Assembly: GCA_050302075.1 (NCBI GenBank)
Contig: JBNLAH010000002.1
Location: 218,427 to 282,426, forward strand
Source: Parachlamydiales bacterium
GTDB taxonomy: Bacteria > Chlamydiota > Chlamydiia > Chlamydiales > SM23-39
Length of the DNA: 64,000 bases
Direction of reading: 5' to 3'
The position numbers were made by a program, and so were the translations under genes. Numbering within the stretch: the stretch's first letter is position 1; each line of letters begins with the position of its first letter. This document shows, piece after piece, positions 1 through 64,000 of the stretch. A model generated the notes under the pieces. It was not told where the DNA came from. It did no database searches and saw only the letters and a program-made list of their open reading frames with translations.

Positions 1-109
1 TTATTATCCTGTTTCTGATCTCACTACATAAATCTGTAAGGGCATCTATTGAAAGCTCGTTAAGGTCTTCAGGAGATTGTATTTTATCCAAGTAGAAATT
101 TTTTTTCAT
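1..109 (-). CDS. dxs: 1-deoxy-D-xylulose-5-phosphate synthase, N-terminus (runs off window start)
   Basis: Manual translation MKKNFYLDKIQSPEDLNELSIDALTDLCSEIRNRII matches the DXS N-terminal pattern (L..I.SP.DL..L....L..L..EIR..I); follows xseB as in chlamydiae. Confidence 0.85.
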   Translation of the reverse strand, partial: MKKNFYLDKIQSPEDLNELSIDALTDLCSEIRNRII

Positions 110-112
110 TTT

Positions 113-373
113 TTAGAGCTCATTATTGGATAAGAACTCTTGTGACATAGGCTCGTTTTTTTCATCTAGCATAAGGGAGCCATCTCTAGTTTTGATTAAT
201 GCTTCAATCTTCTTCTCTGCTGAGTTTAGCTTTTGATTGCACTGATTGATTAAAGCATTTGCTTCTTCAAACAACTTTAAAGAATCTTCTAAAGAGGCTT
301 TATTTTCATTTAAAAGATTTAATATTTCTTCTAAACGCTCAAATGCTTTTTCATAGGAAAGCTCTTTATTCAT
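113..373 (-). CDS. xseB: Exodeoxyribonuclease VII small subunit
   Basis: SYEKAFERLEEI...SLEDSLKLFEE...C.QKL..AEKKI motif; follows xseA. Confidence 0.95.
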   Translation of the reverse strand: MNKELSYEKAFERLEEILNLLNENKASLEDSLKLFEEANALINQCNQKLNSAEKKIEALIKTRDGSLMLDEKNEPMSQEFLSNNEL

Positions 374-1799
374 TTGTTCCTGCCGTTTTTATATTTTCTA
401 CACAAGTTGTAATGATACCATCTTTTAGCCTTACTTGTAAGTTATCATTTTTTTCTACTTGTTTTGCTGACATGATAATTGAACCGTCTTTTTCAGAAAA
501 GACGATGCTATAGCCTTTTTCAAGTAAATTTTTCGGATCAATTGCAATAAGAACATCTTTGAGATGGTTGATTTTTTGTTGTTTTTTTTCGATTATTTCA
601 AAAATTTTTTGATCCAATAACTCTTTTAACTTTGGCATATCAAAACGAGCTTTCTTATGGCTTATCAATGCTTTAATTGAGGTGGTTATGCTGTTTTGGT
701 AGCTTAGGGTCTTTTCTTTGAACTGTTTGCACTGAGTGTAGGGGTTGAAAGCTCTCAAATTTTTATTGAGGTTTAGAAAACTCTCTTTCTTTGATTTTAG
801 GAAAAAATTTAATAAAACCTGAAATCGGTTTTGCATTTCGTCGATATCTTGGAATCTTTTTGAAAGTAGGGCGTATGGCCTTGAAATTACTGGTTGATTC
901 ATCAAATCAAAATACCTTTGCTTGAGAAAGCTAAATTTTAAATTTATTGAATGATCAATGCTTCTTTTTGCATTTTGTAAAAATGTAGTAATTTGCGATA
1001 TCTCTTTTGAAACTATTTCAGCTGCAGCTGATGGGGTAGGCGCTCTTTTGTCTGCTACTAAATCTGATATTGAGTAATCAGTCTCATGGCCTACTGCAGA
1101 AACTACTGGAATACTAGATTCAAAAATGGCATCAGCTACTATTTCTTCATTAAAAGGCCAAAGATCTTCTAAACTTCCTCCGCCTCTTCCAATAATTAAG
1201 ACATCTGCTAACTGATATTTATTAAAATCTTTAATAGCTTGTGCTATCTCTTCGGCAGCTCCGTTTCCTTGGACTTTTACAGGGTTTAGGATTAGTTCAA
1301 AGTTAACAGCTCTTCTTTCCAGTACATTTAAAATATCTCTAATTACAGCTCCAGTAGGTGATGTTACTATTCCAATTTTTTTAGGGTAGGTCGGTAAGGC
1401 TTTTTTTCTAGATTCATCAAAATATTTGAGTTCTTTTAACTTTTGTTTTAATTCGTGCAGTTTTAGTAAAAGTTCTCCCACACCCGCAAATTTAAGCTCC
1501 CTAATAATAAGTTGATAGCTTCCTCTTGGTGAGTAAACGGACATATCCCCAGTGACTATAACTTGGTCTCCATCCTTAGGAAGTCTTGTTAAAAACTGAT
1601 TGTTGCCTCTAAAAAAAACAGTTGAAATTTGAGCGTCTTTATCTTTCAGGCTAAAGTAAAAATGACCAGAGCTTTGTCTTTTAAAATTACTTATTTCACC
1701 TTGGATCGTGATTCCTTTAAAAGATGGCTCTAAAATTCTTTTTATCTTATCTGTTATCTCAGTGACAGAAAAAATTTTATTGATGTTTTCTTGTTGCAT
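366..1799 (-). CDS. xseA: Exodeoxyribonuclease VII large subunit (start refined to MQQENINK; the ORF-track start at 1934 overlaps tpiA)
   Basis: GEISNFK..SSGHFYFSLKD, VTSPTGAVIRDI, GRGGGSLEDLWPFNEE, SAVGHETD, RAPTPSAAAE motifs. Confidence 0.95.
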   Translation of the reverse strand: MQQENINKIFSVTEITDKIKRILEPSFKGITIQGEISNFKRQSSGHFYFSLKDKDAQISTVFFRGNNQFLTRLPKDGDQVIVTGDMSVYSPRGSYQLIIRELKFAGVGELLLKLHELKQKLKELKYFDESRKKALPTYPKKIGIVTSPTGAVIRDILNVLERRAVNFELILNPVKVQGNGAAEEIAQAIKDFNKYQLADVLIIGRGGGSLEDLWPFNEEIVADAIFESSIPVVSAVGHETDYSISDLVADKRAPTPSAAAEIVSKEISQITTFLQNAKRSIDHSINLKFSFLKQRYFDLMNQPVISRPYALLSKRFQDIDEMQNRFQVLLNFFLKSKKESFLNLNKNLRAFNPYTQCKQFKEKTLSYQNSITTSIKALISHKKARFDMPKLKELLDQKIFEIIEKKQQKINHLKDVLIAIDPKNLLEKGYSIVFSEKDGSIIMSAKQVEKNDNLQVRLKDGIITTCVENIKTAGTNE

Positions 1800-1890
1800 A
1801 AAGATATCATACCTTAATGACTTATTATAAAGAACTGTTGCAAGGAACATTTCTGATAAGATATGATTATTAAAAACTTTTGGAAAAAAA

Positions 1891-2637
1891 ATGGCCAGAA
1901 AAACAATCATTGCAGGCAACTGGAAAATGTACAAGACTGGCAGTGAGGCAGTTGATTATATCAATGAGCTGGCCCCACTTGTCACTTCTTCTGATCCTGA
2001 TGTGCTTTTAGCCGTGCCTTTTACAGGTATTCATCAAGCAGCTGTAGCAGCCAGTAAAGCACATATTAGAATTGGAGCCCAAAACATGTTTTACGAAGAA
2101 GAGGGCGCTTTTACAGGGGAGATTTCAGCACTGATGTTGAAAGATGCCGGCGCTGATTTTGTAATAATAGGGCATTCAGAAAGAAGACAGTACTTTCATG
2201 AGGACAACTCAGTAATCAACAAAAAAGTGCTACATGCAATAAAAAATGACTTGTTGGTTATCTTATGTGTAGGGGAGTCGTTAGCTGAGAAAGATGCGAA
2301 TAGAACTGAAGAGATCCTCCATTCTCAACTAGTTGAAGGTTTAAAAGGCATTCCAAATGATTTTGTTAATTTTGTAATTGCTTATGAACCAGTTTGGGCT
2401 ATAGGAACAGGAGTTAGTGCAACACCTGAAATAGCTCAGAAAAATCATAGCTTTTGCCGGAGTGTTCTGGCAGAGAAGTTCAGCAAAAGTCATGCTGAGA
2501 AAATCCCTATTTTATATGGTGGCTCTGTCAAGGGTGAGAATATAAAAATGCTAATGGAGCAAAAAGATATTGATGGCGCTTTAGTTGGCGGAGCTTCATT
2601 GGATCCTAAATCGTTTGAAAAAATAGTAAATTATTAG
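1891..2637 (+). CDS. tpiA: Triosephosphate isomerase
   Basis: AGNWKM, GHSERR, AYEPVWAIGTG, LYGGSVK, LVGGASL motifs. Confidence 0.98.
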   Translation: MARKTIIAGNWKMYKTGSEAVDYINELAPLVTSSDPDVLLAVPFTGIHQAAVAASKAHIRIGAQNMFYEEEGAFTGEISALMLKDAGADFVIIGHSERRQYFHEDNSVINKKVLHAIKNDLLVILCVGESLAEKDANRTEEILHSQLVEGLKGIPNDFVNFVIAYEPVWAIGTGVSATPEIAQKNHSFCRSVLAEKFSKSHAEKIPILYGGSVKGENIKMLMEQKDIDGALVGGASLDPKSFEKIVNY

Positions 2638-2641
2638 TGTT

Positions 2642-2932
2642 ATGAGTGTTTTATTTTACATAGGTTTATTCCTTTTTTTAGGTCTTTGTTTACTTCTTTG
2701 TTTTGTGATTTTAATACAAGAGTCAAAAAGCACAGGGCTTGGAGCTTCGTTTGGAGGCGATCCGGGAGATTCTTTATTTGGGACATCTACAGCTCAGGTG
2801 TTGAAAAAATTTACCGGTTATTTGGCTCTGTTTTTTATGGCTAGCTGTATTATCTTGTCTTTGTGGACATCAGCTATTGGTAGAAAGGAATCAAAGCCAT
2901 ATTCTTTAGAGATCGAGCAAGCTGGTGAATAA
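2642..2932 (+). CDS. secG: Preprotein translocase subunit SecG
   Basis: Two TM segments, ILIQESKSTGLGASFGG; directly after tpiA. Confidence 0.9.
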   Translation: MSVLFYIGLFLFLGLCLLLCFVILIQESKSTGLGASFGGDPGDSLFGTSTAQVLKKFTGYLALFFMASCIILSLWTSAIGRKESKPYSLEIEQAGE

Positions 2933-2934
2933 CA

Positions 2935-3471
2935 ATGATCTTGAAGCTTTGTTATTACAATAACCCGATTTTGAGAAAAAAAACTGAGCAAATCTTAGAA
3001 ATTACTCCCGAAATAAAGCAGCTTGCTGAAGATATGATTGAGACTATGGATGCATCTAATGGGGTTGGCCTTGCAGCTCCACAAATTGGGAAATCAATTT
3101 CGATGTTTGTAATGAGAGAAGACAAGTATGACGATAAAGGAGATCTTGTTTTAGGGGATGCCAAAGTATTTATAAATCCTAAATTGTCTAAACCTTCAAA
3201 AACTACTAATGTTTTAACTGAAGGATGTTTGTCTTTGCCTGGGTTGCACTTGGAAATTGAAAGACCTGATACTGTCTATGTTGAAGCACTTGACATAGAA
3301 GGCAAGCCTTTTAAGGGAGAAGTAAAGGATTACTTTGCTAGAGTGGTAATGCATGAAAACGACCATTTAAATGGAGTTTTATTTTTTGATAGAGTAAGTA
3401 AAAAAGAAAAAAATGAAATTTTGCCAATCTTGAAAAAGATTAAGGAAAAATACTCTAAAATTTTAAATTAA
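2935..3471 (+). CDS. def: Peptide deformylase
   Basis: GVGLAAPQIG, EGCLS, HENDHLNG motifs. Confidence 0.97.
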   Translation: MILKLCYYNNPILRKKTEQILEITPEIKQLAEDMIETMDASNGVGLAAPQIGKSISMFVMREDKYDDKGDLVLGDAKVFINPKLSKPSKTTNVLTEGCLSLPGLHLEIERPDTVYVEALDIEGKPFKGEVKDYFARVVMHENDHLNGVLFFDRVSKKEKNEILPILKKIKEKYSKILN

Positions 3472-4992
3472 ACTTTCTCCAACTCTTATAGCATTTGCAA
3501 TAATTGTAAGTGCGGGATTCACAGCTCCACTGGATGGAAAAAAACTGCCATCTACAACATGTAAATTGTCAATGTCATGAGTTTTGCAGTTGATATCCAA
3601 TACTGATGTTTTTGGATCATTACCAAATCGCATTGTTCCCACCTGATGAGCCACTCCAGCTATAGGAATCTTCTTAGATAAATAGGCTTTATTGGGAAAA
3701 TGATGAAAGTGTCCTGTTAGGTTTAGGATTCTCTTGAGCTTTTTTAAAAGCCTTTTATGAGCTTCGGTATTATTTTTTGTGTAATGAAGACAAATTTCTT
3801 TATTCTCATTTACTAAAACTCTGTTTTCTAAGTCAGGTAAGTCCTCTGATGTTATCCACCATCCCACAGCAAAATCTGCCATGAGTTTAGTTATAAACTT
3901 GGGGGTAAAAGAAGGAGCGTCGGCCTTAAGCATATCTGGCATCACTTTCCCTAGAAGCTGAATATGTCCTAGAGGGAACTTGGAATCATCTGCGTTATGG
4001 TAAAAATCATTTATCCCTATAGTTTTTTGGAATTGAACTGTATTTCTCTTATTTCCAAGTGCCACAATTGCAGAATTGTTATGGCACATATAGTTTCTGC
4101 CAACTAGATCAGAGGAGTTTGCAAGGCCATTTGGATAGTGCTTACTTTTTGACTTTAAAAAAAGAGCTGCAGAGTTGATAGCACCACATGAAACTATAAA
4201 GTTTTTTGCTTTAAGTATTTTTTCATTGTTTTCTTGAATTACTTTAATTGCTATTACTTTTTTACCAGTTTCATCAGTTATAAGCTCTTCTGCCTTTGTA
4301 TTTACCAATAGACTAACGTTATCTTTTTCAATAATTTGAACAATGCAAATGCGGTCTGCATCAGACTTTGCATCTACTAAACAAGGATATCCATCACAAG
4401 TACTACACCTAATGCACAAACTTTTATCTTTATTTTGTTCGTTTAATCTAACGCCTAAAGGCAAGTGAAAAGGATTTAAATTTTCTTCTTTTATTTTGCT
4501 GAAGATATCTTTCACAAAAGGCTCGTGTGAAACTTCAGGATATGGGTAAGGAGCCTCTTCATGAGGCTCAGTTGGGTCTTCACCTCTTTTGCCATGTACT
4601 TCATACAACTTTTCTGCTTTCAAGTAAAAAGGCTTAAAGTCCTCATACCTTAAAGGCCAGGCAGGTGATGTTCCTCCATAGTGCTTTATTTCGTTAAAAT
4701 CAGACTCTCTCAACCTTAGAAGTGCAGCTCCATAAAATTTGGTATTTCCGCCAACAAAATAGTGAGTACCTGGAGTAAACTTTTCTCCATCTTTATCTTT
4801 CCATTTTTCATCTGGATTGTATCTGCCATCAACAAAAACCGATCCTGCTTGCCAGTTTTCTTTTTCCCTCTTTAAAAAATCACCTCGTTCAATAATTAAG
4901 ATTTTCTTTCCCACATCAGCTAAAATTTTGGCAATTGTTCCTCCACCAGCACCGGTGCCTACAATAATAAAGTCAAACTCTTCGTTTTCCAT
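3463..4992 (-). CDS. GMC-family FAD-dependent oxidoreductase
   Basis: GTGAGGG FAD-binding motif, VGGNTKFYGA, CIRCSTCDGYPC, GRNYMCH, AHQVGT, DGSFFPS.GAVNPALTI. Confidence 0.9.
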   Translation of the reverse strand: MENEEFDFIIVGTGAGGGTIAKILADVGKKILIIERGDFLKREKENWQAGSVFVDGRYNPDEKWKDKDGEKFTPGTHYFVGGNTKFYGAALLRLRESDFNEIKHYGGTSPAWPLRYEDFKPFYLKAEKLYEVHGKRGEDPTEPHEEAPYPYPEVSHEPFVKDIFSKIKEENLNPFHLPLGVRLNEQNKDKSLCIRCSTCDGYPCLVDAKSDADRICIVQIIEKDNVSLLVNTKAEELITDETGKKVIAIKVIQENNEKILKAKNFIVSCGAINSAALFLKSKSKHYPNGLANSSDLVGRNYMCHNNSAIVALGNKRNTVQFQKTIGINDFYHNADDSKFPLGHIQLLGKVMPDMLKADAPSFTPKFITKLMADFAVGWWITSEDLPDLENRVLVNENKEICLHYTKNNTEAHKRLLKKLKRILNLTGHFHHFPNKAYLSKKIPIAGVAHQVGTMRFGNDPKTSVLDINCKTHDIDNLHVVDGSFFPSSGAVNPALTIIANAIRVGESLI

Positions 4993-5161
4993 ATTTACCT
5001 CTTAATAGAGTCTATAGCTAAAAGGAAAATCTTTGTAAAAGATAAAGTTAAGTTAACATTTCTCATGTTTAAGCAGTTTTACTAAAAATATGGTTGCAAA
5101 GATTTTGAATTTCAATTTACATAGCTTCGCTAATTTTAAATCTAAAAAAAAGGAGAGAAAT

Positions 5162-5488
5162 ATGGCGTCTGCAACAAATCCAACAAAAAGTGACAATCCA
5201 ACTCAACTTTCATCAACACAAAACCAACCTCAAGATAATATTCCTGGTGAAGTAGTTGATGCTATTGCTAATGATATATTTTCACAGATTTCAGAAGCTG
5301 AAGAAGTAGAAGAGCTTTGCAAGATTTTTGGAAATATTTCTTTAACAGATCAAAGTGACTTAATAGGAGCAAAGCAAGCTGGCGTGATAGGTGACTTTGC
5401 TATTTCGTTAGTTATTAATGATGGTGATGATGATGATGCTAAAGATGCCTCTGTAAAAAATAAAGGTTCAGCAGACCATCAGAAATAA
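5162..5488 (+). CDS. Hypothetical protein, S/T/Q-rich N-terminus, acidic C-terminus
   Basis: AGGAG RBS before ATG at 5162 (MASATNPT); no recognisable family. Confidence 0.6.
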   Translation: MASATNPTKSDNPTQLSSTQNQPQDNIPGEVVDAIANDIFSQISEAEEVEELCKIFGNISLTDQSDLIGAKQAGVIGDFAISLVINDGDDDDAKDASVKNKGSADHQK

Positions 5489-5664
5489 GCAACATTTATA
5501 GGTTTTTTGAGAAAACTGCAATAAGTGTTAAATCATGTACTTTTAGGGGGGGTAATTAAAAAAAATCCCCTCTGAATTATCTGTTAGTTTGATTTTTTAC
5601 AAAAAAGTTACTTTATTTTTTTTCTCTTTTTAAGCATAAAATTTCTGCCCAAAAAGGAGTAAAA

Positions 5665-7146
5665 ATGATTAACTCGATAAATTATAATAAATATTTTAGA
5701 TCTCTTTATGACAGAGAAGAAGCTCTAGCTGCTTTAAATGAAATTATAGAGGGGTGTAAAACAACTATAGATGAAGCTTTCCCAGTTTTAAAAGGTTTAT
5801 CTAGATTAGATGATAGATTACATGTTATAGGCATTCTTGCACAAGAGGCATTAAATCAGCCAGAAAACAGTAAAAATTATGAAAAATTAAGTAACTTACG
5901 GAAAATACAAGTTAAAAGCTTCTCAGAAGCAAATATTTTTCTATCAAGATATGTATTAATACGTGAACCTCAATTTAGTACAAAAGTTAGTTCTTTTGAT
6001 AAAAAACATAATAGTAAGATTGATACTTGCAATTTGGCAATCCAATTTCGATTAAAATCAAATAAATACAATGTAGAAAGTATTGCTAAGTGGTTTAAGC
6101 GTGTAGAGTCCTTCAAATTGAAAGAAGAAATAGCTGAGGCTATTACAGAAGGGCTATCTCATATTGAATGCACATCTGAAGATGAAATATTTTACGTTTT
6201 AGAAGCTGTAGCTTGCAACGCTCTATTTAAAGTTGCATCCAAACCTCATAACTATAGCTTAAGTAGTATTACTAATGGCTTTTTTCATTCATTAACTATT
6301 AAAGAAAAAAAACGAATTATAAACACTGTTGTAGAGGGAGCCTTGACCCTTCTAAACAGCGGTTATACTTATACTAAAGATGATGTACTCGAATATTTAA
6401 AGGGGAGAATTTGCAATGAGCTCATAAGTATTTTAATGAGCCCTTACGAAATGAGTTTAGGCGAAATTGTACCAGATTTAATAGATATCGCACTTCAGCC
6501 GTTGAGGATAAAAATCATAAACAATATGAATAATAAAATATTTGAATGCCTAAAAAATAGACAATTTATTCCTGGAATTACTATTTCAAAATTAAAAATT
6601 ATTGCAAGCAATACGATGATTAGGTATCTATCTAAACCTGATGATTTGAATATTGAAAGCTTTATTAAAGGTTTTCAATCAATGCATCATAGAATAAAAT
6701 CGAACATTGCCGATCTTATTATAAAAGGAACAATGCATCTTTCTCAAAGGGATTTGCCTAATATAGTAGAGAATTTAAAGCTAATTTCGAGAATTGCATT
6801 AATTAATGCTTTGATACGATTTCATCAACTACCTTTTCAAGAAATTAGACTTAATTCTTTTTTTTTTCACAAATCGTTAAGAAATAAAATTTTAAAATTA
6901 TTAGATGAAAAATCATTGTATATTTTTTCTAGTAAAGAGAATATTTACAAAAGTAACATACTAGGAGAATTAAAAGGTGCAATCATTCTAATTAAACTAT
7001 ATTTAACCAATGAAATTATGAAATGTAAAATTATTGAGGTTATAAATACAAATGATGAAAATTTTAGAATAATGATATTTGAGGAACTCTCCAGAAAAAT
7101 TTCAAAGATTGAAGATGAAGCTGATCGTTTTTTCTTAAGCTTTTAA
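5665..7146 (+). CDS. Hypothetical helical-repeat protein
   Basis: 493-aa ORF with AGGAG RBS; degenerate internal repeats. Confidence 0.7.
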   Translation: MINSINYNKYFRSLYDREEALAALNEIIEGCKTTIDEAFPVLKGLSRLDDRLHVIGILAQEALNQPENSKNYEKLSNLRKIQVKSFSEANIFLSRYVLIREPQFSTKVSSFDKKHNSKIDTCNLAIQFRLKSNKYNVESIAKWFKRVESFKLKEEIAEAITEGLSHIECTSEDEIFYVLEAVACNALFKVASKPHNYSLSSITNGFFHSLTIKEKKRIINTVVEGALTLLNSGYTYTKDDVLEYLKGRICNELISILMSPYEMSLGEIVPDLIDIALQPLRIKIINNMNNKIFECLKNRQFIPGITISKLKIIASNTMIRYLSKPDDLNIESFIKGFQSMHHRIKSNIADLIIKGTMHLSQRDLPNIVENLKLISRIALINALIRFHQLPFQEIRLNSFFFHKSLRNKILKLLDEKSLYIFSSKENIYKSNILGELKGAIILIKLYLTNEIMKCKIIEVINTNDENFRIMIFEELSRKISKIEDEADRFFLSF

Positions 7147-7292
7147 GACCTTTTTTGGATTTTTTTTTTATAAAAAAAACCCTAAGAAGTACTTCTCAAG
7201 AGTTTTACTAATCACCGGCTTAATATATAAATTTTTTTTTAATCGCTTGTGACCTATGCTTATTTTTTATTAGATGGAGATAAAAAATAAGT

Positions 7293-7697
7293 ATGACTGT
7301 TCATTATAGCACAAATCAAACCACACAAGATGGGCTTAAGTATCTTAGTAAAGTTTTGACAAAGCTGAATGTTGATATTAACCCCATCCTTCAAAGGATA
7401 CGCCAAACCTCTTGTAAAGAGGAAAGAGAAAAGATTATAGCTGCTATAGCAAAGGAAGCTTTAGAAATTGAATCTAGAAATTTACCGGAAGAAGAACTAA
7501 GAGTAGCGCTAAAAGAAAATCTTATTTTGGCTATGAATTCAGAAACTCTAATATTTATTAATAATTTTTATACAAAAGAAATTCTTAAAATGTCAGAAGG
7601 TAATATAAACAGATTACAATTATCTCAGAAAGTTATTTCTTTATGTAGAGAGATTACAGCAGAGATTCTAGACAAATTTCAACATTTCAAATATTAG
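7293..7697 (+). CDS. Hypothetical protein
   Basis: 134-aa ORF, GGAG upstream; helical composition. Confidence 0.6.
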   Translation: MTVHYSTNQTTQDGLKYLSKVLTKLNVDINPILQRIRQTSCKEEREKIIAAIAKEALEIESRNLPEEELRVALKENLILAMNSETLIFINNFYTKEILKMSEGNINRLQLSQKVISLCREITAEILDKFQHFKY

Positions 7698-7719
7698 AAT
7701 ATTCCATTTCAATTTCCCT

Positions 7720-8826
7720 TTATATCCATTTAACGACGGCTTTTATTTCATTTGGGTCATGCTTAAATAAGACATCCTTAAAATTTTGATAAGAAACTCT
7801 GTGGGTAATTAGCTGTTCAATTAATTTAGGCCATTTTTTTGAAGCTTTTTCTAGGTCGTCAATAGCGTATTTAAAGTGAACATTACCAGCATTAACACTT
7901 CCTAAAATAACTTGGTTTTTTAAAACTAGTTGTTTCATTATTTCTCCACCTTTGACATTTAGCTCTCTAGCATCTCCTGGAACTCCCGTTAGAACATAAA
8001 TTCCGTTGATTCCAAGTATATTAATTAGGTCAAAGTCAAGCTTAGCTATACCAGCTGCTTCTACAATCATGTCAAATTGATTTTCAGGTTTTGAAAAGTC
8101 TTCTTTTAGAAGGTCGGAGCTTTTAATGTACTTACCACCCATTTCTTTAAAAATTTGAGGGCGCTTTGAATTAGGCTCGACTATATCAATTCCTGTAATA
8201 TCGACACCTTTAATTCTTAAAACCATCCCAGCTAAAAGACCTATAGGCCCTAATCCTGCTATTAGAACTTTTTTCCCCTTAAGCCATTTTTCTGGGTTGT
8301 CTTCATATGGAATCCTTTCGTTTTGAAGTCGAGCTGCTTCATCAATAGCTTTTTCAACAACGGTTGTAGGTTCTGTTAAAACAGCAATATTCTTAATTGA
8401 CTCAGGAACTTTTATTAAAAATTCTTCTTTTTCAACTACGAACTCGCATTGATAGCCATGCCTTTGTTTAATACCTCTTTCTTGATATAGACCTGTTTGG
8501 CACATATCAAAGCAGTTATTTTTGCAAGGCACACACTTTCCACATCCACGCCTTACTGTGATAACAGTCAAATCATCTTTTTTAAATTTTTTTACTCCTT
8601 TGCCAATTTCAACTACTTTACCTAGCATTTCATGGCCTATTACTAAAAACTCTTCCCCATTTGGAGCATCAGCTCTCCCACCTGATGCTTCTTCACGGTC
8701 AGTGCCGCAGATCCCGACTTCAATAATTTGGACTTTTACATCGTCATCTTTTTCTATTTTAGGCTCTGGCCAGTTGTCTTTTAGCTGTACATCTTTAGTG
8801 TGAGGTTTGAGAACGATGGCTTTCAT
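7720..8826 (-). CDS. Zn-dependent glucose 1-dehydrogenase (MDR family, archaeal-type)
   Basis: GICGTDRE, GHE, VRRGCGKCVPC...C structural Zn site, ERGI..RHG, GLGPIG, GSVNA. Confidence 0.85.
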   Translation of the reverse strand: MKAIVLKPHTKDVQLKDNWPEPKIEKDDDVKVQIIEVGICGTDREEASGGRADAPNGEEFLVIGHEMLGKVVEIGKGVKKFKKDDLTVITVRRGCGKCVPCKNNCFDMCQTGLYQERGIKQRHGYQCEFVVEKEEFLIKVPESIKNIAVLTEPTTVVEKAIDEAARLQNERIPYEDNPEKWLKGKKVLIAGLGPIGLLAGMVLRIKGVDITGIDIVEPNSKRPQIFKEMGGKYIKSSDLLKEDFSKPENQFDMIVEAAGIAKLDFDLINILGINGIYVLTGVPGDARELNVKGGEIMKQLVLKNQVILGSVNAGNVHFKYAIDDLEKASKKWPKLIEQLITHRVSYQNFKDVLFKHDPNEIKAVVKWI

Positions 8827-8877
8827 TTTGTCTCCTTTTTTCTTAGTATTAATAGCTACTTAGAAATACTTTCAAGA

Positions 8878-10959
8878 CTATTTTCCTTTGATTAAATCAA
8901 TTCCTACATTGAATCGATCATCCGTTTCGGTGTGCCAATACGAAAATTTTACTCTCCAAGAAGAACTTATAAGAGTAAATAAATCGACTTTAAATTCATT
9001 ATAAGGAGGTTGGTTTAAGCGATACCATCCGTGATGGGACTGAAAATGGCATGACCAGTAAGGAGAAAGTCTAAAAAACAGGTCGGTGAGAAGAGTTATT
9101 CTTCTGTCTGAAATAGGGGAGATTAAGAGCTCACTTTCATTTCTTGTAACATCTAGAATAAAATTTCTGTGATTTGCTTTTCTCCAGTCATAACGAGATC
9201 TATATAAGAAGTTTAATTTAAAAGCAGCAAAGCGGTTGATCGTCCAGCTAATTTGAAAGTTTGAATAATCTAATACTTGGTGCCGAAAATTCCAAGCATT
9301 CTGAAAGTTAATCTCTAGTCTTGGATAGGTCCATTCTAAATCAAGATATAATTTTGGAATTTTTTGAGGGATGTCAATATCTGAAAAAAATGCGTTAGCA
9401 TATAGATTAAAGCGAAAAAACAAATTACAGTTTTTCAAATCATAAAATAAGTTCCTAAGTCCTAATTGAAGTTGGTTGATTCTTGTATATCCGTCATCAA
9501 TGCTGAATATAAAATGCTGGTTAATAGCAACTGTTGGTCTTGATAGTCCATGATAAAAAAAGTAAGGTTCAATAGCATGTTTAAAGCAGCTAAACCTGCG
9601 GGAAAGGCGGGAGGTTATATCAGCTCCATATTTTAAAATTCCAAGCCCTGCAGATTTGTCTAATTGTGATTTGTTATAATAAATTCCAACTGCCCCAACA
9701 AATGGAGTTACTTTAAGTGATGGAAAAGAAAAAGGTCTGAATACTTCATGATTTGATTCTAATCTTAATGAGGAAAAATCTTGTAAGTTTGTCTCTAAGT
9801 CATCTGAATATGAGTAATCAAGATAAGATATTTTAGTGAAATTCTTTGAAAAAAGTTCGATTTTGGGAAATTTATAAGTTTTAAAGCTTATATACCCAGT
9901 AGGTAAATCTTGCTTGACTGACTCAAAATCGTTTACTTTGACTCTAGAGTGTAGGGTAGCTACCATATTCTCTTCTTTATGCCTAACAAACAGCTCTGTT
10001 TTCTTTGCTGGATTTATTTCAAAATCATCGCTCTTAAAGTCATTTGGCATCAAAATATCGCTATATTTGTCCCAAGTGATTTTTGCTGTTGTTTTACCCG
10101 TGGGACTTTGTGAGCATCCTTCTCCCTGGTATCTATATCTCCTCATATCTCTGGGATCATTTGGGAGAATATCCCTTGCTAGGTAATTTCTTGAGACAAG
10201 TTTGTGATTTTGATCGTCTGGTAAATAGTGCATCTCTATTGCACCACCATAATTTCTGTTAAGTCTAAAATCTCCACGAATAAAAAATGCTAAATCTTTC
10301 CATGAGTATATTTGATATCTAATTGACGCTCTGGGACCTACTTTCTTATCCCAAGTCATATTATATTTAATTAAAGGATCTTCGTTAAATTTTTTTAGAT
10401 TAATTTTATAAGAAGGAAGCCAAAGAGTCGGTACCCCAAACACTTTGAACTGAATATTCTTAGCATGTAACAGCTCTTCATCATAGATTGATATGCTTTT
10501 AGCATATAGTTCCCATTGGCTTTTTTTTTCAACGCAAGTTGTAGCAAATGCATCTTGAATAAAGAAATCGCCATTACTTTTTAAAGTAATATAGTCGCCT
10601 CCAATATACCAAGGAGATAGATATGTTTTAGCCTTTTTAAGGGTTCCTGTGTTCGTATTTAAATCAAATTCGATTTCATCTGCTACAAAAGTATTGCACT
10701 TTAATTGAAGCATTAAAGCGCCTTTCGCATGGATTTTTTTGATTATTTTTTCATTTTCTATCTTATTGATATATTCAATGTTCTTTGCTTGAATCCTAAA
10801 GTGTTTCCCTTGGATTACACCGCCTTCGGATGTTGAAAAAATTCCGTCTTGATAAATCGGCTTTTTTAAATCAAGGGTCATTTCTTCTTTTTCTTTGCAA
10901 AGCAATGGCTCTGTTATAAGAAAAAAGAAAAAGGAAGAAATAAATATTTTTTTGAGCAT
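8878..10959 (-). CDS. Chlamydial LptD/OstA-like outer membrane protein (CT351-like)
   Basis: Signal peptide, OstA-like N-terminal region (FATTC, VPTLWLP), aromatic beta-barrel-like C-terminus; adjacent to a HEAT-repeat gene. Confidence 0.7.
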   Translation of the reverse strand: MLKKIFISSFFFFLITEPLLCKEKEEMTLDLKKPIYQDGIFSTSEGGVIQGKHFRIQAKNIEYINKIENEKIIKKIHAKGALMLQLKCNTFVADEIEFDLNTNTGTLKKAKTYLSPWYIGGDYITLKSNGDFFIQDAFATTCVEKKSQWELYAKSISIYDEELLHAKNIQFKVFGVPTLWLPSYKINLKKFNEDPLIKYNMTWDKKVGPRASIRYQIYSWKDLAFFIRGDFRLNRNYGGAIEMHYLPDDQNHKLVSRNYLARDILPNDPRDMRRYRYQGEGCSQSPTGKTTAKITWDKYSDILMPNDFKSDDFEINPAKKTELFVRHKEENMVATLHSRVKVNDFESVKQDLPTGYISFKTYKFPKIELFSKNFTKISYLDYSYSDDLETNLQDFSSLRLESNHEVFRPFSFPSLKVTPFVGAVGIYYNKSQLDKSAGLGILKYGADITSRLSRRFSCFKHAIEPYFFYHGLSRPTVAINQHFIFSIDDGYTRINQLQLGLRNLFYDLKNCNLFFRFNLYANAFFSDIDIPQKIPKLYLDLEWTYPRLEINFQNAWNFRHQVLDYSNFQISWTINRFAAFKLNFLYRSRYDWRKANHRNFILDVTRNESELLISPISDRRITLLTDLFFRLSPYWSCHFQSHHGWYRLNQPPYNEFKVDLFTLISSSWRVKFSYWHTETDDRFNVGIDLIKGK

Positions 10960-11005
10960 TTTAGTAGAAATAAAAATCTAAGATTAACAAAAAGGTTAAA
11001 ATTGC

Positions 11006-12697
11006 TCAATGGCTACAGGCTAAGACTAAAAGTCCTGCTAACACATAACGGTTTTTTGGGTTTCCTTTTTTCATAGCATCCAGTACTGAATAGATACTCA
11101 TTTCATCTTGTTTTGAAGCCAAAGACAGATAAACATCGATCAATAAACGAGAAGTCTCATCAGTGTCTAGATCATATTTAGTTTTCTCAGGTCGGATATT
11201 AAACGAAAGATAAGGTTGTAGTCGAATTAACTCGTTATGATTTTGCCTTAGCAGCCACCCTCTAATATACCCCTCATGTTCCTTTCCTTCGTTCATTCTA
11301 AACAAAGCTAAATGACAGTAATCACGTACAAAGGGAGCTCCAGCTTTCTTTGAGTATTTTTTTAAAAGTGAAATTGTGGCAGGACTTTGTTTGTTTTCTA
11401 ACAAAGATACAAGTTGTGGCACCAAGTCATTTTGGCTATTGTCAAAGATTACTTTGGCAATTTCTAATAGTGCTTCTTCTTCCAACTCGAGTACTTCTCT
11501 TAAATAAGCTTGTTTCAGATTAAGTGATAAAGATAAGTCTAGTGTTGGGTCTTTCAATCTTTGAGACGAAGAGGGTATTGGTTTTATTGCACTATGGGCA
11601 TAGCCCAAGGAATGAGATATTTGATAAGCAATATCTTTTGTGTCACTTACGAAAAACTCTTTTAAAAAACCCACACATCTAGAGTCTTTTCTTCTTAAAA
11701 GTGAAAGCATTGCATTTATACGAACTTGAAAATTAGGAGACTTACAGAGAATTAAAAGAGAGTTCTCACTATTTTCAATCTCAGCTAAAGCATTAATTGC
11801 AAAGACATTTGAATTTAGCGCCATTTTTTTTATATTTTCTCCGTAGCTAGTCTCTCCTAAACTATAAAGACTTTTGTATGCTGCAAGCCTAACGTTTTTA
11901 TCAGGTGATTTGCTAAGCTGTTTTAGCACTTTATAGCTTTTAGAGTCTTTTAGAATCCCTAAAGCAAGAGCGCTTATTTCTTGCTCAGCTATATTGGTGT
12001 GGGAAGCTGCTTTCCTAATTAAGTCGATCAAGTCATCTCTGTTGGTTGCAGCAGCGCTGATAATAGCCTGTACACGAGTAATTGGATAAGGGTCAGACAT
12101 TAGTTTTTTTAAACTTGCCGTAGCTTCCGCAGTTCCTGAAATGGCAAATAATTTAGGAAAGTATGGCCTAAAAAAAAATGGAAGTTTTTGCATTAGTGAT
12201 TCTATTTGTCCTACTGCAGATGGATGTTTTCTAGTAGCTAAAATATAAGCAGCTTCAACTCTAATTTGCAAATAATCAGACGACATAGCTTGAATAAGGA
12301 GACTGTCAACATAATCTTCAGGATATTGAGATAAAAAATGAAGGGCTACAAGCTGGACTTGAGCGTCATTTGACTGAAGCCCTCTTTCAATAATTTCTAG
12401 TGAACTTTTGCTTTGCGCTATTCCCGCCCCAAAAACAGATAATAAGTTTGTTTCAACATCATCAGTATCAATCCCTTTTTTCATTAGGATATAGCACATC
12501 TGCTGCAGAGTTTCTAAATCTGCTATTTTTTCCTTAGAGCAATAACTTATGAACTTGTCAATAGACCTTTCTACTTCACCAGCTTGCATTAAAAACAAAA
12601 CATGATTCTTACTATTTTCTGAGTCTCCAAATACATGAGTTGTTAGTGATAAGATAATTATTCCCAGCCCACCAATAAAAGATCTTAAATTTTTCAT
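11006..12697 (-). CDS. HEAT-repeat protein (CT350-like)
   Basis: Repeated L.S.D..VR..A...L motifs; signal peptide; chlamydial pairing with the LptD-like gene. Confidence 0.75.
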   Translation of the reverse strand: MKNLRSFIGGLGIIILSLTTHVFGDSENSKNHVLFLMQAGEVERSIDKFISYCSKEKIADLETLQQMCYILMKKGIDTDDVETNLLSVFGAGIAQSKSSLEIIERGLQSNDAQVQLVALHFLSQYPEDYVDSLLIQAMSSDYLQIRVEAAYILATRKHPSAVGQIESLMQKLPFFFRPYFPKLFAISGTAEATASLKKLMSDPYPITRVQAIISAAATNRDDLIDLIRKAASHTNIAEQEISALALGILKDSKSYKVLKQLSKSPDKNVRLAAYKSLYSLGETSYGENIKKMALNSNVFAINALAEIENSENSLLILCKSPNFQVRINAMLSLLRRKDSRCVGFLKEFFVSDTKDIAYQISHSLGYAHSAIKPIPSSSQRLKDPTLDLSLSLNLKQAYLREVLELEEEALLEIAKVIFDNSQNDLVPQLVSLLENKQSPATISLLKKYSKKAGAPFVRDYCHLALFRMNEGKEHEGYIRGWLLRQNHNELIRLQPYLSFNIRPEKTKYDLDTDETSRLLIDVYLSLASKQDEMSIYSVLDAMKKGNPKNRYVLAGLLVLACSH

Positions 12698-12924
12698 GCC
12701 TGAGTCGCTCTAGTTAAAATTATTAATATAACGAACGGGTAAGGTTTTTTGTTACTTAAAAATTGACACTCAAGGAGACGTAAAGAGCACCTGTTTCAGA
12801 TCCAATTTAGTTTTAAGTAACTAAAAAAATACAAGAATTTTAATTTTGAAAATTGAAGAAGGATAGAAAACTAGGAGGAGTTTCTAATTGTCCAGCAAGT
12901 TGCTGGACTTATTTCATGCGCTAG

Positions 12925-13238
12925 ATAGAAATTTATCATAAGGATCTTTAATGGTTTGTTAAGCGAGATCTGATTGAGGGGAGGAAAGTATTTAGAAAAT
13001 TTGTGATTTCTTTGCCTTATCTGCTAAAAAGATCAGACTCTATCCACATTTGAAGCTCGCTTCGACTCCACCCTTTTTCAATAGTTTGCTGAGCAAATAC
13101 CACTGCCTTTCTTATTACATTATGATACCAAGGGATATTAAGGCTGAGCCCCAGTGGATTTTCTAATTATCGTGCAGCTTGCGCGAGTTTTGAAAATGCT
13201 AAATAAAAGGATCTTATTTGGTTAAAGAGTTTTGGTTG
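12925..13238 (-). pseudogene. Degraded YhcG/DUF1016 (PD-(D/E)XK nuclease family) N-terminal region
   Basis: Manual translation IRSFYLAFSKLAQAAR*...NIPWYHNV...AQQTIEKGWSRSELQMWIESDLFSR*GKEITNF, frameshift, PQSDLA*QTIKDPY; matches the DUF1016 consensus with 3 in-frame TAA stops. Confidence 0.8.
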
Positions 13239-13309
13239 GGTAGTGCATTGACTAAATTTTTTTGGTTTTAATGTTACCTGTCTTTCATGAGATATGTGGT
13301 TTAAAGATA

Positions 13310-13351
13310 TGGGGCAACTAGGACTTGAACCCGGGGCCAACGGATTATGAG
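13310..13351 (-). mobile_element. 3'-half tRNA(CAT, Ile2/Met-like) fragment; probable att-site scar of an integrative element
   Basis: Reverse complement CTCATAATCCGTTGGCCCCGGGTTCAAGTCCTAGTTGCCCCA = anticodon loop, variable loop, T arm and 3' acceptor strand; no 5' half. Confidence 0.75.
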
Positions 13352-13526
13352 GGAGGGAGAACCCAGTTCTACCCATAACTATCCAGCATTAATAGGAGTG
13401 ATTGTAAGGGAGATAAGTTGAAAAGTCTAATGGTTTCTAATGGTTAGAAACAGTGCAAGAGGAAATTCAGTGCCCGTTTTTGAACCTCTGATATATCATC
13501 GTGTAGTATTTTATTAGGTGATACTC

Positions 13527-14492
13527 ATGGAAAAAAATGACTTGATAGATTTTTTTGAGCAAGCTGCTAGTGAAATGCAGCAAGAATATGTAAGGATTAA
13601 AAAAGACTCAAAGGAGGACGGAGGAACAGCAGGAGACGAAGGTGAAGAGAATTGGGCTAATCTTCTGAAAAGATGGCTTCCTAAAGAATATGAAATAGTG
13701 ACTAAAGGAAAAATAATTTTTGAAGATGGTTCATTAAGTCCTCAGCTTGACGTCCTCGTTCTGAAAAGCTGCTATCCTGTTGGGTTAATTGAAAGAAAGG
13801 TGAAAAAATACCTGTCGAGATGTGTTGCTGCTGCTTTTGAGTGTAAACTAACTTTAAAAAAAGAGCATTTTCCAAAATTTTTTGAAACAGCAAGAATATT
13901 AAAAACAAAAATCTCGGATAAAGGTGCTTCTCCATACAAGGAATTACATGCCCCTATTATTTTTGGCTTGTTAGCCCATAGTTCTGATGTCACGGCGAGC
14001 AAAAAAAAGCTTTCTCATAGCATTATTAGCAGTGAAATCGAAAAAGGAGATTTAACTTATATCAAACACCCCATTGAAATGCCAGACTTAATATGTGTGG
14101 CAGATTTAGCTAATTGGTCTTTGTTGAAAAATTATATTGGGCCATCAATTGTCCCTCATTGGGAGAAGATAGCACATATTTATGGTAATCAGGAGCATGT
14201 CTTTACATCTTATATTTTCCAACACGTTTCTTCATTCGAACAGATGAAAGGTTTTACCCCGATAGGTGGTTTTATCAGCGCACTTACATACAAACTGTCA
14301 TGGGCAAACCCCAATTTGAGAGATTTAGCCCTTTATTATTGTTTGGGAAAAATTATCGCCAATGGAAAAGGCATCAATAATAGGCCTTGGAATCCTAAGG
14401 AAGTTTATTCCACAACAGTTCAATCTGGAATCAAGCAAAGAAAACTCGTGAATGGCGAACATTGGCATGAATGGTCTATAGCTTTTATGTAA
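13527..14492 (+). CDS. DUF6602-like protein, predicted PD-(D/E)XK nuclease fold
   Basis: GDEGEENW..LL..WLP..Y...TKGKI....SPQLDVLVL...AAAFECK (E...D...ExK); AGGTGA RBS before ATG 13527. Confidence 0.65.
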   Translation: MEKNDLIDFFEQAASEMQQEYVRIKKDSKEDGGTAGDEGEENWANLLKRWLPKEYEIVTKGKIIFEDGSLSPQLDVLVLKSCYPVGLIERKVKKYLSRCVAAAFECKLTLKKEHFPKFFETARILKTKISDKGASPYKELHAPIIFGLLAHSSDVTASKKKLSHSIISSEIEKGDLTYIKHPIEMPDLICVADLANWSLLKNYIGPSIVPHWEKIAHIYGNQEHVFTSYIFQHVSSFEQMKGFTPIGGFISALTYKLSWANPNLRDLALYYCLGKIIANGKGINNRPWNPKEVYSTTVQSGIKQRKLVNGEHWHEWSIAFM

Positions 14493-14600
14493 ATAGGTAT
14501 GGCAGAAAGTCTAAGTTAGAATTTTCCCATCCTTTCAGCAATTCCGAATATAGCTTGTGTATCAAGTTGCTGTATTTCTTCTAATATCAAAAGTAAGTGA

Positions 14601-14819
14601 CAAGAGTGCCACTTTACCAATACATGTTTAAGTGGGTCTAATTTTGAAGATTCAGATTTAGCAGGAACGCTTTTTCATAATAGCGATCTTTCAAAGTGCG
14701 ATTTCTCTAAGGCTTTCAATTACGATATCGACCCAGTAACTAATAACATTAAAAAAGCTAAATTTTCCCTTCCTGAGGCAGTAGGACTTTTGCGCGGCTT
14801 TGACATCGTTCTCATGTAG
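14601..14819 (+). pseudogene. 5'-truncated pentapeptide-repeat protein (C-terminal part)
   Basis: QECHFTNTCLSGSNFEDSDLAGTLFHNSDLSKCDFSKAFNYDIDPVTNNIKKAKFSLPEAVGLLRGFDIVLM*; in-frame TGA immediately upstream, no start codon. Confidence 0.75.
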
Positions 14820-14847
14820 AAACTTACACAGATTTAAGTTAGCTCTT

Positions 14848-15045
14848 TTAACTATGTTCCTCATCATTTTTTTCAGATTTTTTAGAACAAACCTGACAGG
14901 AGCCTTCATCACATTTTTTGTTTTTAGGTAAACTTCCACATCCTTTTTTTAATCGAGGTTTACCGGTTAGAATCAATCCAATCGATAAACCCAATAAGCA
15001 AAGAGCAACAATAATTACTGAAAATAAAATTGTTTTAATAAGCAT
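14848..15045 (-). CDS. Small membrane protein with Cys cluster, NqrM-like
   Basis: N-terminal TM helix, then LKKGCG...C...CQVC. Confidence 0.5.
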   Translation of the reverse strand: MLIKTILFSVIIVALCLLGLSIGLILTGKPRLKKGCGSLPKNKKCDEGSCQVCSKKSEKNDEEHS

Positions 15046-16938
15046 CTATTTCTTCTTTGCTTTCTTCGATATTCCGCCACCTTCCATTTGATCAATCCAT
15101 ATAGGGGAGGACCAGGCGATGTGCCCATCTTCTTGTGTAATTCTTAAATAGTAGAAGACAAAAGGAGGTCTATCATCATTGGATTTAATAACTACATCTG
15201 AAAGGCGTTCAATATCATCAAAACTAAAGTTAAAATCATCTTTTTCAGGATGGTAAATTTTTATGACAGATCCATTTCTAATAATCTCAACTGATGCTAG
15301 TTTTTGGGTTCCAACAGCATATCCTGAAATATGCCGATTATACTCTAATCCAGGTTTTTCTTTTGAGTTAAGTTCAGCTCCCATTGAGGCAGATGCAATA
15401 TTAATTCCAACTAAGATTCTAGCTCCGGTTGTTGCATAACAAGAACGTTTATGTAAAGCCTCAAATAAAGATGATCGATTATGATTTTTAGATAAAATTG
15501 CAGTAAGACCTGCCGAGTATTTTTCTTGGGCTGCTTCATCTAGTTCTTTATACACGCCCCGCTCATCTAATCCACCAGCAACAAAACCAAACCTACAATT
15601 GTTCTTTAGGGCTGAAATAATAGAGCCCTCAGGTGCTTCTGAGATAGATTTTTTTCCCTTTCCTTTAATAGGCCTTAAATTCTTCTCTTTTTCTGTGCAT
15701 TCTGATGATCCCCAAGCATTGTATATTTCGACAACACGTTCAAACTCTGGATTAAAATTCTTAAAGTCATAGCTATGTCCCTTACCCATAGTAAAAGTTG
15801 GGATTGCCATCCACTCTTTAGATGGGTAAGTCTTATATATTTTTTTTAAAGAGTTACTTTTATTGTCTTTTTTTCTGAGAATAGGTTTGTTTTCTTTAGA
15901 ACAGATAAACTGCCGAATTCCTTCTTCTTTTGGATCTCCTACCCACTGAAATCCTAAAAAGCAAGTGAATCTATCTTCTTCATTAAATTCATTGAGATAC
16001 TGGATAACATTTTTCCATAGATCATTTGTAGTGCTATCTTCATTTTCAAAATGCGAAGCCGCATGAAAGTGAGCAGCCTTATCATCGCGGAAAAATCTTA
16101 AATGGCTTTCAATATTTTCATCTGAATCTACTTTTTCAGACTCGCCATGTAAGACTCCCCAAAATAAAGATGTATCTCCATCAGCAAAACATTTTATAGG
16201 GGGAGATTGGTATGTAATGTTGTTCAATTGATTTAGAAGTTTTATCTTGTAAGTTCCAGGTTCATTAAAATATAAGTTAGGTAAGTTTATAAAACCAGTT
16301 TCTGGTACAAAAAGCTTCCAACTTAATGATTCATGGAACGATCCATAACTTAGGTCGATTAAAGTTCCTTCTGGAGCATAAGAAGTTAAATTCCCATATT
16401 TATCTTCAAAGCGAACAATGACATCAAATCGTTTATTCCTGGCAATTAAAGAGGGAGCTATTACTCGTATATTATTAAGTTCTCCACCTCGAATATCCAT
16501 ATGAAAAGACTCCGGATCTTGATAATTGCCTTTTCCTTTCGGGTCAACATATAAGTGAAATGTTTTACGTCTTTGTGTGTTTTTCTGACATTGATTACCA
16601 TGTTTTTCAGCATCCTTTGCTGGAGTACCCATTATGATCATAAGTGTTTCTCCAGACTTAACTTCTAAAGGCAGGGTAAACTCATATTCAGAAGAATCTT
16701 TATCTTTTTTCGCAACAAATGCTTTGCCGTTTGGAAGCTGGCCCCATATCAAATTAGTTGAGTTTTTAACATCTGTTTGAGGGAGCTGCCAGTCGATTGG
16801 TCGGTTTTTTAACAGCATGTCAAGTTTTAACTTTGTCCCTTTGGGAAGAGTAGTAGCTGTCGTGTAAACTAATTTCCAAACTCCAACCTGACCTGCATAT
16901 GCAAAGTTAGGCTCACAGTAACAAACAGATCTGCGCAT
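15046..16938 (-). CDS. DUF3604-family protein (CT425-like)
   Basis: MRRSVCYCEP start, WGVLHGESE, VVEIYNAWGSSE, R.CYATTGARI, YYLRITQEDGHIAWSSPIWID. Confidence 0.8.
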   Translation of the reverse strand: MRRSVCYCEPNFAYAGQVGVWKLVYTTATTLPKGTKLKLDMLLKNRPIDWQLPQTDVKNSTNLIWGQLPNGKAFVAKKDKDSSEYEFTLPLEVKSGETLMIIMGTPAKDAEKHGNQCQKNTQRRKTFHLYVDPKGKGNYQDPESFHMDIRGGELNNIRVIAPSLIARNKRFDVIVRFEDKYGNLTSYAPEGTLIDLSYGSFHESLSWKLFVPETGFINLPNLYFNEPGTYKIKLLNQLNNITYQSPPIKCFADGDTSLFWGVLHGESEKVDSDENIESHLRFFRDDKAAHFHAASHFENEDSTTNDLWKNVIQYLNEFNEEDRFTCFLGFQWVGDPKEEGIRQFICSKENKPILRKKDNKSNSLKKIYKTYPSKEWMAIPTFTMGKGHSYDFKNFNPEFERVVEIYNAWGSSECTEKEKNLRPIKGKGKKSISEAPEGSIISALKNNCRFGFVAGGLDERGVYKELDEAAQEKYSAGLTAILSKNHNRSSLFEALHKRSCYATTGARILVGINIASASMGAELNSKEKPGLEYNRHISGYAVGTQKLASVEIIRNGSVIKIYHPEKDDFNFSFDDIERLSDVVIKSNDDRPPFVFYYLRITQEDGHIAWSSPIWIDQMEGGGISKKAKKK

Positions 16939-17002
16939 ATAATTATCCTTTCTTTATTTATATTTTGCCTTATCATTGGATGTATTTCAAGAAAGCAATC
17001 CT

Positions 17003-18280
17003 TTAAACACTCTTTCTTGGAATTATTCTAATTTTGTTTATGCATCTTTCCGAGGAGCTAATGACTTCAAGCTCAAATTTATCATGGTGTAATTTCCACC
17101 CTTTAGATGGAATTGTCCCAGCTCGATGAAAAACGTATCCACCAATTGTCTCATATTCTGGATTATGAGGAATTGAAATTCCTAGTTTACTCTCAATATC
17201 AATAATGCTCATTTTTGCATCTACCAACCATTCATCATTTTTAAGTTTTGTAAAAGGCTCTTCTTCAGCTACGTCATATTCATCTTCGATTTCACCTACT
17301 ATTTCTTCTAGGATATCTTCAATAGTGATTATTCCTTCCGTTCCACCATACTCATTAACTACAACTGCCATATGAGTTTGTTTATTCCTAAATTCCTGTA
17401 AAAGGTGAGATATCTTTTTGTTTTCTGGAGAGTAGATGACTTGTTTTAATAAAGATTGAACTGAAAAGTTAAGCAACTTTTCGTTCTTCTTTTGTTCCGC
17501 ATAGAATGTTAAAAGATCCTTATAGAGTAAAACTCCGATGATTTCGTCCAAAGACTCTTTGTAAATTGGAACTCTGCTGTATTCTTCTTCTAAAAAAACA
17601 TTAGTAGCCTGTGCTAAGGTTGCATTAAGTGGAAGTGCAATTATGTCTATTTTAGGGATCATGACTTCTCTTGCTACTCTTTTTCGAAAAGAAACTAATG
17701 AATTGATTAGCTTTTGATCATATGGCTCTAAATATTGAATAAACTCAGAGTCCTTTATCATCTCCTTCATCTTTTCTTCAATAGGAGGTTGAGAGGTGCT
17801 TTCTGGTTGAATATTTTCTAATAGATATCTTCCAAACTTTAAAAAAATTCCAACAAAGGGAAAGAAAATAGTTAAGATGATTGACACAATTAAGGCGGTA
17901 CTTTGGATGACGGCCTTAGGTATCATCACAGCTAAGATTCTCATCAGAAACTCGGCAAAAGTAGAGATAGCTAATACAATTAAAACAATTAATAAGAAGT
18001 TTATTTTTGTTGATGAGAACAAATATATGCATGAAAAACCTGCATATAGTATTAACAGAACATGCTTTGTTAAGCTAATCGTCAAATACAAACTTTTCCA
18101 TTTGTTTTTAGCTAGAAATTTTTTAAATATGATTTGAAAGAAAAAAAGCTTAGGTATTTTTTTCTCAATAAACTCACTGCTTTCAAACTTTCCAAGTTGG
18201 GCAAAGGCGGCATAGAAAGTTGATAAAAGCATAGCTCCTAATAGAAAAGATGAGGGGATTAGTATTTCGCTTAGTCTCAA
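17003..18280 (-). CDS. Hemolysin-family CNNM/CBS/CorC protein (CT423-like)
   Basis: TM region, AREVMIP, YSRVPIY, VVNEYGGTEGIITIEDILEEIVGEIEDEYD, YETIGGY. Confidence 0.9.
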   Translation of the reverse strand: MRLSEILIPSSFLLGAMLLSTFYAAFAQLGKFESSEFIEKKIPKLFFFQIIFKKFLAKNKWKSLYLTISLTKHVLLILYAGFSCIYLFSSTKINFLLIVLIVLAISTFAEFLMRILAVMIPKAVIQSTALIVSIILTIFFPFVGIFLKFGRYLLENIQPESTSQPPIEEKMKEMIKDSEFIQYLEPYDQKLINSLVSFRKRVAREVMIPKIDIIALPLNATLAQATNVFLEEEYSRVPIYKESLDEIIGVLLYKDLLTFYAEQKKNEKLLNFSVQSLLKQVIYSPENKKISHLLQEFRNKQTHMAVVVNEYGGTEGIITIEDILEEIVGEIEDEYDVAEEEPFTKLKNDEWLVDAKMSIIDIESKLGISIPHNPEYETIGGYVFHRAGTIPSKGWKLHHDKFELEVISSSERCINKIRIIPRKSV

Positions 18281-18293
18281 AAGTCGTCCTAAA

Positions 18294-18740
18294 TTATTTT
18301 TTTATTAAATTTTCTTTCTTTAAAAAATCCATACATTGTTTTTCTTTTTTTTTCATGAGTATTCTGTCTTTTTCTTGAATATCATCAAAGCCGATCAAAT
18401 GTAGTATCCCATGAACCATGTATAGATAAACCTCTTCATAGGGGTCTAAATTATGTTCCTTGGCATATTTTATTGCAGTATCTGTACATACAAAAACCTC
18501 GCCTAATATTCTATTTCCAATAGCTGTTTCTTCATCTATTGGAAAAGTTATACAGTCTGTAGGCGATGGATCATCAAAAAATTCTTCGTGAAGTTTGCAG
18601 ATTTCTTTTTCATCTACAAAATCAAATATGATTTCATGACAGTCTATACTCAGATATGACAAAAGGGCTTTTACCATTTTGGTAATAGCCCTTTTATATA
18701 GTTTTAGTCCTTTCTGGTAATCAAAAATGGTGACTTTCAC
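18294..18740 (-). CDS. ybeY: rRNA maturation endoribonuclease YbeY
   Basis: PTDCITFP, LGEVFV, HGILHLIGFDD. Confidence 0.92.
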   Translation of the reverse strand: MKVTIFDYQKGLKLYKRAITKMVKALLSYLSIDCHEIIFDFVDEKEICKLHEEFFDDPSPTDCITFPIDEETAIGNRILGEVFVCTDTAIKYAKEHNLDPYEEVYLYMVHGILHLIGFDDIQEKDRILMKKKEKQCMDFLKKENLIKK

Positions 18741-18743
18741 AAA

Positions 18744-18902
18744 TCATTTAACAGGTGTTTTAGGAAGTGATGTGACTTTATTATTCTTGCCGTCTTCCCA
18801 TTTTCCCATTTTGCGAAGAACATCAATTCTTTCATATCGCTTTAAAACATTTCGCTTTTTATCACCTTTATTGGACTTGCCGTAACTTGGATGTCTAGAC
18901 AT
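18744..18902 (-). CDS. PVC-superphylum small basic signature protein (CT421.2-like)
   Basis: MSRHPSYGKS...KRNVLKRYERI..L...GKW...LPK; start refined to ATG 18902. Confidence 0.85.
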   Translation of the reverse strand: MSRHPSYGKSNKGDKKRNVLKRYERIDVLRKMGKWEDGKNNKVTSLPKTPVK

Positions 18903-18903
18903 A

Positions 18904-19080
18904 TTAAACCTGTTTAATTTTAGAGATAAATGCTGTTTGATTTTCATTAGGCAGTGCATTAATATGCTCCTTATAGCCTAAGGGTAATTGGTCTTTTTTA
19001 GGTCCTGTCTTTATAAAGCTTAACTTAGGCCTTCTAGGACTTTGATTTCGGCGTCTGCCTTGTTTACTCATTCGTGTCAT
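18904..19080 (-). CDS. Small basic chlamydial protein (CT421.1-like), absent from the ORF track
   Basis: Manual translation MTRMSKQGRRRNQSPRRPKLSFIKTGPKKDQLPLGYKEHINALPNENQTAFISKIKQV*, AGGAG RBS. Confidence 0.75.
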   Translation of the reverse strand: MTRMSKQGRRRNQSPRRPKLSFIKTGPKKDQLPLGYKEHINALPNENQTAFISKIKQV

Positions 19081-19134
19081 TGATAAGACTCCTTAATTCG
19101 TAGGAAGCAATTATATATAAGAGTGATAAATTTT

Positions 19135-19545
19135 TCAAGAAAGCATACTTTCGATGAAAAATTTTCTTTCCTTATACAGTTCATATTTTTTTCTAGATAG
19201 TTGTAGTTTACCTGAAGCTGTAAAATCTTCAAACTCATAAATAATATTTATATTATCTAGCATTAGTGGGTTAGGACATAAATTAAAAATATATTTAGAG
19301 TTGTTTAAGTTTTCTCTTTTTGAGGTGATTACAATTTTTTCCTCGAGGTAAGTAGAGCTCACGAAATGTGGAAGAAAGCTAGTAGGAGGATTTTTCCATA
19401 AAAGTTCATCGACAAACTTGGCAGAGGCCTCATCAGCTACTATAAATAAAAAATTTTCATTTTTCGAAAAGTGAAAATTTGCTGTTTCTATAATTTTACG
19501 AAGTTTGGATTTGTTATTTTTTATTTGAAAAAAAATTGCTCTCAT
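19135..19545 (-). CDS. holC: DNA polymerase III chi subunit
   Basis: A.FVDELLW..PPTSFLPH motif. Confidence 0.8.
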   Translation of the reverse strand: MRAIFFQIKNNKSKLRKIIETANFHFSKNENFLFIVADEASAKFVDELLWKNPPTSFLPHFVSSTYLEEKIVITSKRENLNNSKYIFNLCPNPLMLDNINIIYEFEDFTASGKLQLSRKKYELYKERKFFIESMLS

Positions 19546-20162
19546 TCTTTTCTCTCAGGAACAATTACTCCACAAGATACAGTTAATTTTACAGCTTCTT
19601 CATTTGTCATATTAATTTCAAACTTCTTATCTTCTGTTGTAAATAGCATAAATCCTGAAATTGGATGAGGGGCTGTTGGAATAAAAACAGGTGTTAAAGT
19701 TTTTTTGAAGTGTTTTTGACATACATTTGGAACTTGCCCAGTTACAAATCCAACTGAAAAGCTTTTGCTAGAAGGAAATGGGATCATTATTGGGTGTTGG
19801 AATGCTTGGCTTCCTTTTTGAAAAAAAGCCTGAACGATATCTTTAGATGTCATGTAGATAGGCTTTATTAATGGAATTTTTGAAAGCAATTTGTTTGTAA
19901 TCGATAACGCCCATTTAATAAAAAACAAACGTCCTATGAATCCAAGCAGCAAAATAAAGAAAAAAATAAAAACTAAAATACTTGCTCGAGCTAGCAAAGT
20001 TATCAGACTCTGTGAATGGATCCATTCGAGCTTTTCTGTAATGATTTCTCTAACAAAATTTAAGAAAGGGTTTGTTAGAAGATCCACCAAAAAAACCAAA
20101 ACTAAAATAGTTAGTACTACGGGCATTAAGATCACGAGCCCGGTTAGAAAAGTTTTCTTCAT
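19542..20162 (-). CDS. DUF502 membrane protein (paralog 2)
   Basis: FLTGLVILMP, KIPLIKPIY, VFIPTAPHPISGF, SCGV. Confidence 0.88.
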   Translation of the reverse strand: MKKTFLTGLVILMPVVLTILVLVFLVDLLTNPFLNFVREIITEKLEWIHSQSLITLLARASILVFIFFFILLLGFIGRLFFIKWALSITNKLLSKIPLIKPIYMTSKDIVQAFFQKGSQAFQHPIMIPFPSSKSFSVGFVTGQVPNVCQKHFKKTLTPVFIPTAPHPISGFMLFTTEDKKFEINMTNEEAVKLTVSCGVIVPERKE

Positions 20163-20818
20163 GACTGTTTAGCTATTTCCTTAATTTCACTTTCTGGAAT
20201 TATAACTCCACAAGATACTATGTATTTTATTGCATCTTCTGTTTTCATATCGATAAAAATCATGTCCTCTTTTTTTAGCATTAATAGAAACCCGGTTGTG
20301 GGGTTTGGTGTTGTTGGAACAAAAACTGATATTAAGTTTGAGTTAGCTGCTTTACTACAAGTTTGAGGGGATTCTTGGCTAACTAGCCCTAAACAATACG
20401 TCGCCTCATTAGGAAATGGAACCATTACAACTTGTTTAAATGAATTTTTATCTGAAGCAAAAAGCGTTTTTATAATTTCCTGAGTTGTCTTATAGACTTT
20501 ATTTACCAGAGGTATTTTGTGAATGATCGCATCACTTAGTTTAATTAGAGCCTTGAAAAAAAACCACCGTGCTATAAACCCTAAAATTAAGGTAGTTAGA
20601 AATAGCCCAATTAAAATAATAAGCTTGCTTCCATATAACAAGACTTGTTCAGGAGTAAAAAAAAGAAAACCAATTTCTTTTAATGCTGTTTGAGATAAAA
20701 ATTGTGAAACAAAACCAATAAATGGTTTAGTTAGAAAATTTACCAAAAAAACGACTACCGCAATTGTCACGGCTAAAGGCAATAATATTACAAGGCCTGT
20801 TATAAAAAATTTTCTCAT
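20159..20818 (-). CDS. DUF502 membrane protein (paralog 1)
   Basis: FITGLVILLP, KIPLVNKVY, VFVPTTPNPTTGF, IVSCGV. Confidence 0.9.
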   Translation of the reverse strand: MRKFFITGLVILLPLAVTIAVVVFLVNFLTKPFIGFVSQFLSQTALKEIGFLFFTPEQVLLYGSKLIILIGLFLTTLILGFIARWFFFKALIKLSDAIIHKIPLVNKVYKTTQEIIKTLFASDKNSFKQVVMVPFPNEATYCLGLVSQESPQTCSKAANSNLISVFVPTTPNPTTGFLLMLKKEDMIFIDMKTEDAIKYIVSCGVIIPESEIKEIAKQS

Positions 20819-20843
20819 AAAACCTCATTTAACTGTTTGAGCT

Positions 20844-21446
20844 CTATTTTGCAAGGCTTGTCCATTTACTACCTCTTATCCTAAATCGATATGGCAAAAG
20901 GGCATCATCTTCAGCGTATGCAACTCCAACTCTTTTAGAAATTAGTATATCATCTTCTCTATAGTTATTAAAAGCATCATAAATTCTGATAAACTCTGAT
21001 GTTAGGGCTGTCTCATTCATCTTTTTAGTTATACCTAATGCTTGACATAGTGCGCCAGGTCCAGCTGTTAAAGATCTTTGGATAATGTCTTTTTTTCGCC
21101 TTGCAAGCATATCATTAATTCCATCTAATGGTTTCACAGCCCTTATTAATACGGCTTGAGGTACATTCTCTCTTCCTGTAACAATATTAAACAAATGGTG
21201 CATCCCATAGCATATGTATATGTAGGCAACCCCACCTTTTTTGTACATAGCAGAAGTTCTTTTTGTTCTTCTGTTGTTGTATGCATGACAAGCTTTGTCA
21301 TTGATGCCATTGTATGCTTCTGTTTCGACTATTTCAGAGGATGTTACTATATTGTCAATGTTGGTTGTAATTATTTTACCTAAAAGATTTTTTGCAAGAT
21401 AGACAACATCTTCAGTTTGGTAGTAAGAAGGTTCTAACAATTTCAT
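20844..21446 (-). CDS. mpg: DNA-3-methyladenine glycosylase
   Basis: IVETEAY...DKACHAY, AYIYICYGMHHLFN, AVLIRA, GPGALCQALGI; start at the ATGA overlap with rnr. Confidence 0.93.
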   Translation of the reverse strand: MKLLEPSYYQTEDVVYLAKNLLGKIITTNIDNIVTSSEIVETEAYNGINDKACHAYNNRRTKRTSAMYKKGGVAYIYICYGMHHLFNIVTGRENVPQAVLIRAVKPLDGINDMLARRKKDIIQRSLTAGPGALCQALGITKKMNETALTSEFIRIYDAFNNYREDDILISKRVGVAYAEDDALLPYRFRIRGSKWTSLAK

Positions 21447-23563
21447 TTCTTTTTTGGTGGTTTCCTTAAGATTTTCCATTTCAGTCGTTGACTTACTAGA
21501 TCCACTTTGTCAAGTTGCAAATAAATGGTGTCAGATAGCCTAAATTTAAAATTTGTGTATTTTCCGATTAAAGTATTTTGTTTCGGGTGGAATACAAAAT
21601 AATCCTGTTTAAGTTCATTTAGGGGGACTGAATCTTCCATGAAATATTCAGGGATATCGAAATAAAGCGCAAAGGGTTTTATTTTTGTAATTGTTGCTTT
21701 AAAAATGAAGTCAGGATCATTTTGGTGCTTTTTTGCTAAAAGTCGTAACTTTTTCAAGTACTTCACAGAATTTTCAGCTTTCATCGCCTTTCTCTCTTGA
21801 TTTGAGCAGTGATTAGCAATGACATCTATTTTTTCTATTTTTGTATCTTTTGAAAATAAAAGGCGATGAATTATAAGGTCGCTGTAGCGTCTAATAGGTG
21901 AAGTAAAATGGCAGTAATAATCTAATGAAAGTCCAAAGTGACCAATGTTAGATGCAGAATAATTAGCAAGCTTCATACTCTTAATGAATGCGATTGATAT
22001 ATCCTTGTAATAAGGGGACAGCTTTACCTTAGCAAATAATTCCTGAAGCTGCTTATTAGTTGGATTTTTTAAAGGACGAAATCCATATTGAGTTGTAATG
22101 TTTAAAAATTCATTTAAACTATCTTCTTTAGGTTTCTCATGAACTCTATAAATTGCCTGTTTGTTTGAATCACTTAAGTGCTTAGCAACAACTTCGTTTG
22201 CTTTTAACATGAACTCTTCAACTAACTGGTGGGATATGTCATATTCAACAGTTTGAATGCTTAAAGGTTCTCCATCTTCCGCAATTTCAATAAAGCAATC
22301 GGGTAGTGAAAAATCTATGCTGCCTCTAGTAAAGCGTTGTTCTTTTAATAGTTCACATAGATCTGCCATTAATTTTAGCAGGGGAGCGAAAGAACTTTTT
22401 CTCTTATTTTCTAAGATTGAAAAGGCTTCTTCGTAAGTGAATCTCTTTTTAGATTTAATAAATGACTTAACTATCTCATAGCTTTTCAATTTGCCACTTT
22501 TATCTAATATCATTAAAACTGAAATACATAATCTTATGACGTTAGGACGAAGGCTGCAAAGACCATTTGAAAGCTCAAATGGGAGCATTGGTATGCATTT
22601 TTCAGGAAAGTAGATGGAATTGGCCCTTGAGTAAGCTTCTTTATCTAGCGAACTGTCTGGCTTAATATAGTTAGAAACATCTGCAATGTGCACCCCAAGC
22701 TTATATTCTCCTTTAGATGTCTTTGTTAAAGAAAGAGCATCATCAAAATCTCTAGCAGTTTTAGGATCAATTGTAATTGTTGTTAAATCAGTTAAGTCAA
22801 CACGATCTTTGAGGTCGGCCTTTTTCACTGAGCTGCCTAGTTTTAAGGCTTCATCCATGACTTTTTTTGTAAAAGAATTTCTTATTTCAAACTCTTCAAC
22901 TGCAGCTATCAAGTCATATTTTGCTTTGAAAATACTCCCTATCTTATGGCTAAAGGTAGCCTGGATTTTACTTTCTTCACTGCTCCATGAATTTACATTC
23001 ATTACTATTCGGTCACCAATTTCCAGCTTTGTTTTTGCCGTAATATTTATAATTTTATCAGGCCCAAGGACTGGAACTATCACTTGATAATTTACATTAT
23101 CAACATGGCAGACAGTCCCAGCTAAATGAGATCTGCCTCTTTTCAGGATATTAACTACTTCTCCTTCTGGTCCTTTTGAAGTTACTTTTTCACTTGCTTT
23201 GACCTCAACTATATCTCCGTCTATGGCATTGTTGATCTTAGACTTGGGGATAAAGATATCTTCTTTAAAATCAGGAGGTGGATCAATTATTTCAGCAAAG
23301 CCAAATCCTCGCTGGTTTAACCTAAGGGTGCACTGAAAATTGTTGTTGTCATTATTGACTTTGAAATACTTTTTATTTCGGATAACCAGTTTGTTCTTTT
23401 TAAGTAAATTTTCCAAAATAATCGTTAAATAACATAGATATTCGTTTGGAATAGCTAGCTTTTCTGCTATTTTCTCTAATGTCAAAGGTTTATATTTTCT
23501 GCCTAGGATGAATCCTTCAACAGTAGAACCTAAATTTTGTATTAATTTTTTTTTACTTTTCAT
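21443..23563 (-). CDS. rnr: Ribonuclease R
   Basis: GFGF cold-shock domain, TIDPKTARDFDDALS, VHIADVS, LVEEFMLKANE, HFTSPIRRYSDL. Confidence 0.95.
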   Translation of the reverse strand: MKSKKKLIQNLGSTVEGFILGRKYKPLTLEKIAEKLAIPNEYLCYLTIILENLLKKNKLVIRNKKYFKVNNDNNNFQCTLRLNQRGFGFAEIIDPPPDFKEDIFIPKSKINNAIDGDIVEVKASEKVTSKGPEGEVVNILKRGRSHLAGTVCHVDNVNYQVIVPVLGPDKIINITAKTKLEIGDRIVMNVNSWSSEESKIQATFSHKIGSIFKAKYDLIAAVEEFEIRNSFTKKVMDEALKLGSSVKKADLKDRVDLTDLTTITIDPKTARDFDDALSLTKTSKGEYKLGVHIADVSNYIKPDSSLDKEAYSRANSIYFPEKCIPMLPFELSNGLCSLRPNVIRLCISVLMILDKSGKLKSYEIVKSFIKSKKRFTYEEAFSILENKRKSSFAPLLKLMADLCELLKEQRFTRGSIDFSLPDCFIEIAEDGEPLSIQTVEYDISHQLVEEFMLKANEVVAKHLSDSNKQAIYRVHEKPKEDSLNEFLNITTQYGFRPLKNPTNKQLQELFAKVKLSPYYKDISIAFIKSMKLANYSASNIGHFGLSLDYYCHFTSPIRRYSDLIIHRLLFSKDTKIEKIDVIANHCSNQERKAMKAENSVKYLKKLRLLAKKHQNDPDFIFKATITKIKPFALYFDIPEYFMEDSVPLNELKQDYFVFHPKQNTLIGKYTNFKFRLSDTIYLQLDKVDLVSQRLKWKILRKPPKKK

Positions 23564-23604
23564 AATTGGTAATCTATTATAATCAGTAATAACTAAAAAA
23601 GTTA

Positions 23605-24204
23605 TTAAATTATAAATCTTCTCTCTATAAGAGTAGAGCGGAGCTTATCAGCAGACTGAAAAACTTCTCCATCTAACCCTGTTTTTTTTGCAGAAGCCAC
23701 AAAATCATAGATATCATCTGTGTAAAAACTTTTTTGACCATTAGCCATTTTTAGAGCAAGCTGATATATTTTTGGGTCAGGCTTCCTTAGTTTTCTTTCA
23801 AAGGATAAAATTTTTTCATCAAATAGTTGAATAATAGGCATCGATTTTAGTTTGTGGTGAAAATGAGCGTAGCATGTATTAGAAAGCAAAATAAGTTTAT
23901 GCCCTAGATCTTTTAGAGCAGATACCAAATCTAACATTTTTTCATTTTCCTGAAAAATGTCTGAGGCTGCTACTACTAAATCATTTTTAGTAAATGTTTT
24001 GTCTGATATTTTAAAGAGCTTCTCAAAGATTTCATTTTCTGAAACTAACCCTAACTCATACTTTTCGCCATTACCCTGGTCTATAAAAAAATTCATGATT
24101 TTGTCTAAAGGAATATTAGTGACCCTAGAAATCTGATCATACATTTTCTTATGGGAAAATTTTACTAAAACATTCCCAATATCAAAAAAGATTGTGCCTT
24201 TCAT
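23605..24204 (-). CDS. HAD-superfamily phosphatase (YihX-like)
   Basis: FFDIGNVL, LLSNT, RKPDPKIY, YTDD. Confidence 0.88.
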   Translation of the reverse strand: MKGTIFFDIGNVLVKFSHKKMYDQISRVTNIPLDKIMNFFIDQGNGEKYELGLVSENEIFEKLFKISDKTFTKNDLVVAASDIFQENEKMLDLVSALKDLGHKLILLSNTCYAHFHHKLKSMPIIQLFDEKILSFERKLRKPDPKIYQLALKMANGQKSFYTDDIYDFVASAKKTGLDGEVFQSADKLRSTLIERRFII

Positions 24205-25174
24205 TTGGAATCCTTTCAATAGTGTTGTCGTCAAACTTTATAATAATAGATGAAACCTTAGGGCAGCTCTTAATTATTGTATGTCCCCATTTTCTTAACT
24301 CATTTAGATCAGTAAATGTCATAGCGGCTGTAGCTACTGCATCAGCTAAGTAGCATTTATCAGCGATTACAGTGACGGTTGAAATACTTGATCTCTCAAG
24401 AGGTCTTTTAGATTTTGGATCAAAAATGTGAAAATACGATTTTCCATTAGCTTCCCAGTTGTATAGCATTGAGCTGCCACTTGTAGCTATTGCCTGGTCT
24501 TTTAAAAGCACTAATGGATTTGCATTTTTTGGTATGCTATTGATTAAAATACTCCATTTACGTTTTTCTGGGTGAAGGCCTCTTGCAAAGACTTCTCCAC
24601 CCCATTCGACAAAAAAGTTCTTAAACCCAAGGTTTGACAATTTTTTTGATATTAAATCTATAGTATAACCTTTGGATATCCCGCAAAGATCAAATTGACA
24701 TTTTGAATGTTTTTTTTGAAGCGATAATTCATGTAGAATAATTTTTTGCCAGCCCACAGCCTCATCAACAAGTTCTTTTGGGACATGGTTTTTCATAAGA
24801 GCTTTTTTCCAGGAATTGAAAATGCTTCCTATTGTTGGGTCAAATCGATACCTAGTAATTTGGTAGCATTCTTCACAGCGAACTAAAAGGTCTTTTAACT
24901 GTTCTGATATAGAGATTGGAAGTATTTTCGAGGCTTGGTTGATTTGAGATATCTCAGATGAGGGATTCCAGTTGTTATAAACCCGGTCTGTTAGGTTGAA
25001 TATTTCATTTATAGCAAGGCTTATCTGTTTTTGCCTTTGCTTTGAAATTTTTTGTCCTATGACAATGTGATAGTTCATTGTCATAGAGCATCCTCTAAAG
25101 TGTGTTGTTGAAATATTAGGCGAGCAAGAAACTAAAAGAACAAATAAAGCGCAAAAAATTTTGCCCATAGTCAC
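24182..25174 (-). CDS. apbE: FAD:protein FMN transferase ApbE (lipoprotein)
   Basis: Lipobox LVSC, SSEISQIN, FDPTIG, DLCGISKGY, VEWGGE, AIATSG, HIFDP, ADAVATA. Confidence 0.9.
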   Translation of the reverse strand: MTMGKIFCALFVLLVSCSPNISTTHFRGCSMTMNYHIVIGQKISKQRQKQISLAINEIFNLTDRVYNNWNPSSEISQINQASKILPISISEQLKDLLVRCEECYQITRYRFDPTIGSIFNSWKKALMKNHVPKELVDEAVGWQKIILHELSLQKKHSKCQFDLCGISKGYTIDLISKKLSNLGFKNFFVEWGGEVFARGLHPEKRKWSILINSIPKNANPLVLLKDQAIATSGSSMLYNWEANGKSYFHIFDPKSKRPLERSSISTVTVIADKCYLADAVATAAMTFTDLNELRKWGHTIIKSCPKVSSIIIKFDDNTIERIPNERHNLF

Positions 25175-26034
25175 TTTTCACGTTTTAAAAAGCTTTTATA
25201 TGTATTTTGCATTAACATTGCAATTGTCATAGGTCCAACTCCTTTTGGGACTGGAGTAATATATGATGCAATACTTGAAACATCTTCAAACTCAACGTCA
25301 CCTACAATTTTTGGCAAGCCGGTTGAATAAGATATTCTATTGATACCTACGTCAACAACAACAGCTCCTTTTTTTACCATGTCTTTTGTGACAAATTTGG
25401 CTTTACCGATTGCAGCTATTAGTATATCAGCACTCAATGTAATCTCACGTAAGTTTTGTGTAGAGCTATGAGCTACTGTAACTGTTGCATTATAGCCTGG
25501 TTTTTTCAGTAGCATCAATGATGCTAGAGGCTTTCCAACAATATTACTTCTTCCTAAAATAACAACATGTTTTTTTTCAATAGGAATACTGTAATGATGT
25601 AAAAGGGTTACAATTCCCAGAGGAGTACAAGAGATAAATCCATCTAGTTGGCCAAGCATTAACTTTCCAAGGTTATAAGGGTGGAAGCCATCTACATCTT
25701 TTTCTGGTAAAACAGCGCTTACAATCTTATCCGAGTCAATATGTTTTGGAAGAGGTTGTTGTACCAAAATACCATCGATTTCTCTATCTTTATTATAGGT
25801 ATTGATCCTATCTAGTAGAATGTCTTGGGTAACATCTTCAGGCAGCTTAATAACATGTGAATTAACATTAATTTTTGCGCAAGCCTTTGTTTTCATATTG
25901 ACGTATGCTTGTGAAGCTGCGTTATCTCCGACTAAGATAAAGGCTAGCCCGGGTTTAGACTTGCTTTTTGATATCTTAACCTGTAGTTTTTCTAAGATTA
26001 AGTTAGCAACTTTTTTACCATCTATAATATTCAT
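25171..26034 (-). CDS. folD: Bifunctional methylenetetrahydrofolate dehydrogenase/cyclohydrolase
   Basis: GILVQQPLP, KDVDGFHP, GRSNIVGKP, DVGINR, TPVPKGVGPMT. Confidence 0.97.
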   Translation of the reverse strand: MNIIDGKKVANLILEKLQVKISKSKSKPGLAFILVGDNAASQAYVNMKTKACAKINVNSHVIKLPEDVTQDILLDRINTYNKDREIDGILVQQPLPKHIDSDKIVSAVLPEKDVDGFHPYNLGKLMLGQLDGFISCTPLGIVTLLHHYSIPIEKKHVVILGRSNIVGKPLASLMLLKKPGYNATVTVAHSSTQNLREITLSADILIAAIGKAKFVTKDMVKKGAVVVDVGINRISYSTGLPKIVGDVEFEDVSSIASYITPVPKGVGPMTIAMLMQNTYKSFLKREK

Positions 26035-26831
26035 ATTTTCCTAGATAATATTCTTGTTAAGTCACTGTGTAAGTGCCCATTTGATGCTAAGATTGATTTA
26101 TACGAGTGAATATCAAACGGGGAGCCATTCCACGAGGTAACTTTTCCTCCTGATTCTTCAACTATTAATTTAGCAGCAGCACAGTCCCATGGAGCTAGGC
26201 TAACTTCGAAAAAAGCATCAAATCTTCCCACCGCGACATATGATAAGTCTAAAGCAGCTACTCCAAGTCTTCTTATAGGTGATCCTATTTTCAAGACCTC
26301 CATAAATTTTTCTATGCAATGGTCTGGGTTTTCAGCAACATTATAAGGAAAACCGGTTGCAAGGAATGCTTCATCAATATTTTTATTTTCGGATACATTA
26401 ATTCTATTCCCATTAAAGAAGGCGCCTTTCTTTCTCTCTGCTACAAATAGTTCATAGGTCATAGGTTGAAAAACTACGCCAGAGACAACTTCTTTATTGC
26501 ATTCAACAGCAATACTTACAGCAAAAAATGGTATTCCATGGGCAAAGTTTACCGTTCCATCCAGTGGGTCTATGATCCACTTTACATTAGATTGATTGCT
26601 ATCTATGATACCTGATTCTTCAGCAATGAAATCATGATCTGGATAAAGATCTTTAATGAATGAAATAATCTTCTTTTCAGAATTAGTATCATACTCAGTA
26701 ACTAAATTATGTCTGCCTTCTTTATTGGAGACTTCCATCTGAGTTCTAAAACCTTGCCTGAGGTAGTTACCAGCTGAAATGGCTGCATTTATTGCAGCAA
26801 GTGTGTATTCAGAGTGATTAGCTTCTTGCAT
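26031..26831 (-). CDS. suhB: Inositol monophosphatase family protein
   Basis: AEESG, WIIDPLDGTVNF, RRLGVAALDL, WDCAA. Confidence 0.9.
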   Translation of the reverse strand: MQEANHSEYTLAAINAAISAGNYLRQGFRTQMEVSNKEGRHNLVTEYDTNSEKKIISFIKDLYPDHDFIAEESGIIDSNQSNVKWIIDPLDGTVNFAHGIPFFAVSIAVECNKEVVSGVVFQPMTYELFVAERKKGAFFNGNRINVSENKNIDEAFLATGFPYNVAENPDHCIEKFMEVLKIGSPIRRLGVAALDLSYVAVGRFDAFFEVSLAPWDCAAAKLIVEESGGKVTSWNGSPFDIHSYKSILASNGHLHSDLTRILSRKI

Positions 26832-27352
26832 TAGCGATTCCTTAATTTTAATTTTAGTTTTGATTTCAATAAAAAAAGCTTCAACTTTGCCTGGTCATAG
26901 AGCCAAAAAGATAAGAAAAACCATGCCATTGTATAAAGACCATCAATTATTGGCATTATAATGAAATCTGTGGCCATCCATTCTCCAGAAAAGGGGATAT
27001 GCCTGTCAAAAAGAAATGAAAAAAAAGCATGTAAAATAGAACTCAAGCTTGAAAATATTGAAGCAAATATCGCTATGTGTAGAAACTTATCTTTGTAGAA
27101 GTGCGTTTTGAGTCGAAAAAGGATAAGTGTACAGATACAAAAATTTAAAGACCAAATACCTACTTTTGTAGAAGCAAAAAGATCAACTAAGAGTCCGATT
27201 AAAAATGCTATCCATAGAGTCTTTTCTTTTTTTAAGGATAAAATATTAGTGCTAAGTAAAGGAACAAAGGCATTAAGAAAAAGATGCAAGGGCATAACAT
27301 TTTGAAATAGAAAAATAAAAAAAGATAAGAAAAAACCAATTATATATTTCAT
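26831..27352 (-). CDS. mreD: Rod shape-determining protein MreD-like membrane protein
   Basis: Highly hydrophobic ~173 aa, AFLIGLLVDL motif; ATGA overlap with the galE stop. Confidence 0.6.
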   Translation of the reverse strand: MKYIIGFFLSFFIFLFQNVMPLHLFLNAFVPLLSTNILSLKKEKTLWIAFLIGLLVDLFASTKVGIWSLNFCICTLILFRLKTHFYKDKFLHIAIFASIFSSLSSILHAFFSFLFDRHIPFSGEWMATDFIIMPIIDGLYTMAWFFLSFWLYDQAKLKLFLLKSKLKLKLRNR

Positions 27353-28341
27353 GTTTTTGAAAAAGCTATTTTTGTATACCAATTATAAGCTGATGATACA
27401 ATTTTGTTGATATGAGAATGCTTTGGTTCAAAATTAAGAATGTTTTTTGCCTTGGTATTATCTGCTACAAGTAGGGGAGGCTCTCCTTTTCTTTTGTTTT
27501 TGAAAATATAAGGAACTTTTAATCCGGTAACTTCTTCTACAGCATTTAGCACCTCTAAAATGCTCAAACCTTTCCCTGATCCAAGATTTAAAGCAATATT
27601 CTTACCTTTAGAGCTTATATATTTTAAAGCAAGCAAATGAGCATCTGCTAAGTCGCTTACATGGATATAATCCCTTACAGCTGTTCCATCTGCTGTTGGA
27701 AAATCATTTCCATAAATTGAAACATTTTCCTTTAGACCAGCAGCAGCTTGAATTAAATTTGGAATTATATGTGTTTCTGGATCATGAAGCTCTCCGACCT
27801 CACAATCGAAATCAGCTCCAGCTGCGTTGAAATATCTCAATATTGCTGATTTAATTGGATATTTTAACTGATAGTCCTCAATGATTTTTTCAATCATATA
27901 CTTAGATCTTCCATAGGGGTTTATTGGTACTTGGGGGTGACTTTCATCCATAGGAATTTTTAATGGTTTCCCATATGTTGCACAGGTACTAGAAAAAACT
28001 ATCAATTTAACATCACATTCAACCATAGCTGATAGCAGATTGATTGATCCTAGTACATTATTTTGATAATAGATGTTTGGATTTTCAATTGACTCAACTA
28101 CATATGCAAAAGCTGCCATGTGAATAATTGCATCTGGCTTATATTTATTAAGGGCATTGATTATATCTTCTTTATATTTTAGATCGCCTTTAAAAAAAGG
28201 ACCATATTTTGCAAATTCAAGATGTCCTCTTGATAAGTTATCGAAACAAATTGGGGTAATATTAGCTTTCTTTAGAGCTTTGCAGACCATGCTTCCAATA
28301 TAACCACATCCTCCTGTTACTAAAACTTTAGAAATAAACAT
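27349..28341 (-). CDS. galE: UDP-glucose 4-epimerase
   Basis: VTGGCGYIGS, FSSTCATYG, YGRSK, LRYFNAAGA, DGTAVRDYIHVSDLA. Confidence 0.95.
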   Translation of the reverse strand: MFISKVLVTGGCGYIGSMVCKALKKANITPICFDNLSRGHLEFAKYGPFFKGDLKYKEDIINALNKYKPDAIIHMAAFAYVVESIENPNIYYQNNVLGSINLLSAMVECDVKLIVFSSTCATYGKPLKIPMDESHPQVPINPYGRSKYMIEKIIEDYQLKYPIKSAILRYFNAAGADFDCEVGELHDPETHIIPNLIQAAAGLKENVSIYGNDFPTADGTAVRDYIHVSDLADAHLLALKYISSKGKNIALNLGSGKGLSILEVLNAVEEVTGLKVPYIFKNKRKGEPPLLVADNTKAKNILNFEPKHSHINKIVSSAYNWYTKIAFSKT

Positions 28342-28979
28342 TAAAAAGCTCCTTTTGAAGAAAAAAGCATAGGAATTGTTTTTAGAATAAGGCGTAGATC
28401 TTTTCTAAAAGATTGATTATCTACATATATTTCATCTAATTCAACACGTTCTAAAAAAGACAAAAAATTTCGACCTGAAGTTTGCCATATGCCTGTGATT
28501 CCTGGCCTAATTGATAAAATTTTATAAGCTTTATCACCATAAAATTCTTCGACCTCCTCAAAAAATGCAGGTCTTGGACCAACCACACTTAGGTCTCCAA
28601 TCAAAACGTTAAAAAATTGAGGTAGCTCATCTAAAGAAGTTTTTCTTAAGTATTTTCCAAAAGAAAAAACTCTTGGATCATCCTTTAATTTTCTAAACTT
28701 CTTATATTCTCTTGCTTTTGCTGGATCGTTTTTCAATATATCTTCCAGTTTTGATTCTGCGTTTATGAACATTGTTCTGAATTTATAACATTTAATAGCT
28801 TTACCGCCTCTTCCTACACGTTTTTGTTTAAAGAAAATAGGCCCTGGAGATGTTATTACTATTATGGTCGAGATAAGAATAAACAAAGGTAGCCCTATAA
28901 TTAACACACTTAAGCTAAAACAAATATCGAACAGGCGCTTTAAGGGGTTGTGCTTAATTGGAAATTCTAAACTTCTCAC
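28341..28979 (-). CDS. Bacterial sugar (polyprenyl-phosphate glycosylphospho-)transferase, WcaJ/WbaP-like catalytic domain
   Basis: KRLFDI, YKFRTM, DDPRV...LRKTSLDELPQFFNVL.GDLSVVGPRP, PGITGIWQ. Confidence 0.92.
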   Translation of the reverse strand: MRSLEFPIKHNPLKRLFDICFSLSVLIIGLPLFILISTIIVITSPGPIFFKQKRVGRGGKAIKCYKFRTMFINAESKLEDILKNDPAKAREYKKFRKLKDDPRVFSFGKYLRKTSLDELPQFFNVLIGDLSVVGPRPAFFEEVEEFYGDKAYKILSIRPGITGIWQTSGRNFLSFLERVELDEIYVDNQSFRKDLRLILKTIPMLFSSKGAF

Positions 28980-29040
28980 TGTTAAATCATAATTATAATA
29001 AAGTTAGTATCTTAAGATTAAATGCAAAAAAAAGAAAGTT

Positions 29041-29928
29041 TTATACTTTTTTTGAAAATAGTTTTTCGACTAAAATTTCAAGGTCGTTTGTGTTACGATC
29101 TATCGATCTTAAAAGATTAATGGACTTTTGCTTAAGATCTTTGATGTGCAGTCTTGCTTCGTCAATTCCAACACAGCTAACATAAGTAGCTTTTTTGTTA
29201 ATCATATCTGATTTAGCAGGCTTTCCCAAAGAATCTGTGGATGAGGTAACATCTAATATGTCATCTTGAATTTGAAAAGCTAGGCCAACAAATTCTCCAA
29301 TTTTTTGAAGTATATTTCTCTCATGTTGGGTAGCATCTCCTAAAATTGCACCAAATTCTAAGCTTGCTAAGATCATTGAAGCGGTTTTTTTTCGGTGCAT
29401 TTTTTCAATCAGTGTTTGAGATAAGTTTTTTCCTTCTGATGTTAGATCAATAATTTGTCCTTTGATTAACTCATTACCCCCAGATCTATGCGCTAGTGTT
29501 TTAACTAATTGTAGTTTTTTTTCAGGTGATATGCCTTCTAAATTTGCCAAGAGCTCAAAAGGGTATGTTAATAGAAAATCGCCAGCTAAAATTGCAATAG
29601 ACTCACTATATGCAATGTGCAAAGAAGGCTTCCCTCTACGATAGTCATCATCGTCCATACTTGGAAGGTCATCATGAATTAAGGAGTAGGTATGGATCAT
29701 TTCAATGCAACAAGCAGGGTCAATACTTATATTATCTTTAACGTTAAAAGCATTGGCCGTAGCAATGACAAACATTGGCCTTAATCTTTTTGCTTTTGAG
29801 AGCAATGAATATTTAACAGCTTCACATAAAATATCCGGCTCGGAAAAAACATCGTCAATCAGATCTTCAAGCCTTAGGTTTATTTTCTCGGCCAGATCGT
29901 CAAAGGTGGTGTTATGAGTTTTTTGCAT
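29041..29928 (-). CDS. ispA: Polyprenyl (farnesyl/geranylgeranyl) diphosphate synthase
   Basis: KRLRP, EMIHTYSLIHDDLPSMDDDDYRRGKP, GQIID, KTA, FQIQDDILD; start refined to MQKTH. Confidence 0.93.
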   Translation of the reverse strand: MQKTHNTTFDDLAEKINLRLEDLIDDVFSEPDILCEAVKYSLLSKAKRLRPMFVIATANAFNVKDNISIDPACCIEMIHTYSLIHDDLPSMDDDDYRRGKPSLHIAYSESIAILAGDFLLTYPFELLANLEGISPEKKLQLVKTLAHRSGGNELIKGQIIDLTSEGKNLSQTLIEKMHRKKTASMILASLEFGAILGDATQHERNILQKIGEFVGLAFQIQDDILDVTSSTDSLGKPAKSDMINKKATYVSCVGIDEARLHIKDLKQKSINLLRSIDRNTNDLEILVEKLFSKKV

Positions 29929-31249
29929 CAGGAATTCCAATTCCAATGTATTTAAATCCTTCTTGTTGCATTTTTGAAGGGGTGTATTGATTGCGTCCAT
30001 CAAAAAGAACATATCTTTTCATTTTGTCTTTTATAGGCTTGAAGTCAACTAAGCGAAATTGTTTCCATTCAGTTAAAAGTGCGATGGCATCAGCGCCGTC
30101 AGCTGCATCGAATTCACTTTTACACCAAGTTAAATTTTTCATCTTTTGCAAGATTTTTTTTGCATTATCCATGGCAACCGGGTCGTATAATCGAAGTTTT
30201 GCACCTTTATCAATCAATTGCTTAATTAATGTAATTGAAGGAGCTTCTCGCATATCATCTGTATCAGGTTTAAAGGAAAGCCCCCAGATAGCAATTGTCT
30301 TATCTTTGACCCCACCTAATTCAGAAAAATAATTCTGGATATTTTCAGCCAGTACTTTTTTCTGCCTTATATTCACTTCATCTACAGCATCAAGTAAAAT
30401 AGGCTCGCATTCATATTGTTTTGCAATTGACCTTAAAGCTCTAATATCTTTTGGAAAACAAGATCCACCATAACCAATCCCAGCATATAAAAAACTATAT
30501 CCAATTCGTGAGTCTGATCCTATTCCTTTTCGAACTTCGTTAATATTGGCCCCAACTTTTTTGCAAATTTGTGCAATTTCATTCATAAAAGAAATTCGAG
30601 TTGCAAGCATTGCATTAGCTGCATACTTAGTCATTTCAGCAGAGTTACGATCCATAATTAGAATTCGGTCATGATTCAAAGTAAATGGTTCATACAATTT
30701 TTTTAATAAATCAGCGGCACTTTTATCATTTGCCCCTATTATAATTCGATCGGGTTTCATGCAATCTTGAATTGCAGAACCTTCTTTCAGAAACTCTGGA
30801 TTTGAAACTACTGAAAAAGAAATTTTTTCTGTTAAATTATCAATAATTACTTTTTCTATTAAATCACCAGTTTTAACAGGAGATGTAGATTTATTTACTA
30901 CAACTATTGAATTTTTTAAATTTTGAGCAATTAGTTTAGAGCACTCTACAACATAGCTAAGATCACATGAGCCATCGTCTGCAGAAGGGGTTGGGACTGC
31001 AATAAAGCATACTTCAGCTTTTTTTAAAGCCTCATCATAGGAAGTTGTGAAAAAAAGTCTTTTTGACTCTTTGTTCCTTATTACCAGTTCCTTCAAACCA
31101 GGTTCATATATTGGTATTATTCCCTGATTTAATTCTTCAATTTTCTTTTTATTAACATCTACGCAAGTAACAGTATGCCCCATTTCAGCAAAACAAGTTC
31201 CTGTTACTAGCCCTACATAACCTGTCCCAAAAATTGCGATATGCATCAT
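29912..31249 (-). CDS. ugd: UDP-glucose 6-dehydrogenase
   Basis: GTGYVGL, PIYEPGL, SNPEFLKEG, KYAANAMLA, GYGGSCFPKD, GLSFKPDTDDMRE, DGRN. Confidence 0.95.
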   Translation of the reverse strand: MMHIAIFGTGYVGLVTGTCFAEMGHTVTCVDVNKKKIEELNQGIIPIYEPGLKELVIRNKESKRLFFTTSYDEALKKAEVCFIAVPTPSADDGSCDLSYVVECSKLIAQNLKNSIVVVNKSTSPVKTGDLIEKVIIDNLTEKISFSVVSNPEFLKEGSAIQDCMKPDRIIIGANDKSAADLLKKLYEPFTLNHDRILIMDRNSAEMTKYAANAMLATRISFMNEIAQICKKVGANINEVRKGIGSDSRIGYSFLYAGIGYGGSCFPKDIRALRSIAKQYECEPILLDAVDEVNIRQKKVLAENIQNYFSELGGVKDKTIAIWGLSFKPDTDDMREAPSITLIKQLIDKGAKLRLYDPVAMDNAKKILQKMKNLTWCKSEFDAADGADAIALLTEWKQFRLVDFKPIKDKMKRYVLFDGRNQYTPSKMQQEGFKYIGIGIPDAKNS

Positions 31250-31309
31250 AGACTCCCAACTAAAGCAATATTAGTAACAGAATATTGAATAGATCTCCAG
31301 CAAATATGT

Positions 31310-31978
31310 TTATGAAAGAGGAAATAAAGAACCATCTTTAAGTTCTAAAGACTTATCACATAATGATGCTAGGTTTAGATCATGAGTTGCGATAATCAAA
31401 CTTTTTTGTTCATTTTTTGTAATTGAAAGTAAAAGCTTATGAATTGTTTTAGAATTTTTATGGTCTAAGTTTCCGGACGGCTCATCAGCTAAAATAATGT
31501 CAGGGTCATTACAGAAAGCTCTAGCGATAGATACTCTTTGCTTTTCACCTCCAGATAAAAATTTTGTCTGAAAATTCTTTCTATGGCTTAACCCTACTAG
31601 TTCAATGTACTTTTCAGCTCTTTTAGAGGTTGTTTTAAGATTTTTTCTACCAATTCGTGCTGGGAAAGTGACATTATCTAAGACTGTAAAGTCATCTAAT
31701 AAATTATAATCTTGGAAAATAAATCCTATTTTTTCATTTCTTATCTTGGCAGCATTGTTAAAATTAATGTTAACAGAGGATAGCTTTATAAAGCCCTCGT
31801 CGGGTTTTTCCAAAAGCCCAAAAATATTCAGCAGAGTTGTTTTACCTTCACCTGATGAGCCCATAATAGCTATGGACTCAGAGGGTTTAATTGAAAATGA
31901 AATTTTTTTAAGCACATCTACTCTTTGAGGATGTAAATAGTGCTTTGAGATATTTTCAGCTTCTAAATTGAATGTCAC
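31310..31978 (-). CDS. lolD: Lipoprotein-releasing ABC transporter ATPase LolD
   Basis: GSSGEGKTT, IGFIFQDYNLL, LSGGEKQRVSIARA, LADEPSGNLD, ATHD. Confidence 0.88.
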   Translation of the reverse strand: MTFNLEAENISKHYLHPQRVDVLKKISFSIKPSESIAIMGSSGEGKTTLLNIFGLLEKPDEGFIKLSSVNINFNNAAKIRNEKIGFIFQDYNLLDDFTVLDNVTFPARIGRKNLKTTSKRAEKYIELVGLSHRKNFQTKFLSGGEKQRVSIARAFCNDPDIILADEPSGNLDHKNSKTIHKLLLSITKNEQKSLIIATHDLNLASLCDKSLELKDGSLFPLS

Positions 31979-32789
31979 GTTCTTTTAACCTTTTTTTGAT
32001 TACAGCTTCAAGCTCATTTTGTGAGTGGCAGTAGTAACAATTTATCCCATACATGCAGTTATTGTTGAGAAAATTAACGCATATTGCTGCTATTTTCTCT
32101 ACTCTTAACTCTCTTAATTCATGTTCTCCATGGGCAAAAGAACAATTTCTTGCTTTTCTACAAGTTTTTCCCCTAGCATGATATTTACAAAGCCTAGTTT
32201 TGTAATTATGACAAGTTGCAGCAGCTTCTAAGTCTTGATTTGGTTGCACTTCTGGTTTAATTAATCCTTTACAGACTGCAAATTGAAAAAGCTGCTGGTA
32301 TCTTCTAGTAAAGTAGCTGTATGAAGCAATAGCTTTGCTATACTTTTCATGATGAAATGAGAAGAGTACTAGATTGCGTTCTTTTTTCGCTTTTTTTATC
32401 TCTCTTAGATGATAATTTGACAACATATAGTTTTCATTAGACTTTATATATGCTGCGTGTATAGCTCTTAAATACGTTATTTGTAGATTGTTTAGGCTAA
32501 ATACTGGTGGCTGCCTGCGCTCTTGAGGTGAGTATCTAATAGGGCCTTGCGCCTCTAAAAATCTTCTTGTTGTAGGTGCTAGGAGATCTATCGCACGTTC
32601 AGCCGCTGTTTTTTTCTCACCTTCGCTATCAATTGTTTTTTCTCTTGGAGTACTGCTTTGAATAGCTTTTTCCATACTAGGCAATATATGACTGATTAAA
32701 TCAGCTGATCTGGGAGTTACACTAAGTGTGTCCTCTCTTGGATTACTGGGGGCTATTATTGGATTAGTAGCAATTGTTGGAAATGACAT
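31956..32789 (-). CDS. Tandem CCCH zinc-finger protein (TTP/ZFP36-like) with N-terminal extension
   Basis: NYKTRL-C-x8-C-x5-C-x3-H-GEHEL, then C-x7-C-x5-C-x3-H-SQNEL. Confidence 0.85.
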   Translation of the reverse strand: MSFPTIATNPIIAPSNPREDTLSVTPRSADLISHILPSMEKAIQSSTPREKTIDSEGEKKTAAERAIDLLAPTTRRFLEAQGPIRYSPQERRQPPVFSLNNLQITYLRAIHAAYIKSNENYMLSNYHLREIKKAKKERNLVLFSFHHEKYSKAIASYSYFTRRYQQLFQFAVCKGLIKPEVQPNQDLEAAATCHNYKTRLCKYHARGKTCRKARNCSFAHGEHELRELRVEKIAAICVNFLNNNCMYGINCYYCHSQNELEAVIKKRLKERDIQFRS

Positions 32790-32846
32790 AATCTTAATCC
32801 TCTCTTTAAATTTAAAAAATACTTTCTTAACAAAAGTTAGCCGCCA

Positions 32847-32874
32847 ATCTTATGAAAAGCATCTTTTTTTTCAA
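32847..32874 (-). promoter_or_regulatory. Putative sigma66/70 promoter TTGAAA-N16-TAAGAT
   Basis: Read on the minus strand upstream of ATG 32789. Confidence 0.4.
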
Positions 32875-33129
32875 ATTATAAAATAACCATCTACTTTCAG
32901 AAATTTTTTATAGAAATTTTCCTCATAAGGTTTTTAAGTAAAATAAAATATATCTGATATAGAAATGCAATATGGTCGATGATTCTTTAAGATAAAGTTG
33001 TTTGTGTAGGAAACTGTGACTGGTAATATTTATAACTAAGGATAGCTGTGAAATTTTTTATTACGCCTTAAGTTAATTTTAATTTTTCATGGGGCAAGAA
33101 GCCCCAGATATACAAATTTTAGTTCTAAC

Positions 33130-34299
33130 TTAAGCTGATATACCATTTTTATCTAATAGGATTTTAAAGTAGCTAAGCTCATTTTTAGTATGAACAAAAG
33201 GGCAAAAGGTTAGACGAAGGCAACTTTTGCCAAATCTGCATCTCCTGTTAATTTTATTATCAAACTTTTTAATTTCTCTTTTACTATGAGCAAAATGACA
33301 ATTCCTTCTATTGCAGGCGCCGTATTTAATGAATGCTTTGCAAAATGCTGTGGCTAATTTTTTAGTTTTCTCTCTAGTTTTATTGCTAGCTAAGGAAGCA
33401 GCACCACAATCTCTTTTAGTATGCGTTGTTGGAGCTCTAAAAGAATGGCGGTAAGCTTTCGCTTTGGTAGTCTTATCTTTTGAAGCTTGAGAACTTGATT
33501 GACTTGCTTCAGCATGGGCTGCTCCTCCTGTATTTTTAGAAGTATTAGCTGGAGAAGCTGCGTGGACAATACTGCAGTTTCTTTTATTTCGCGGCCTCAT
33601 TATGAGGATACTTTCTGGGGCTGAGAACTCTGCTTGAGCTGCAGGACATGTTCCACTAGAATTACTGGTTGCTGCATATTGAGATGATAAGATAGTTAAA
33701 TCTTGTGAAATTTGCATAGTTTTCATACAAGCTTGCGAAGCAAATGAAAATTGAAAAGCTGCAAGTGCTACATTGTGGTATAAATATTTTGACCTAATCT
33801 CAAAAGAACGCAAGCTTTCTGATTCTGTAACTTCTTTGTGTGGATTAATTTTATCTAAAAGCTCTCTGAGGTGAGCTGAGTGATAGTTAATAAAACCTAG
33901 TAATTTTTCTTCATCCAAATTATCTGCTTGAAAAGGTTCCAATTCAACAGCTGTGTAATTTTCTGGCACTTCTTCAGCTCTATTATTTATATGTAATAAA
34001 AAGTTGTGTAATTGAATGTAAAAACTAGATCTAGCCCAAGCCTCTGTATATATTAATTGATTTAACCAATTATTATCTGTTTGTATTGCCTCAAAGTACC
34101 TAAATTGTTTTTTCTGAGATGTCTCAGCAAATTTGAGATATGAACTTAGAGCGTCGCTTATTACGTTTCTTAATTTGTTATCGATAGTTGACTGGGATTG
34201 AGCTGCCGGCGATTCCTCAGCTTCAGGATTAGTATATAGATTTAAAATACTACTATTTAAAGGTTGAAGATCTGTAAAGTTATCTGACTGAATACTCAT
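33130..34299 (-). CDS. Divergent tandem CCCH zinc-finger protein with long N-terminal domain and S/A/K-rich linker
   Basis: ATAF-C-x8-C-x4-C-x3-H-S..EI and C-x5-C-x5-C-x3-H-T.NEL near the C-terminus. Confidence 0.8.
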   Translation of the reverse strand: MSIQSDNFTDLQPLNSSILNLYTNPEAEESPAAQSQSTIDNKLRNVISDALSSYLKFAETSQKKQFRYFEAIQTDNNWLNQLIYTEAWARSSFYIQLHNFLLHINNRAEEVPENYTAVELEPFQADNLDEEKLLGFINYHSAHLRELLDKINPHKEVTESESLRSFEIRSKYLYHNVALAAFQFSFASQACMKTMQISQDLTILSSQYAATSNSSGTCPAAQAEFSAPESILIMRPRNKRNCSIVHAASPANTSKNTGGAAHAEASQSSSQASKDKTTKAKAYRHSFRAPTTHTKRDCGAASLASNKTREKTKKLATAFCKAFIKYGACNRRNCHFAHSKREIKKFDNKINRRCRFGKSCLRLTFCPFVHTKNELSYFKILLDKNGISA

Positions 34300-34422
34300 A
34301 AGCTTTTAGTTCCTTTTTTATTGAATTAAGTGGCAATTGCCTTTATATATGTTTATTAGTTGTTTATATCTTTTCTCAGCTTTTTCTAAGTCATAGAACA
34401 TAGCAGCAAGTCTTGATAGCCC

Positions 34423-34872
34423 TTACTTGCTTGCATTAAATCTTCGATCATAAACTGTTTGAAAAATTTGAGTTTCTCGAGGGAGCTCTACTAGTTCTTC
34501 AGGCCCGTGAGCAAAATCACAGTCATCTCCAAACTGGCAAACACCCCCTTGTAAATAATTAACACAAAGTTGGGTTTTATAATTAGGACGTTGTCTTAGT
34601 TCTTCAGATCCATGAGCAAATTTACAACTTTCCCCACGGTAACATCTGCTTTTTATAAAATGACGGCACAACTGGGTTTTGTAATTATCTCGTTTCTTTT
34701 TTAAGCTAAGCTGTTCTTTTTTTGCGGGTTGTTTTAAAGCACTTTGGCAAACAGCCGTTGTCACAATCCTTTCCTGGAAAATCATCTCGACAGTTATATC
34801 TTTTTTAGTTGTACTTGGTTCTTGATATGAAAGACTTTCTTTTGATGTAGAAGAAGATACGCTTGAAGCCAT
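34423..34872 (-). CDS. Tandem CCCH zinc-finger protein, closely TTP/ZFP36/Cth-like
   Basis: NYKTQL-C-x7-C-x5-C-x3-H-GSEELR and NYKTQL-C-x8-C-x5-C-x3-H-GPEEL; S/T-rich N-terminus; AGAGG RBS. Confidence 0.92.
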   Translation of the reverse strand: MASSVSSSTSKESLSYQEPSTTKKDITVEMIFQERIVTTAVCQSALKQPAKKEQLSLKKKRDNYKTQLCRHFIKSRCYRGESCKFAHGSEELRQRPNYKTQLCVNYLQGGVCQFGDDCDFAHGPEELVELPRETQIFQTVYDRRFNASK

Positions 34873-34901
34873 CTTTTTACCTCTTTAAATAATGAGGGAT
34901 C

Positions 34902-34929
34902 ATCTTAAAGTTTTTAATAAAAAAATCAA
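34902..34929 (-). promoter_or_regulatory. Putative sigma66/70 promoter TTGATT-N16-TAAGAT
   Basis: Read on the minus strand upstream of ATG 34872. Confidence 0.4.
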
Positions 34930-34958
34930 CTACTAAAAATTTGAGTGGATTTTTTTAT

Positions 34959-36968
34959 TTACGATCTAAGTATTTTAGCTGGGTTAAGATTTGCGGCTTT
35001 TAGAGCTGGTATAATTCCAGCAAGCAAAGAGATTATTGGTGTTACAATTAAAATAAATAGAAGAGCTTCTGAGCTCAAGTTATTTGGAAGAGAACTACCA
35101 AAAAAGGCAGCATTAAAGGCCTGGTGACCTTGAAGCCTACTTAAGAATGCAGCAATTGAATCAATGTGTTTTAAAGTGACTACTGCAAGGAATGTTCCAA
35201 TGGCGCTGCTCAAAAAACCTGTGATAAAGCCACATGCGCCAAAAATAAAAGCTATGCTTTTTTTAGAAGCTCCAAGTGACATAAGTATAGCAATTTCTTT
35301 TTTCTTATCGTTTACTAACAATATTAGCATTGAAATAACATTTGAACATGCCACCATTAAAATTATAATAGCAACTAAAGAAAATAAGAGCTTATCACTT
35401 TGAAACTGTTGTAATAAATCTTTTGAAAAATCGAAATCTTCATATGTCTCAACTTTCCAATATTTATCTACTTTCTTATCAATAAAGCCTGTTTCAATTA
35501 AGGATTTTATTTTTTTAGCATCCTTCAATGGCGTATTCCAAATGAAAAGCCCATTGTTGGTTATTTCACTAGTTGAAACAAATGATGAAGAGTTAATAAT
35601 TCTTACTAATTCAATTGGAGCTATTAAAAACCTACTTCCTAACGGAAATACACCAGGATCATAAAAACCTGCTATATAAAAAGGAGTTCTCATTTCCTTA
35701 GATGATGTAGAACTTGCAGATGAAAATCCAAAGTAACCATTGTCTCCAATTAGCGCATGATTTTTTTTGAAAGATTTAGGGAGTAGAGTACCATAGCTAT
35801 TGTTTATCTTTGGTAAAATATAGCCCTTGTTTTTAACAAAATAAATCCAAGGGGGAGGAGTTTTGGGTTCGTTGTCAAAATTTATTTTTGCCTTAGCTTT
35901 GACTAATTTGCATGCTCTTAAAGAGATTTTTTCATTAATTGGGTTATTTTGAATTATTCCTTTAACAAAAAGATCTTCGTTTTCAATTGACTCAACATCA
36001 AAATAAAGTGGCTCTTTAGTGTATAAAATAGTTGATTGGACGTCGAAATTTTTTTCTAATCTGCCATTTACGATGTACAAAATTTTATCTTTCAGTCTGA
36101 TGATTTGAGTGTCAGATTGACCATTGTTTTTTAGCAGAATTTGCTTCTTACCTCGAATTTCAGATAATTTTTCCACATAAAAAAGAACTTTCTCAGGTAA
36201 TAGATAATAGGGGAGAGATGGATCTTTTAATTGAACTTTTTTAATTTGAATATTTTCTAATACCCTTTGATTAAATGAGGTATTATCAGGTGAAAAAGCT
36301 ATTCTATCTTTTAATGAAGCCTCATTTTTATTGATGAGAAGATTTTCAATATCTTCTATTGAAGGCTTTACTAAAAGGTTAGATAAATTTGGGTTTTTTT
36401 CAGAAAGTGACAATATATAAGTCATTTGTGATACAAAAGAAGTTTGTGGTAACAAGTTATCTGAACTTCTGTTTAATGAAAGCCGCATGAAAGCTCCACT
36501 TAATTCGTAATCTTGAAATTCAAGCGCGGGAAAGTCTTTTTTCAAGTTATTAAGATCGCTATAAGCAATTTTAACTAGATCTTTCACTTTCCCATTATCA
36601 TCTACGTCCGGTTTATTCCAATGGTAAGGAATTTCAATATCTGAATCTGATAAGTAGGGATTTGCTAGGTTGGAATTTTTTTTTTCTCCTATGGTTTTAG
36701 TCTCATAAAAAGACTCAGATGAAAGATTATCGATTAGATAATAATATGATTTGTAATATTCATCTGTTGGGGTAATCCTAATAGGAGCATTTAAAGAAGT
36801 AAGTTTATTAAGCCAATTTTGTTCTAAACCGGCTGTCACAGATAAGAATATTAAGACGAGCCAGACTACCAAAGAAATCACAACAAATGCAATTAGTGAT
36901 ATAACTGATGTAGAGATGGCTCTTTTTTTAGGAATTAAGTACTTGAGAGCGACAAAAAGCTCATACAT
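34959..36968 (-). CDS. Lipoprotein-releasing ABC transporter permease LolC/E (FtsX-like), with large periplasmic insertion
   Basis: ELFVALKYLIPKK, VVWLVLIFLSV..G, ACSNVISML...DKKKEIAIL.SLGA, PALKAA.LNP..ILR. Confidence 0.88.
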   Translation of the reverse strand: MYELFVALKYLIPKKRAISTSVISLIAFVVISLVVWLVLIFLSVTAGLEQNWLNKLTSLNAPIRITPTDEYYKSYYYLIDNLSSESFYETKTIGEKKNSNLANPYLSDSDIEIPYHWNKPDVDDNGKVKDLVKIAYSDLNNLKKDFPALEFQDYELSGAFMRLSLNRSSDNLLPQTSFVSQMTYILSLSEKNPNLSNLLVKPSIEDIENLLINKNEASLKDRIAFSPDNTSFNQRVLENIQIKKVQLKDPSLPYYLLPEKVLFYVEKLSEIRGKKQILLKNNGQSDTQIIRLKDKILYIVNGRLEKNFDVQSTILYTKEPLYFDVESIENEDLFVKGIIQNNPINEKISLRACKLVKAKAKINFDNEPKTPPPWIYFVKNKGYILPKINNSYGTLLPKSFKKNHALIGDNGYFGFSSASSTSSKEMRTPFYIAGFYDPGVFPLGSRFLIAPIELVRIINSSSFVSTSEITNNGLFIWNTPLKDAKKIKSLIETGFIDKKVDKYWKVETYEDFDFSKDLLQQFQSDKLLFSLVAIIILMVACSNVISMLILLVNDKKKEIAILMSLGASKKSIAFIFGACGFITGFLSSAIGTFLAVVTLKHIDSIAAFLSRLQGHQAFNAAFFGSSLPNNLSSEALLFILIVTPIISLLAGIIPALKAANLNPAKILRS

Positions 36969-36972
36969 TACT

Positions 36973-37134
36973 TTACTTAGCTTCTCTAAAAATCACGCGC
37001 TTGCGAAGTTTTTTATCGAATTTTTTAAGTTCAAGTCTCTCAGTTACGTTCCTTTTATTTTTTTCTGTCCAGTAGACTTCGTTACTTTCAGTACTTTTTA
37101 ATTTAATTTTCTCGCGTGGTCCTTTTTTAGCCAT
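36973..37134 (-). CDS. rpmG: 50S ribosomal protein L33 (Zn-free type), absent from the ORF track
   Basis: Manual translation [53 protein letters not shown]. Confidence 0.95.
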
Positions 37135-37188
37135 TTGTCAACCTCTGTTTAATAGATAGATGATTTTACAAGATTGAAAATATAAGTC

Positions 37189-38208
37189 TCAAGTGTAAAA
37201 AGCAGCTCTTGGTAATGGAGATAGGTCAATTTCTGATCCTTTTTTTGATAAATTAAATTTTTGATAGCCAAGTCCAGCTATCATAGCTGCATTGTCTAAG
37301 GAAAGGTCTTTAGATGGCCAAAAAAAGGGAGTTGAGAGTTTTCTCTCTTCTATCATTTTCCTAAGCGTCATACTTTGAGTGACCCCTCCGCCGAAATAAA
37401 CAGCTTTTGCATCAATAAGAGGGATTGCTTTTTCAACTTTTTTTATGACATCTGAAAAGGCAGCTTTTTGAAATGCAGCAGCGATGTGTCTTTTTTCATC
37501 ATCAGAAACTCTAAGTGGGCTATTTTTATTAGCTCCTTGACCTTTAAGTGTATATAAAACTTTTGTTTTAAGGCCGCTGAATGAAAAATCAAAAGACCTT
37601 CCTTTTATTTCAGCTGGTTTGAAATTAAATATTTGAGGATCTCCCAATTTGGCTAATTTTTCAATCTCAGGTCCTCCGGGATAAGGAAGATCAAGCATAG
37701 AGGCCACCTTATCAAAAGCTTCACCTATGGCATCGTCGATGGTCTGTCCAATCAATTCGTAGTCGCCAACTGCATTTATTTTAACTAATATGGTATGACC
37801 ACCAGATAAAACTACGCCAAGTGATGGGAATAATTTTTTCTGACCCATCATAGCGGCATAAAGGTGAGCCTCGACATGATTTACTCCAATAAAAGGGATA
37901 TTTTTAGCAAAAGCAAGACTTTTAGCGCAGTTCACTCCTACGAGCAGTGCTCCCATAAGTCCAGGGGCATATGCAACCGCTATTAAATCTATATTATCCA
38001 AGCTAACATTTGCTGTTTTAAGAGCCTTATCTACAGCTGAAGTTATAACTTCAATATGTTTCCTGCTGGCAAGCTCTGGAAAAACTCCGCCATATTGTTT
38101 ATGGAGATCAATTTGAGAAAAGATAATATTTGACAAGATTAAATCGTTGTCTGATACAACAGCTGCAGCTGTCTCATCACAAGTAGTTTCTATTCCAAGT
38201 ACAATCAT
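37189..38208 (-). CDS. tsaD: tRNA N6-threonylcarbamoyladenosine synthase TsaD
   Basis: LGIETTCDET, YGGVFPELASRKH, NHVEAH, SGGHT, DDAIGEAFDK, FSFSGLKT, DNAAMIA. Confidence 0.96.
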   Translation of the reverse strand: MIVLGIETTCDETAAAVVSDNDLILSNIIFSQIDLHKQYGGVFPELASRKHIEVITSAVDKALKTANVSLDNIDLIAVAYAPGLMGALLVGVNCAKSLAFAKNIPFIGVNHVEAHLYAAMMGQKKLFPSLGVVLSGGHTILVKINAVGDYELIGQTIDDAIGEAFDKVASMLDLPYPGGPEIEKLAKLGDPQIFNFKPAEIKGRSFDFSFSGLKTKVLYTLKGQGANKNSPLRVSDDEKRHIAAAFQKAAFSDVIKKVEKAIPLIDAKAVYFGGGVTQSMTLRKMIEERKLSTPFFWPSKDLSLDNAAMIAGLGYQKFNLSKKGSEIDLSPLPRAAFYT

Positions 38209-38237
38209 AATGCAAATAGAATAGCAAAAAAGCAATA

Positions 38238-39011
38238 TTAAGTGAGATTTTTTAAGTTAGCAGCAGCTGCTTTATCAATAATCCATAAAGCTTTATTTTG
38301 ACTCGATCCTATCATCTGAGATGGATAGCTTGTTGAACCAGGCTCTGGAAATAAAGCCTTTTTTAAAATGTTTTTTTTCTTGTCTCCCAGGACATATAAA
38401 ACAATATTTTTTGATTGATTAATAGCTTTGAAGGTAAGCGTCATTCTCCAAGTATTTTTTTGTGGTACATAATTTGCAACTACAAGTTTTTCAGCTTCTT
38501 TTAGGGCTTCAGTATTTGGAAAAAGTGATGCAGTATGACCATCATCTCCAACTCCCAACATGACCAAATCAAATGGCTTTGAATTAAGCTTCTTACTAAT
38601 TAGTTCTTCATACTCTTTAGCACTTTTTTCAATATCGTGTTCAGCTTTCATTCGAAAAACATTTCCTTGTTTAATCGGCATGTTTTTTATCCCTGAGTCC
38701 ATTGCCATTTTATAATTACTTTCAGAATTTTCTGGAGGGACAGCTCTTTCATCACTCCAAAAAAATAAAATTTTATCCCACTCTATTTCATTCTTGAACT
38801 GATCTGAGCAGAGCAATTGAAAAATAGATTTTGGTGTTGATCCACCGGATAGTGCCACACTGAAATAGTTTTTCTCTGAAATATTTTTCTTACAAAGGTC
38901 TATAAAGTGATTTATGCAGTAAACTATAGTCTCTTCATAATCGCCCGGAAAAATTAGGTTTCTCCTATCATCCAGGGACTGGACTCTTCTGATGTTTGTA
39001 TCAATTATCAT
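38238..39011 (-). CDS. pgl: 6-phosphogluconolactonase
   Basis: ALSGGSTP, FWSDERAVPP, LGVGDDGHTASLFP, RMTLT. Confidence 0.95.
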   Translation of the reverse strand: MIIDTNIRRVQSLDDRRNLIFPGDYEETIVYCINHFIDLCKKNISEKNYFSVALSGGSTPKSIFQLLCSDQFKNEIEWDKILFFWSDERAVPPENSESNYKMAMDSGIKNMPIKQGNVFRMKAEHDIEKSAKEYEELISKKLNSKPFDLVMLGVGDDGHTASLFPNTEALKEAEKLVVANYVPQKNTWRMTLTFKAINQSKNIVLYVLGDKKKNILKKALFPEPGSTSYPSQMIGSSQNKALWIIDKAAAANLKNLT

Positions 39012-40089
39012 CTACGTCCGATAGTTTTAATAAGGTTTTAATAAAATGGTTACTTATAGGCTGTGTAATCATTTCATTTGCAAGAAAGTGTCCTAACTCG
39101 AATTTCTCAAACTTAAAATTATGAGGTAAATAACATTGTTTTGGGTTAGAGGAGTCAACTTTAAGAGCTTCAGGTTGTTTTTCAGATCTTTCAAAGACAA
39201 TTTCATCATTTTCTTTGGCTTTTACCTGAATTTTTAGAACGTCTCCTGAGTTGAATACTTTTTTTTCATCGATGTTTATTACAACTTGCACAGAGGATTT
39301 TAACTTATTAAACAAAATAAGGTGAGTGGTTCCTTCGGTTTTTTTTTCTTTGTATGACCAATCTAGCCTAGATGCTATCCAGAAAATTAGATAATATCCT
39401 TGAATCAAAAATTTTTTAATTAAGGGATTGTCCTTTTGATTCACATTTAAAGTAATCGAAGATGCATTTTCTAGAATCTTAAGTTTTTCTGATTCATAAA
39501 ACTCTGATGATAAAATATCTCTAAGGTCTTCAGTTTTAAGCCAGTTTAAATCTACTAAACAATTTTCCTTACATTTAAAATTTTTCAAAACAAATTTCGA
39601 AAAAGCAAATATATCGCTAGAGGTTTCTGAGTCGAAAATTATTTTTGAGGCTAATTCTTTTAAGTGAAAAAGCAGTTTTGTTTCTTTGCAGGGATCTTCA
39701 CACCAAAGCAAATGAACTGGAAGGTCTGGTATTAATAAAGGAAGTACTACATATCTTACTTTTTCGATGTCATCCTTGCCTACACCAATATCAATGCTAT
39801 CACAAGCAACTTCTTTTTGATCTCCAGGAGGAGATAAAATGGATACAGCTGTTTTCAAATAGCTTTCTTTTGACTCTGGCTCATAAGTAATAAAAATAAT
39901 CCTACAGGGAAATTTTTCTATTAGATTCTGGATGGTATCTCTGACAAAATTTAGCCGATTATTTCTTTCAGAATAAACAATCAAAGTGAACAGGTTTGCT
40001 TTGTTTGTATCCTCTTTACTTAAAGACTCCCATATTTTTTGGAGTTCAGATTCAATTTTTGCTGGTGGAACAATTTTTTGAGAAATCAT
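39001..40089 (-). CDS. opcA: Glucose-6-phosphate dehydrogenase assembly protein OpcA-like
   Basis: IE.EL..IW, NLFTLIVY, PCRII, PLLIPDLPVHLLW, IIFDS, DLNW; located between zwf and pgl. Confidence 0.8.
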   Translation of the reverse strand: MISQKIVPPAKIESELQKIWESLSKEDTNKANLFTLIVYSERNNRLNFVRDTIQNLIEKFPCRIIFITYEPESKESYLKTAVSILSPPGDQKEVACDSIDIGVGKDDIEKVRYVVLPLLIPDLPVHLLWCEDPCKETKLLFHLKELASKIIFDSETSSDIFAFSKFVLKNFKCKENCLVDLNWLKTEDLRDILSSEFYESEKLKILENASSITLNVNQKDNPLIKKFLIQGYYLIFWIASRLDWSYKEKKTEGTTHLILFNKLKSSVQVVINIDEKKVFNSGDVLKIQVKAKENDEIVFERSEKQPEALKVDSSNPKQCYLPHNFKFEKFELGHFLANEMITQPISNHFIKTLLKLSDVDDN

Positions 40090-40093
40090 TGCT

Positions 40094-41632
40094 TTAAGGT
40101 TTTCTCCAACTACGGTTATCTTTCTCAATTAATTCATCAGCAGATTTTGGTCCCCATGTTCCAGATTCATAATTTGGGAAATCCTCAGGGGGATTTGCTT
40201 CCCAGTATTTTAAAATAGGAGTAAAGATTTTCCAAGATTGGAGAACCTCATCAGACCTAGCAAATAAAGTGCTGTCACCATTGATGCATTCTAAAATAAG
40301 CCTTTCATAGGCCTCTGGGGGTGCTTTTCCGAAGTATGACCCATATCTAAAGTCCATTTTAACTGGTTGAATAGGACTGCTTGGCCCTGGCACTTTACAG
40401 TTTATTTTCATAGAGATTCCTTCATCTGGCTGTATTCGGATTGCCAAGACATTTGCCTCATTTTTATTGTCTTTGTGTTGGAATAAAACGCCAGGCGAGT
40501 CTTTGAAGATAACTGCTATTTCAGTCACTTTTTTAGGAAGCCTCTTACCTCCTCTAATATAAAAAGGAACCCCATCCCATCTCCAATTATCTATAAAAAA
40601 TCTGATAGCTGCAAATGTCTCAATGTTTGATTTATCACTTACTTCGTCTTCTTCGCGATAGGGCTTAACTTTTTCTCCATTTACAAACCCACTTTTATAT
40701 TGGCCACGTACAACAGACCTCTTAAAATCATTTTCGGTGAAGGGGCGAATTGATTGAAGAACTTTAACTTTTTCATCTCTTACTCCTTTCTCTGAAAGAT
40801 CTACAGGAGGCTCCATTGCAATAATAGATAGAAGTTGCATCATATGGTTTTGAATTATATCTCTAGTAAGGCCTTCTTCTTCAAAAAATTCACCTCTATT
40901 TTCAATACCGATATCCTCTGCAACTGTTATTTGGAAATGATCTATATGCTTATAATTCCAAATTGACTCGAAAATAGAATTAGCGAAGCGAAATACCAAG
41001 ATATTTTGAACCGTTTCTTTTCCAAGATAATGATCGATGCGATAGGTCTGTTCTTCGGATATGTGCTTTTGAATTTGATTTTGAAGCTCTTTTGCAGAAT
41101 CAAGGTCTTTGCCAAATGGTTTTTCAATTATAACCCTGGACCATCTTTCATCAGACAGATTGTATATTAACCCATGTTTTTTTAATTTTTCTATGATGAG
41201 CGGAAAGAATTTGGGCTGAACTGAGAGATAAAAAATTCGATTTCCTCCAGTAGCGTGTTTGGAATCAATTTCTGATAAAAAGTCTTTCAATCTTTCATAT
41301 CCCTCGTCACTGTCAAATTGAGATTGATGATAAAAAAGCCTTTCTTTGAAATTAGACCAAAAACCTTTATCAATAGGTTTTGTTCTGGAAAATTTGTCAA
41401 CGTTCTCCTCCATGTCTTTTCTAAAGTCTTCGTGGCTTTTTTCTCTTCTGGCAACACCAACACAGGCAAAATTAGTCGGTAGGTGCCTTTCCTTCCCTAG
41501 GTTATAAATTGCAGGAATTAACTTTCTTGCAGTTAAATCTCCAGTAGCGCCAAAAATAACTAAGGTACATGGGTCTATAGACTTTATTATTTTTTCTGTA
41601 TCTTCTAGTGGATGAGGATTATCTTTTTGCAT
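40094..41632 (-). CDS. zwf: Glucose-6-phosphate 1-dehydrogenase
   Basis: FGATGDL, IEKPFG, RIDHYLGKETVQN, RDIIQNH, WRWDGVPFY, AYERL. Confidence 0.97.
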   Translation of the reverse strand: MQKDNPHPLEDTEKIIKSIDPCTLVIFGATGDLTARKLIPAIYNLGKERHLPTNFACVGVARREKSHEDFRKDMEENVDKFSRTKPIDKGFWSNFKERLFYHQSQFDSDEGYERLKDFLSEIDSKHATGGNRIFYLSVQPKFFPLIIEKLKKHGLIYNLSDERWSRVIIEKPFGKDLDSAKELQNQIQKHISEEQTYRIDHYLGKETVQNILVFRFANSIFESIWNYKHIDHFQITVAEDIGIENRGEFFEEEGLTRDIIQNHMMQLLSIIAMEPPVDLSEKGVRDEKVKVLQSIRPFTENDFKRSVVRGQYKSGFVNGEKVKPYREEDEVSDKSNIETFAAIRFFIDNWRWDGVPFYIRGGKRLPKKVTEIAVIFKDSPGVLFQHKDNKNEANVLAIRIQPDEGISMKINCKVPGPSSPIQPVKMDFRYGSYFGKAPPEAYERLILECINGDSTLFARSDEVLQSWKIFTPILKYWEANPPEDFPNYESGTWGPKSADELIEKDNRSWRKP

Positions 41633-41675
41633 ATCAATAGCAATAATCTAATTGATGATTTTTGAGTATGTTTTT

Positions 41676-41716
41676 TTTATTAGGTTGCACCGTTATAATT
41701 GGTGCAACCTAATAAA
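41676..41716. terminator. 16-bp perfect inverted repeat hairpin downstream of the 41726..42370 gene
   Basis: TTTATTAGGTTGCACC-N9-GGTGCAACCTAATAAA; no clear U-tract, so terminator role is uncertain. Confidence 0.55.
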
Positions 41717-41725
41717 TGAGATTTT

Positions 41726-42370
41726 TTAGAACTTTTTAAGTCTTATTTGAACGCTTGGTTTATTCGGCGCATTAATCTGCTTATTATCTAAAATTAAACC
41801 TAGCGCTTTCATTTGATCTTCTTTCATCTCTTTTGAGCCTAAGTAACTATCTTTGAAATCTCCATTCATATGTATACTTCTTGATGTGAGAAATTCTTCG
41901 CTTCCCAAGGACTTTTTAAAAATTATCTCTGTAAAAGTGCTATGAACTCTTGCAGTATTTGGATCGACTTCCTCTAAAAGAACAATAATAAAGGTGCATT
42001 CATTTTTTAATTTGCCTTTAAAACTTGAGCTTCTAATGTGCTGGGGCATGGCTTCTATTTCTTCCGGATTTATGGGAAGTGCTTCTTGATTTTCAAATTC
42101 CATAGGTCTCGGAGTTGGGCGACCTTCAACTACTTCTGGAATATGTGGAATGGATTCAAGTATTTTGGGACCCACATTATATGTAAAAGTTTCTCCAAAA
42201 TTTTCAATAAATGGCCTTACTTTTTCTCTCCATACCATTTTTAGTGAAGCGATTTGCTCTTCTATCTCGCGAATAGTCATTTCTCTATTATCCTGATTGC
42301 TCCATTTTGCAAGGGCTAGCGGCTCTAGAGGCGCTAGAGGCGCTGATGGTGTAGGTGTTGCTGCTGCCAT
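41726..42370 (-). CDS. Hypothetical protein with A/T/P-rich N-terminus
   Basis: 214-aa ORF with AGGAG RBS; no recognised family. Confidence 0.7.
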   Translation of the reverse strand: MAAATPTPSAPLAPLEPLALAKWSNQDNREMTIREIEEQIASLKMVWREKVRPFIENFGETFTYNVGPKILESIPHIPEVVEGRPTPRPMEFENQEALPINPEEIEAMPQHIRSSSFKGKLKNECTFIIVLLEEVDPNTARVHSTFTEIIFKKSLGSEEFLTSRSIHMNGDFKDSYLGSKEMKEDQMKALGLILDNKQINAPNKPSVQIRLKKF

Positions 42371-42479
42371 TTTTTACTCCTTTGTTTAGCTTAAATTTTA
42401 AAAGTGTTAAGGAGATATCATTTTTTTGATTACTTATTCAAGATTTTTTTTAAGATTAAAGAGGGGAAATTTTTTAGTA

Positions 42480-42902
42480 CTATATGCTTCTGCTAAGATA
42501 AGTTTGTAGCAAAACTACAGCAGACATTGCATCTAGGTTTTTGGTTCTTTTTTTTCTTGTAACCTTTGCATCCTTCATCAATACATCAGCACCTTTAGAA
42601 GAGAGTCTTTCATCCATATATTCAATCTTTAGATTAAGCTCACTTTCTAAAATTTTACCAAATTCTTTTACTTGTTTGGCCATAGGCCCTTCTAAACCAG
42701 ATAAAAGAAGAGGAAGACCAATTATAATTTTTTCAATGCTAAATGGTTCTTTTTTTATCTCGTCAGCTACTTTTTTAGCACTTTTTTCAGGTGATTTATC
42801 TGCCTGAATTACTTTATGTGGAAAAGCTATTGTTTGTGTATCATCTGTTAAGGCAATACCTATTCTTTTTTCACCATAATCAATTGCAACTATTTTTGAC
42901 AT
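42480..42902 (-). CDS. yqgF: YqgF/RuvX pre-16S rRNA nuclease
   Basis: AIDYGEKRIGIA, IIGLP, DERLSS, DAMSAVVLLQ. Confidence 0.93.
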   Translation of the reverse strand: MSKIVAIDYGEKRIGIALTDDTQTIAFPHKVIQADKSPEKSAKKVADEIKKEPFSIEKIIIGLPLLLSGLEGPMAKQVKEFGKILESELNLKIEYMDERLSSKGADVLMKDAKVTRKKRTKNLDAMSAVVLLQTYLSRSI

Positions 42903-44488
42903 TTTTTTGCCGCTTTTAAAAATTCACAAAATAAAGGATGTGGAGATAGTGGCTTGGATTTAAATTCAGGATGAAATTGCACCCCTACCATCCATGGATG
43001 GTCTTTATTTTCAGCAATCTCACATAAATCTCCTTCGCTAAATATACCACTGAAAAGCATTCCATGCTTTTCAAATTCACTTTTAAATTCATTATTGAAT
43101 TCAAATCGATGCCTATGCCTTTCTTGGATAGTTTTTTTATTATATGCTTGAAATGCCAACGATTTTGGGTTTAAAGAACATGGGTAACTTCCAAGGCGCA
43201 TTGTTCCACCAAGTTTTGCCTTCCTTTTTTGATCTTCCATTAATGAAACAACAGGATATTTAGTATTTTTATCAACTTCAATTGAGTGGGCCTCTTTTAG
43301 ACCTATAACATTTCTAGCAAATTCTACTACCATAATTTGCAAGCCGAGGCAAACTCCAAAAAAAGGAATTTTGTTTTCTCTACAATACTTTGCAGTAAGT
43401 AATTTTCCAATCCAACCTCTTGATCCAAATCCACCAGGAACAAGATATCCATCACATGACGGTAGCAAGCTTAAATCATCAACTTTGTCAGACTCGATTT
43501 GAATGATGTTTAATTTTAGCTTATTAAATATTGCTGCATGCTCTAGTGCTTCATATATAGATTTGTAGGCGTCTTTCAATTCAATGTATTTCCCAACAAC
43601 CCCAATGGTAACTTCATTTTTAGAAGATTTAAGGGTTTCTAACATGTTTTGCCATTTACTTAAATTAGCTTCATTTATTGGCAAGTTAAGTTTTTTTAAG
43701 ACATGAGAATCTAGGCCCTGTTGATGTAGGTTGATTGGAACCTCATAAATACTTTTGTCTACATCCTTTTCATCAAAGACAGACTCTTTTGCAACATTGC
43801 AAAAAAGTGAGATTTTTTCTTTTATCTCTTCACTTAATGAATTTTCTGATCTGCATAAAATTATATCAGGTATTATTCCAATCTGCCTTAATATCATAGC
43901 AGAATGCTGTGACGGCTTAGTTTTTACTTCTCCTGCAGCTTTAAGATATGGTACATAAGTCAGATGAATATTAATGCAGTCTTTTGGGTAGTCATATCTA
44001 AACTGTCTAATAGCTTCTAAAAAAGGTAGACATTCAATATCTCCAACAGTACCTCCAATTTCTACCAATACAACATCGACTTTTTCATGCTGAATTGAGC
44101 ATTCTTTTATAATTTTTTTTATCTCATCAGTAACGTGTGGAATGACTTGAACTGTTTTACCTAAATACTCACCATTTCTTTCTTTTTTTATTACTGCTTC
44201 ATATACCTGTCCTGTAGTAGCGTTTGATTTTTTATTTAAAGGACTATTAGTAAAGCGGTAATAGTGCCCCAAATCAAGATCAGTTTCAGCTCCATCATCA
44301 GTCACATAGACTTCTCCATGCTGAAATGGGTTCATAGTTCCTGGATCGACATTGAGATAAGGGTCTAATTTAAGAATTGCAATACTTAGCTTTCTTGATT
44401 CTAATAAATTGCCGATAGCAGCTGTTGTTAATCCTTTACCGAGGGAAGAGACCACCCCACCTGTTATAAAGATAAATTTTGTGTGCAT
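42890..44488 (-). CDS. pyrG: CTP synthase
   Basis: TGGVVSSLGKG, KLDPYLNVDPGTM, GGFGSRG, GVCLG, RHRHRFE, QFHPEF. Confidence 0.98.
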   Translation of the reverse strand: MHTKFIFITGGVVSSLGKGLTTAAIGNLLESRKLSIAILKLDPYLNVDPGTMNPFQHGEVYVTDDGAETDLDLGHYYRFTNSPLNKKSNATTGQVYEAVIKKERNGEYLGKTVQVIPHVTDEIKKIIKECSIQHEKVDVVLVEIGGTVGDIECLPFLEAIRQFRYDYPKDCINIHLTYVPYLKAAGEVKTKPSQHSAMILRQIGIIPDIILCRSENSLSEEIKEKISLFCNVAKESVFDEKDVDKSIYEVPINLHQQGLDSHVLKKLNLPINEANLSKWQNMLETLKSSKNEVTIGVVGKYIELKDAYKSIYEALEHAAIFNKLKLNIIQIESDKVDDLSLLPSCDGYLVPGGFGSRGWIGKLLTAKYCRENKIPFFGVCLGLQIMVVEFARNVIGLKEAHSIEVDKNTKYPVVSLMEDQKRKAKLGGTMRLGSYPCSLNPKSLAFQAYNKKTIQERHRHRFEFNNEFKSEFEKHGMLFSGIFSEGDLCEIAENKDHPWMVGVQFHPEFKSKPLSPHPLFCEFLKAAKKCQK

Positions 44489-45195
44489 AAGTATCTCCTT
44501 AAATTAATTAAATCACTAGGAATATCAACAGATATTTCAGAATCATCGACTATAACAGTATGAATAGAATACCCATGCTCTAGAATCTTAAGCTGCTCTA
44601 AATCTTCTTTTAGCTGCATTGGAGTATTTGGCAAATCTTTAAGTTTCATAAGGAATTCTTTTCTATATGCATAGATCCCAAGATGTTGGTAATATTCAGT
44701 TGCATTGTGAGGAATAGCAGACCTGCTGAAGTAAAGCGCCCTTTTATTTTTGTCAAAGACACATTTTACAACATTCGGCGAGTTTGCTTTTTTTAAGTCT
44801 TTAATAAGCATCAAGGGAGTAGTTACTAAAGTTTCTTGATCGTTAAAAGGCATTATCATCATATCGATTGTAGATGGCATGATGCAAGGATGGTCACCTT
44901 GGATATTTATGATAACATCTTTGGGGCCAGTTTCTTTTAGAGTATCTATAGCACATGCAATTCTTTCAGTCCCATTATCACATGCTTTTGTCTTGATTAC
45001 TTTTGCAGAAAAAGACTTTGCAGCCTCTTCAATTAATGGGCTGTCTGTTGCAATATAAAGCTCATCAAGTAAATGACATCTAAGTGCATTTTCATAAGTT
45101 CTTTGAATTAAGGGTTTACCTAAAACATCTTTTAATAATTTTTGAGGAAACCTTTTACTCTCCAGGCGGGCTGGTATAACTCCAATATTTTTCAT
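44464..45195 (-). CDS. kdsB: 3-deoxy-manno-octulosonate cytidylyltransferase
   Basis: IPARLESKRFPQK, GTERIA, NIQGD, ALYFSRSAIP, HLGIYAY, EDLEQL. Confidence 0.95.
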   Translation of the reverse strand: MKNIGVIPARLESKRFPQKLLKDVLGKPLIQRTYENALRCHLLDELYIATDSPLIEEAAKSFSAKVIKTKACDNGTERIACAIDTLKETGPKDVIINIQGDHPCIMPSTIDMMIMPFNDQETLVTTPLMLIKDLKKANSPNVVKCVFDKNKRALYFSRSAIPHNATEYYQHLGIYAYRKEFLMKLKDLPNTPMQLKEDLEQLKILEHGYSIHTVIVDDSEISVDIPSDLINLRRYLCTQNLSL

Positions 45196-45304
45196 GCCTT
45201 TAAATTATTTAAGAAACCAGATTAAGAAAAAAGGAATTTTAATGCTTGCTGTTGTCTAAATCAACAATTTAGGTAAAATACAAAAAAATCTACAGGAAAA
45301 TGCC

Positions 45305-46939
45305 ATGAACAACCAAAGCCTTCTACAAAAAAAAAGATTATCATATGACCCTTTAGTTCCTGAAAAAGTTAAAGATTTAAGAAAGCTTAAGTTTATAGAA
45401 AAAGACAAAGTTGAGCCTAAAAGCGATCGATCTGAGATTAGGAAAATATTTGAAAAATCTTATGGCCAACCAATCGTTGAGCTTGAAGCTGGCAGAGAGC
45501 TTGAAAAAAAAATATTGAGGATTGGGGTTGTTTTTTCCGGGGGACAGGCAGCAGGAGGACACAACGTTATTTCAGGGCTGTTTGATGCTGTTAAAAGTTT
45601 TCATAAAGATGGAAAATTATTTGGTTTTTTGAATGGTCCAAGTGGCATCGTAGAAAATAGTTATATTGAGATCACAGAAGATAAGCTTTATGAATACCGA
45701 AATCAAGGTGGTTTTGATTTAATAGGATCTGGCAGAACTAAAATTGAAACACAAGAGCAGCTCAAGTCGTCACTTGATACTGCAACAAAGCTTGAAATAG
45801 ACGGTATTGTAGTTATTGGTGGGGACGACTCTAATACCAACGCTGCTATTTTAGCTGAATATTTCTTAAACAATAACTGTAAAACAAAAGTAGTAGGTGT
45901 CCCCAAAACAATAGATGGCGATTTAAGATCAGATGACATTGAAATGTCCTTTGGTTTTGATACGGCTTGTAAAACCTACAGTGAACTGATAGGAAATATC
46001 TGCAAGGATGCTTTATCAGCTAAAAAGTATTATCACTTTATTCGGCTTATGGGAAGATCTGCATCTCATATTGCTTTAGAGTGTGCATTTAAAACTCAAC
46101 CAAACCTGACATTGATAGGTGAAGAGATAATGCATAACAATATTTCACTGAAAGATATTGTTTCTATAATTGTTGAGTTAATTGTTAAAAGAGCAGAAAT
46201 TGGCAAAAACTATGGAGTAATTTTAATCCCTGAAGGGATTATCGAATTTATTGGTGAGGTCAAAGCTCTTATTGAAGAACTAAATATAATGTTAGCTACA
46301 GGATCCACACATTTAACTGTTATAAATGCAATGAAAGATCATATGGAGGTTCTAGCTTACCTAAAACAAAACCTAAAACAGACATCATATTCCTGCTTTG
46401 AGATTCTACCAAAAGATATACAAAAACAGCTGCTTTTAGACAGGGATCCTCACGGAAATGTCCAAGTTTCTAAAATTGAAACGGAGAAACTTTTATTAGA
46501 CATGGTGAAAAAGGAACTAAAGGAAAGAAATTTTAAGGGAAAATTTAGTGCTGTAGCTCATTTTTTTGGCTATGAGGGCAGGTCAGCACTGCCGACTAAT
46601 TTTGATGCAAACTACTGCTATAATTTGGGCAGGTTATCCGCCTCTTTAATAAACCAAGGACTTACTGGATATATCGCATGTATCAAAAATCTCAAAGAGC
46701 CTGTCGAGAAGTGGCAATATTATGGATTACCCTTAACGATGCTTATGAATATCGAGAATCGTCATGGAAAGCAAAAGCCCGTAATAAAGAAATATCTGGT
46801 AGATCTTGAAAATAAAATTTTTCAAAGATTTTCTAAACTAAGAGATCAATGGGAGCTGGACGATCAATATCAGCTTGTAGGCCCAATTCAATTTTATGGG
46901 GATAAGGAACTTACCGACTCATCACCAATTACTATGTAA
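45305..46939 (+). CDS. pfp: Pyrophosphate-dependent phosphofructokinase (long clade)
   Basis: SGGQAAGGHNV, GGDDSNTNA, PKTIDGD, RLMGRSASH, HFFGYEGRS. Confidence 0.93.
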   Translation: MNNQSLLQKKRLSYDPLVPEKVKDLRKLKFIEKDKVEPKSDRSEIRKIFEKSYGQPIVELEAGRELEKKILRIGVVFSGGQAAGGHNVISGLFDAVKSFHKDGKLFGFLNGPSGIVENSYIEITEDKLYEYRNQGGFDLIGSGRTKIETQEQLKSSLDTATKLEIDGIVVIGGDDSNTNAAILAEYFLNNNCKTKVVGVPKTIDGDLRSDDIEMSFGFDTACKTYSELIGNICKDALSAKKYYHFIRLMGRSASHIALECAFKTQPNLTLIGEEIMHNNISLKDIVSIIVELIVKRAEIGKNYGVILIPEGIIEFIGEVKALIEELNIMLATGSTHLTVINAMKDHMEVLAYLKQNLKQTSYSCFEILPKDIQKQLLLDRDPHGNVQVSKIETEKLLLDMVKKELKERNFKGKFSAVAHFFGYEGRSALPTNFDANYCYNLGRLSASLINQGLTGYIACIKNLKEPVEKWQYYGLPLTMLMNIENRHGKQKPVIKKYLVDLENKIFQRFSKLRDQWELDDQYQLVGPIQFYGDKELTDSSPITM

Positions 46940-48353
46940 TTTTATCGGCTTCAATTAGTGTATCTTCATTTGACTGGATAAGCTCAAGAGATTTCCACTT
47001 GCCGCTCTGGTATCGTAAGTAGTAAACAATACTGGTCATTATACTATAGGCAACTGCAAGTACCCATGCAATCTCTACTGAAAGATTTAGCTTAACGACA
47101 ATAAAGTAAATTGGGGCTAGCAAAAAGACCCATACTGAAAATGTTCCGGCAATTAGCAAGAAGAGGGTATCCCCAGCTGCTGATAAAAGACCTGCAAATA
47201 TCCATTTGAAACCTTCAAAGGTTATATACATGAAAACAAATAAAAAGCATGTTTTTAGGGTTTTCACAAAGTCAGGAGAAGCTAATAAACTGCTTTCTTG
47301 GCTGTTTAGAAAAAAGGGAATCGTAATGTTTGGATCCAAAAGAAAAAACAATAAAACCATAGAGCTAAAAATTATCTGAAGCTTTATGCCTGATTTCATC
47401 ACCTTTTGCGTTTGATCTGATTTTTTAGCTCCAATGAAGTTTCCAGAAATTGCAGCAACTCCTTTGTTGAGCCCATCCATAAAAAAAGAAAGCAATATAA
47501 CTATACTTTGACAGATAGCAGAAATTGTAATATGCAGCTCGCTAAGTCTTGTCATCATTTCATAGAAAATTGCCCACCCCATGATTTCGAGTAAATAAAA
47601 TACCCCTTGAGGGACTCCAATTTTTAAGGATTTTAAAAACCAGGTTTTATTGAATTGAAATTTATGTGTTCCATATTCCTGCCTATTTTTTTTTCTTAAA
47701 AATAGCAAAAGTAATATAGAAGCTTGAACTAAGTATCCCGAACACGTAGCTATAGCTGCACCTTTGATTCCCATTTCAGGAATAATCCCATTTATACCAA
47801 AAATTAAAATCTTATCTAAGATAATGTTAATTAAGTTTGCAGTTACAGCAAGACCGATTAGTAGTTTTGTCTTGCCTTGCCCAATAAAAAACCCTGCTAA
47901 AGCTGTCATAAGTGCGTAAGCTGGGGCAAACATCATCAAAGTAGAAAAATAGTCGGTTTGCAAGCTTCCATATACTGAATTTGAGTAAAGAATGGGGCCA
48001 ATCCATAGTGACATTGGTGCAAAAAAAAGAATGGATATAGCTGCGATCCAGATCATTTGCCAGACAGAAGCACCAATCATTTTCTTATCATTTGCTCCAT
48101 TATATTGGGCTACAAATACTTCTGACATTGCTGTTATCATTCCCATTCCACCAAAAAAAGCCCAGGCCATTGTTCCAGAGTTTACAGCTGCATTGAGAGT
48201 GTCAATTGAATATTTAGCTAAAAAGAGTCTGTCAACAAAAATCATAAATAGCGTAGCTAAAGCAGATATCATTAGAGGAAATGATAGTCTAAAAACACCT
48301 TTAACACTGCTATTCAAAAACTTATGATTTTCGGGTATATCTTGCTTCTTCAT
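46932..48353 (-). CDS. MATE-family efflux transporter
   Basis: LSFPLM...FVDRLFLA, VAQYNGA, NIILDKILIFG...MGIKGAAIAT, ~12 TM. Confidence 0.9.
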   Translation of the reverse strand: MKKQDIPENHKFLNSSVKGVFRLSFPLMISALATLFMIFVDRLFLAKYSIDTLNAAVNSGTMAWAFFGGMGMITAMSEVFVAQYNGANDKKMIGASVWQMIWIAAISILFFAPMSLWIGPILYSNSVYGSLQTDYFSTLMMFAPAYALMTALAGFFIGQGKTKLLIGLAVTANLINIILDKILIFGINGIIPEMGIKGAAIATCSGYLVQASILLLLFLRKKNRQEYGTHKFQFNKTWFLKSLKIGVPQGVFYLLEIMGWAIFYEMMTRLSELHITISAICQSIVILLSFFMDGLNKGVAAISGNFIGAKKSDQTQKVMKSGIKLQIIFSSMVLLFFLLDPNITIPFFLNSQESSLLASPDFVKTLKTCFLFVFMYITFEGFKWIFAGLLSAAGDTLFLLIAGTFSVWVFLLAPIYFIVVKLNLSVEIAWVLAVAYSIMTSIVYYLRYQSGKWKSLELIQSNEDTLIEADKIT

Positions 48354-48446
48354 ATAAACTATATTGTAGCGTAAATTAATATTGTTAATAATTAGTTTTT
48401 ATTTATTTTTCAAAATAGACTTGTAAACTTATTTTTTTCTTGCGTT

Positions 48447-49424
48447 ATGGAAATTAAACAACAAAAAGAGTATCAGAATTCGAAAGGCTTTTTCAACCCT
48501 TATCAAAAATCTACCAAAAGACACTTGTGGAATGTTGTTTTGTGGAAGTTGGGGTTTTACAATGAGCCCGAGACAAGAAATAAACCTCCTAGGGATTTCA
48601 AATACCCAGTAAACACAAAATTTAGTGGCGGAGAATACTTTTGTACTTGGATAAATCATTGCACGTTTTTAGTGGGATCGGAAGAAATAAATATTTTAAC
48701 GGATCCTATTTTTAGCAATTATTGTTCCCCACTTCCAGTTCCTTCTTTAAAAAGAAGGCATAAACTTGAATTTAGTTTGCAGGATCTTAAAAAAGTCGAT
48801 TATGTTTTGATTAGTCATAATCATTATGATCACTTAGATAGCTTTAGTGTGAATGAATTAAATAAAAAGTTTCCTGAAATCAAGTGGATTATCCCTTTAA
48901 ACTTGTCTTGGTGGTTTAAAAAACGCGGAATAAAAAATACTTTTGAGCTTCGCTGGTGGAAAGAGATTTTTTTTGGTAATGAGATTAAAATTACAGCGGT
49001 GCCTTCTCAGCATTTTTCTGGGAGGGGACTTTTTAGCATGAATAAAACTCTTTGGAATGGGTATGTCTTTGAGTTTTTAAAAAGCAAAAAGAAATGTTAC
49101 TTTACTGGTGATACCGGTTACAATAAATATGATTTTTCAAGGATAGGCAATGAATTTAAATCAATTGATCTCAGCTTAATACCAATAGGTACTTATTGTC
49201 CTAGGCCGTTCATGAAGACAGTGCATATTGATCCTAATGAAGCTGTGACGATTCATAGAGAAGTAAAATCTAAGTTCAGCATTGGGATGCACTGGAAAAC
49301 ATTTAAGTTGTCAGATGAACCTTTAGATTTACCTCCATATGATTTATACCTGGCAATGATAAAAGAAAAAATACCGATTGAGGAGTTTATAGTAGTGGAT
49401 CCAGGAGAATCTGTTAGTTGGTGA
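48447..49424 (+). CDS. Metallo-beta-lactamase-fold hydrolase (NAPE-PLD/RomA-like)
   Basis: LTDPIFS, ISHNHYDHLD, QHFSGR, TLW, FTGDTGY, PIGTY.PR, MHWKTF. Confidence 0.88.
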   Translation: MEIKQQKEYQNSKGFFNPYQKSTKRHLWNVVLWKLGFYNEPETRNKPPRDFKYPVNTKFSGGEYFCTWINHCTFLVGSEEINILTDPIFSNYCSPLPVPSLKRRHKLEFSLQDLKKVDYVLISHNHYDHLDSFSVNELNKKFPEIKWIIPLNLSWWFKKRGIKNTFELRWWKEIFFGNEIKITAVPSQHFSGRGLFSMNKTLWNGYVFEFLKSKKKCYFTGDTGYNKYDFSRIGNEFKSIDLSLIPIGTYCPRPFMKTVHIDPNEAVTIHREVKSKFSIGMHWKTFKLSDEPLDLPPYDLYLAMIKEKIPIEEFIVVDPGESVSW

Positions 49425-50068
49425 TGCTTTATTTTAAAGTTAAAAAATACCTGTTTGTTCAAGAGATTTTGACTCTTCGGTATTATAAAAATTTCAAATT
49501 TGCGGTTTTGGATATTTTTCAAAAGCTGATTTATGCTTTTATAAATCCCTATAGAGTATCTAAAAAATTTCTAATAAAAAAAGGCTTTCAAGATGTCCAC
49601 ATGTATGGCGAAACGCCAATTAAAGCCTTTAGTGAGCTTTTACAAGAATTCGGCTTAAATAAAAGAGATAATTTTTTTGAAATGGGATGTGGAAGAGGAA
49701 GACTTTGTTGCTTTGTTAGCTCGCTTTATAAATGCAGCGTGGTCGGAATAGAGCAGATTGCAACTTTTGTAAGAATTTTAAGATTTTTACAAAAAATCTT
49801 TAGGCTAAAAAACTTTGAAGTAGTTAATAAAGACATGTTTGATGTTGACTACAGTCGCGCGAGTTTTATTTATCTATATGGAACATGCTTGAAAGAAGAT
49901 GAAATTTATAGACTTGTTGAAAAATTTAAAAGTTTGAACAAAGGTACAAAGGTCCTCACAATAAGCATTTCACTAAAAAATTATGATAAGAGTTTTCACT
50001 TATCGAAAAAGCATCAGCTTAATCTACCGTGGGGAAAGGCGACTGCATATTTTCATGTTAAGCTTTAA
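49418..50068 (+). CDS. Class I SAM-dependent methyltransferase
   Basis: YGETP, EMGCGRG motif I, IYLYGTC. Confidence 0.8.
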   Translation: MVMLYFKVKKYLFVQEILTLRYYKNFKFAVLDIFQKLIYAFINPYRVSKKFLIKKGFQDVHMYGETPIKAFSELLQEFGLNKRDNFFEMGCGRGRLCCFVSSLYKCSVVGIEQIATFVRILRFLQKIFRLKNFEVVNKDMFDVDYSRASFIYLYGTCLKEDEIYRLVEKFKSLNKGTKVLTISISLKNYDKSFHLSKKHQLNLPWGKATAYFHVKL

Positions 50069-50147
50069 AAAAATATTTAAACAATGCTCTGGAGTTGAAT
50101 TTTTTTTCGTGATAACGTGAAAAAAAAGATCAAAAGGAAAAAATGCA

Positions 50148-50963
50148 ATGGACATACCCAAAAAGACTTTAAACGATGGTGTTGAAATTCCAGTGCTAGG
50201 ATTTGGAACTTGGCAGCTGGAAGGAGATAAATGCATAAAAGCTGTAAGAATGGCCTTAGAGTTAGGCTATAGGCACATTGATGGGGCTTATGCTTATTGG
50301 AACCACAAGCAAGTAAGAGAGGGGATTGGATCATTTCCGAGAGAAGATTTTTTTATGACATCTAAGCTGTGGAGGGACTTTCATTCACCGGAGCTCGTTG
50401 AGAAGTGTTTGGATGAGTGTTTAACCGACCTAGGTATGGATTATTTAGATCTTTTTTTAATTCACTGGCCAGAAAGATCAAAATCTGTTTCCTCGATTTT
50501 AGAGCAGATGTTTAAGATGAAGGAGAAGGGAAAAGTTCAAAGTGTTGGGGTTTGCAATGCTACAATCCATCATATTCAAGATATTTATGATGATGGTCTT
50601 TCAATTTCAGTAAACCAAATCGAATACCATCCTTTCCTGAATCAAAGTGCGATTTTAGACTTTTGTAAAAATAAGGACATCGCTGTTACGGCCTATAGTC
50701 CTATTGCTCAAGGAGCAGTATATAAAAATTCAGATATACAAAAAATTGCAGAAGATCATAAGAAAACACCAGCTCAGATATCCCTTAGATGGCTAATTCA
50801 AAAAGGAATTATAGTTATTCCAAAGGCAACTTCAAAAGACCATATTACCGAAAATCTTGGTATATTTGATTTTAAATTGGCAGAAGATGAGATGTCTACA
50901 ATTGATTCTTTACATACTGGTACTAGGATTGTCAATCCTGATTTTAATGAATTTGACTATTGA
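50148..50963 (+). CDS. Aldo/keto reductase
   Basis: LGFGTW, GYRHID, SKLW, YLDLFLIHWP, NQIEYHP, AYSP, IPK. Confidence 0.93.
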   Translation: MDIPKKTLNDGVEIPVLGFGTWQLEGDKCIKAVRMALELGYRHIDGAYAYWNHKQVREGIGSFPREDFFMTSKLWRDFHSPELVEKCLDECLTDLGMDYLDLFLIHWPERSKSVSSILEQMFKMKEKGKVQSVGVCNATIHHIQDIYDDGLSISVNQIEYHPFLNQSAILDFCKNKDIAVTAYSPIAQGAVYKNSDIQKIAEDHKKTPAQISLRWLIQKGIIVIPKATSKDHITENLGIFDFKLAEDEMSTIDSLHTGTRIVNPDFNEFDY

Positions 50964-52813
50964 TAGGTTATGGGTTAATCTCTACACCCATGAGTGAAAA
51001 TAAAAGAAGGTCAACACGTCAAGTTTTTGTTGGAAGCATCGGAATTGGCAGCAATAATCCGATTCGCATTCAGTCTATGACAACAACTGACACAAAAGAT
51101 ATTGAGTCTACTGTAGATCAAATTAAAAAATTATCTGACAACGGTTGTGAGATTGTTAGGGCTACTGTCCAGGGCAAGAAGGAAGCTCTGGCAACTGAAA
51201 AGATCAAAAACAAACTGTTACAAGATGGCTATGATATTCCAATTGTGGCAGATATTCATTTTTATCCACCAGCAGCTCTTCTAGCCGCAGAATTTGTTGA
51301 CAAAGTCAGAATTAACCCTGGGAACTTTGCAGATAAAAGGGCTACTTTTAAGGTACTAGAATATTCGGATGATTCTTATCTAAGCGAGTTAGCGAGAATA
51401 GAAGAGAGATTCACACCACTTGTTTTAAAATGTAAAAAGCTAAAAAAGCCGATTCGAATTGGCGCCAACCATGGCTCTTTATCAGATAGAATTATGAATC
51501 GTTTTGGCGATACAGCATTAGGCATGGTCGAATCAGCTATTGAGTTCACCAATATAGCGAGAAGATGTGATTTTCATGACCTTGTCTTCTCAATGAAGTC
51601 TAGTAATACCAAGGTAATGTTAGAAGCATATCGCTTGTTGGTTAAGAAGTTTAATGAACTGGGGTGGGATTATCCGCTTCACTTAGGAGTGACCGAAGCT
51701 GGGTTCGGAAATGAGGGAAGGATAAAATCTTCTCTAGGCATAGGTTCGCTTTTATTGGATGGAATTGGAGACACAATTAGAATTTCTTTAACAGAAGACC
51801 CTGTAAATGAGATTGACCCTTGCAGGCGTTTGGTTAATTTTGCTGAAAAAGAAAGCAGCTATAGACTTTTTTTCCCATACAGCAGAAAAAAAAGATCATT
51901 CAGTGATTTTCTACACAAAGATGGAACAGTGATATTAAAAACTAATAGTAAAATTGACTTCGATCAAGTCAAAAGTGAAGTTTATCCTGACATCATATGG
52001 ACAAATTATCCTAGTGAAGAGCTTTTCAATTTAGCCATCAGTAAAAATATCAAAGTATTGTCGAAAGAAAATAAATTTTCTCATTTGCAGATATATGAAT
52101 TAGATAAACTTACTGATAATCTTCCAGATAATTATGCAATCTTATTAAAGAGTTTCTCTGAAAGGGATGTCGATATATTAGCAAAACTCGACCCAAATTT
52201 TATTATTTTATCTTTAGAAAGTAGAAAAATCCAAAAAGCTAGAGATTTTTTTGACCTGATAAGTAATAGAAATCTGAATATCCCAATTATTTTAGATTTC
52301 ACCTATAAAGCTGAAGCAGATGATATTATTGTTCAGTTTGCTGCTGAGGCAGGTTCGCTTTTATGTGATAACATAGCAGATGGAATATGCTTAAGTGCAA
52401 ATTTAAACAAAGAAGATATTTTATCTACTTGCTTTAGTGTTCTTCAATCAGCTCGCATGAGAACTGTGAAAACTGAATTTATTTCCTGCCCAAGCTGTGG
52501 AAGGACTTTATTTGATTTACAAGAAGTTGCTAAGAGAATTAGAGCAAAAACAGGGCATTTGCCAGGTGTTAAAATTGCTATTATGGGCTGTATAGTTAAT
52601 GGGCCTGGTGAAATGGCTGATGCAGACTTTGGGTATGTTGGATCTAGTCCTAATAAAGTAGACTTATATGTTGGCAAGAAGTGCATTGAGAAAAATATCG
52701 ATTTTAGCGTAGCTGACCTAAGGCTGATTGATTTAATTAAAGCTCATGGTCGATGGGTAGAACCTGACAATTCGGACAAGTGTAGGTCCCGCGCTGACAA
52801 ACAACTTGCTTGA
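50960..52813 (+). CDS. ispG: (E)-4-hydroxy-3-methylbut-2-enyl-diphosphate synthase, three-domain chlamydial/plant type
   Basis: IQSMTTTDT, VADIHF, RINPGN, HLGVTEAG, GDTIRISL, SCPSCGR, MGCIVNGPGE; central insert domain. Confidence 0.96.
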   Translation: MIGYGLISTPMSENKRRSTRQVFVGSIGIGSNNPIRIQSMTTTDTKDIESTVDQIKKLSDNGCEIVRATVQGKKEALATEKIKNKLLQDGYDIPIVADIHFYPPAALLAAEFVDKVRINPGNFADKRATFKVLEYSDDSYLSELARIEERFTPLVLKCKKLKKPIRIGANHGSLSDRIMNRFGDTALGMVESAIEFTNIARRCDFHDLVFSMKSSNTKVMLEAYRLLVKKFNELGWDYPLHLGVTEAGFGNEGRIKSSLGIGSLLLDGIGDTIRISLTEDPVNEIDPCRRLVNFAEKESSYRLFFPYSRKKRSFSDFLHKDGTVILKTNSKIDFDQVKSEVYPDIIWTNYPSEELFNLAISKNIKVLSKENKFSHLQIYELDKLTDNLPDNYAILLKSFSERDVDILAKLDPNFIILSLESRKIQKARDFFDLISNRNLNIPIILDFTYKAEADDIIVQFAAEAGSLLCDNIADGICLSANLNKEDILSTCFSVLQSARMRTVKTEFISCPSCGRTLFDLQEVAKRIRAKTGHLPGVKIAIMGCIVNGPGEMADADFGYVGSSPNKVDLYVGKKCIEKNIDFSVADLRLIDLIKAHGRWVEPDNSDKCRSRADKQLA

Positions 52814-53579
52814 AAATTTTTTCGCCACACCTTTTACAAGGTTCATTTGCTCTACCATAAACAGCTAAGTAATTTTGGTGTGTTCCAAGATCATGAAAAC
52901 TTTTAAAGTTGCTAAGTCCTTCTCCAAGAGAAGTGCCTCGATGTACAACAGCATCACTTAGGATTTTTTTAATTGATTCATAAAGATCTTTAATTTTTTC
53001 AATTTTTAGATTATTTGCTTGCATCATTGGATGTAGCTTGCTGTCAAAAAGAATTTCATCAGCATAGATATTTCCAATTCCAGATATAAAGCTTTGATCT
53101 AACAAAAGAGCTTTTAGAGGTTTTTTCTTAGCTGTAATCCGCGCTTTTAACCAATCATATGAAAAAGCTGGATCCAGGGCATCTATTCCAATTCTTGCTA
53201 AAGTCTTATCAACCTCTTTTGTAAGAGTTATTTTCCCAAATTTACGAGGGTCATGAAACTTTAATATGTTGCCATTTGAAAATTTAAAAACAGCATGTTC
53301 ATGTTTTTCTAATGGAAAAGAATCTCCCTTGACAAACTTTCCGCTCATCCTCAAATGAATTATCAAACTCCAGTTGTTTTCGAGTTCAAAGAAAATATAT
53401 TTTCCTTTTCTGAAAATTTTTTTGATTGATTTTCCGATTACTATCTTTTTGAATTCTTCAATCGAAAAAGGAAAGATCATATTTTGATGATCTATCTCAG
53501 TATCTAAAATCGGATTACCAATGATTTTTTCTTTAATTAATCCATCTATAGTTGTTTGGACTTCTGGTAGCTCTGGCAT
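52737..53579 (-). CDS. mutM: Formamidopyrimidine-DNA glycosylase
   Basis: MPELPEV, HLRMSG, DPRKFG, GIGNIYADE, C-terminal zinc finger. Confidence 0.96.
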   Translation of the reverse strand: MPELPEVQTTIDGLIKEKIIGNPILDTEIDHQNMIFPFSIEEFKKIVIGKSIKKIFRKGKYIFFELENNWSLIIHLRMSGKFVKGDSFPLEKHEHAVFKFSNGNILKFHDPRKFGKITLTKEVDKTLARIGIDALDPAFSYDWLKARITAKKKPLKALLLDQSFISGIGNIYADEILFDSKLHPMMQANNLKIEKIKDLYESIKKILSDAVVHRGTSLGEGLSNFKSFHDLGTHQNYLAVYGRANEPCKRCGEKIFKQVVCQRGTYTCPNCQVLPIDHEL

Positions 53580-53667
53580 TTTTTTACAAATTTTTTGACC
53601 AACTATACCACACGATGTTCTTCTAATCTATCTTTTGAAAATCAAAAGTTGACTTAATTTAAAAGCA

Positions 53668-53711
53668 TTAAGAATATGTTAAGAATGCGTTAATTTAACA
53701 TTAAGATTCCT
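53668..53711 (+). promoter_or_regulatory. Four 11-bp-phased TTAA(G/T) direct repeats upstream of the kinase gene; candidate OmpR/PhoB-family binding site
   Basis: TTAA at 53668, 53679, 53690 and 53701; TTGACT just upstream. Confidence 0.4.
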
Positions 53712-53726
53712 GAAAGGAGAGAAATT

Positions 53727-55259
53727 ATGCATTCTGTTTCATCGTTATCACATAAATTTTTTAATGCTGCAATAGTAGAGACATCTAATCAAAATTCAAA
53801 AATAGCTAAACCTGAAGTGTTAGATCGAGTACATCAAATGAGAATTCAAATTCCCACGGCTCGTCCAGTAGATGGTGAAGTTAGGTTTGCTCTAAGCGCA
53901 ACTGGTACTCCACTATCTATTAAAACATATAAGTTTTTAAAATTTTTTGAAGAAGAGTATAAGTTTTTGCAATTAGTTAAAGAAGTCCCTCATTGTGTAA
54001 ATATTCGAGCGGTAGGGGAGCTAGATGATAAACAAGTAGTTGTATTAGACAACGCTGGAGAGCAAGATTTACTAGATTTTATAACTAAAATTAGGAAACT
54101 TTCAGAAAGAGAAGCTTTACAACTAGCTATTCAAATATTGGAATGTATAGAAGTACTGCATGAGAAAAAAGAAGTTATTCATAGAGATATAAAGCCAGAT
54201 AATATAATCGTAAATTCTTCTGAAGAGGGCTTACAGTTTACGTTAGTAGATTTTGGAATAGCTACAGAAAATTGTAAAAATCCCAAACAATGTCAGGGGG
54301 GAACATCTAGATATGCCTCACCGGAATATGCTTTGTCAAACAAATCTAGTCCTTTTCAAGATATCTGGAGTCTAGGCTATGTAATATTTTCAGCTTTTTC
54401 AGGAGAGCCACTTATTTCAAGTTTTGAACATGAACATGATCTGCGTTTGGGTTTATTGCAAGAGATGCAAATGGTTTTTGGAAAATTTCCACAAAGTATG
54501 ATCAAAACTGCACCCGAACATATTAAAGAAAATTATTTCGAAAAGAAAGGGCTTATTAAGAAAAAATATGTTCTCAAAAAGGCAGGTTTTAAATGCAAAA
54601 GCTTAGAAGAGCGCATGAAAGAATTTCCTGATCCGATAAAAAAATTACTAAGAAGGATATTTTCTTATGAAAATAGACCAACAGCCAGCGAATTATTGGG
54701 ACTAGAAGAGATGAAAAAAGATGTTTGTTTCAAAGTCGAGATCCCACCCCAAGCAATAAAAATGTTAATAACATCATGTGTAGATGTTGATGGAGAATTA
54801 GAAATAGTAGAAAAAGAATTCAACTTATGGGAAAAAAGTTTTGGCAAGATACACCACCATGTCCCGAAATCTAAGGATAAAAAATATAAAGTAACATTAA
54901 TGGATTGTTCAGGAAATATTTTATGTAATTGCGAAACTGAGATTAAGAATCTTCAAGATTCAATAGTAAGTTTACTTTCTCAACTTCCAAGTAGTCCTGA
55001 AATTGGGTATACTAGTTTGACAATATCTTCAAAAAATTTTGTTAAAAGTTTTTCTGGGTTGGAATTAATAGTTGAGTCAGAAACTCAACAAGGAATAATA
55101 CAAAAGACCTTTAAAATAAAAAAAAATAATACCTTTCCAGTTCCTACATCTATAAATAATAAATATAAAATTTCTTTTAGAAGTAAGTTAGAGGAATATA
55201 TTGAATGGGGTGTGCTAGAGCTTTTACCAGGGGGAAGGTATCAGTTAGATATAGAATAG
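53727..55259 (+). CDS. Hanks-type Ser/Thr protein kinase with C-terminal extension
   Basis: LSIK, HRDIKPDN, DFG, GTSRYASPE, DIWSLG, RPTA.ELL. Confidence 0.9.
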   Translation: MHSVSSLSHKFFNAAIVETSNQNSKIAKPEVLDRVHQMRIQIPTARPVDGEVRFALSATGTPLSIKTYKFLKFFEEEYKFLQLVKEVPHCVNIRAVGELDDKQVVVLDNAGEQDLLDFITKIRKLSEREALQLAIQILECIEVLHEKKEVIHRDIKPDNIIVNSSEEGLQFTLVDFGIATENCKNPKQCQGGTSRYASPEYALSNKSSPFQDIWSLGYVIFSAFSGEPLISSFEHEHDLRLGLLQEMQMVFGKFPQSMIKTAPEHIKENYFEKKGLIKKKYVLKKAGFKCKSLEERMKEFPDPIKKLLRRIFSYENRPTASELLGLEEMKKDVCFKVEIPPQAIKMLITSCVDVDGELEIVEKEFNLWEKSFGKIHHHVPKSKDKKYKVTLMDCSGNILCNCETEIKNLQDSIVSLLSQLPSSPEIGYTSLTISSKNFVKSFSGLELIVESETQQGIIQKTFKIKKNNTFPVPTSINNKYKISFRSKLEEYIEWGVLELLPGGRYQLDIE

Positions 55260-55327
55260 CTTATAGTCAATTGAAAGATATTTTCTATCGCAGTAAAATT
55301 GTAGCGAACTAAACCAATGGCAGTAAA

Positions 55328-57907
55328 ATGACAAAACGAAAATATGATCACCAAGCTATCGAGAAGAAATGGCAAGAAATATGGAAAGAAAAAAAGACTT
55401 ACAAAGCTGATGTCATATCTGATAAGCCTAAGTACTATGTATTGGATATGTTTCCTTATCCCTCAGGTGCGGGACTGCACGTTGGGCATGTCACCGGTTA
55501 TACAGGAACTGATATCATTGCAAGGTTTAAAAGGCAGCAAGGATACAATGTACTTCATCCGATCGGTTGGGATAGTTTTGGTCTTCCAGCTGAACAGTAT
55601 GCAATAAGAACAGGAACTCATCCATCTATTACTACAAAAGTAAATATCGACACATATCGAAAGCAGCTGCAGTCCCTTGGATTTAGTTATGACTGGGATA
55701 GAGAAATTGCAACTAGTGATCCTGATTATTATAAATGGACCCAATGGATATTCACTAAGCTTTATGAAAAGGGTTTAGCTTATGAAGCGGAAATTAATGT
55801 TAACTTTTGTCCAGCACTTGGAACTGTTTTAGCAAATGAAGAAGTGGAGGGTGGAAAATCTAAAGAAGGCGGTTACTTGATTGAAAGAAGACCTTTGAGA
55901 CAATGGGTTTTAAAAATAACAGCCTATGCTGAAAGACTTCTAGAGGATCTTCAAGATCTTGACTGGCCAGACCATTTAAAAAAGCTCCAGACAAACTGGA
56001 TAGGTAAAAGTGAAGGAGCAAAAGTTGAGTTTAAAGAGCCAATTACAGATCAGCATATTACAGTTTTCACTACTAGACCGGATACATTGTTTGGTGTAAC
56101 TTATTTGGTTGTAGCTCCTGAACATCCGATTTTAGATCATATTGTAACAAAAGATAAAAAAGATGCTGTTGAAGAATATCAAAAACAAGTAGCTAGAAAA
56201 AGTGATATTGAAAGAACAGAATTGGCTAAGGATAAAACTGGGGTATGGACTGGTAGTTATGCAATCCATCCAATTACCGAAGAAAAGATACCAATTTGGA
56301 TCTCTGATTATGTGCTTATGAATTACGGTACAGGAGCTGTAATGGCAGTACCGGCTCATGATGAAAGAGATTTTGAATTTGCAAGTAAATTTCAATTACC
56401 TATCAAACTTGTATGTAACCCTACTGAAGATGCTTTAAATGATCTTTCACAAACTGAAAATCTTTCCCCTGAAGTTCTTAAAGAAGAGATTTTAGAAGAA
56501 AAAAGATGTTACACTGGCGACGCCACTATTATTAATAGTCATTTTTCAGACTGTATTTTAGATGGTAAAAATATTGATCAAGCCAAAGAAGATATGATCC
56601 TTTGGCTAGAAAAAAATGAAAGAGGCTATAGATCTACTAGCTATAAACTTAGAGACTGGCTTTTTTCTCGACAAAGATACTGGGGTGAGCCGTTCCCTAT
56701 TTTGCACTTTGAAGATGGAACTAAAAGAGCTTTGGACTTAGATGAGCTTCCGTTATGTCCTCCTGAGGTTTCAGACTATAAACCAACACCGGATGGAAAA
56801 AGCCCTCTAGCAAAAGAAACGGATTGGATTAACATTAAAGACAAAAAAACAAATAAATTAGCTAGAAGGGAGACCAACACAATGCCCCAGTGGGCTGGAT
56901 CTTGTTGGTACTATCTTAGGTTTCTAGACCCAAAAAATTCTAATGAAGCTTTTTCTAAAGAGGTTGAAAATTATTGGATGCCAGTTGATTTATACGTAGG
57001 AGGGGCTGAACATGCGGTTTTGCATCTTCTATATGCTAGATTCTGGCATAAAGTACTATATGATTGTGGACTAGTCCATACAAAAGAGCCTTTTAAAAAA
57101 TATCAAAACCAAGGGCTTGTTCACGCAAAGTCTTATCGAATAAAAGAAGGTCCTTATGTAGCTCCCGAAGATGTGAAAAAGGTAGATGGAAAATATATTG
57201 ATAAGAAAACAAGCAATGAACTTTTGGTTCAAGAAGAGAAAATGTCAAAATCTAAGCTTAATGGAGTTACTCCTGACGAAATTATTAAGGATTTTGGGGC
57301 TGATTCTTTAAGGCTATACGAAATGTTTATGGGCCCTTTTGACAGAGAGAAAATCTGGAACACTGATGCTGTAAATGGATGCAAGAGATTTTTGAACCGC
57401 TTCTGGGAATTATTTTTTTCAGACAAAATAACTGATGAAAAAAATTTAGATGCACTAAAACTAGGTCACCGTCTTGTGCATCAAGTTTCCAAAGATATTG
57501 AGGAAATGCAGTTTAATACAGCGATAGCTCATCTAATGGAATTCTACAATGATTTTCATAAATTAGAAAAATATCCAAAAAGCGTTTTAAAGAAAGCAGT
57601 TCAAATGCTTTACCCGTTTGCTCCTCATATTTCTGAAGAGTTATGGGAAGTTCTAGAAGTTGATACACCTCTTTCATACACACCAATTGATCCTGTTGAA
57701 AAAGAGTACTTGCAAGATGATACGGCAGTTTATGTTGTGCAAATCAATGGAAAAGTTAGAGGGAAATTGGAGTTAGCTAAGAATAAATCTGAAGCCGATG
57801 TTTTAAGTATAGCAAAATCTGAACCTTCAATTACTAAACATCTTGAAGGAAATATTGTGAAAACAATATTTGTACCTAATAAACTGCTTAGCATTGTTAT
57901 AAAGTAG
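55328..57907 (+). CDS. leuS: Leucine--tRNA ligase
   Basis: MFPYPSG.GLHVGH, FTTRPDT, GTGAVMAVPAHDERD, KMSKS. Confidence 0.98.
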   Translation: MTKRKYDHQAIEKKWQEIWKEKKTYKADVISDKPKYYVLDMFPYPSGAGLHVGHVTGYTGTDIIARFKRQQGYNVLHPIGWDSFGLPAEQYAIRTGTHPSITTKVNIDTYRKQLQSLGFSYDWDREIATSDPDYYKWTQWIFTKLYEKGLAYEAEINVNFCPALGTVLANEEVEGGKSKEGGYLIERRPLRQWVLKITAYAERLLEDLQDLDWPDHLKKLQTNWIGKSEGAKVEFKEPITDQHITVFTTRPDTLFGVTYLVVAPEHPILDHIVTKDKKDAVEEYQKQVARKSDIERTELAKDKTGVWTGSYAIHPITEEKIPIWISDYVLMNYGTGAVMAVPAHDERDFEFASKFQLPIKLVCNPTEDALNDLSQTENLSPEVLKEEILEEKRCYTGDATIINSHFSDCILDGKNIDQAKEDMILWLEKNERGYRSTSYKLRDWLFSRQRYWGEPFPILHFEDGTKRALDLDELPLCPPEVSDYKPTPDGKSPLAKETDWINIKDKKTNKLARRETNTMPQWAGSCWYYLRFLDPKNSNEAFSKEVENYWMPVDLYVGGAEHAVLHLLYARFWHKVLYDCGLVHTKEPFKKYQNQGLVHAKSYRIKEGPYVAPEDVKKVDGKYIDKKTSNELLVQEEKMSKSKLNGVTPDEIIKDFGADSLRLYEMFMGPFDREKIWNTDAVNGCKRFLNRFWELFFSDKITDEKNLDALKLGHRLVHQVSKDIEEMQFNTAIAHLMEFYNDFHKLEKYPKSVLKKAVQMLYPFAPHISEELWEVLEVDTPLSYTPIDPVEKEYLQDDTAVYVVQINGKVRGKLELAKNKSEADVLSIAKSEPSITKHLEGNIVKTIFVPNKLLSIVIK

Positions 57908-59116
57908 ATGTTTAAGATTTTATATAATTTATTACTTGGATTTTACTTAATTTTATCTTTGCCAAAGTTTTTGTATCAGCGTATTCGTTATCGAAAATAC
58001 AGAAACATTTTACCTCAAAAGTTTGGTAGGATTGCCTTAACAGATATTGATAGGTCCAGAAGACCTATCTTCTGGTTTCATGCAGTATCATTGGGGGAGT
58101 CAAAAGTTGGTATTACCTTTTTAAAAGAGCTAAAAGAAAAATATCCTAATTCTTATGTAATTTTTACAACTCTGACAGCAACTGGGTATAAAGAAGTAAA
58201 AGAAGATGAAACAATTGACCAAGCTTTTTATCTACCATTCGATTTTTCATGGGTAATGAGAAAATTAATTAGAAAAATCAAACCCGATTTTGTTTTTATT
58301 GTTGAAACAGATTTTTGGTTCAATTTTTTAAATGAATCTAAAAAATATGCGAAAATATTTTTAATAAATGGGAAAATCTCAAGTAGGTCTTTTAAACGAT
58401 TAAAATTTATAAAATTTTTCGCAAAAAAATTATTTCAACAATTTGAGCATTTTTGTGTGCAGAACAAAGAGTATTGTGATCGATTCGAACAACTAGGTAT
58501 TTTGAAAAATAAAATTTCAGAAACAGGAAATGTTAAGTTTGATTTTTTAGTAAAGCCAATAGATCATCTTGATGATTTTCGAAAAAAATACAGAATCTCA
58601 CCAGGGGATAAGATTATAACGGTTGCAAGTACTCATGATCCAGAAGAGCGCTTAATTTTGAATATTCTAAAGCCCTTTTTAAATGAGTGGAAAATCTTGC
58701 TAGCTCCAAGGCATCCAGAGAGACTCAATGTAGTTGAGAGATTAGTTGATGATAAAAATATTGTCTTAATAAAAGAAATGGGAGTTCTTCCACTTTGTTT
58801 TTCTATCAGTAAGTTAGCTATAATTGGCGGAAGTTTTTCAGGTGATATTGGAGGCCATAATATAATTGAGCCTTGTCTTTATAATATTCCAGTTATATTT
58901 GGTCCTCATATGCATAACCAAAAAGATTTTGTGCACTTAGCTATGAAGTATCAGTTGGGATATCAAGTTCCAATTAGTGGTATTCCGAGAAAGGTTCAAG
59001 AAATAGACTCTGCACATTTTTCTAAAGATGAGTTCTTAGTTCATTTAAAAGAGCTAAAAGAGGAAATTGAAAGCTTTTCTCATAAGACTCTCAACTCCAT
59101 TATTCCTTTAATGTGA
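57908..59116 (+). CDS. waaA: Kdo transferase
   Basis: WFHAVSLGE, YLPFD, ETDFW, NGKIS.RS, TGNVKFD, ASTH, APRHPER, GGHNIIEP. Confidence 0.93.
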   Translation: MFKILYNLLLGFYLILSLPKFLYQRIRYRKYRNILPQKFGRIALTDIDRSRRPIFWFHAVSLGESKVGITFLKELKEKYPNSYVIFTTLTATGYKEVKEDETIDQAFYLPFDFSWVMRKLIRKIKPDFVFIVETDFWFNFLNESKKYAKIFLINGKISSRSFKRLKFIKFFAKKLFQQFEHFCVQNKEYCDRFEQLGILKNKISETGNVKFDFLVKPIDHLDDFRKKYRISPGDKIITVASTHDPEERLILNILKPFLNEWKILLAPRHPERLNVVERLVDDKNIVLIKEMGVLPLCFSISKLAIIGGSFSGDIGGHNIIEPCLYNIPVIFGPHMHNQKDFVHLAMKYQLGYQVPISGIPRKVQEIDSAHFSKDEFLVHLKELKEEIESFSHKTLNSIIPLM

Positions 59117-59207
59117 TAATCATTGAAATGAAAGAATTTTGTTTTTATCATGTTCGCTATTTTTATGCTTGAAGAAAAGCAAACCTCAAAGTTTATAAGG
59201 AGCAAAT

Positions 59208-59780
59208 ATGAAAAAGCTAACTTTAATTTTTTTAGCATGCGCATCATTTCTAAAAATTGATGCAAATGCAACAAATGACTTTTATTTTAGTTTAACCCCA
59301 TACCATGCTGTAGATAATGAATATGTAGGTTCAGCTATAGGAGCATCCTTTGGAATTAAAGGAAGAGGAGAGTCTAATGGATATGATTTAGGTTTTGATG
59401 CTTATTACACAGATGAGGAAGAGCTTGCATTATATGGACAGGTTCAATATGTCTTTTATCCTATAGTCAAAAGTATTGTAAACCCGTATCTTGGAGTAGG
59501 TGTTAGTTTCCCAGTTTTATATATGTATGGAGACTTTCTAGCGTTTAATAAAAACCAAGCAGAGTACAATAATGATGAATATGATATATCTTGGAATCAA
59601 GGTTTGCTATTTTCAGTAAAATCAACAATTGGAATTACATATCCTTTGAGAGCTCTAAGGGGATTTACTGAATTTAGTTTTATGTATCCAACTGTCAATG
59701 GAACAACTCTAGAAATATATAAAAAAGAAAATATGAAATTACCTGATGCAATTAATATGAAAGTGGGTTTTCTTTTCTAA
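59208..59780 (+). CDS. Small outer-membrane beta-barrel protein (paralog 1)
   Basis: Signal peptide, alternating G/aromatic strands, NPYLGVG, C-terminal KVGFLF. Confidence 0.7.
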   Translation: MKKLTLIFLACASFLKIDANATNDFYFSLTPYHAVDNEYVGSAIGASFGIKGRGESNGYDLGFDAYYTDEEELALYGQVQYVFYPIVKSIVNPYLGVGVSFPVLYMYGDFLAFNKNQAEYNNDEYDISWNQGLLFSVKSTIGITYPLRALRGFTEFSFMYPTVNGTTLEIYKKENMKLPDAINMKVGFLF

Positions 59781-59794
59781 GTTTTATAAATCTT

Positions 59795-59835
59795 GAGGAG
59801 AAGTCTATTTAATAAAATTTAATGACTTTTCCTCA
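59795..59835 (+). terminator. Inverted repeat after barrel paralog 1
   Basis: GAGGAGAAGTC...GACTTTTCCTC near-perfect stem. Confidence 0.4.
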
Positions 59836-59950
59836 TTAAAAATATTTTAAATTTAATAAAAAATTGAAATAAATTTTCAAGTTTATTTATCATTAATATT
59901 CTGTTTTTTTGTGGGGTAAATATTACTCCAGAACTTCTAAGGATGTAATT

Positions 59951-60502
59951 ATGAAAAAACTTATTTTATCACTTTTATTATTTATTCCCTTTCTTAAAGC
60001 TGATGCAAAAATGAATAATGACTATTATTTCAGTTTTAATCCGAATATTATCTTAGATGACCTAACTATCCCGATGATAGGCAGTTCTTTTGGTGTAAAG
60101 GGTAAAGGTAAGTTTAATGGTTATGATGTAGGGTCTGAAGTTTATTTTTTGGGTGAAAAAGCTTTTTTACTATATGGACAAGTTCAATATATGTTTTATC
60201 CTTCTTACAGAGGAAAACTTAAACCTTACCTAGGTACAGGTATTAGCTTTCCAATGTTTGGCTTGTATAAAGATGATCTATCTATGTTTGGTAATAATAA
60301 ATATACCTTTGATTGGAACAGAAATTTTGTATTTGGATTAAAATCGACAGCTGGAATTTCATATCCATTAAAATCTAGTAAAGGATTTACAGAAATTGGC
60401 ATTTCATATCCCATGTTCAATGGAAAAGAGTTATATCTTTATAAAAAAGAAAGCAGAAAGATCCCCAATGCAATTAGCATGAAAATAGGTTTTCTTTTTT
60501 AA
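59951..60502 (+). CDS. Small outer-membrane beta-barrel protein (paralog 2)
   Basis: MKKLIL signal peptide, KPYLGTG, C-terminal KIGFLF; AGGA RBS; clear similarity to paralog 1. Confidence 0.7.
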   Translation: MKKLILSLLLFIPFLKADAKMNNDYYFSFNPNIILDDLTIPMIGSSFGVKGKGKFNGYDVGSEVYFLGEKAFLLYGQVQYMFYPSYRGKLKPYLGTGISFPMFGLYKDDLSMFGNNKYTFDWNRNFVFGLKSTAGISYPLKSSKGFTEIGISYPMFNGKELYLYKKESRKIPNAISMKIGFLF

Positions 60503-60551
60503 AGTTGTTGAGCTAAAAAACACTTAGTGTTAGTATTTAACTTCAAATTAT

Positions 60552-60624
60552 CGCGGGGTGGAGCAGTGGTTAGCTCGTTGGGCTCATAACCCAAAGGCCG
60601 GAGGTTCGAATCCTTCCCCCGCTA
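60552..60624 (+). tRNA. tRNA-fMet (CAT), initiator
   Basis: CGCGGGG... with C1:T72 mismatch; anticodon stem TTGGG-CTCATAA-CCCAA with three G-C pairs; GGTTCGAATCC. Confidence 0.95.
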
Positions 60625-60631
60625 TTTTTTT

Positions 60632-60705
60632 GGCGGCATAGCTCAGTTGGTTAGAGCAGCGGAATCATAATCCGCGTGTCGGCGGTTCGAATCCGTCTGC
60701 CGCTA
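60632..60705 (+). tRNA. tRNA-Met (CAT), probably elongator
   Basis: GGCGGCATAGCTCAGTTGGTTAGAGCAGCGGAATCATAATCCGC...GGTTCGAATCC...TGCCGCTA cloverleaf. Confidence 0.93.
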
Positions 60706-61059
60706 GTTTCCGCATTTCTCTCTTAAATTTATTTAAAATTCAAGTAAGTAAATAACTTTCTAATTTGGTAGACTTGTAATTCTATTTCTTAGATTTCTTG
60801 CAGTATGTAACTTGTGGTAATTTGGATTCTTTGCAAGTTCTTTTATCAAATTAACAGTCTCGGAGCCAAACCATATTTCATTAGACACGTCTCGATAGAA
60901 TATTACCAAATTGTAGAATCAGTTAGCCCTATTGGGCTCATTACGAACGCTTTATGAGTTATTTATTTTTTGATCTTAAAATCAGTAATTAATTGACTTT
61001 AATATCATGCTCTTTCATCTTCTTTTTTCTGCAATTAAAAAAAAGGATATAAATCTAAA

Positions 61060-62121
61060 ATGAGCTCTAGTTTAACCTGTAAACAAATTTTGCTAGTAGG
61101 GGAGGGGTCTTTTCTTTATACAGACTCCTTAGTATTTAAATACAAAAACGATTTAGCTGAACTGCCAAAAGCACTTACTAGTACAGAATTAAATAATAAT
61201 CCTTCAAAGGAAACAATATCGAGAATTGATCAATTAAAAAAAATTGGAGTAAAAATTATATTGGGCGTTGATGCTACAGAGCTACACACGAATTCCGATC
61301 TTAAAAATAAAAGATTTAAGCGGATTATGTGGGTTTGCCCCCATGCTGGTGGCTCTTACGTAGGACCAAATAACACTGAAGGAAAAACGTCAAAGGCTTT
61401 AGCTCTGTTTTTCTTTTCAGCAAGTCATCTACAAAAATCAGGTGATCAAATTCGTGTGGTCTTAGCTCAAGGCGATCGGAAAGAGTGGAGACAGAGTAAA
61501 GCATATGGAATTGTTAAAGCATCTCAGTCAGCTGGGTATGCGCTAGTACAAAAGAGAGATTTTGGCCCTAAGCGTTATCCAGGTTATGAGCATAGACAAA
61601 ATGGAAAAAGCATTGCAGCTAAAGCAGCTGTGAATAGATCTGTAGAATATATTTTTCAAAAAAGAATAAATATTGAAACAGTAAATAAAGCCATGAGTCT
61701 TTTTGGTTCTATTCCATTTGGAAATGAAGTTACAGAGGTTAGAATTATAAATATAATCCTATCATTATTAGAGTTGGACTTTTCAGATGCACCTTTATCT
61801 GATGGATCGATAGATTCCTTGTCGTTAGTCGAAAGTAACCTAGATAAATTAGCTGAAGAATCTCAAGTTTTGCTCGATGATCCAAACTCAGTAAAAAATG
61901 CTAATGCTATTAAAAAAGTTGCGGGTAAAGTTAAAAAGATGTTTAAAGTTCCTTCTGAAATCAGCCCCAAAAAGTTAAGGGGACTAGAATTTTTTCCAAG
62001 CCCCCAAAAAAATTACAGGAAACTTGATGAAATTTCTGGATCTCTAGAAGAATATCTTGATTCTGATTCTGAAATAGAACCCGATTCAGATACAGAAATG
62101 ACTAATGTCGAAAACTCATAG
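61060..62121 (+). CDS. Bmt5/DUF2431-like (25S rRNA m3U methyltransferase family) domain protein with acidic tail
   Basis: ILLVGEGSF..SL, LKKIGVKIILGVDAT.LH, RFKRIMWVCPHAG, YPGY. Confidence 0.75.
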   Translation: MSSSLTCKQILLVGEGSFLYTDSLVFKYKNDLAELPKALTSTELNNNPSKETISRIDQLKKIGVKIILGVDATELHTNSDLKNKRFKRIMWVCPHAGGSYVGPNNTEGKTSKALALFFFSASHLQKSGDQIRVVLAQGDRKEWRQSKAYGIVKASQSAGYALVQKRDFGPKRYPGYEHRQNGKSIAAKAAVNRSVEYIFQKRINIETVNKAMSLFGSIPFGNEVTEVRIINIILSLLELDFSDAPLSDGSIDSLSLVESNLDKLAEESQVLLDDPNSVKNANAIKKVAGKVKKMFKVPSEISPKKLRGLEFFPSPQKNYRKLDEISGSLEEYLDSDSEIEPDSDTEMTNVENS

Positions 62122-62140
62122 CGTTTTGTGATTAATTTAA

Positions 62141-62163
62141 AGAGGGGCTTTTTCACCCCCTCT
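62141..62163. terminator. Hairpin between the convergent Bmt5-like and EEP genes
   Basis: AGAGGGG-N9-CCCCTCT. Confidence 0.4.
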
Positions 62164-62459
62164 CATCCATCTTCAAAGGTTACTTGTTGCTAGAGATTTA
62201 TTTACTTCTTCTAATTTTTAATGCTTAAATTTTAGCTAAGTTCTGGGGATCAATTTGCTTTTTCTAACTCTAACTCTTGGATTGGCAAATAATTTGCCAA
62301 TAGATTTTTTACAATAAGCATCAACATTAAGTTATTAAATTGCTAATCCAAATTGTTAGTTATTACGGACATTTGGCGTGATAGGGAGTCATAATCCCCA
62401 TGATCTATGGTGAGAAAATTTCGAATGAAAAATGCATCATTAAAGCTTAAAATGACAAG

Positions 62460-63503
62460 TCATTTTCCCTTTGGACAGGAAGAAGCTGGTTCTTGCTCAC
62501 AGATCGTATTATTAAACGAATGAATGATTGTGTGAACATGCATCGGGGCGTGGTCTGAGGGAAAATTGTCTCGAAGGTCATTTCCATCTCTATCTACCAA
62601 GTATTCCTCAACTGATTGTGGATTTGAAGAGTCAGCTCCATTGTATTTATTAAGATTGATTGTTGCCTCATATTTGATGTTTGCAGAACAATTCATCACT
62701 TTGATCATCATGCGGTCAAGATGTGAGCCAATTTTTCCTTTTTCAGGAACAAACTTGTCATATTCAGGATAACCAACGAAAGTGCCATCGATAGGTAGGC
62801 CAGTTGTTGTCTTTAAAAGCTTAACATTGGTGAATCCAGCTTGCTCGTAAAGATCCAGTTCTTCAGAACCTCCATCGTCAGTGAAGCAGTTAAAATCTCC
62901 CATTACAGCTAGAATAGCTTTTTCTAGCCGAATAATCTTATGAACTTGGTCAATTAAGATCTTATGGTGTTGCATTCTTTCAGCATGTTTTAATCCTAAA
63001 TGTGTGTTTACAATATAGATGGGAATAGCAGAACAGTCGGGTTGCCTTACTCCGTCTACATTTATCGTTGGATAGTATTTTGCCATCAAGGTTACCCTTC
63101 CAAACCCATTACCCATAGGATCGCCGAATTTTTCAGGATTTTCAGGATTGTTCCACCATTGGTATGTGTTTGTGCGGTAATATAAATCACATTTATGGGC
63201 TATGGCCAATTTAAAGCTGCATCTGCCACCATTATTAGCGCAAAAGATTAAATCATAACCCTCTGGAGCTAGATTTTGAAGGAATTGATCTTCCAAGTAA
63301 TCTCTTTTTCCATCTTTGCCATCTTGGTCTCTAAGTTCCTGACAACAAAGAAATGTAGGCTTTGCATTTTTGATTGCTTCGAATATACGCGGAGATCGTG
63401 CAGCCCATCCATATTTTTCTAAAGAAGCTCCAGCTTCAACGATCCTGATCGGATTAGCGTTGCAGATATTATAGGTCATTGCATCGAAAGAAATTGGACT
63501 CAT
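62460..63503 (-). CDS. Endonuclease/exonuclease/phosphatase (EEP) family protein
   Basis: MTYNI, W..R, CCQE, NTHL, MGDFN, HLDR, PSDH. Confidence 0.85.
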   Translation of the reverse strand: MSPISFDAMTYNICNANPIRIVEAGASLEKYGWAARSPRIFEAIKNAKPTFLCCQELRDQDGKDGKRDYLEDQFLQNLAPEGYDLIFCANNGGRCSFKLAIAHKCDLYYRTNTYQWWNNPENPEKFGDPMGNGFGRVTLMAKYYPTINVDGVRQPDCSAIPIYIVNTHLGLKHAERMQHHKILIDQVHKIIRLEKAILAVMGDFNCFTDDGGSEELDLYEQAGFTNVKLLKTTTGLPIDGTFVGYPEYDKFVPEKGKIGSHLDRMMIKVMNCSANIKYEATINLNKYNGADSSNPQSVEEYLVDRDGNDLRDNFPSDHAPMHVHTIIHSFNNTICEQEPASSCPKGK

Positions 63504-63863
63504 TTTGTCCTCTTTTTATGTTTTTTACTTAAGGGCTGTTACTATAGCTGATAGGCATCATTTTCAGTATGAGGTTTTTTACATAAGCGATTTTTAATCA
63601 ATTTAACTTCTTATTTAGTTTTTAAGATTAGCAATGATCATTTAGATGGGTGAAGTGCCAGTTAAACATCAGAAATATAAAAATTAGAAATTTGGCAATA
63701 TTTATTCAACCTTGCTGACAATCATTAGGATGTGCTTAGAAGTTTAGGTTTCAAAGTAGTTGATTTGAAATAAGCCAAGGTTTTTCTATTTGAAGTCTTT
63801 TCATTATTAATTATTTTAAAAGCATCTAAAACTCTCTACTTTTTAAGTTAACTTGTGGTTTTT

Positions 63864-64000
63864 ATGTCAATCCAAGGATCTCCATCTGCTGCTATAGCTG
63901 TAGCCAACTCATCAAGTAACTCGCTTCAAAGGTCATCTCAAGAGCATGCTAGTGAGCCTAGCAAGATTACAGGTATAATTATAGATCTTCTAGGCAGAGA
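63864..64000 (+). CDS. Hypothetical protein N-terminus (runs off window end), Ser-rich
   Basis: MSIQGSPSAAIAVANSSSNSLQRSSQEHASEPSKITGIIIDLLGR, open to the window end. Confidence 0.5.
   Translation, partial: MSIQGSPSAAIAVANSSSNSLQRSSQEHASEPSKITGIIIDLLGR

Follow-up and report, generated by a model that had tools for sequence, protein, structure and literature searches.

How has the genome of an uncultured environmental chlamydia come to carry, between two genes of a lipoprotein-release operon, three genes whose products end in zinc fingers of a eukaryotic kind, and what might those products do? The locus lies in a stretch of 64,000 nucleotides from a Parachlamydiales bacterium (the whole of this stretch is called the window below), and the genome bears as chlamydial markers four full-length TLC nucleotide transporters and SctV. 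An earlier note, made from the sequence alone, had described three co-oriented reading frames, each with two C-terminal CCCH fingers and its own spacer, between lolE and lolD; all three are present on the minus strand, and the flanks were recognised by Pfam and NCBIfam matches. The reading favoured here, at roughly even odds (about 0.5), is that these are three paralogous genes, each joining an N-terminal part that is little conserved and largely disordered or orphan to a tandem CCCH finger of eukaryotic, tristetraprolin-like and protist type, whose products would be exported and bind host RNA. The features of the locus are as follows.

36973..37134, minus strand: 53-aa rpmG-like, ribosomal-protein-L33-like reading frame immediately upstream of lolE (L33 identity by eye from the sequence)
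34959..36968, minus strand: lolE, LolC/E-type lipoprotein-release permease, 669 aa, left anchor of the insertion (FtsX and lolCE matches)
34916..34959, no strand: AT-rich inverted repeat, 16-nt arms and 12-nt loop, spanning the lolE stop codon within the lolE-ORF3 spacer
34423..34872, minus strand: ORF3, 149 aa; S/T-rich disordered N-terminus (aa 1-60), tandem CCCH (aa 63-126), short C-terminal helix (aa 132-143)
34495..34686, minus strand: tandem zinc-finger domain of ORF3, aa 63-126 (zf-CCCH and TTP/TIS11d matches, predicted fold)
33130..34299, minus strand: ORF2, 389 aa; orphan-fold N-terminal part, internal S/T/A-rich low-complexity stretch, two degenerate C-terminal CCCH fingers
33190..33342, minus strand: finger pair of ORF2, aa 320-370 (pattern match; hhalign 95.2%)
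32790..33129, no strand: AT-rich spacer upstream of ORF1, 340 bp, GC 0.256 (sequence composition)
31956..32789, minus strand: ORF1, 277 aa; P/S/T-rich N-terminus, orphan-fold middle, C-terminal tandem CCCH, stop codon 23 nt inside lolD
32025..32207, minus strand: finger pair of ORF1, aa 195-255 (zf-CCCH match; BLASTP to ORF3)
31310..31978, minus strand: LolD ATPase, 222 aa, GTG start, right anchor of the insertion, its start overlapped by the end of ORF1

The lolE permease matches Pfam FtsX (1.2e-13) and NCBIfam lolCE (TIGR02212, 1e-45, under the curated cut-off) and shares 35-58% identity with the gene that immediately precedes lolD in 25 relatives, while LolD matches ABC_tran (1.4e-32) and the LolD model TIGR02211 (1.5e-66, the alignment starting at model position 2) and is 41-57% identical to its relatives. 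The end of lolE overlaps the start of lolD or lies at most about 50 nt from it in 25 of 26 relatives' loci, and the 26th is at a contig edge, so that the two genes abut or overlap in all 25 informative loci; a separation of 2,980 bp occurs, among the loci compared, in this genome only. The synteny check put forward earlier therefore reveals a lineage-specific insertion of 2.98 kb, carrying three genes, in an otherwise invariant lolE-lolD junction. The intergenic spacers measure 86 bp (lolE-ORF3), 123 bp and 340 bp (upstream of ORF1). A terminator scan made no call on the inverted repeat, and the 340-bp spacer has a promoter-like site (TTGAAA-16-TAAGAT, minus strand, 32874 to 32847) in a region where such sites are not enriched (19 found against 23.3 expected from shuffles).

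Sequence comparison, and for ORF3 only a predicted fold, identify the domain as a tandem zinc finger of the eukaryotic tristetraprolin type, as had been recognised at first sight. With the linker counted as the residues separating the His ligand of finger 1 from the leading Cys of finger 2, ORF3 reads Cx7Cx5Cx3H, 15 residues, Cx8Cx5Cx3H, with NYKTQLC in front of each finger and FAHG..EEL behind it; ORF1 reads Cx8Cx5Cx3H, 16 residues, Cx7Cx5Cx3H, with NYKTRLC before finger 1 only; and ORF2, which lacks the YKT lead-in, reads Cx8Cx4Cx3H, 15 residues, Cx5Cx5Cx3H. The YKT(Q/R)LC lead-in reported for two of the three proteins is indeed there, on three of the six fingers, and all three frames are open with 24 of 24 zinc ligands intact. 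Set against the curated cut-off of Pfam zf-CCCH (PF00642, 20.5 bits), ORF3 is well matched (55.0 bits, 6.7e-15, two stretches) and ORF1 just above it (23.1 bits, 6.8e-5, one stretch); ORF2 has no PF00642 match and stays under all Pfam cut-offs, its best being zf-CCCH_12 at 15.2 bits (cut-off 27). The ORF2 fingers align to a profile of ORF1, ORF3 and a further chlamydial protein, G265, with an hhalign probability of 95.2%. Judged by this alignment, ORF2 is degenerate and homologous to the other two, and its fingers may be decaying.

Among solved structures, the closest to ORF3 by sequence are TTP (1m9o, 9.1e-14) and TIS11d (1rgo, 4.6e-13). Residues 62-126 align to both over the whole tandem domain, with the eight zinc ligands and five of six aromatic positions in register, the sixth, in finger 1, being off by one residue, and with a 3-residue gap opened in the HMMER alignment. 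The AlphaFold model of ORF3 (pLDDT 76-96 over aa 61-130) has TIS11d with AU-rich RNA (1rgo) as its best Foldseek match in the PDB (E 2.5e-5, 46% identity, target TM-score 0.50), followed by 6nzl (E 5.5e-4). No similarity outside the fingers was seen between ORF3 and 12,125 relatives, the best-scoring stretches lying almost all within about aa 58-135.

As far as sequence can tell, the nearest set of relatives of these fingers is eukaryotic. Nine of ten Atlas rows among the matches listed are Eukaryota and one has no record (scores 0.85-0.89), and among the best 20 per-domain matches to ORF3 nine carry an organism name: seven dinoflagellates, one ciliate and one plant record. Alveolate tandem CCCH proteins (of the dinoflagellates Polarella, Durusdinium, Yihiella, Ansanella and Biecheleria and the ciliate Pseudomicrothorax) give the top per-domain scores to ORF3, 57-66 bits, and share with it Cx7Cx5Cx3H, a short linker with an '(R/K)PN' motif and Cx8Cx5Cx3H; they differ in having a linker of 16 residues rather than 15, and their identity reaches at most 56% over the kept tree columns. 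Among 122 matches the spacing met most often is Cx7..x16..Cx8 (19 of the 122, and 12 of the best 20), that of ORF3 being Cx7..x15..Cx8, and by these patterns the fingers are spaced much as in small proteins of protists and not as in canonical tristetraprolin. The earlier interpretation is thus partly supported: domain, rarity, insertion, relatedness and native status stand, and the fingers are not spaced as in the tristetraprolin family. Capture of the module from a host, which had also been proposed, is plausible with a eukaryotic nearest set, but the finger tree is a polytomy that does not separate the sister group of the ORF fingers and giant-virus contigs also bear related fingers, leaving several donors possible.

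The claimed relatedness of the three genes agrees with their sequences. ORF3 matches ORF1 in BLASTP at 9e-15 over 91 aa, residues upstream of the fingers included, ORF1 matches ORF2 at 6e-6 and ORF3 matches ORF2 at 3e-5; a single clade of the three is not rejected by the AU test (p 0.215), and the comparison thus makes them paralogues. Full-length homologues of ORF1, ORF2 or ORF3 were found neither in 102 genomes of the family nor in 5.8 billion proteins. The tristetraprolin-type module is rare in bacteria, as had been supposed: a PF00642 search was positive in none of 14 control genomes, in 15 of 400 genomes of this phylum, scattered, and in 2 of 131 in one other phylum. The frequency in this phylum is at most about twice that in the single other phylum sampled, which weighs against an effector reading. 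Four Chlamydiota CCCH proteins (G265, 191 aa; G238, 159 aa; G306 and G401, 204 and 209 aa) resemble the three in having a Pro/Ser-rich N-terminus of about 60-110 aa and then a C-terminal tandem or triple CCCH, and over the fingers they match ORF1 at 8e-10 to 1e-7; their N-termini, in contrast, are unrelated to those of ORF1-ORF3 and they occupy genomic sites other than lolE-lolD. A tree with the seven proteins as a single clade is not rejected by the AU test (p 0.39), and the free tree places the Chlamydiota CCCH proteins in at least two positions. A related chlamydial three-finger gene in genus g27 is syntenic in two species, with a dN/dS of 0.20 at a dS of 0.40; such genes are therefore held by selection in this family.

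The low-complexity S/T/P/Q-rich N-terminus that had been ascribed to each protein holds, as an S/T/P-rich one, for ORF3 and partly for ORF1 only; ORF2 has its low-complexity stretch, which is S/T/A-rich, in the interior of the protein (about aa 210-310), and the part that precedes it is predicted as helix with very low confidence. Over residues 2-25 the Ser+Thr fraction of ORF3 is 0.50, rank 1 of 1,482 crude gene calls, in which ORF1 and ORF2 rank 77 and 150. No Sec signal or membrane segment is apparent in the three proteins, whose longest hydrophobic run is at most 6 residues. The genome encodes SctV/FHIPEP (2.3e-229), and its secretin-family matches are under the cut-off. Ser/Thr richness is a loose correlate of secretion, and the S/T-rich N-terminus and the presence of SctV together make up the case that the proteins may be secreted.

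We infer secretion, RNA binding, an RNA motif and an effect on host mRNA from these features, which make the three proteins good candidates for host-injected RNA binders. The N-termini would direct the proteins into the chlamydial type III system for export, and in the host cytosol each finger would fold round zinc and grip a short single-stranded U/A-rich RNA element. Deadenylase recruitment of the kind practised by TTP-family proteins would probably not be possible for them, because their similarity to that family is limited to the finger domain; they would therefore sit on the mRNA sites that the host's own tandem-zinc-finger regulators use, and the mRNAs concerned would change in stability or translation. 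The binding of AU-rich elements is a guess, since, according to the available part of one study (PMC1635273), it is the geometry of the backbone that sets the specificity of such fingers for RNA, which makes it difficult to foresee from a sequence.

The position in a housekeeping operon and the translational overlap of ORF1 with lolD suggest co-expression with envelope biogenesis, and a role within the bacterium fits this equally well. The three proteins would then be kept inside as a domesticated domain binding single-stranded RNA in the cell's own U/A-rich transcripts, for instance coupled to lolD or envelope expression; such RNAs, abundant in an AT-rich genome of 32-34% GC, could be the targets, and fully ameliorated codon usage, insertion within the operon and the 23-nt overlap with the lolD start all accord with it. 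However, none of the other 102 family genomes has the genes, which means that they serve no conserved bacterial process; this reading would also leave it unexplained why the N-termini are long and disordered and why ORF3 is so extremely biased towards Ser/Thr, and no bacterial role is described for a tristetraprolin-type domain in the literature searched. On balance an intrabacterial role is unlikely.

Slightly less likely still are effectors that are secreted and use their fingers for something other than AU-rich mRNA elements, be it another RNA class (Nab2, MBNL, ZAP or Roquin-type), DNA or a host protein. In sequence and in fold alike the best matches are consistently TTP and TIS11d, both binders of AU-rich elements, and the YKTxLC lead-in on half of the fingers points the same way, against which stand the non-canonical spacing, the shifted aromatic in finger 1 of ORF3, the strongly altered loops of ORF2, weaker PDB matches that include CPSF30, MBNL1, Unkempt and Roquin, and the difficulty, noted above, of reading specificity from sequence.

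The genes themselves are native here: they have long been resident in this genome and have adapted to the bacterium. Their GC3 values (0.249, 0.226 and 0.228) compare with 0.254 +/- 0.037 for 52 window genes, their CAI-like z-scores against the same genes are -0.45, +0.85 and -0.45, and a Shine-Dalgarno-like site stands before each of the three ATGs (AAAGAGG 7 nt before that of ORF3, GAGAGGA 8 nt before that of ORF1). A 117-kb Logan contig of run X1, probably the source data, comes from another assembler and covers 31200-35800 with 0 differences and even depth, spanning both junctions, which bears on the contig continuity that the earlier note wanted checked; ORF1 was also met as three identical 151-nt contigs in two sediment runs of a different study. 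It is improbable that the genes are the neutral cargo of an old eukaryotic or giant-virus transfer, transcribed through the operon only and heading for decay. They are singletons without orthologues, the ORF2 fingers are degenerate and related fingers occur on giant-virus contigs, as such a fate would have it; yet the frames are open, ligands and ribosome-binding sites are retained, the related g27 gene has its low dN/dS, and codon amelioration is slow, so that unselected genes in a reduced genome of 1.8 Mb should by then be broken or lost. An assembly chimera, or eukaryotic contamination joined to a chlamydial contig, might be suspected from a draft of 89 contigs and a eukaryotic domain, and is hardly credible for a site some 30 kb inside the closer end of a roughly 282-kb contig, with a concordant second assembly, neighbour-like codon usage, no introns, bacterial ribosome-binding sites and an ORF1 stop inside lolD.

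The preferred reading, exported proteins that bind host RNA, can be set beside systems already known. TTP/ZFP36/TIS11 proteins are defined by an (R/K)YKTELC lead-in before each finger, bind UUAUUUAUU-type AU-rich RNA in a zinc-dependent manner and bring in the mRNA-decay machinery (CCR4-NOT) through their flanking regions. With TTP/ZFP36/TIS11d (1M9O, 1RGO), its best sequence and fold matches, ORF3 shares a pair of CCCH fingers that both have the YKTxLC lead-in and the CxFAHG..EL tail and in which zinc ligands and most aromatic positions align; unlike them, the three proteins are bacterial, intron-free, 149-389 aa long and of unrelated N-termini. The canonical spacing of the family, Cx8Cx5Cx3H twice in the available part of PMC1635273, fits none of the three, ORF3 having Cx7 rather than Cx8 in finger 1 and ORF1 and ORF2 deviating more. 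Its linker of 18 residues is likewise matched by none (15, 16 and 15 in ORF3, ORF1 and ORF2), and no similarity to flanks that would recruit decay factors was seen, the best-scoring stretches of ORF3 being confined almost wholly to its finger region. C. elegans POS-1 and MEX-5 (6NZL, 6PMG) have the tandem CCCH fold, with a sequence match of 3.9e-10 and the second-best fold match, but their similarity to ORF3 is below that of TTP and TIS11d.

Intracellular bacteria (Chlamydiae, Legionella) have effectors with eukaryotic-like domains such as ankyrin, F-box, SET and TPR. The available part of PMC11317633 gives counts of ankyrin, WD40 and TPR proteins for a chlamydia. A tristetraprolin-type RNA-binding finger is absent from the Chlamydiae and Legionella literature found, and the literature search returned no paper on such a bacterial protein or effector class, as the earlier note had supposed. 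Like these effectors, the three proteins carry a eukaryotic domain in a bacterium, are patchily distributed and belong to an organism of obligate intracellular life with a type III system.

Between the genes for a LolC/E-type permease and for LolD, the Parachlamydiales draft genome (1.84 Mb, 89 contigs, 96% completeness; the window is part of a contig of ~282 kb) carries three minus-strand genes, ORF3, ORF2 and ORF1, whose products bear CCCH zinc fingers.

Genes of the lolE-lolD region, in window coordinates
36973-37134, minus strand, L33-like ORF (named by eye)
34959-36968, minus strand, LolC/E-type permease (FtsX 1.2e-13; lolCE 1e-45 in NCBIfam, under the curated equivalog cut-off)
34423-34872, minus strand, ORF3, 149 aa
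33130-34299, minus strand, ORF2, 389 aa
31956-32789, minus strand, ORF1, 277 aa
31310-31978, minus strand, LolD (ABC_tran 1.4e-32; TIGR02211 1.5e-66 in NCBIfam, under the curated equivalog cut-off)

Spacers of 86, 123 and 340 bp separate the genes of the lolE-ORF3-ORF2-ORF1 run. ORF1 reaches 23 nt into lolD with its stop codon, and all three ORFs have a Shine-Dalgarno-like sequence 7-13 nt 5' of the ATG. Neither promoter-like sites (19 found, 23.3 expected) nor terminator-like sites (6 found, 3.9 expected) rose above shuffles, and an Rfam scan of 30000-38500 gave no match. Nearby, a polyprenyl-synthase-like ORF (29041-30012) and a UDP-glucose-dehydrogenase-like ORF (29912-31249), both named by eye, overlap by 101 nt as listed (29912-30012); whichever of the two is downstream probably has a later start codon than listed.

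LolD was recovered in 26 of 30 relatives (E <= 1e-40), drawn from 16 genera within the family and from 10 further families in the order. At 25 of these 26 loci, the C-terminal part of LolE lies within ~50 nt of the lolD start or overlaps it (tblastn), and the remaining lolD locus begins at a contig edge. Adjacency is therefore the ancestral state, and the 2,980 bp separating lolE from lolD here are a lineage-specific gain, in line with the placement of the genes in the earlier note. Round the insertion, no flanking repeats or mobile-element traces were found beyond chance-level short matches, and the sole repeat family tied to the three genes is the finger motif itself. ORF1 stands in place of the relatives' lolE as the upstream gene overlapping the lolD start, by 23 nt as against ~1-7 nt for lolE; LolE and ORF1 share C-terminal ends in ...RS (window 31956-31978).

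The fingers of the three proteins differ in spacing and lead-in.

Finger layout (linker lengths counted from His to Cys)
ORF3: Cx7Cx5Cx3H, 15 residues, Cx8Cx5Cx3H; NYKTQLC lead-in on both fingers
ORF1: Cx8Cx5Cx3H, 16 residues, Cx7Cx5Cx3H; NYKTRLC on finger 1 only
ORF2: Cx8Cx4Cx3H, 15 residues, Cx5Cx5Cx3H; no YKT lead-in

The earlier note had described three CCCH proteins, an observation that is confirmed, and had read their fingers as a eukaryote-type module, which is supported. In the Pfam zf-CCCH search that it had suggested, ORF3 (55 bits, two stretches) and ORF1 (23.1 bits) exceed the cut-off of 20.5, while ORF2 has no Pfam match above any cut-off; its finger region nevertheless aligns with a profile of the ORF3, ORF1 and a relative's domain at an hhalign probability of 95.2%. 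NCBIfam holds no family for any of the three. Against solved structures, ORF3 residues 62-126 match the whole tandem domain of tristetraprolin (1m9o, 9.1e-14) and TIS11d (1rgo, 4.6e-13), needing a gap of one residue in finger 1 and another of three residues in the linker; the fingers of CPSF30, MBNL, Unkempt and Roquin match far more weakly. In this alignment ORF3 retains every one of the eight ligands, both CxFAH Phe residues and, in each finger, the aromatic residue that follows the first Cys; the aromatic residue of the Cx5C loop is kept in finger 2 and shifted by one position in finger 1. An AlphaFold model of ORF3 from a 34-row alignment has a pLDDT of 76-96 at residues 61-130 and below 62 over the N-terminal 60 residues, and a Foldseek search with it ranked TIS11d in complex with AU-rich RNA highest (E 2.5e-5, 46% identity), followed by POS-1. 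The likeness of ORF3 to tristetraprolin is thus real at the level of both sequence and fold. A single-sequence model of ORF2 was discarded (mean pLDDT 34.8).

The three proteins are otherwise solitary. In a word-indexed search of 5.8 billion proteins, none had a full-length homologue: ORF3 and ORF2 matched themselves alone, and ORF1 matched itself and gave three finger-only matches. Across 102 other genomes of the family, ORF2 had no match, and ORF1 had finger-only matches in three genomes and one further match of doubtful value (E 0.0015), interrupted by a stop; within the window genome, a PF00642 search found nothing outside these three genes. Among themselves, ORF3 matches ORF1 at 9e-15 over 91 residues, ~20 of which lie upstream of the fingers, ORF1 matches ORF2 at 6e-6, and ORF3 matches ORF2 at 3e-5. 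Capture, triplication and diversification had been proposed for this family: the pairwise matches do mark it as paralogous, and local triplication is compatible with the data and not proven, given a mostly open tree and an AU test that does not reject a single clade for the three (p 0.215). That tree, of 77 finger domains over 72 columns, comprised 7 chlamydial rows and the 70 best-scoring of 122 matches covering at least 58 of 75 query residues, leaving out the other 52 and those of shorter coverage; its 'euk_' labels are our own, organism names existing for only 9 of the 20 matches looked up. ORF1 and ORF2 pair at 93/79. Most of the tree is otherwise unresolved, with 34 of 74 branches open in a polytomy; none of its starred clades contains a window protein, and the donor and the order of events are not recoverable from it.

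The closest matches bear on where the domain came from. At E <= 0.001, an exhaustive HMMER search with ORF3 returned 12,125 proteins, and almost all of the best-scoring stretches fall within residues ~58-135 of ORF3. When the 150 best were re-scored by single domain and the 20 best of these looked up, nine had an organism name, namely seven dinoflagellates (Yihiella, Durusdinium, Ansanella, and two each from Polarella and Biecheleria), the ciliate Pseudomicrothorax and one plant record (Thalictrum); the remaining 11 are transcriptome or metagenome proteins without an organism name. Of the ten Atlas matches listed, nine belong to Eukaryota and the tenth lacks a taxon record (scores 0.85-0.89, leads only). 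CCCH families are very large in dinoflagellates, and transcriptome sets sample these organisms heavily, so the taxon signal is a lead and not a donor assignment. The commonest layout among the 122 matches is Cx7Cx5Cx3H-x16-Cx8Cx5Cx3H (19 of 122, and 12 of the 20 best); ORF3 differs from this common protist layout by one linker residue, and the canonical 8-5-18-8-5 layout occurs in 3 of 122. The commonness of the Cx7...Cx8 layout rules out a reading of the ORF3 spacing as a decayed tristetraprolin pattern. Related CCCH proteins (best-segment identity 47-54%) are encoded on three viral contigs as well, of which two are giant-virus bins; they have shorter linkers or a single finger, some two-finger ones having just 9-11 residues between. 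A viral route, with such viruses as an alternative reservoir in shared protist hosts, is possible.

Elsewhere in bacteria, CCCH fingers are sparse. At E <= 0.001, PF00642 was found in none of 14 control genomes, in 15 of the 400 genomes scored in the phylum including this one (one further genome could not be scored), in 7 of 68 within the family and in 2 of 131 in one other sampled phylum. Small chlamydial proteins resembling ORF3, sited away from lolE-lolD, occur in four genomes, G265 (191 aa), G238 (159 aa) and the pair G306/G401 (204/209 aa), and share a P/S-rich N-terminus followed by C-terminal tandem or triple fingers. The three-finger gene of the pair (L059:1612-2226 and L058:6027-6656) keeps its synteny in two g27 species, flanked by a 270-aa ORF and by a gene with a product beginning MFDLL; its dN/dS is 0.20 at dS 0.40, with all ligands kept. 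An AU test does not reject a single clade for all seven chlamydial tandem domains (p 0.39); in the free tree five changes are needed, and its starred branches force at least two. A pattern scan built from a three-sequence alignment found 2 loci in the genome collection, a pattern-limited figure and not a census.

Several further chlamydial proteins deserve mention in their own right. In family f3, frames of >1,000 aa in genus g110 (L006 on G322:C49; L011 and L020 on G147:C1) combine a superfamily-1 helicase core (AAA_11 5e-29, AAA_12 4e-59) with one terminal tristetraprolin-type finger led by NYKTELC or NYKTQLC, and are by these domain matches a eukaryote-like helicase-CCCH fusion. In genus g11 of the same family, L013:841-1917 (G272) and L017:1273-2208 (G088) encode one CCCH finger (ICRHH..G.C..G..C.F.H) and a clearly homologous C-terminal region of ~200 aa (GGIKLGGVN...FSF.TG...) matching no Pfam family at E <= 0.001; the two seem to form a second CCCH family of chlamydiae, as yet uncharacterised. 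The 191-aa tandem-finger protein of G265 (L060:1516-2091) has a C-terminal tail '...SPLPIFKEL...'; an 'LPIF' core is also part of the tail with which tristetraprolin binds CNOT1, and the resemblance may be chance. A five-finger ORF (L062, on the 2,749-bp contig G217:C22) lies among many overlapping ORFs on both strands and may be eukaryotic contamination of the bin rather than a chlamydial gene.

What these proteins do can be approached from TIS11d, for which one study describes each finger binding one UAUU of UUAUUUAUU through hydrogen bonds of the backbone and a pair of aromatic side chains (PMC1635273). We infer that ORF1-ORF3 would bind single-stranded U/A-rich RNA. In none of the three proteins does a hydrophobic segment exceed 6 residues, and Ser+Thr make up 50% of ORF3 residues 2-25, which puts it first among 1,482 crude gene calls (ORF1 is in 77th and ORF2 in 150th place). 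Ser/Thr-rich N-termini are linked to type III signals. The genome encodes SctV (2.3e-229) of a type III system, and four full-length TLC nucleotide transporters; both speak for a chlamydia. On these grounds, the proteins are given a probability of about 0.5 of being exported to the host and binding its RNA, the functional part of the effector interpretation being plausible. Since ORF3 has nothing beyond its fingers and short tails, it might, speculatively, occupy RNA sites rather than trigger decay.

However, several points weigh against export and host-RNA binding. The three proteins are singletons. Their genes sit within a housekeeping operon and overlap lolD, and the AT-rich bacterial transcriptome could itself supply the RNA targets; an RNA binder acting inside the bacterium would accommodate the operon and the transcriptome, and, set beside the Ser/Thr-rich N-terminus of ORF3, is considered unlikely. 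The finger spacing is non-canonical, and small sequence changes can shift finger specificity unpredictably, according to the same study (PMC1635273); a secreted protein with some other target is a still slimmer prospect, the best sequence and fold matches to ORF3 being binders of AU-rich elements. The fingers of ORF2 are degenerate, as decaying cargo would be, and the 24 zinc ligands of the three proteins, all of them intact, make that explanation improbable for the group.

The genes are native to this chlamydial genome and intact. Their GC3 (0.249, 0.226 and 0.228) sits within that of the 52 other window ORFs (0.254 +/- 0.037), as does a CAI-like index built from those ORFs (z = -0.45, +0.85 and -0.45); they have bacterial ribosome-binding sites, lack introns and run into lolD. 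The contig continuity on which the earlier note had made its reading depend is borne out by a 117,001-nt Logan contig from run X1, which spans 31200-35800 with 0 differences at a flat depth of 24.8, X1 being probably the source data and the contig thus a second assembly, not an independent sample. Two sediment-metagenome runs of another study yield three contigs of 151 nt whose sequence is that of parts of ORF1, without a difference; the other matches in runs X2-X4 mostly span ~35-50 nt, carry several mismatches and fall in lolD or in short stretches elsewhere, and only the three identical pieces count as informative. An assembly chimera, which the eukaryotic character of the fingers might suggest, is scarcely credible beside this evidence.

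Returning to exported proteins that bind host RNA, a fuller scenario can be offered tentatively, as less likely than not. The three could be the first bacterial mimics of tristetraprolin-family regulators, finger-only proteins whose source was an alveolate host, dinoflagellate- or ciliate-like, and whose gene was then triplicated where it had landed. Delivered into the host through the type III system, they would sit on host U/A-rich mRNA elements without recruiting a deadenylase, thus blocking or re-routing host mRNA decay to the bacterium's advantage, a solution that would apparently have arisen or spread repeatedly in environmental chlamydiae (15/400 genomes). In a full-text library covering few subscription journals, no description of a bacterial tristetraprolin-like protein was found; two matches pairing CCCH with Chlamydiae (PMC4029402 and PMC3791482) were set aside as not relevant, the CCCH fingers in PMC4029402 being those of algal PPR proteins. 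Another study describes chlamydiae that can infect dinoflagellates and a screen for eukaryotic-like proteins covering ankyrin, WD40 and TPR only (PMC11317633). The protist-type finger spacing may hint at the host of this uncultured bacterium. ORF3, a secretion-signal-like tail and a finger pair with little else, is a very small and easily expressed test object.

Finally, ORF1-ORF3 belong with the eukaryotic-like-domain proteins of intracellular bacteria. Such bacteria are known to act on ubiquitination, chromatin and trafficking with domains borrowed from eukaryotes; if the proposed function is true, a borrowed tristetraprolin-type module would add to these known manipulations the direct, sequence-specific capture of host mRNA-decay elements.

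Follow-up and report, generated by a model that had tools for sequence, protein, structure and literature searches.

A TTP-like tandem zinc-finger gene of apparently eukaryotic derivation in an environmental chlamydia: a candidate host-directed RNA-binding effector

What does a tandem CCCH zinc finger of the TTP type do in a bacterium? The window considered here, i.e. the whole stretch of 64,000 nucleotides that was analysed, carries on its minus strand the gene z149 (34423..34872), an intact reading frame of the ORF list with an ATG start and 149 codons, which is recognized as a tandem CCCH zinc-finger protein by Pfam zf-CCCH and by PDB matches. The gene resides in the bacterial chromosome of an uncultured environmental chlamydia, and its sequence is best read as that of a eukaryote-derived, probably secreted effector that would bind host mRNA.

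The finger architecture that an earlier note on this DNA had read from the translation is borne out, i.e. z149 contains two fingers with NYKTQLC lead-ins. Finger 1 (CX7CX5CX3H) with its lead-in lies at 34612..34686 (minus strand, residues 63-87), NYKTQLC occupying residues 63-69 and the finger itself, CRHFIKSRCYRGESCKFAH, residues 69-87, and it aligns to finger 1 of TIS11d. Finger 2 (CX8CX5CX3H) with its lead-in lies at 34507..34584 (minus strand, residues 97-122), with NYKTQLC at residues 97-103, the finger, CVNYLQGGVCQFGDDCDFAH, at residues 103-122 and the best Pfam stretch at residues 98-124. The His-to-Cys spacer comprises 15 residues as described (GSEELRQRPNYKTQL, between His87 and Cys103), and all eight zinc ligands are kept (C69, C77, C83 and H87; C103, C112, C118 and H122) and are invariant across the chlamydial alignment. 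Finger 2 retains both aromatics, again as the note had it, with F114 and F120 at both positions aligned to the TIS11d aromatics; in finger 1 only F85 is aromatic, R79 being located at the other aligned position and Tyr78 one residue earlier. The KKKR basic patch reported just ahead of finger 1 is found in the sequence at residues 58-61 (34690..34701, minus strand), and for this patch we infer only a possible RNA contact or a nuclear-localisation-like role. At the DNA level the two fingers form a repeat family (D1) and are 83% alike over 30 nt.

The match of these fingers to zf-CCCH and TTP is far above chance. Pfam PF00642 matches both fingers with an E of 6.7e-15 (55 bits vs. a gathering cut-off of 20.5), and a phmmer search of the PDB is topped by TTP (1m9o, E 9.1e-14) and TIS11d (1rgo, E 4.6e-13). 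Residues 61-130 of the AlphaFold2 model have block-mean pLDDT values of 80-96, and the structural comparison with TIS11d that the note had proposed gave TIS11d itself (1rgo) as best Foldseek match of the model (E 2e-5, 46% identity, 68 columns); in a VIA comparison with the TTP/TIS11d domain the model reached Z 4.6 and an rmsd of 6.9 A over 65 residues. As Pfam, the PDB sequence matches and Foldseek agree, the assignment as TTP-like holds: judged from sequence and model, z149 possesses a true tandem zinc finger of the TTP/TIS11 kind. The label 'mimic' is likewise apt, given that the gene lies in a chlamydial chromosome and that its nearest relatives are eukaryotic.

By definition both fingers are CX8CX5CX3H in the ZFP36/TTP family, the TIS11d-RNA structure has two RNA-stacking aromatic residues in each finger, and members of the family bind UUAUUUAUU-type AU-rich elements (AREs) with high affinity. 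z149 shares with TTP/ZFP36 and TIS11d/ZFP36L2 (1M9O, 1RGO) the two CCCH fingers and the YKT-LC before each, but differs from them in several respects: finger 1 is CX7 instead of CX8 and carries Arg79 where TTP/TIS11d have the aligned aromatic; the spacer has 15 instead of 18 residues (three extra TTP/TIS11d residues in the HMMER alignment); the lead-in (R/K)YKTELC has become NYKTQLC, with Asn in place of the basic residue and Gln in place of Glu while YKT-LC is kept; and the bacterially encoded protein is devoid of TTP's long N- and C-terminal decay-activating domains and of the canonical RLPIF. As finger 1 departs from the TTP type (CX7, Arg at the aromatic position), ARE specificity of z149 is not assured.

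Together with two neighbouring CCCH genes, z149 splits an otherwise contiguous lolE-lolD pair. The island is flanked upstream by the gene for the lolC/E-type permease (34959..36968, minus strand; NCBIfam TIGR02212, E 9.8e-46, and synteny) and downstream by that for the lolD ATPase (31310..31978, minus strand; NCBIfam TIGR02211, E 1.5e-66). The second island gene, z389 (33130..34299, minus strand; ORF list and profile match), encodes 389 aa and carries towards its C-terminus two degenerate CCCH fingers (residues 320-338, CX8CX4CX3H; residues 354-370, CX5CX5CX3H) that match the tandem-zinc-finger profile with an E of 1.5e-8 and the z149 domain with only 11 bits; no homologue was found in 70 other genomes of the family, and a protein atlas search with residues 1-300 gave no usable match. 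The third, z277 (31956..32789, minus strand; 277 aa; profile E 4.9e-29), has NYKTRLC and the fingers CX8CX5CX3H and CX7CX5CX3H at its C-terminus, and its last 23 nt overlap the start of lolD. The order tsaD-lolE-lolD-ugd is unbroken in all ten informative relatives, lolD directly following lolE, and compared with these only genome G000 has the 3-kb insert between the two genes; the three-gene insert is specific to this lineage and interrupts conserved synteny. At the island borders we found neither direct repeats nor insertion-sequence ends nor a tRNA. In a scan for promoters and terminators we counted 19 promoter-like sites (23.7 expected) and 6 terminator-like sites (3.7 expected), none of the latter in the spacers between the island genes. 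Two of the six matches among the contigs of run X3 are identical 151-nt contigs inside z277; the remaining four, as well as all four X2 pieces, are short and less than 90% alike.

Eukaryotic contamination or misassembly as the source of the gene is rejected in view of its flanks, its translation signals, its composition and its assembly. Housekeeping genes flank the island on both sides and the gene content is chlamydial, with the nearest named locus for LolE belonging to a Chlamydiae MAG (L043, 49% identity). In the upstream 30 nt a Shine-Dalgarno-like AAGAGG (34880..34885, minus strand) is located 7 nt ahead of the z149 ATG; as a bacterial translation signal it argues against eukaryotic contamination, and SD-like sites precede all three island genes. 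GC and GC3 of z149 are 0.367 and 0.227 as compared with a background of 0.340 +/- 0.023 and 0.260 +/- 0.032, in a genome of 33% GC, but this genome-like composition gives no transfer date, since an AT-rich donor would look alike. Finally, a single 117-kb contig, which may be the source assembly, spans the whole window including the island.

Where, then, do the fingers come from? A HMMER scan for z149 over 1.84 billion representatives yielded 12125 matches at E <= 1e-3. No full-length relative was found, the best 150 of the 12125 representative matches covering the finger region only, and a word-index homologue search recovered z149 itself only, among 19 candidates. The fingers have a eukaryotic affinity: the best finger-domain matches among those listed are dinoflagellate and ciliate proteins, seven of the ten best single-domain matches that were looked up bear eukaryotic names or sources (dinoflagellates, a ciliate, transcriptome sets), those of the nearest atlas clusters for which taxa are recorded consist to 94-100% of Eukaryota, and 23 representatives outscore the best other chlamydial protein. 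z149 matches no bacterial family of NCBIfam. Short-spacer tandem CCCH proteins of alveolate-type protists, e.g. P0083 (from a cluster including a Durusdinium trenchii protein), P0081 (Polarella glacialis) and P0100 (Pseudomicrothorax dubius), reach the top single-domain scores of 59-65 bits and up to 55% identity, and have in common with z149 the succession CX7-short spacer-CX8, C-x-(R/K)-G in finger 1 and FAHG-x-E-L after each finger. Unlike z149 they are eukaryotic and mostly longer, many of them with several finger pairs, and they have nothing in common with its N-terminus or tail.

Among the 410 adjacent finger pairs of the best 150 representative matches CX7CX5CX3H-16-CX8CX5CX3H is the commonest layout (34 pairs), a 15-residue spacer occurs in 17, and the CX7 type is the commonest finger (281 fingers). 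The CX7 finger and the short spacer are therefore no special alterations of TTP but both common in protist proteins, and a tandem zinc finger of protist type is the probable source of the finger architecture of z149, because this layout is common among the best representative matches. That the short spacer is a bacterial adaptation is rejected in view of its frequency in the protist matches. Viral contigs gave six pattern matches but no relative, and hence no hint of a transfer via giant viruses. On sequence grounds, z149 was apparently taken from a eukaryote.

Within the phylum the distribution is patchy, z149-like genes being present in 15 of 400 genomes and 14 of 212 genera, at different loci. 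Like z149, the other chlamydial CCCH reading frames (G007, G259, G004, G015, G249, G005 and others) are small, with disordered S/T/P-rich N-termini and C-terminal tandem fingers; they occur sporadically across the phylum and some of them in tandem clusters. They differ from z149 in that they are at most 46% identical to it over the fingers (G007), occupy other loci and in no case have its N-terminus. A tree built from 59 rows and 73 columns places z149 in an unresolved polytomy, and only one of the 56 inner branches is starred; G249, G015 and G005 form a clade of their own (SH-aLRT 90), and four G249 proteins bear a distinct C-terminal extension. The tandem-finger genes may have a single chlamydial origin, with which this poorly resolved 73-column tree is compatible.

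Outside the fingers, the statement that z149 is nearly only a tandem-finger domain is correct in that little else folds, but it passes over a low-confidence N-terminus of 57 residues and a tail of 27. The N-terminus (residues 1-57; 34702..34872, minus strand) is Ser/Thr-rich, predicted to be disordered (AlphaFold2 block-mean pLDDT of 50-64 for residues 1-60) and a candidate secretion-signal region. Its residues 2-26 consist to 56% of S/T/P/N/Q, which, by composition only, ranks them at the 98.7th percentile among 1537 crude ORFs from this genome, and the values of z389 and z277 are identical; an S/T-rich composition would, though, suit any disordered region. The genome encodes the type III secretion gate SctV/HrcV (TIGR01399, 905 bits vs. 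a cut-off of 692), whereas the best score for the secretin TIGR02516 is 92 bits, under its cut-off of 238. In G007 the tandem-finger gene adjoins two SET-domain genes (PF00856, E 8e-16 and 1e-19). SctV, the disordered S/T-rich N-terminus and these SET-gene neighbours make export of z149 plausible.

Based on these findings we propose that z149 may be made in the bacterium from its own Shine-Dalgarno sequence and exported into the host via type III secretion, for which the disordered Ser/Thr-rich N-terminus might be used. In the host, its fingers could clamp single-stranded U- or AU-rich elements of mRNAs in a TTP/TIS11d-like manner, with a presumably similar specificity. z149 would thereby compete with host zinc-finger decay factors, and the stability or translation of their targets would shift in one direction or the other. 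As z149 is without a canonical decay-recruiting domain, such occupancy is the simplest outcome. We lean towards z149 being a host-directed RNA-binding effector in the broad sense, whereas the full chain of secretion, host-mRNA binding and an occupancy mode is tentative, i.e. possible rather than probable.

The tail (residues 123-149, GPEELVELPRETQIFQTVYDRRFNASK; 34426..34506, minus strand) contains ELPRETQIFQTVY and a weakly predicted helix at residues 132-145. The C-terminal RLP(I/V)F whose lack the earlier note had pointed out is indeed absent from the sequence, as is LP[IV]F, only a degenerate ELPRETQIFQTV being there. To deny the protein an effector tail was nevertheless too strong, as a hydrophobic motif past finger 2 is common to z149, z389, G007 and G259: at a distance of 8-20 residues I/Y-F-x-x-hydrophobic appears as IFQTV in z149, YFKIL in z389, LPIFKEL in G007 and IFFSL in G259. 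The CNOT1-interacting peptide of mouse TTP, as given in part of one report, is PRRLPIFNRISVSE with an LPIF core (PMC9476947). The G007 tail carries exactly this core, and in a MAFFT alignment LP...IF of z149 is paired with LPIF of G007. The tail motif of z149 and its three chlamydial relatives thus faintly resembles the CNOT1-binding motif of TTP, and it hints at partner binding, which would argue against pure occupancy. Together with the helix, it would suit a minimal adaptor, i.e. an exported z149 that binds host mRNA and whose tail docks a host decay or repression factor, so that the mRNA is destabilised or silenced. This we regard as decidedly unlikely: the regular expression for the motif was drawn up after viewing the sequences, so that the enrichment count (3 of 24 chlamydial frames, none of 149 representative proteins, G259 added by eye) is circular; z149 has four additional residues between LP and IF; the block-mean pLDDT of the helix is only 50-60; and TTP carries its CNOT1-interacting motif at the very C-terminal end, at a great distance from the fingers, whereas the z149 motif follows them directly.

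The genomic position raises another alternative to the effector reading, as a place in a housekeeping operon without terminator-like sites inside the island would also suit a bacterial role. z149 may be a domesticated RNA-binding protein confined to the bacterial cytoplasm, where it would bind AU-rich bacterial transcripts, e.g. for the regulation of the lol operon or of developmental genes; it lies between lolE and lolD on the same strand, z277 reaches 23 nt into lolD and the codon composition of z149 is like that of the genome. We nonetheless consider this unlikely, as such genes occur in only 15/400 phylum genomes, at different loci, z149 is absent from the lolE-lolD junction in 10/10 informative relatives and is not covered by any NCBIfam bacterial family, and both paralogues share its disordered S/T-rich N-terminus; moreover, sites for a UAUU-type binder would be so numerous in a genome of 33% GC that specific regulation would be hard. 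A neutral or decaying remnant of horizontal transfer, with z149 devoid of present function, would agree with the degenerate fingers of z389 and their 11 bits against the z149 domain, and no z149 orthologue was found on which selection could be measured. It is very improbable, though, in view of an intact reading frame that retains both lead-ins and all eight zinc ligands and is preceded by an SD-like site, and of the compact chlamydial genomes of 1.8 Mb with their dense ORFs; that z149 is up to 55% identical to eukaryotic domains while its paralogues have drifted suggests constraint. The fingers might also have another target, i.e. another RNA class, poly(ADP-ribose), DNA or protein, conceivably inside the host nucleus. 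Finger 1 belongs to the CX7 type, for which we know of no determined specificity, and is basic where the aligned position of TIS11d is aromatic, z149 contains the KKKR patch, and the CCCH proteins CPSF30, MBNL, Unkempt and Roquin among the PDB matches bind different targets. Yet in sequence as in structure z149 is best matched by domains that bind AREs, those of TTP/TIS11d, YKT-LC is mostly kept before both fingers and finger 2 has both aligned aromatics, so that we see only a slim chance for this possibility.

Bacterial effectors attack host proteins, membranes and chromatin, and chlamydial SET-domain proteins are secreted. The latter resemble z149 in being built from eukaryote-type domains thought to act on host macromolecules, but they are chromatin enzymes, not RNA binders. 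A precedent for the pathway is the Legionella pneumophila effector PieF (Lpg1972), a translocated bacterial effector aimed at the same process as proposed for z149, but secreted via Dot/Icm, as compared with the type III route proposed for z149. According to the abstracts of two reports, PieF binds CCR4-NOT and perturbs host mRNA decay, and it does so through the CNOT7/8 nuclease module and not through RNA (PMC11774319, PMC12255788). A 2017 survey says in its abstract that effectors binding host RNA were unknown, and no CCCH entry occurs in passages of its text (PMC5570926). For Chlamydiae, Legionella or other bacteria we found no publication that deals with CCCH or tandem zinc-finger proteins, although subscription journals and pan-genome supplements might list the domain.

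With a TTP-type RNA-reading domain encoded by chlamydiae, it would become directly testable whether bacteria manipulate the fate of host mRNA in a sequence-specific way, and the CCCH tandem-finger domain is met with in about 4% of the phylum genomes sampled (15/400). As z149 is small (149 aa with a folded core of 65 residues), binding, localisation and reporter assays are straightforward. z149 is a natural experiment on how little of a TTP-like protein suffices for function, and the protist finger type with CX7 and a short spacer merits characterisation in its own right. A bolder idea, which is highly doubtful on present sequence evidence, is that environmental chlamydiae inject a complete miniature TTP, composed of sequence-reading fingers and a CNOT1-type docking motif of a few residues, as members of a diversifying family. 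If this were true, the protein would recognize particular host mRNAs through AU-rich elements and either deliver these mRNAs to the host deadenylase or keep them away from it; the three-gene cluster and the 15/400 genomes would represent a diversifying family of mRNA readers, and with the miniature TTP a direct reading of host mRNA sequence would become known for a class of bacterial effectors for the first time.

The open reading frame z149 (149 residues, 34423..34872, minus strand) contains two CCCH zinc fingers, each preceded by NYKTQLC, i.e. finger 1 with the spacing CX7CX5CX3H (residues 69-87) and finger 2 with the spacing CX8CX5CX3H (residues 103-122), connected by a His-to-Cys spacer of 15 residues. 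The pattern scan of the 149-aa translation also located KKKR at residues 58-61 and no RLP(I/V)F motif, in full agreement with the earlier note, which had given no strand. Pfam zf-CCCH matches both fingers (55 bits, cut-off 20.5, E 6.7e-15), which is not a chance match, and among 24 PDB sequence matches the tandem zinc-finger domains (TZFs) of the eukaryotic proteins TTP (1m9o, E 9.1e-14) and TIS11d (1rgo, E 4.6e-13) rank first and second. Finger 2 indeed keeps both aromatic residues, as F114 and F120 occupy the two aromatic positions of TIS11d in the HMMER alignment, positions which we take to stack on RNA bases as in the published structure. In finger 1 F85 is aromatic, but the other position is taken by Arg79, which directly follows Tyr78. 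An AlphaFold2 model built from a 30-row alignment has block-mean pLDDT values of 80-96 for residues 61-130, 50-64 for the N-terminal 60 residues and 50-60 for a predicted C-terminal helix (residues 132-145). In the structural comparison proposed in the earlier note, the TIS11d structure 1rgo is the top Foldseek match (E 2e-5, 46% identity over 68 columns, rmsd 7.2 Å). VIA-align gives Z 4.6 and an rmsd of 6.9 Å over 65 residues, which is weak taken alone, as would be anticipated for a pair of small fingers joined by a flexible linker. The TTP/TIS11d-type assignment is carried by the sequence evidence, and z149 contains a well-preserved eukaryotic-type TZF domain.

Of 410 adjacent finger pairs counted in 149 representative proteins (query excluded), 34 have the layout CX7CX5CX3H-16-CX8CX5CX3H, more than any other, and the spacer is 16 residues long in 68 pairs and 15 in 17. 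The most frequent finger type (281 fingers) has the CX7 spacing and a basic residue at the second position past the second Cys, as in CYRG of z149. As these proteins were chosen for their likeness to z149, the numbers document the presence of the layout in such proteins rather than its overall frequency. Since the short-spacer CX7 layout is present in these proteins, we rejected the view that the short spacer arose in bacteria by alteration of a TTP-type domain; z149 is a protist-type TZF.

The window is bacterial and chlamydial. z149 is surrounded by dense housekeeping reading frames (kdsB-pyrG, zwf-opcA-pgl, PPi-phosphofructokinase, tsaD, lolC/E, lolD, galE, ugd), and the nearest named LolE match in the species collection, at 49% identity, is from a Chlamydiae bacterium (L043). 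The source assembly (1.84 Mb, 89 contigs, 96% complete) encodes SctV, the export gate of type III secretion (905 bits vs a cut-off of 692), and its nearest sampled relatives belong to other genera (LolE identity <=52%). Eukaryotic contamination as the source of z149 is ruled out by a Shine-Dalgarno-like AAGAGG 7 nt upstream, by GC and GC3 values (0.367 and 0.227) that fit those of 33 window reference genes (0.340 +/- 0.023 and 0.260 +/- 0.032), and by a single 117-kb contig of sequencing run X1, possibly the assembly's own source, that carries z149 and its CCCH neighbours with zero differences. Run X3, which is labelled sediment metagenome and stems from a different study than X1, has two 151-nt contigs identical to the neighbouring gene z277 (window 32398-32548 and 32613-32763), so the same organism may occur elsewhere at low abundance.

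z149, z389 (33130..34299, 389 aa) and z277 (31956..32789, 277 aa) are consecutive minus-strand genes, each ending in tandem CCCH fingers. A genome-wide Pfam scan places CCCH fingers only at the two z149 fingers and in z277; z389 is matched by a profile of chlamydial finger domains (E 1.5e-8). z277 combines NYKTRLC and CX8CX5CX3H with a subsequent CX7CX5CX3H finger, the spacings of z389 are degenerate (CX8CX4CX3H, CX5CX5CX3H), and the resemblance of z389 and z277 is confined to the finger region (BLASTP E 5e-6). A search of 70 further genomes from the family found no relative of z389. Of 12 relatives compared at lolE-lolD, 10 were informative, one locus ended inside lolE and one gave none; in all 10, which have both genes on the locus, lolD begins within ~50 nt of the lolE end and the order tsaD-lolE-lolD-ugd is conserved. 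Compared with these 10, only the source genome has the ~3-kb insert, i.e. the CCCH island is a lineage-specific insertion, and no mobile-element signature was found flanking it. As z277 runs 23 nt past the lolD start and a terminator scan found no terminator-like sites between the island genes, the island is probably transcribed together with the lol operon. An AT-rich inverted repeat (34916-34959, 16-nt arms, 94% complementary, 12-nt loop), which may be a weak terminator or regulatory hairpin, lies precisely in the interval that separates the lolE stop from the z149 start. At the DNA level the two z149 fingers share 83% identity over a 30-nt stretch (34492-34521 vs 34597-34626, the C-x-F-A-H-G-x-E-E-L region), and weaker copies occur in z277 (32115) and z389 (33271), a trace of the repeat/paralogue relationship. 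The adjacent LolC/E-type permease (34959-36968, minus strand) has 669 aa vs a model of ~411 positions, matches mainly C-terminally and holds a large inserted middle region; its relatives are alike in length, with frames of up to 703 aa.

The window holds further reading frames that appear eukaryote-flavoured by their domain matches, i.e. a Ser/Thr protein kinase domain (53727-55259, plus strand, PF00069, E 3.5e-31), a HEAT-repeat protein (11006-12697, minus strand, PF13646, E 2e-19) and a BMT5-like rRNA methyltransferase domain (61060-62121, plus strand, PF10354, E 1.4e-26). A 216-aa frame with a DOT1 histone-methyltransferase domain (49418-50068, plus strand, PF08123, E 9e-9, 35.6 bits vs a cut-off of 23) adds another domain of eukaryotic type and is a possible chromatin-directed protein. 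Two tandem tRNA-Met (CAT) genes lie 5 nt apart at 60551-60706 (plus strand).

A HMMER search of 1.84 billion representatives with z149 gave 12125 matches at E <= 1e-3; among the best 150 besides z149 itself all match in the finger region only, and many are long multi-finger proteins. When the finger domain alone was re-scored, the ten best representatives, looked up by source, included four from dinoflagellates (Yihiella, Durusdinium (by cluster member), Polarella, Biecheleria), one from the ciliate Pseudomicrothorax and two from eukaryote transcriptome collections; beyond these ten the label "eukaryote" is an assumption. This alveolate bias may reflect the huge CCCH families of dinoflagellate transcriptomes rather than a donor. 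A language-model atlas returned only eukaryote-dominated small CCCH clusters (scores 0.85-0.89), which serve as leads only.

Within the phylum the finger profile matches 15 of 400 sampled genomes and 14 of 212 genera (one genome unscored); in the family of the source genome it matches 7 of the 68 others. Most matching frames encode 120-310 aa and combine an N-terminus rich in S/T/P with fingers at the C-terminus; some are clustered in tandem, with three adjacent genes in G249 and two in G005. For the z149 domain, 23 representatives score higher than any other chlamydial protein, the best of which is that of genome G007 (56.6 bits, rank 25); the neighbouring z277 and z389 reach 40 bits (rank 80) and 11 bits (rank 168), respectively. 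A maximum-likelihood tree (59 domains, 73 columns) is mostly unresolved, with z149 and the G007 protein in a polytomy with presumably eukaryotic representative proteins; z277 and z389 pair on long branches (SH-aLRT 87) and seven other chlamydial rows group apart (SH-aLRT 90). The chlamydial TZFs may have a single origin. The G007 homologue (L005:1399-1974, minus strand, contig C226, 191 aa), the closest chlamydial one, has NYKTELC, two CX8CX5CX3H fingers and an 18-residue spacer, and lies beside two SET-domain genes (L005:181-708 and L005:629-1372, both plus strand; PF00856, E 8e-16 and 1e-19). G249 has four finger-profile matches (L028 and L038 at G249:C1 ~1883300-1884400, L041, L042), three of them in adjacent genes, and its proteins share a conserved C-terminal extension past finger 2, aromatic and beta-like ("...TP.P...Y.I"); they and the proteins of G015 and G005 fall into a clade of their own (SH-aLRT 90). 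Open frames of >1000 aa with one NYKTELC/NYKTQLC CCCH finger each (L026 in G339, L029 and L039 in G176) represent a different, large architecture with the same finger.

As a eukaryote-like protein of an intracellular bacterium z149 is of a known kind. The full-text literature searched holds no report of CCCH/tandem zinc-finger proteins from Chlamydiae, Legionella or other bacteria, although subscription papers and pan-genome supplementary tables might list the domain; the putative sequence-reading mRNA-decay TZF class thus seems undescribed for bacteria in that literature. A 2017 survey of effector RNA-binding potential gives host-RNA-binding effectors as unknown in its abstract and lists no CCCH protein in its text (PMC5570926).

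The source lineage comprises host-dependent bacteria with a type III secretion system, and similar TZF genes recur sporadically in the phylum. We propose that z149 might be exported from the bacterium, bind host mRNA and change the fate of the bound transcript. Export is suggested only indirectly, by the N-terminal composition (56% S/T/P/N/Q in residues 2-26 of z149, z389 and z277, the 98.7th percentile of 1537 crude frames of at least 100 aa), by the predicted disorder of the z149 N-terminus and by the SET-domain neighbours in G007, a domain class that chlamydiae direct at host chromatin. A function within the bacterial cell would fit the operon position, but is rather unlikely given the patchy distribution and the absence of z149 from the lol operons of relatives. 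Even less probable is a decaying relic, which the degenerate z389 would suggest, as ligands and lead-ins of z149 are intact; a target other than AU-rich elements, or other than RNA, towards which the atypical finger 1 could point, we consider similarly improbable.

If exported z149 acts on host mRNA, the simplest mode would be that it occupies AU-rich elements and competes with host factors, i.e. the shield of the earlier note, because z149 has neither the long activation domains nor the canonical CNOT1-interacting motif of TTP. The finger domains of TTP, when isolated, are dominant negatives. An earlier example of an effector directed at host mRNA decay is Legionella PieF, which according to the abstracts of two reports binds CCR4-NOT (PMC11774319, PMC12255788). 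The earlier note had further seen no obvious effector tail; this is right for RLP(I/V)F, but the last 27 residues carry an I/Y-F-x-x-hydrophobic motif that recurs soon after finger 2, near the C-termini, in z149 (ELPRETQIFQTVY), z389 (ELSYFKILL), G007 (PLPIFKELI) and G259 (SIFFSLL). In the G007 homologue PLPIFKELI follows finger 2 by eight residues and includes LPIF, identical to the core of the CNOT1-interacting motif in TTP, and MAFFT aligns LP...IF of z149 to this LPIF. The corresponding mouse TTP peptide is PRRLPIFNRISVSE, with the LPIF core (PMC9476947). A regular expression for the tail motif hits three of the 24 chlamydial frames and none of the 149 representatives; as it was written after the sequences had been inspected, the enrichment is a hypothesis rather than a test. 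If the tail motif docks a host factor, z149 would be an adaptor, not a shield.
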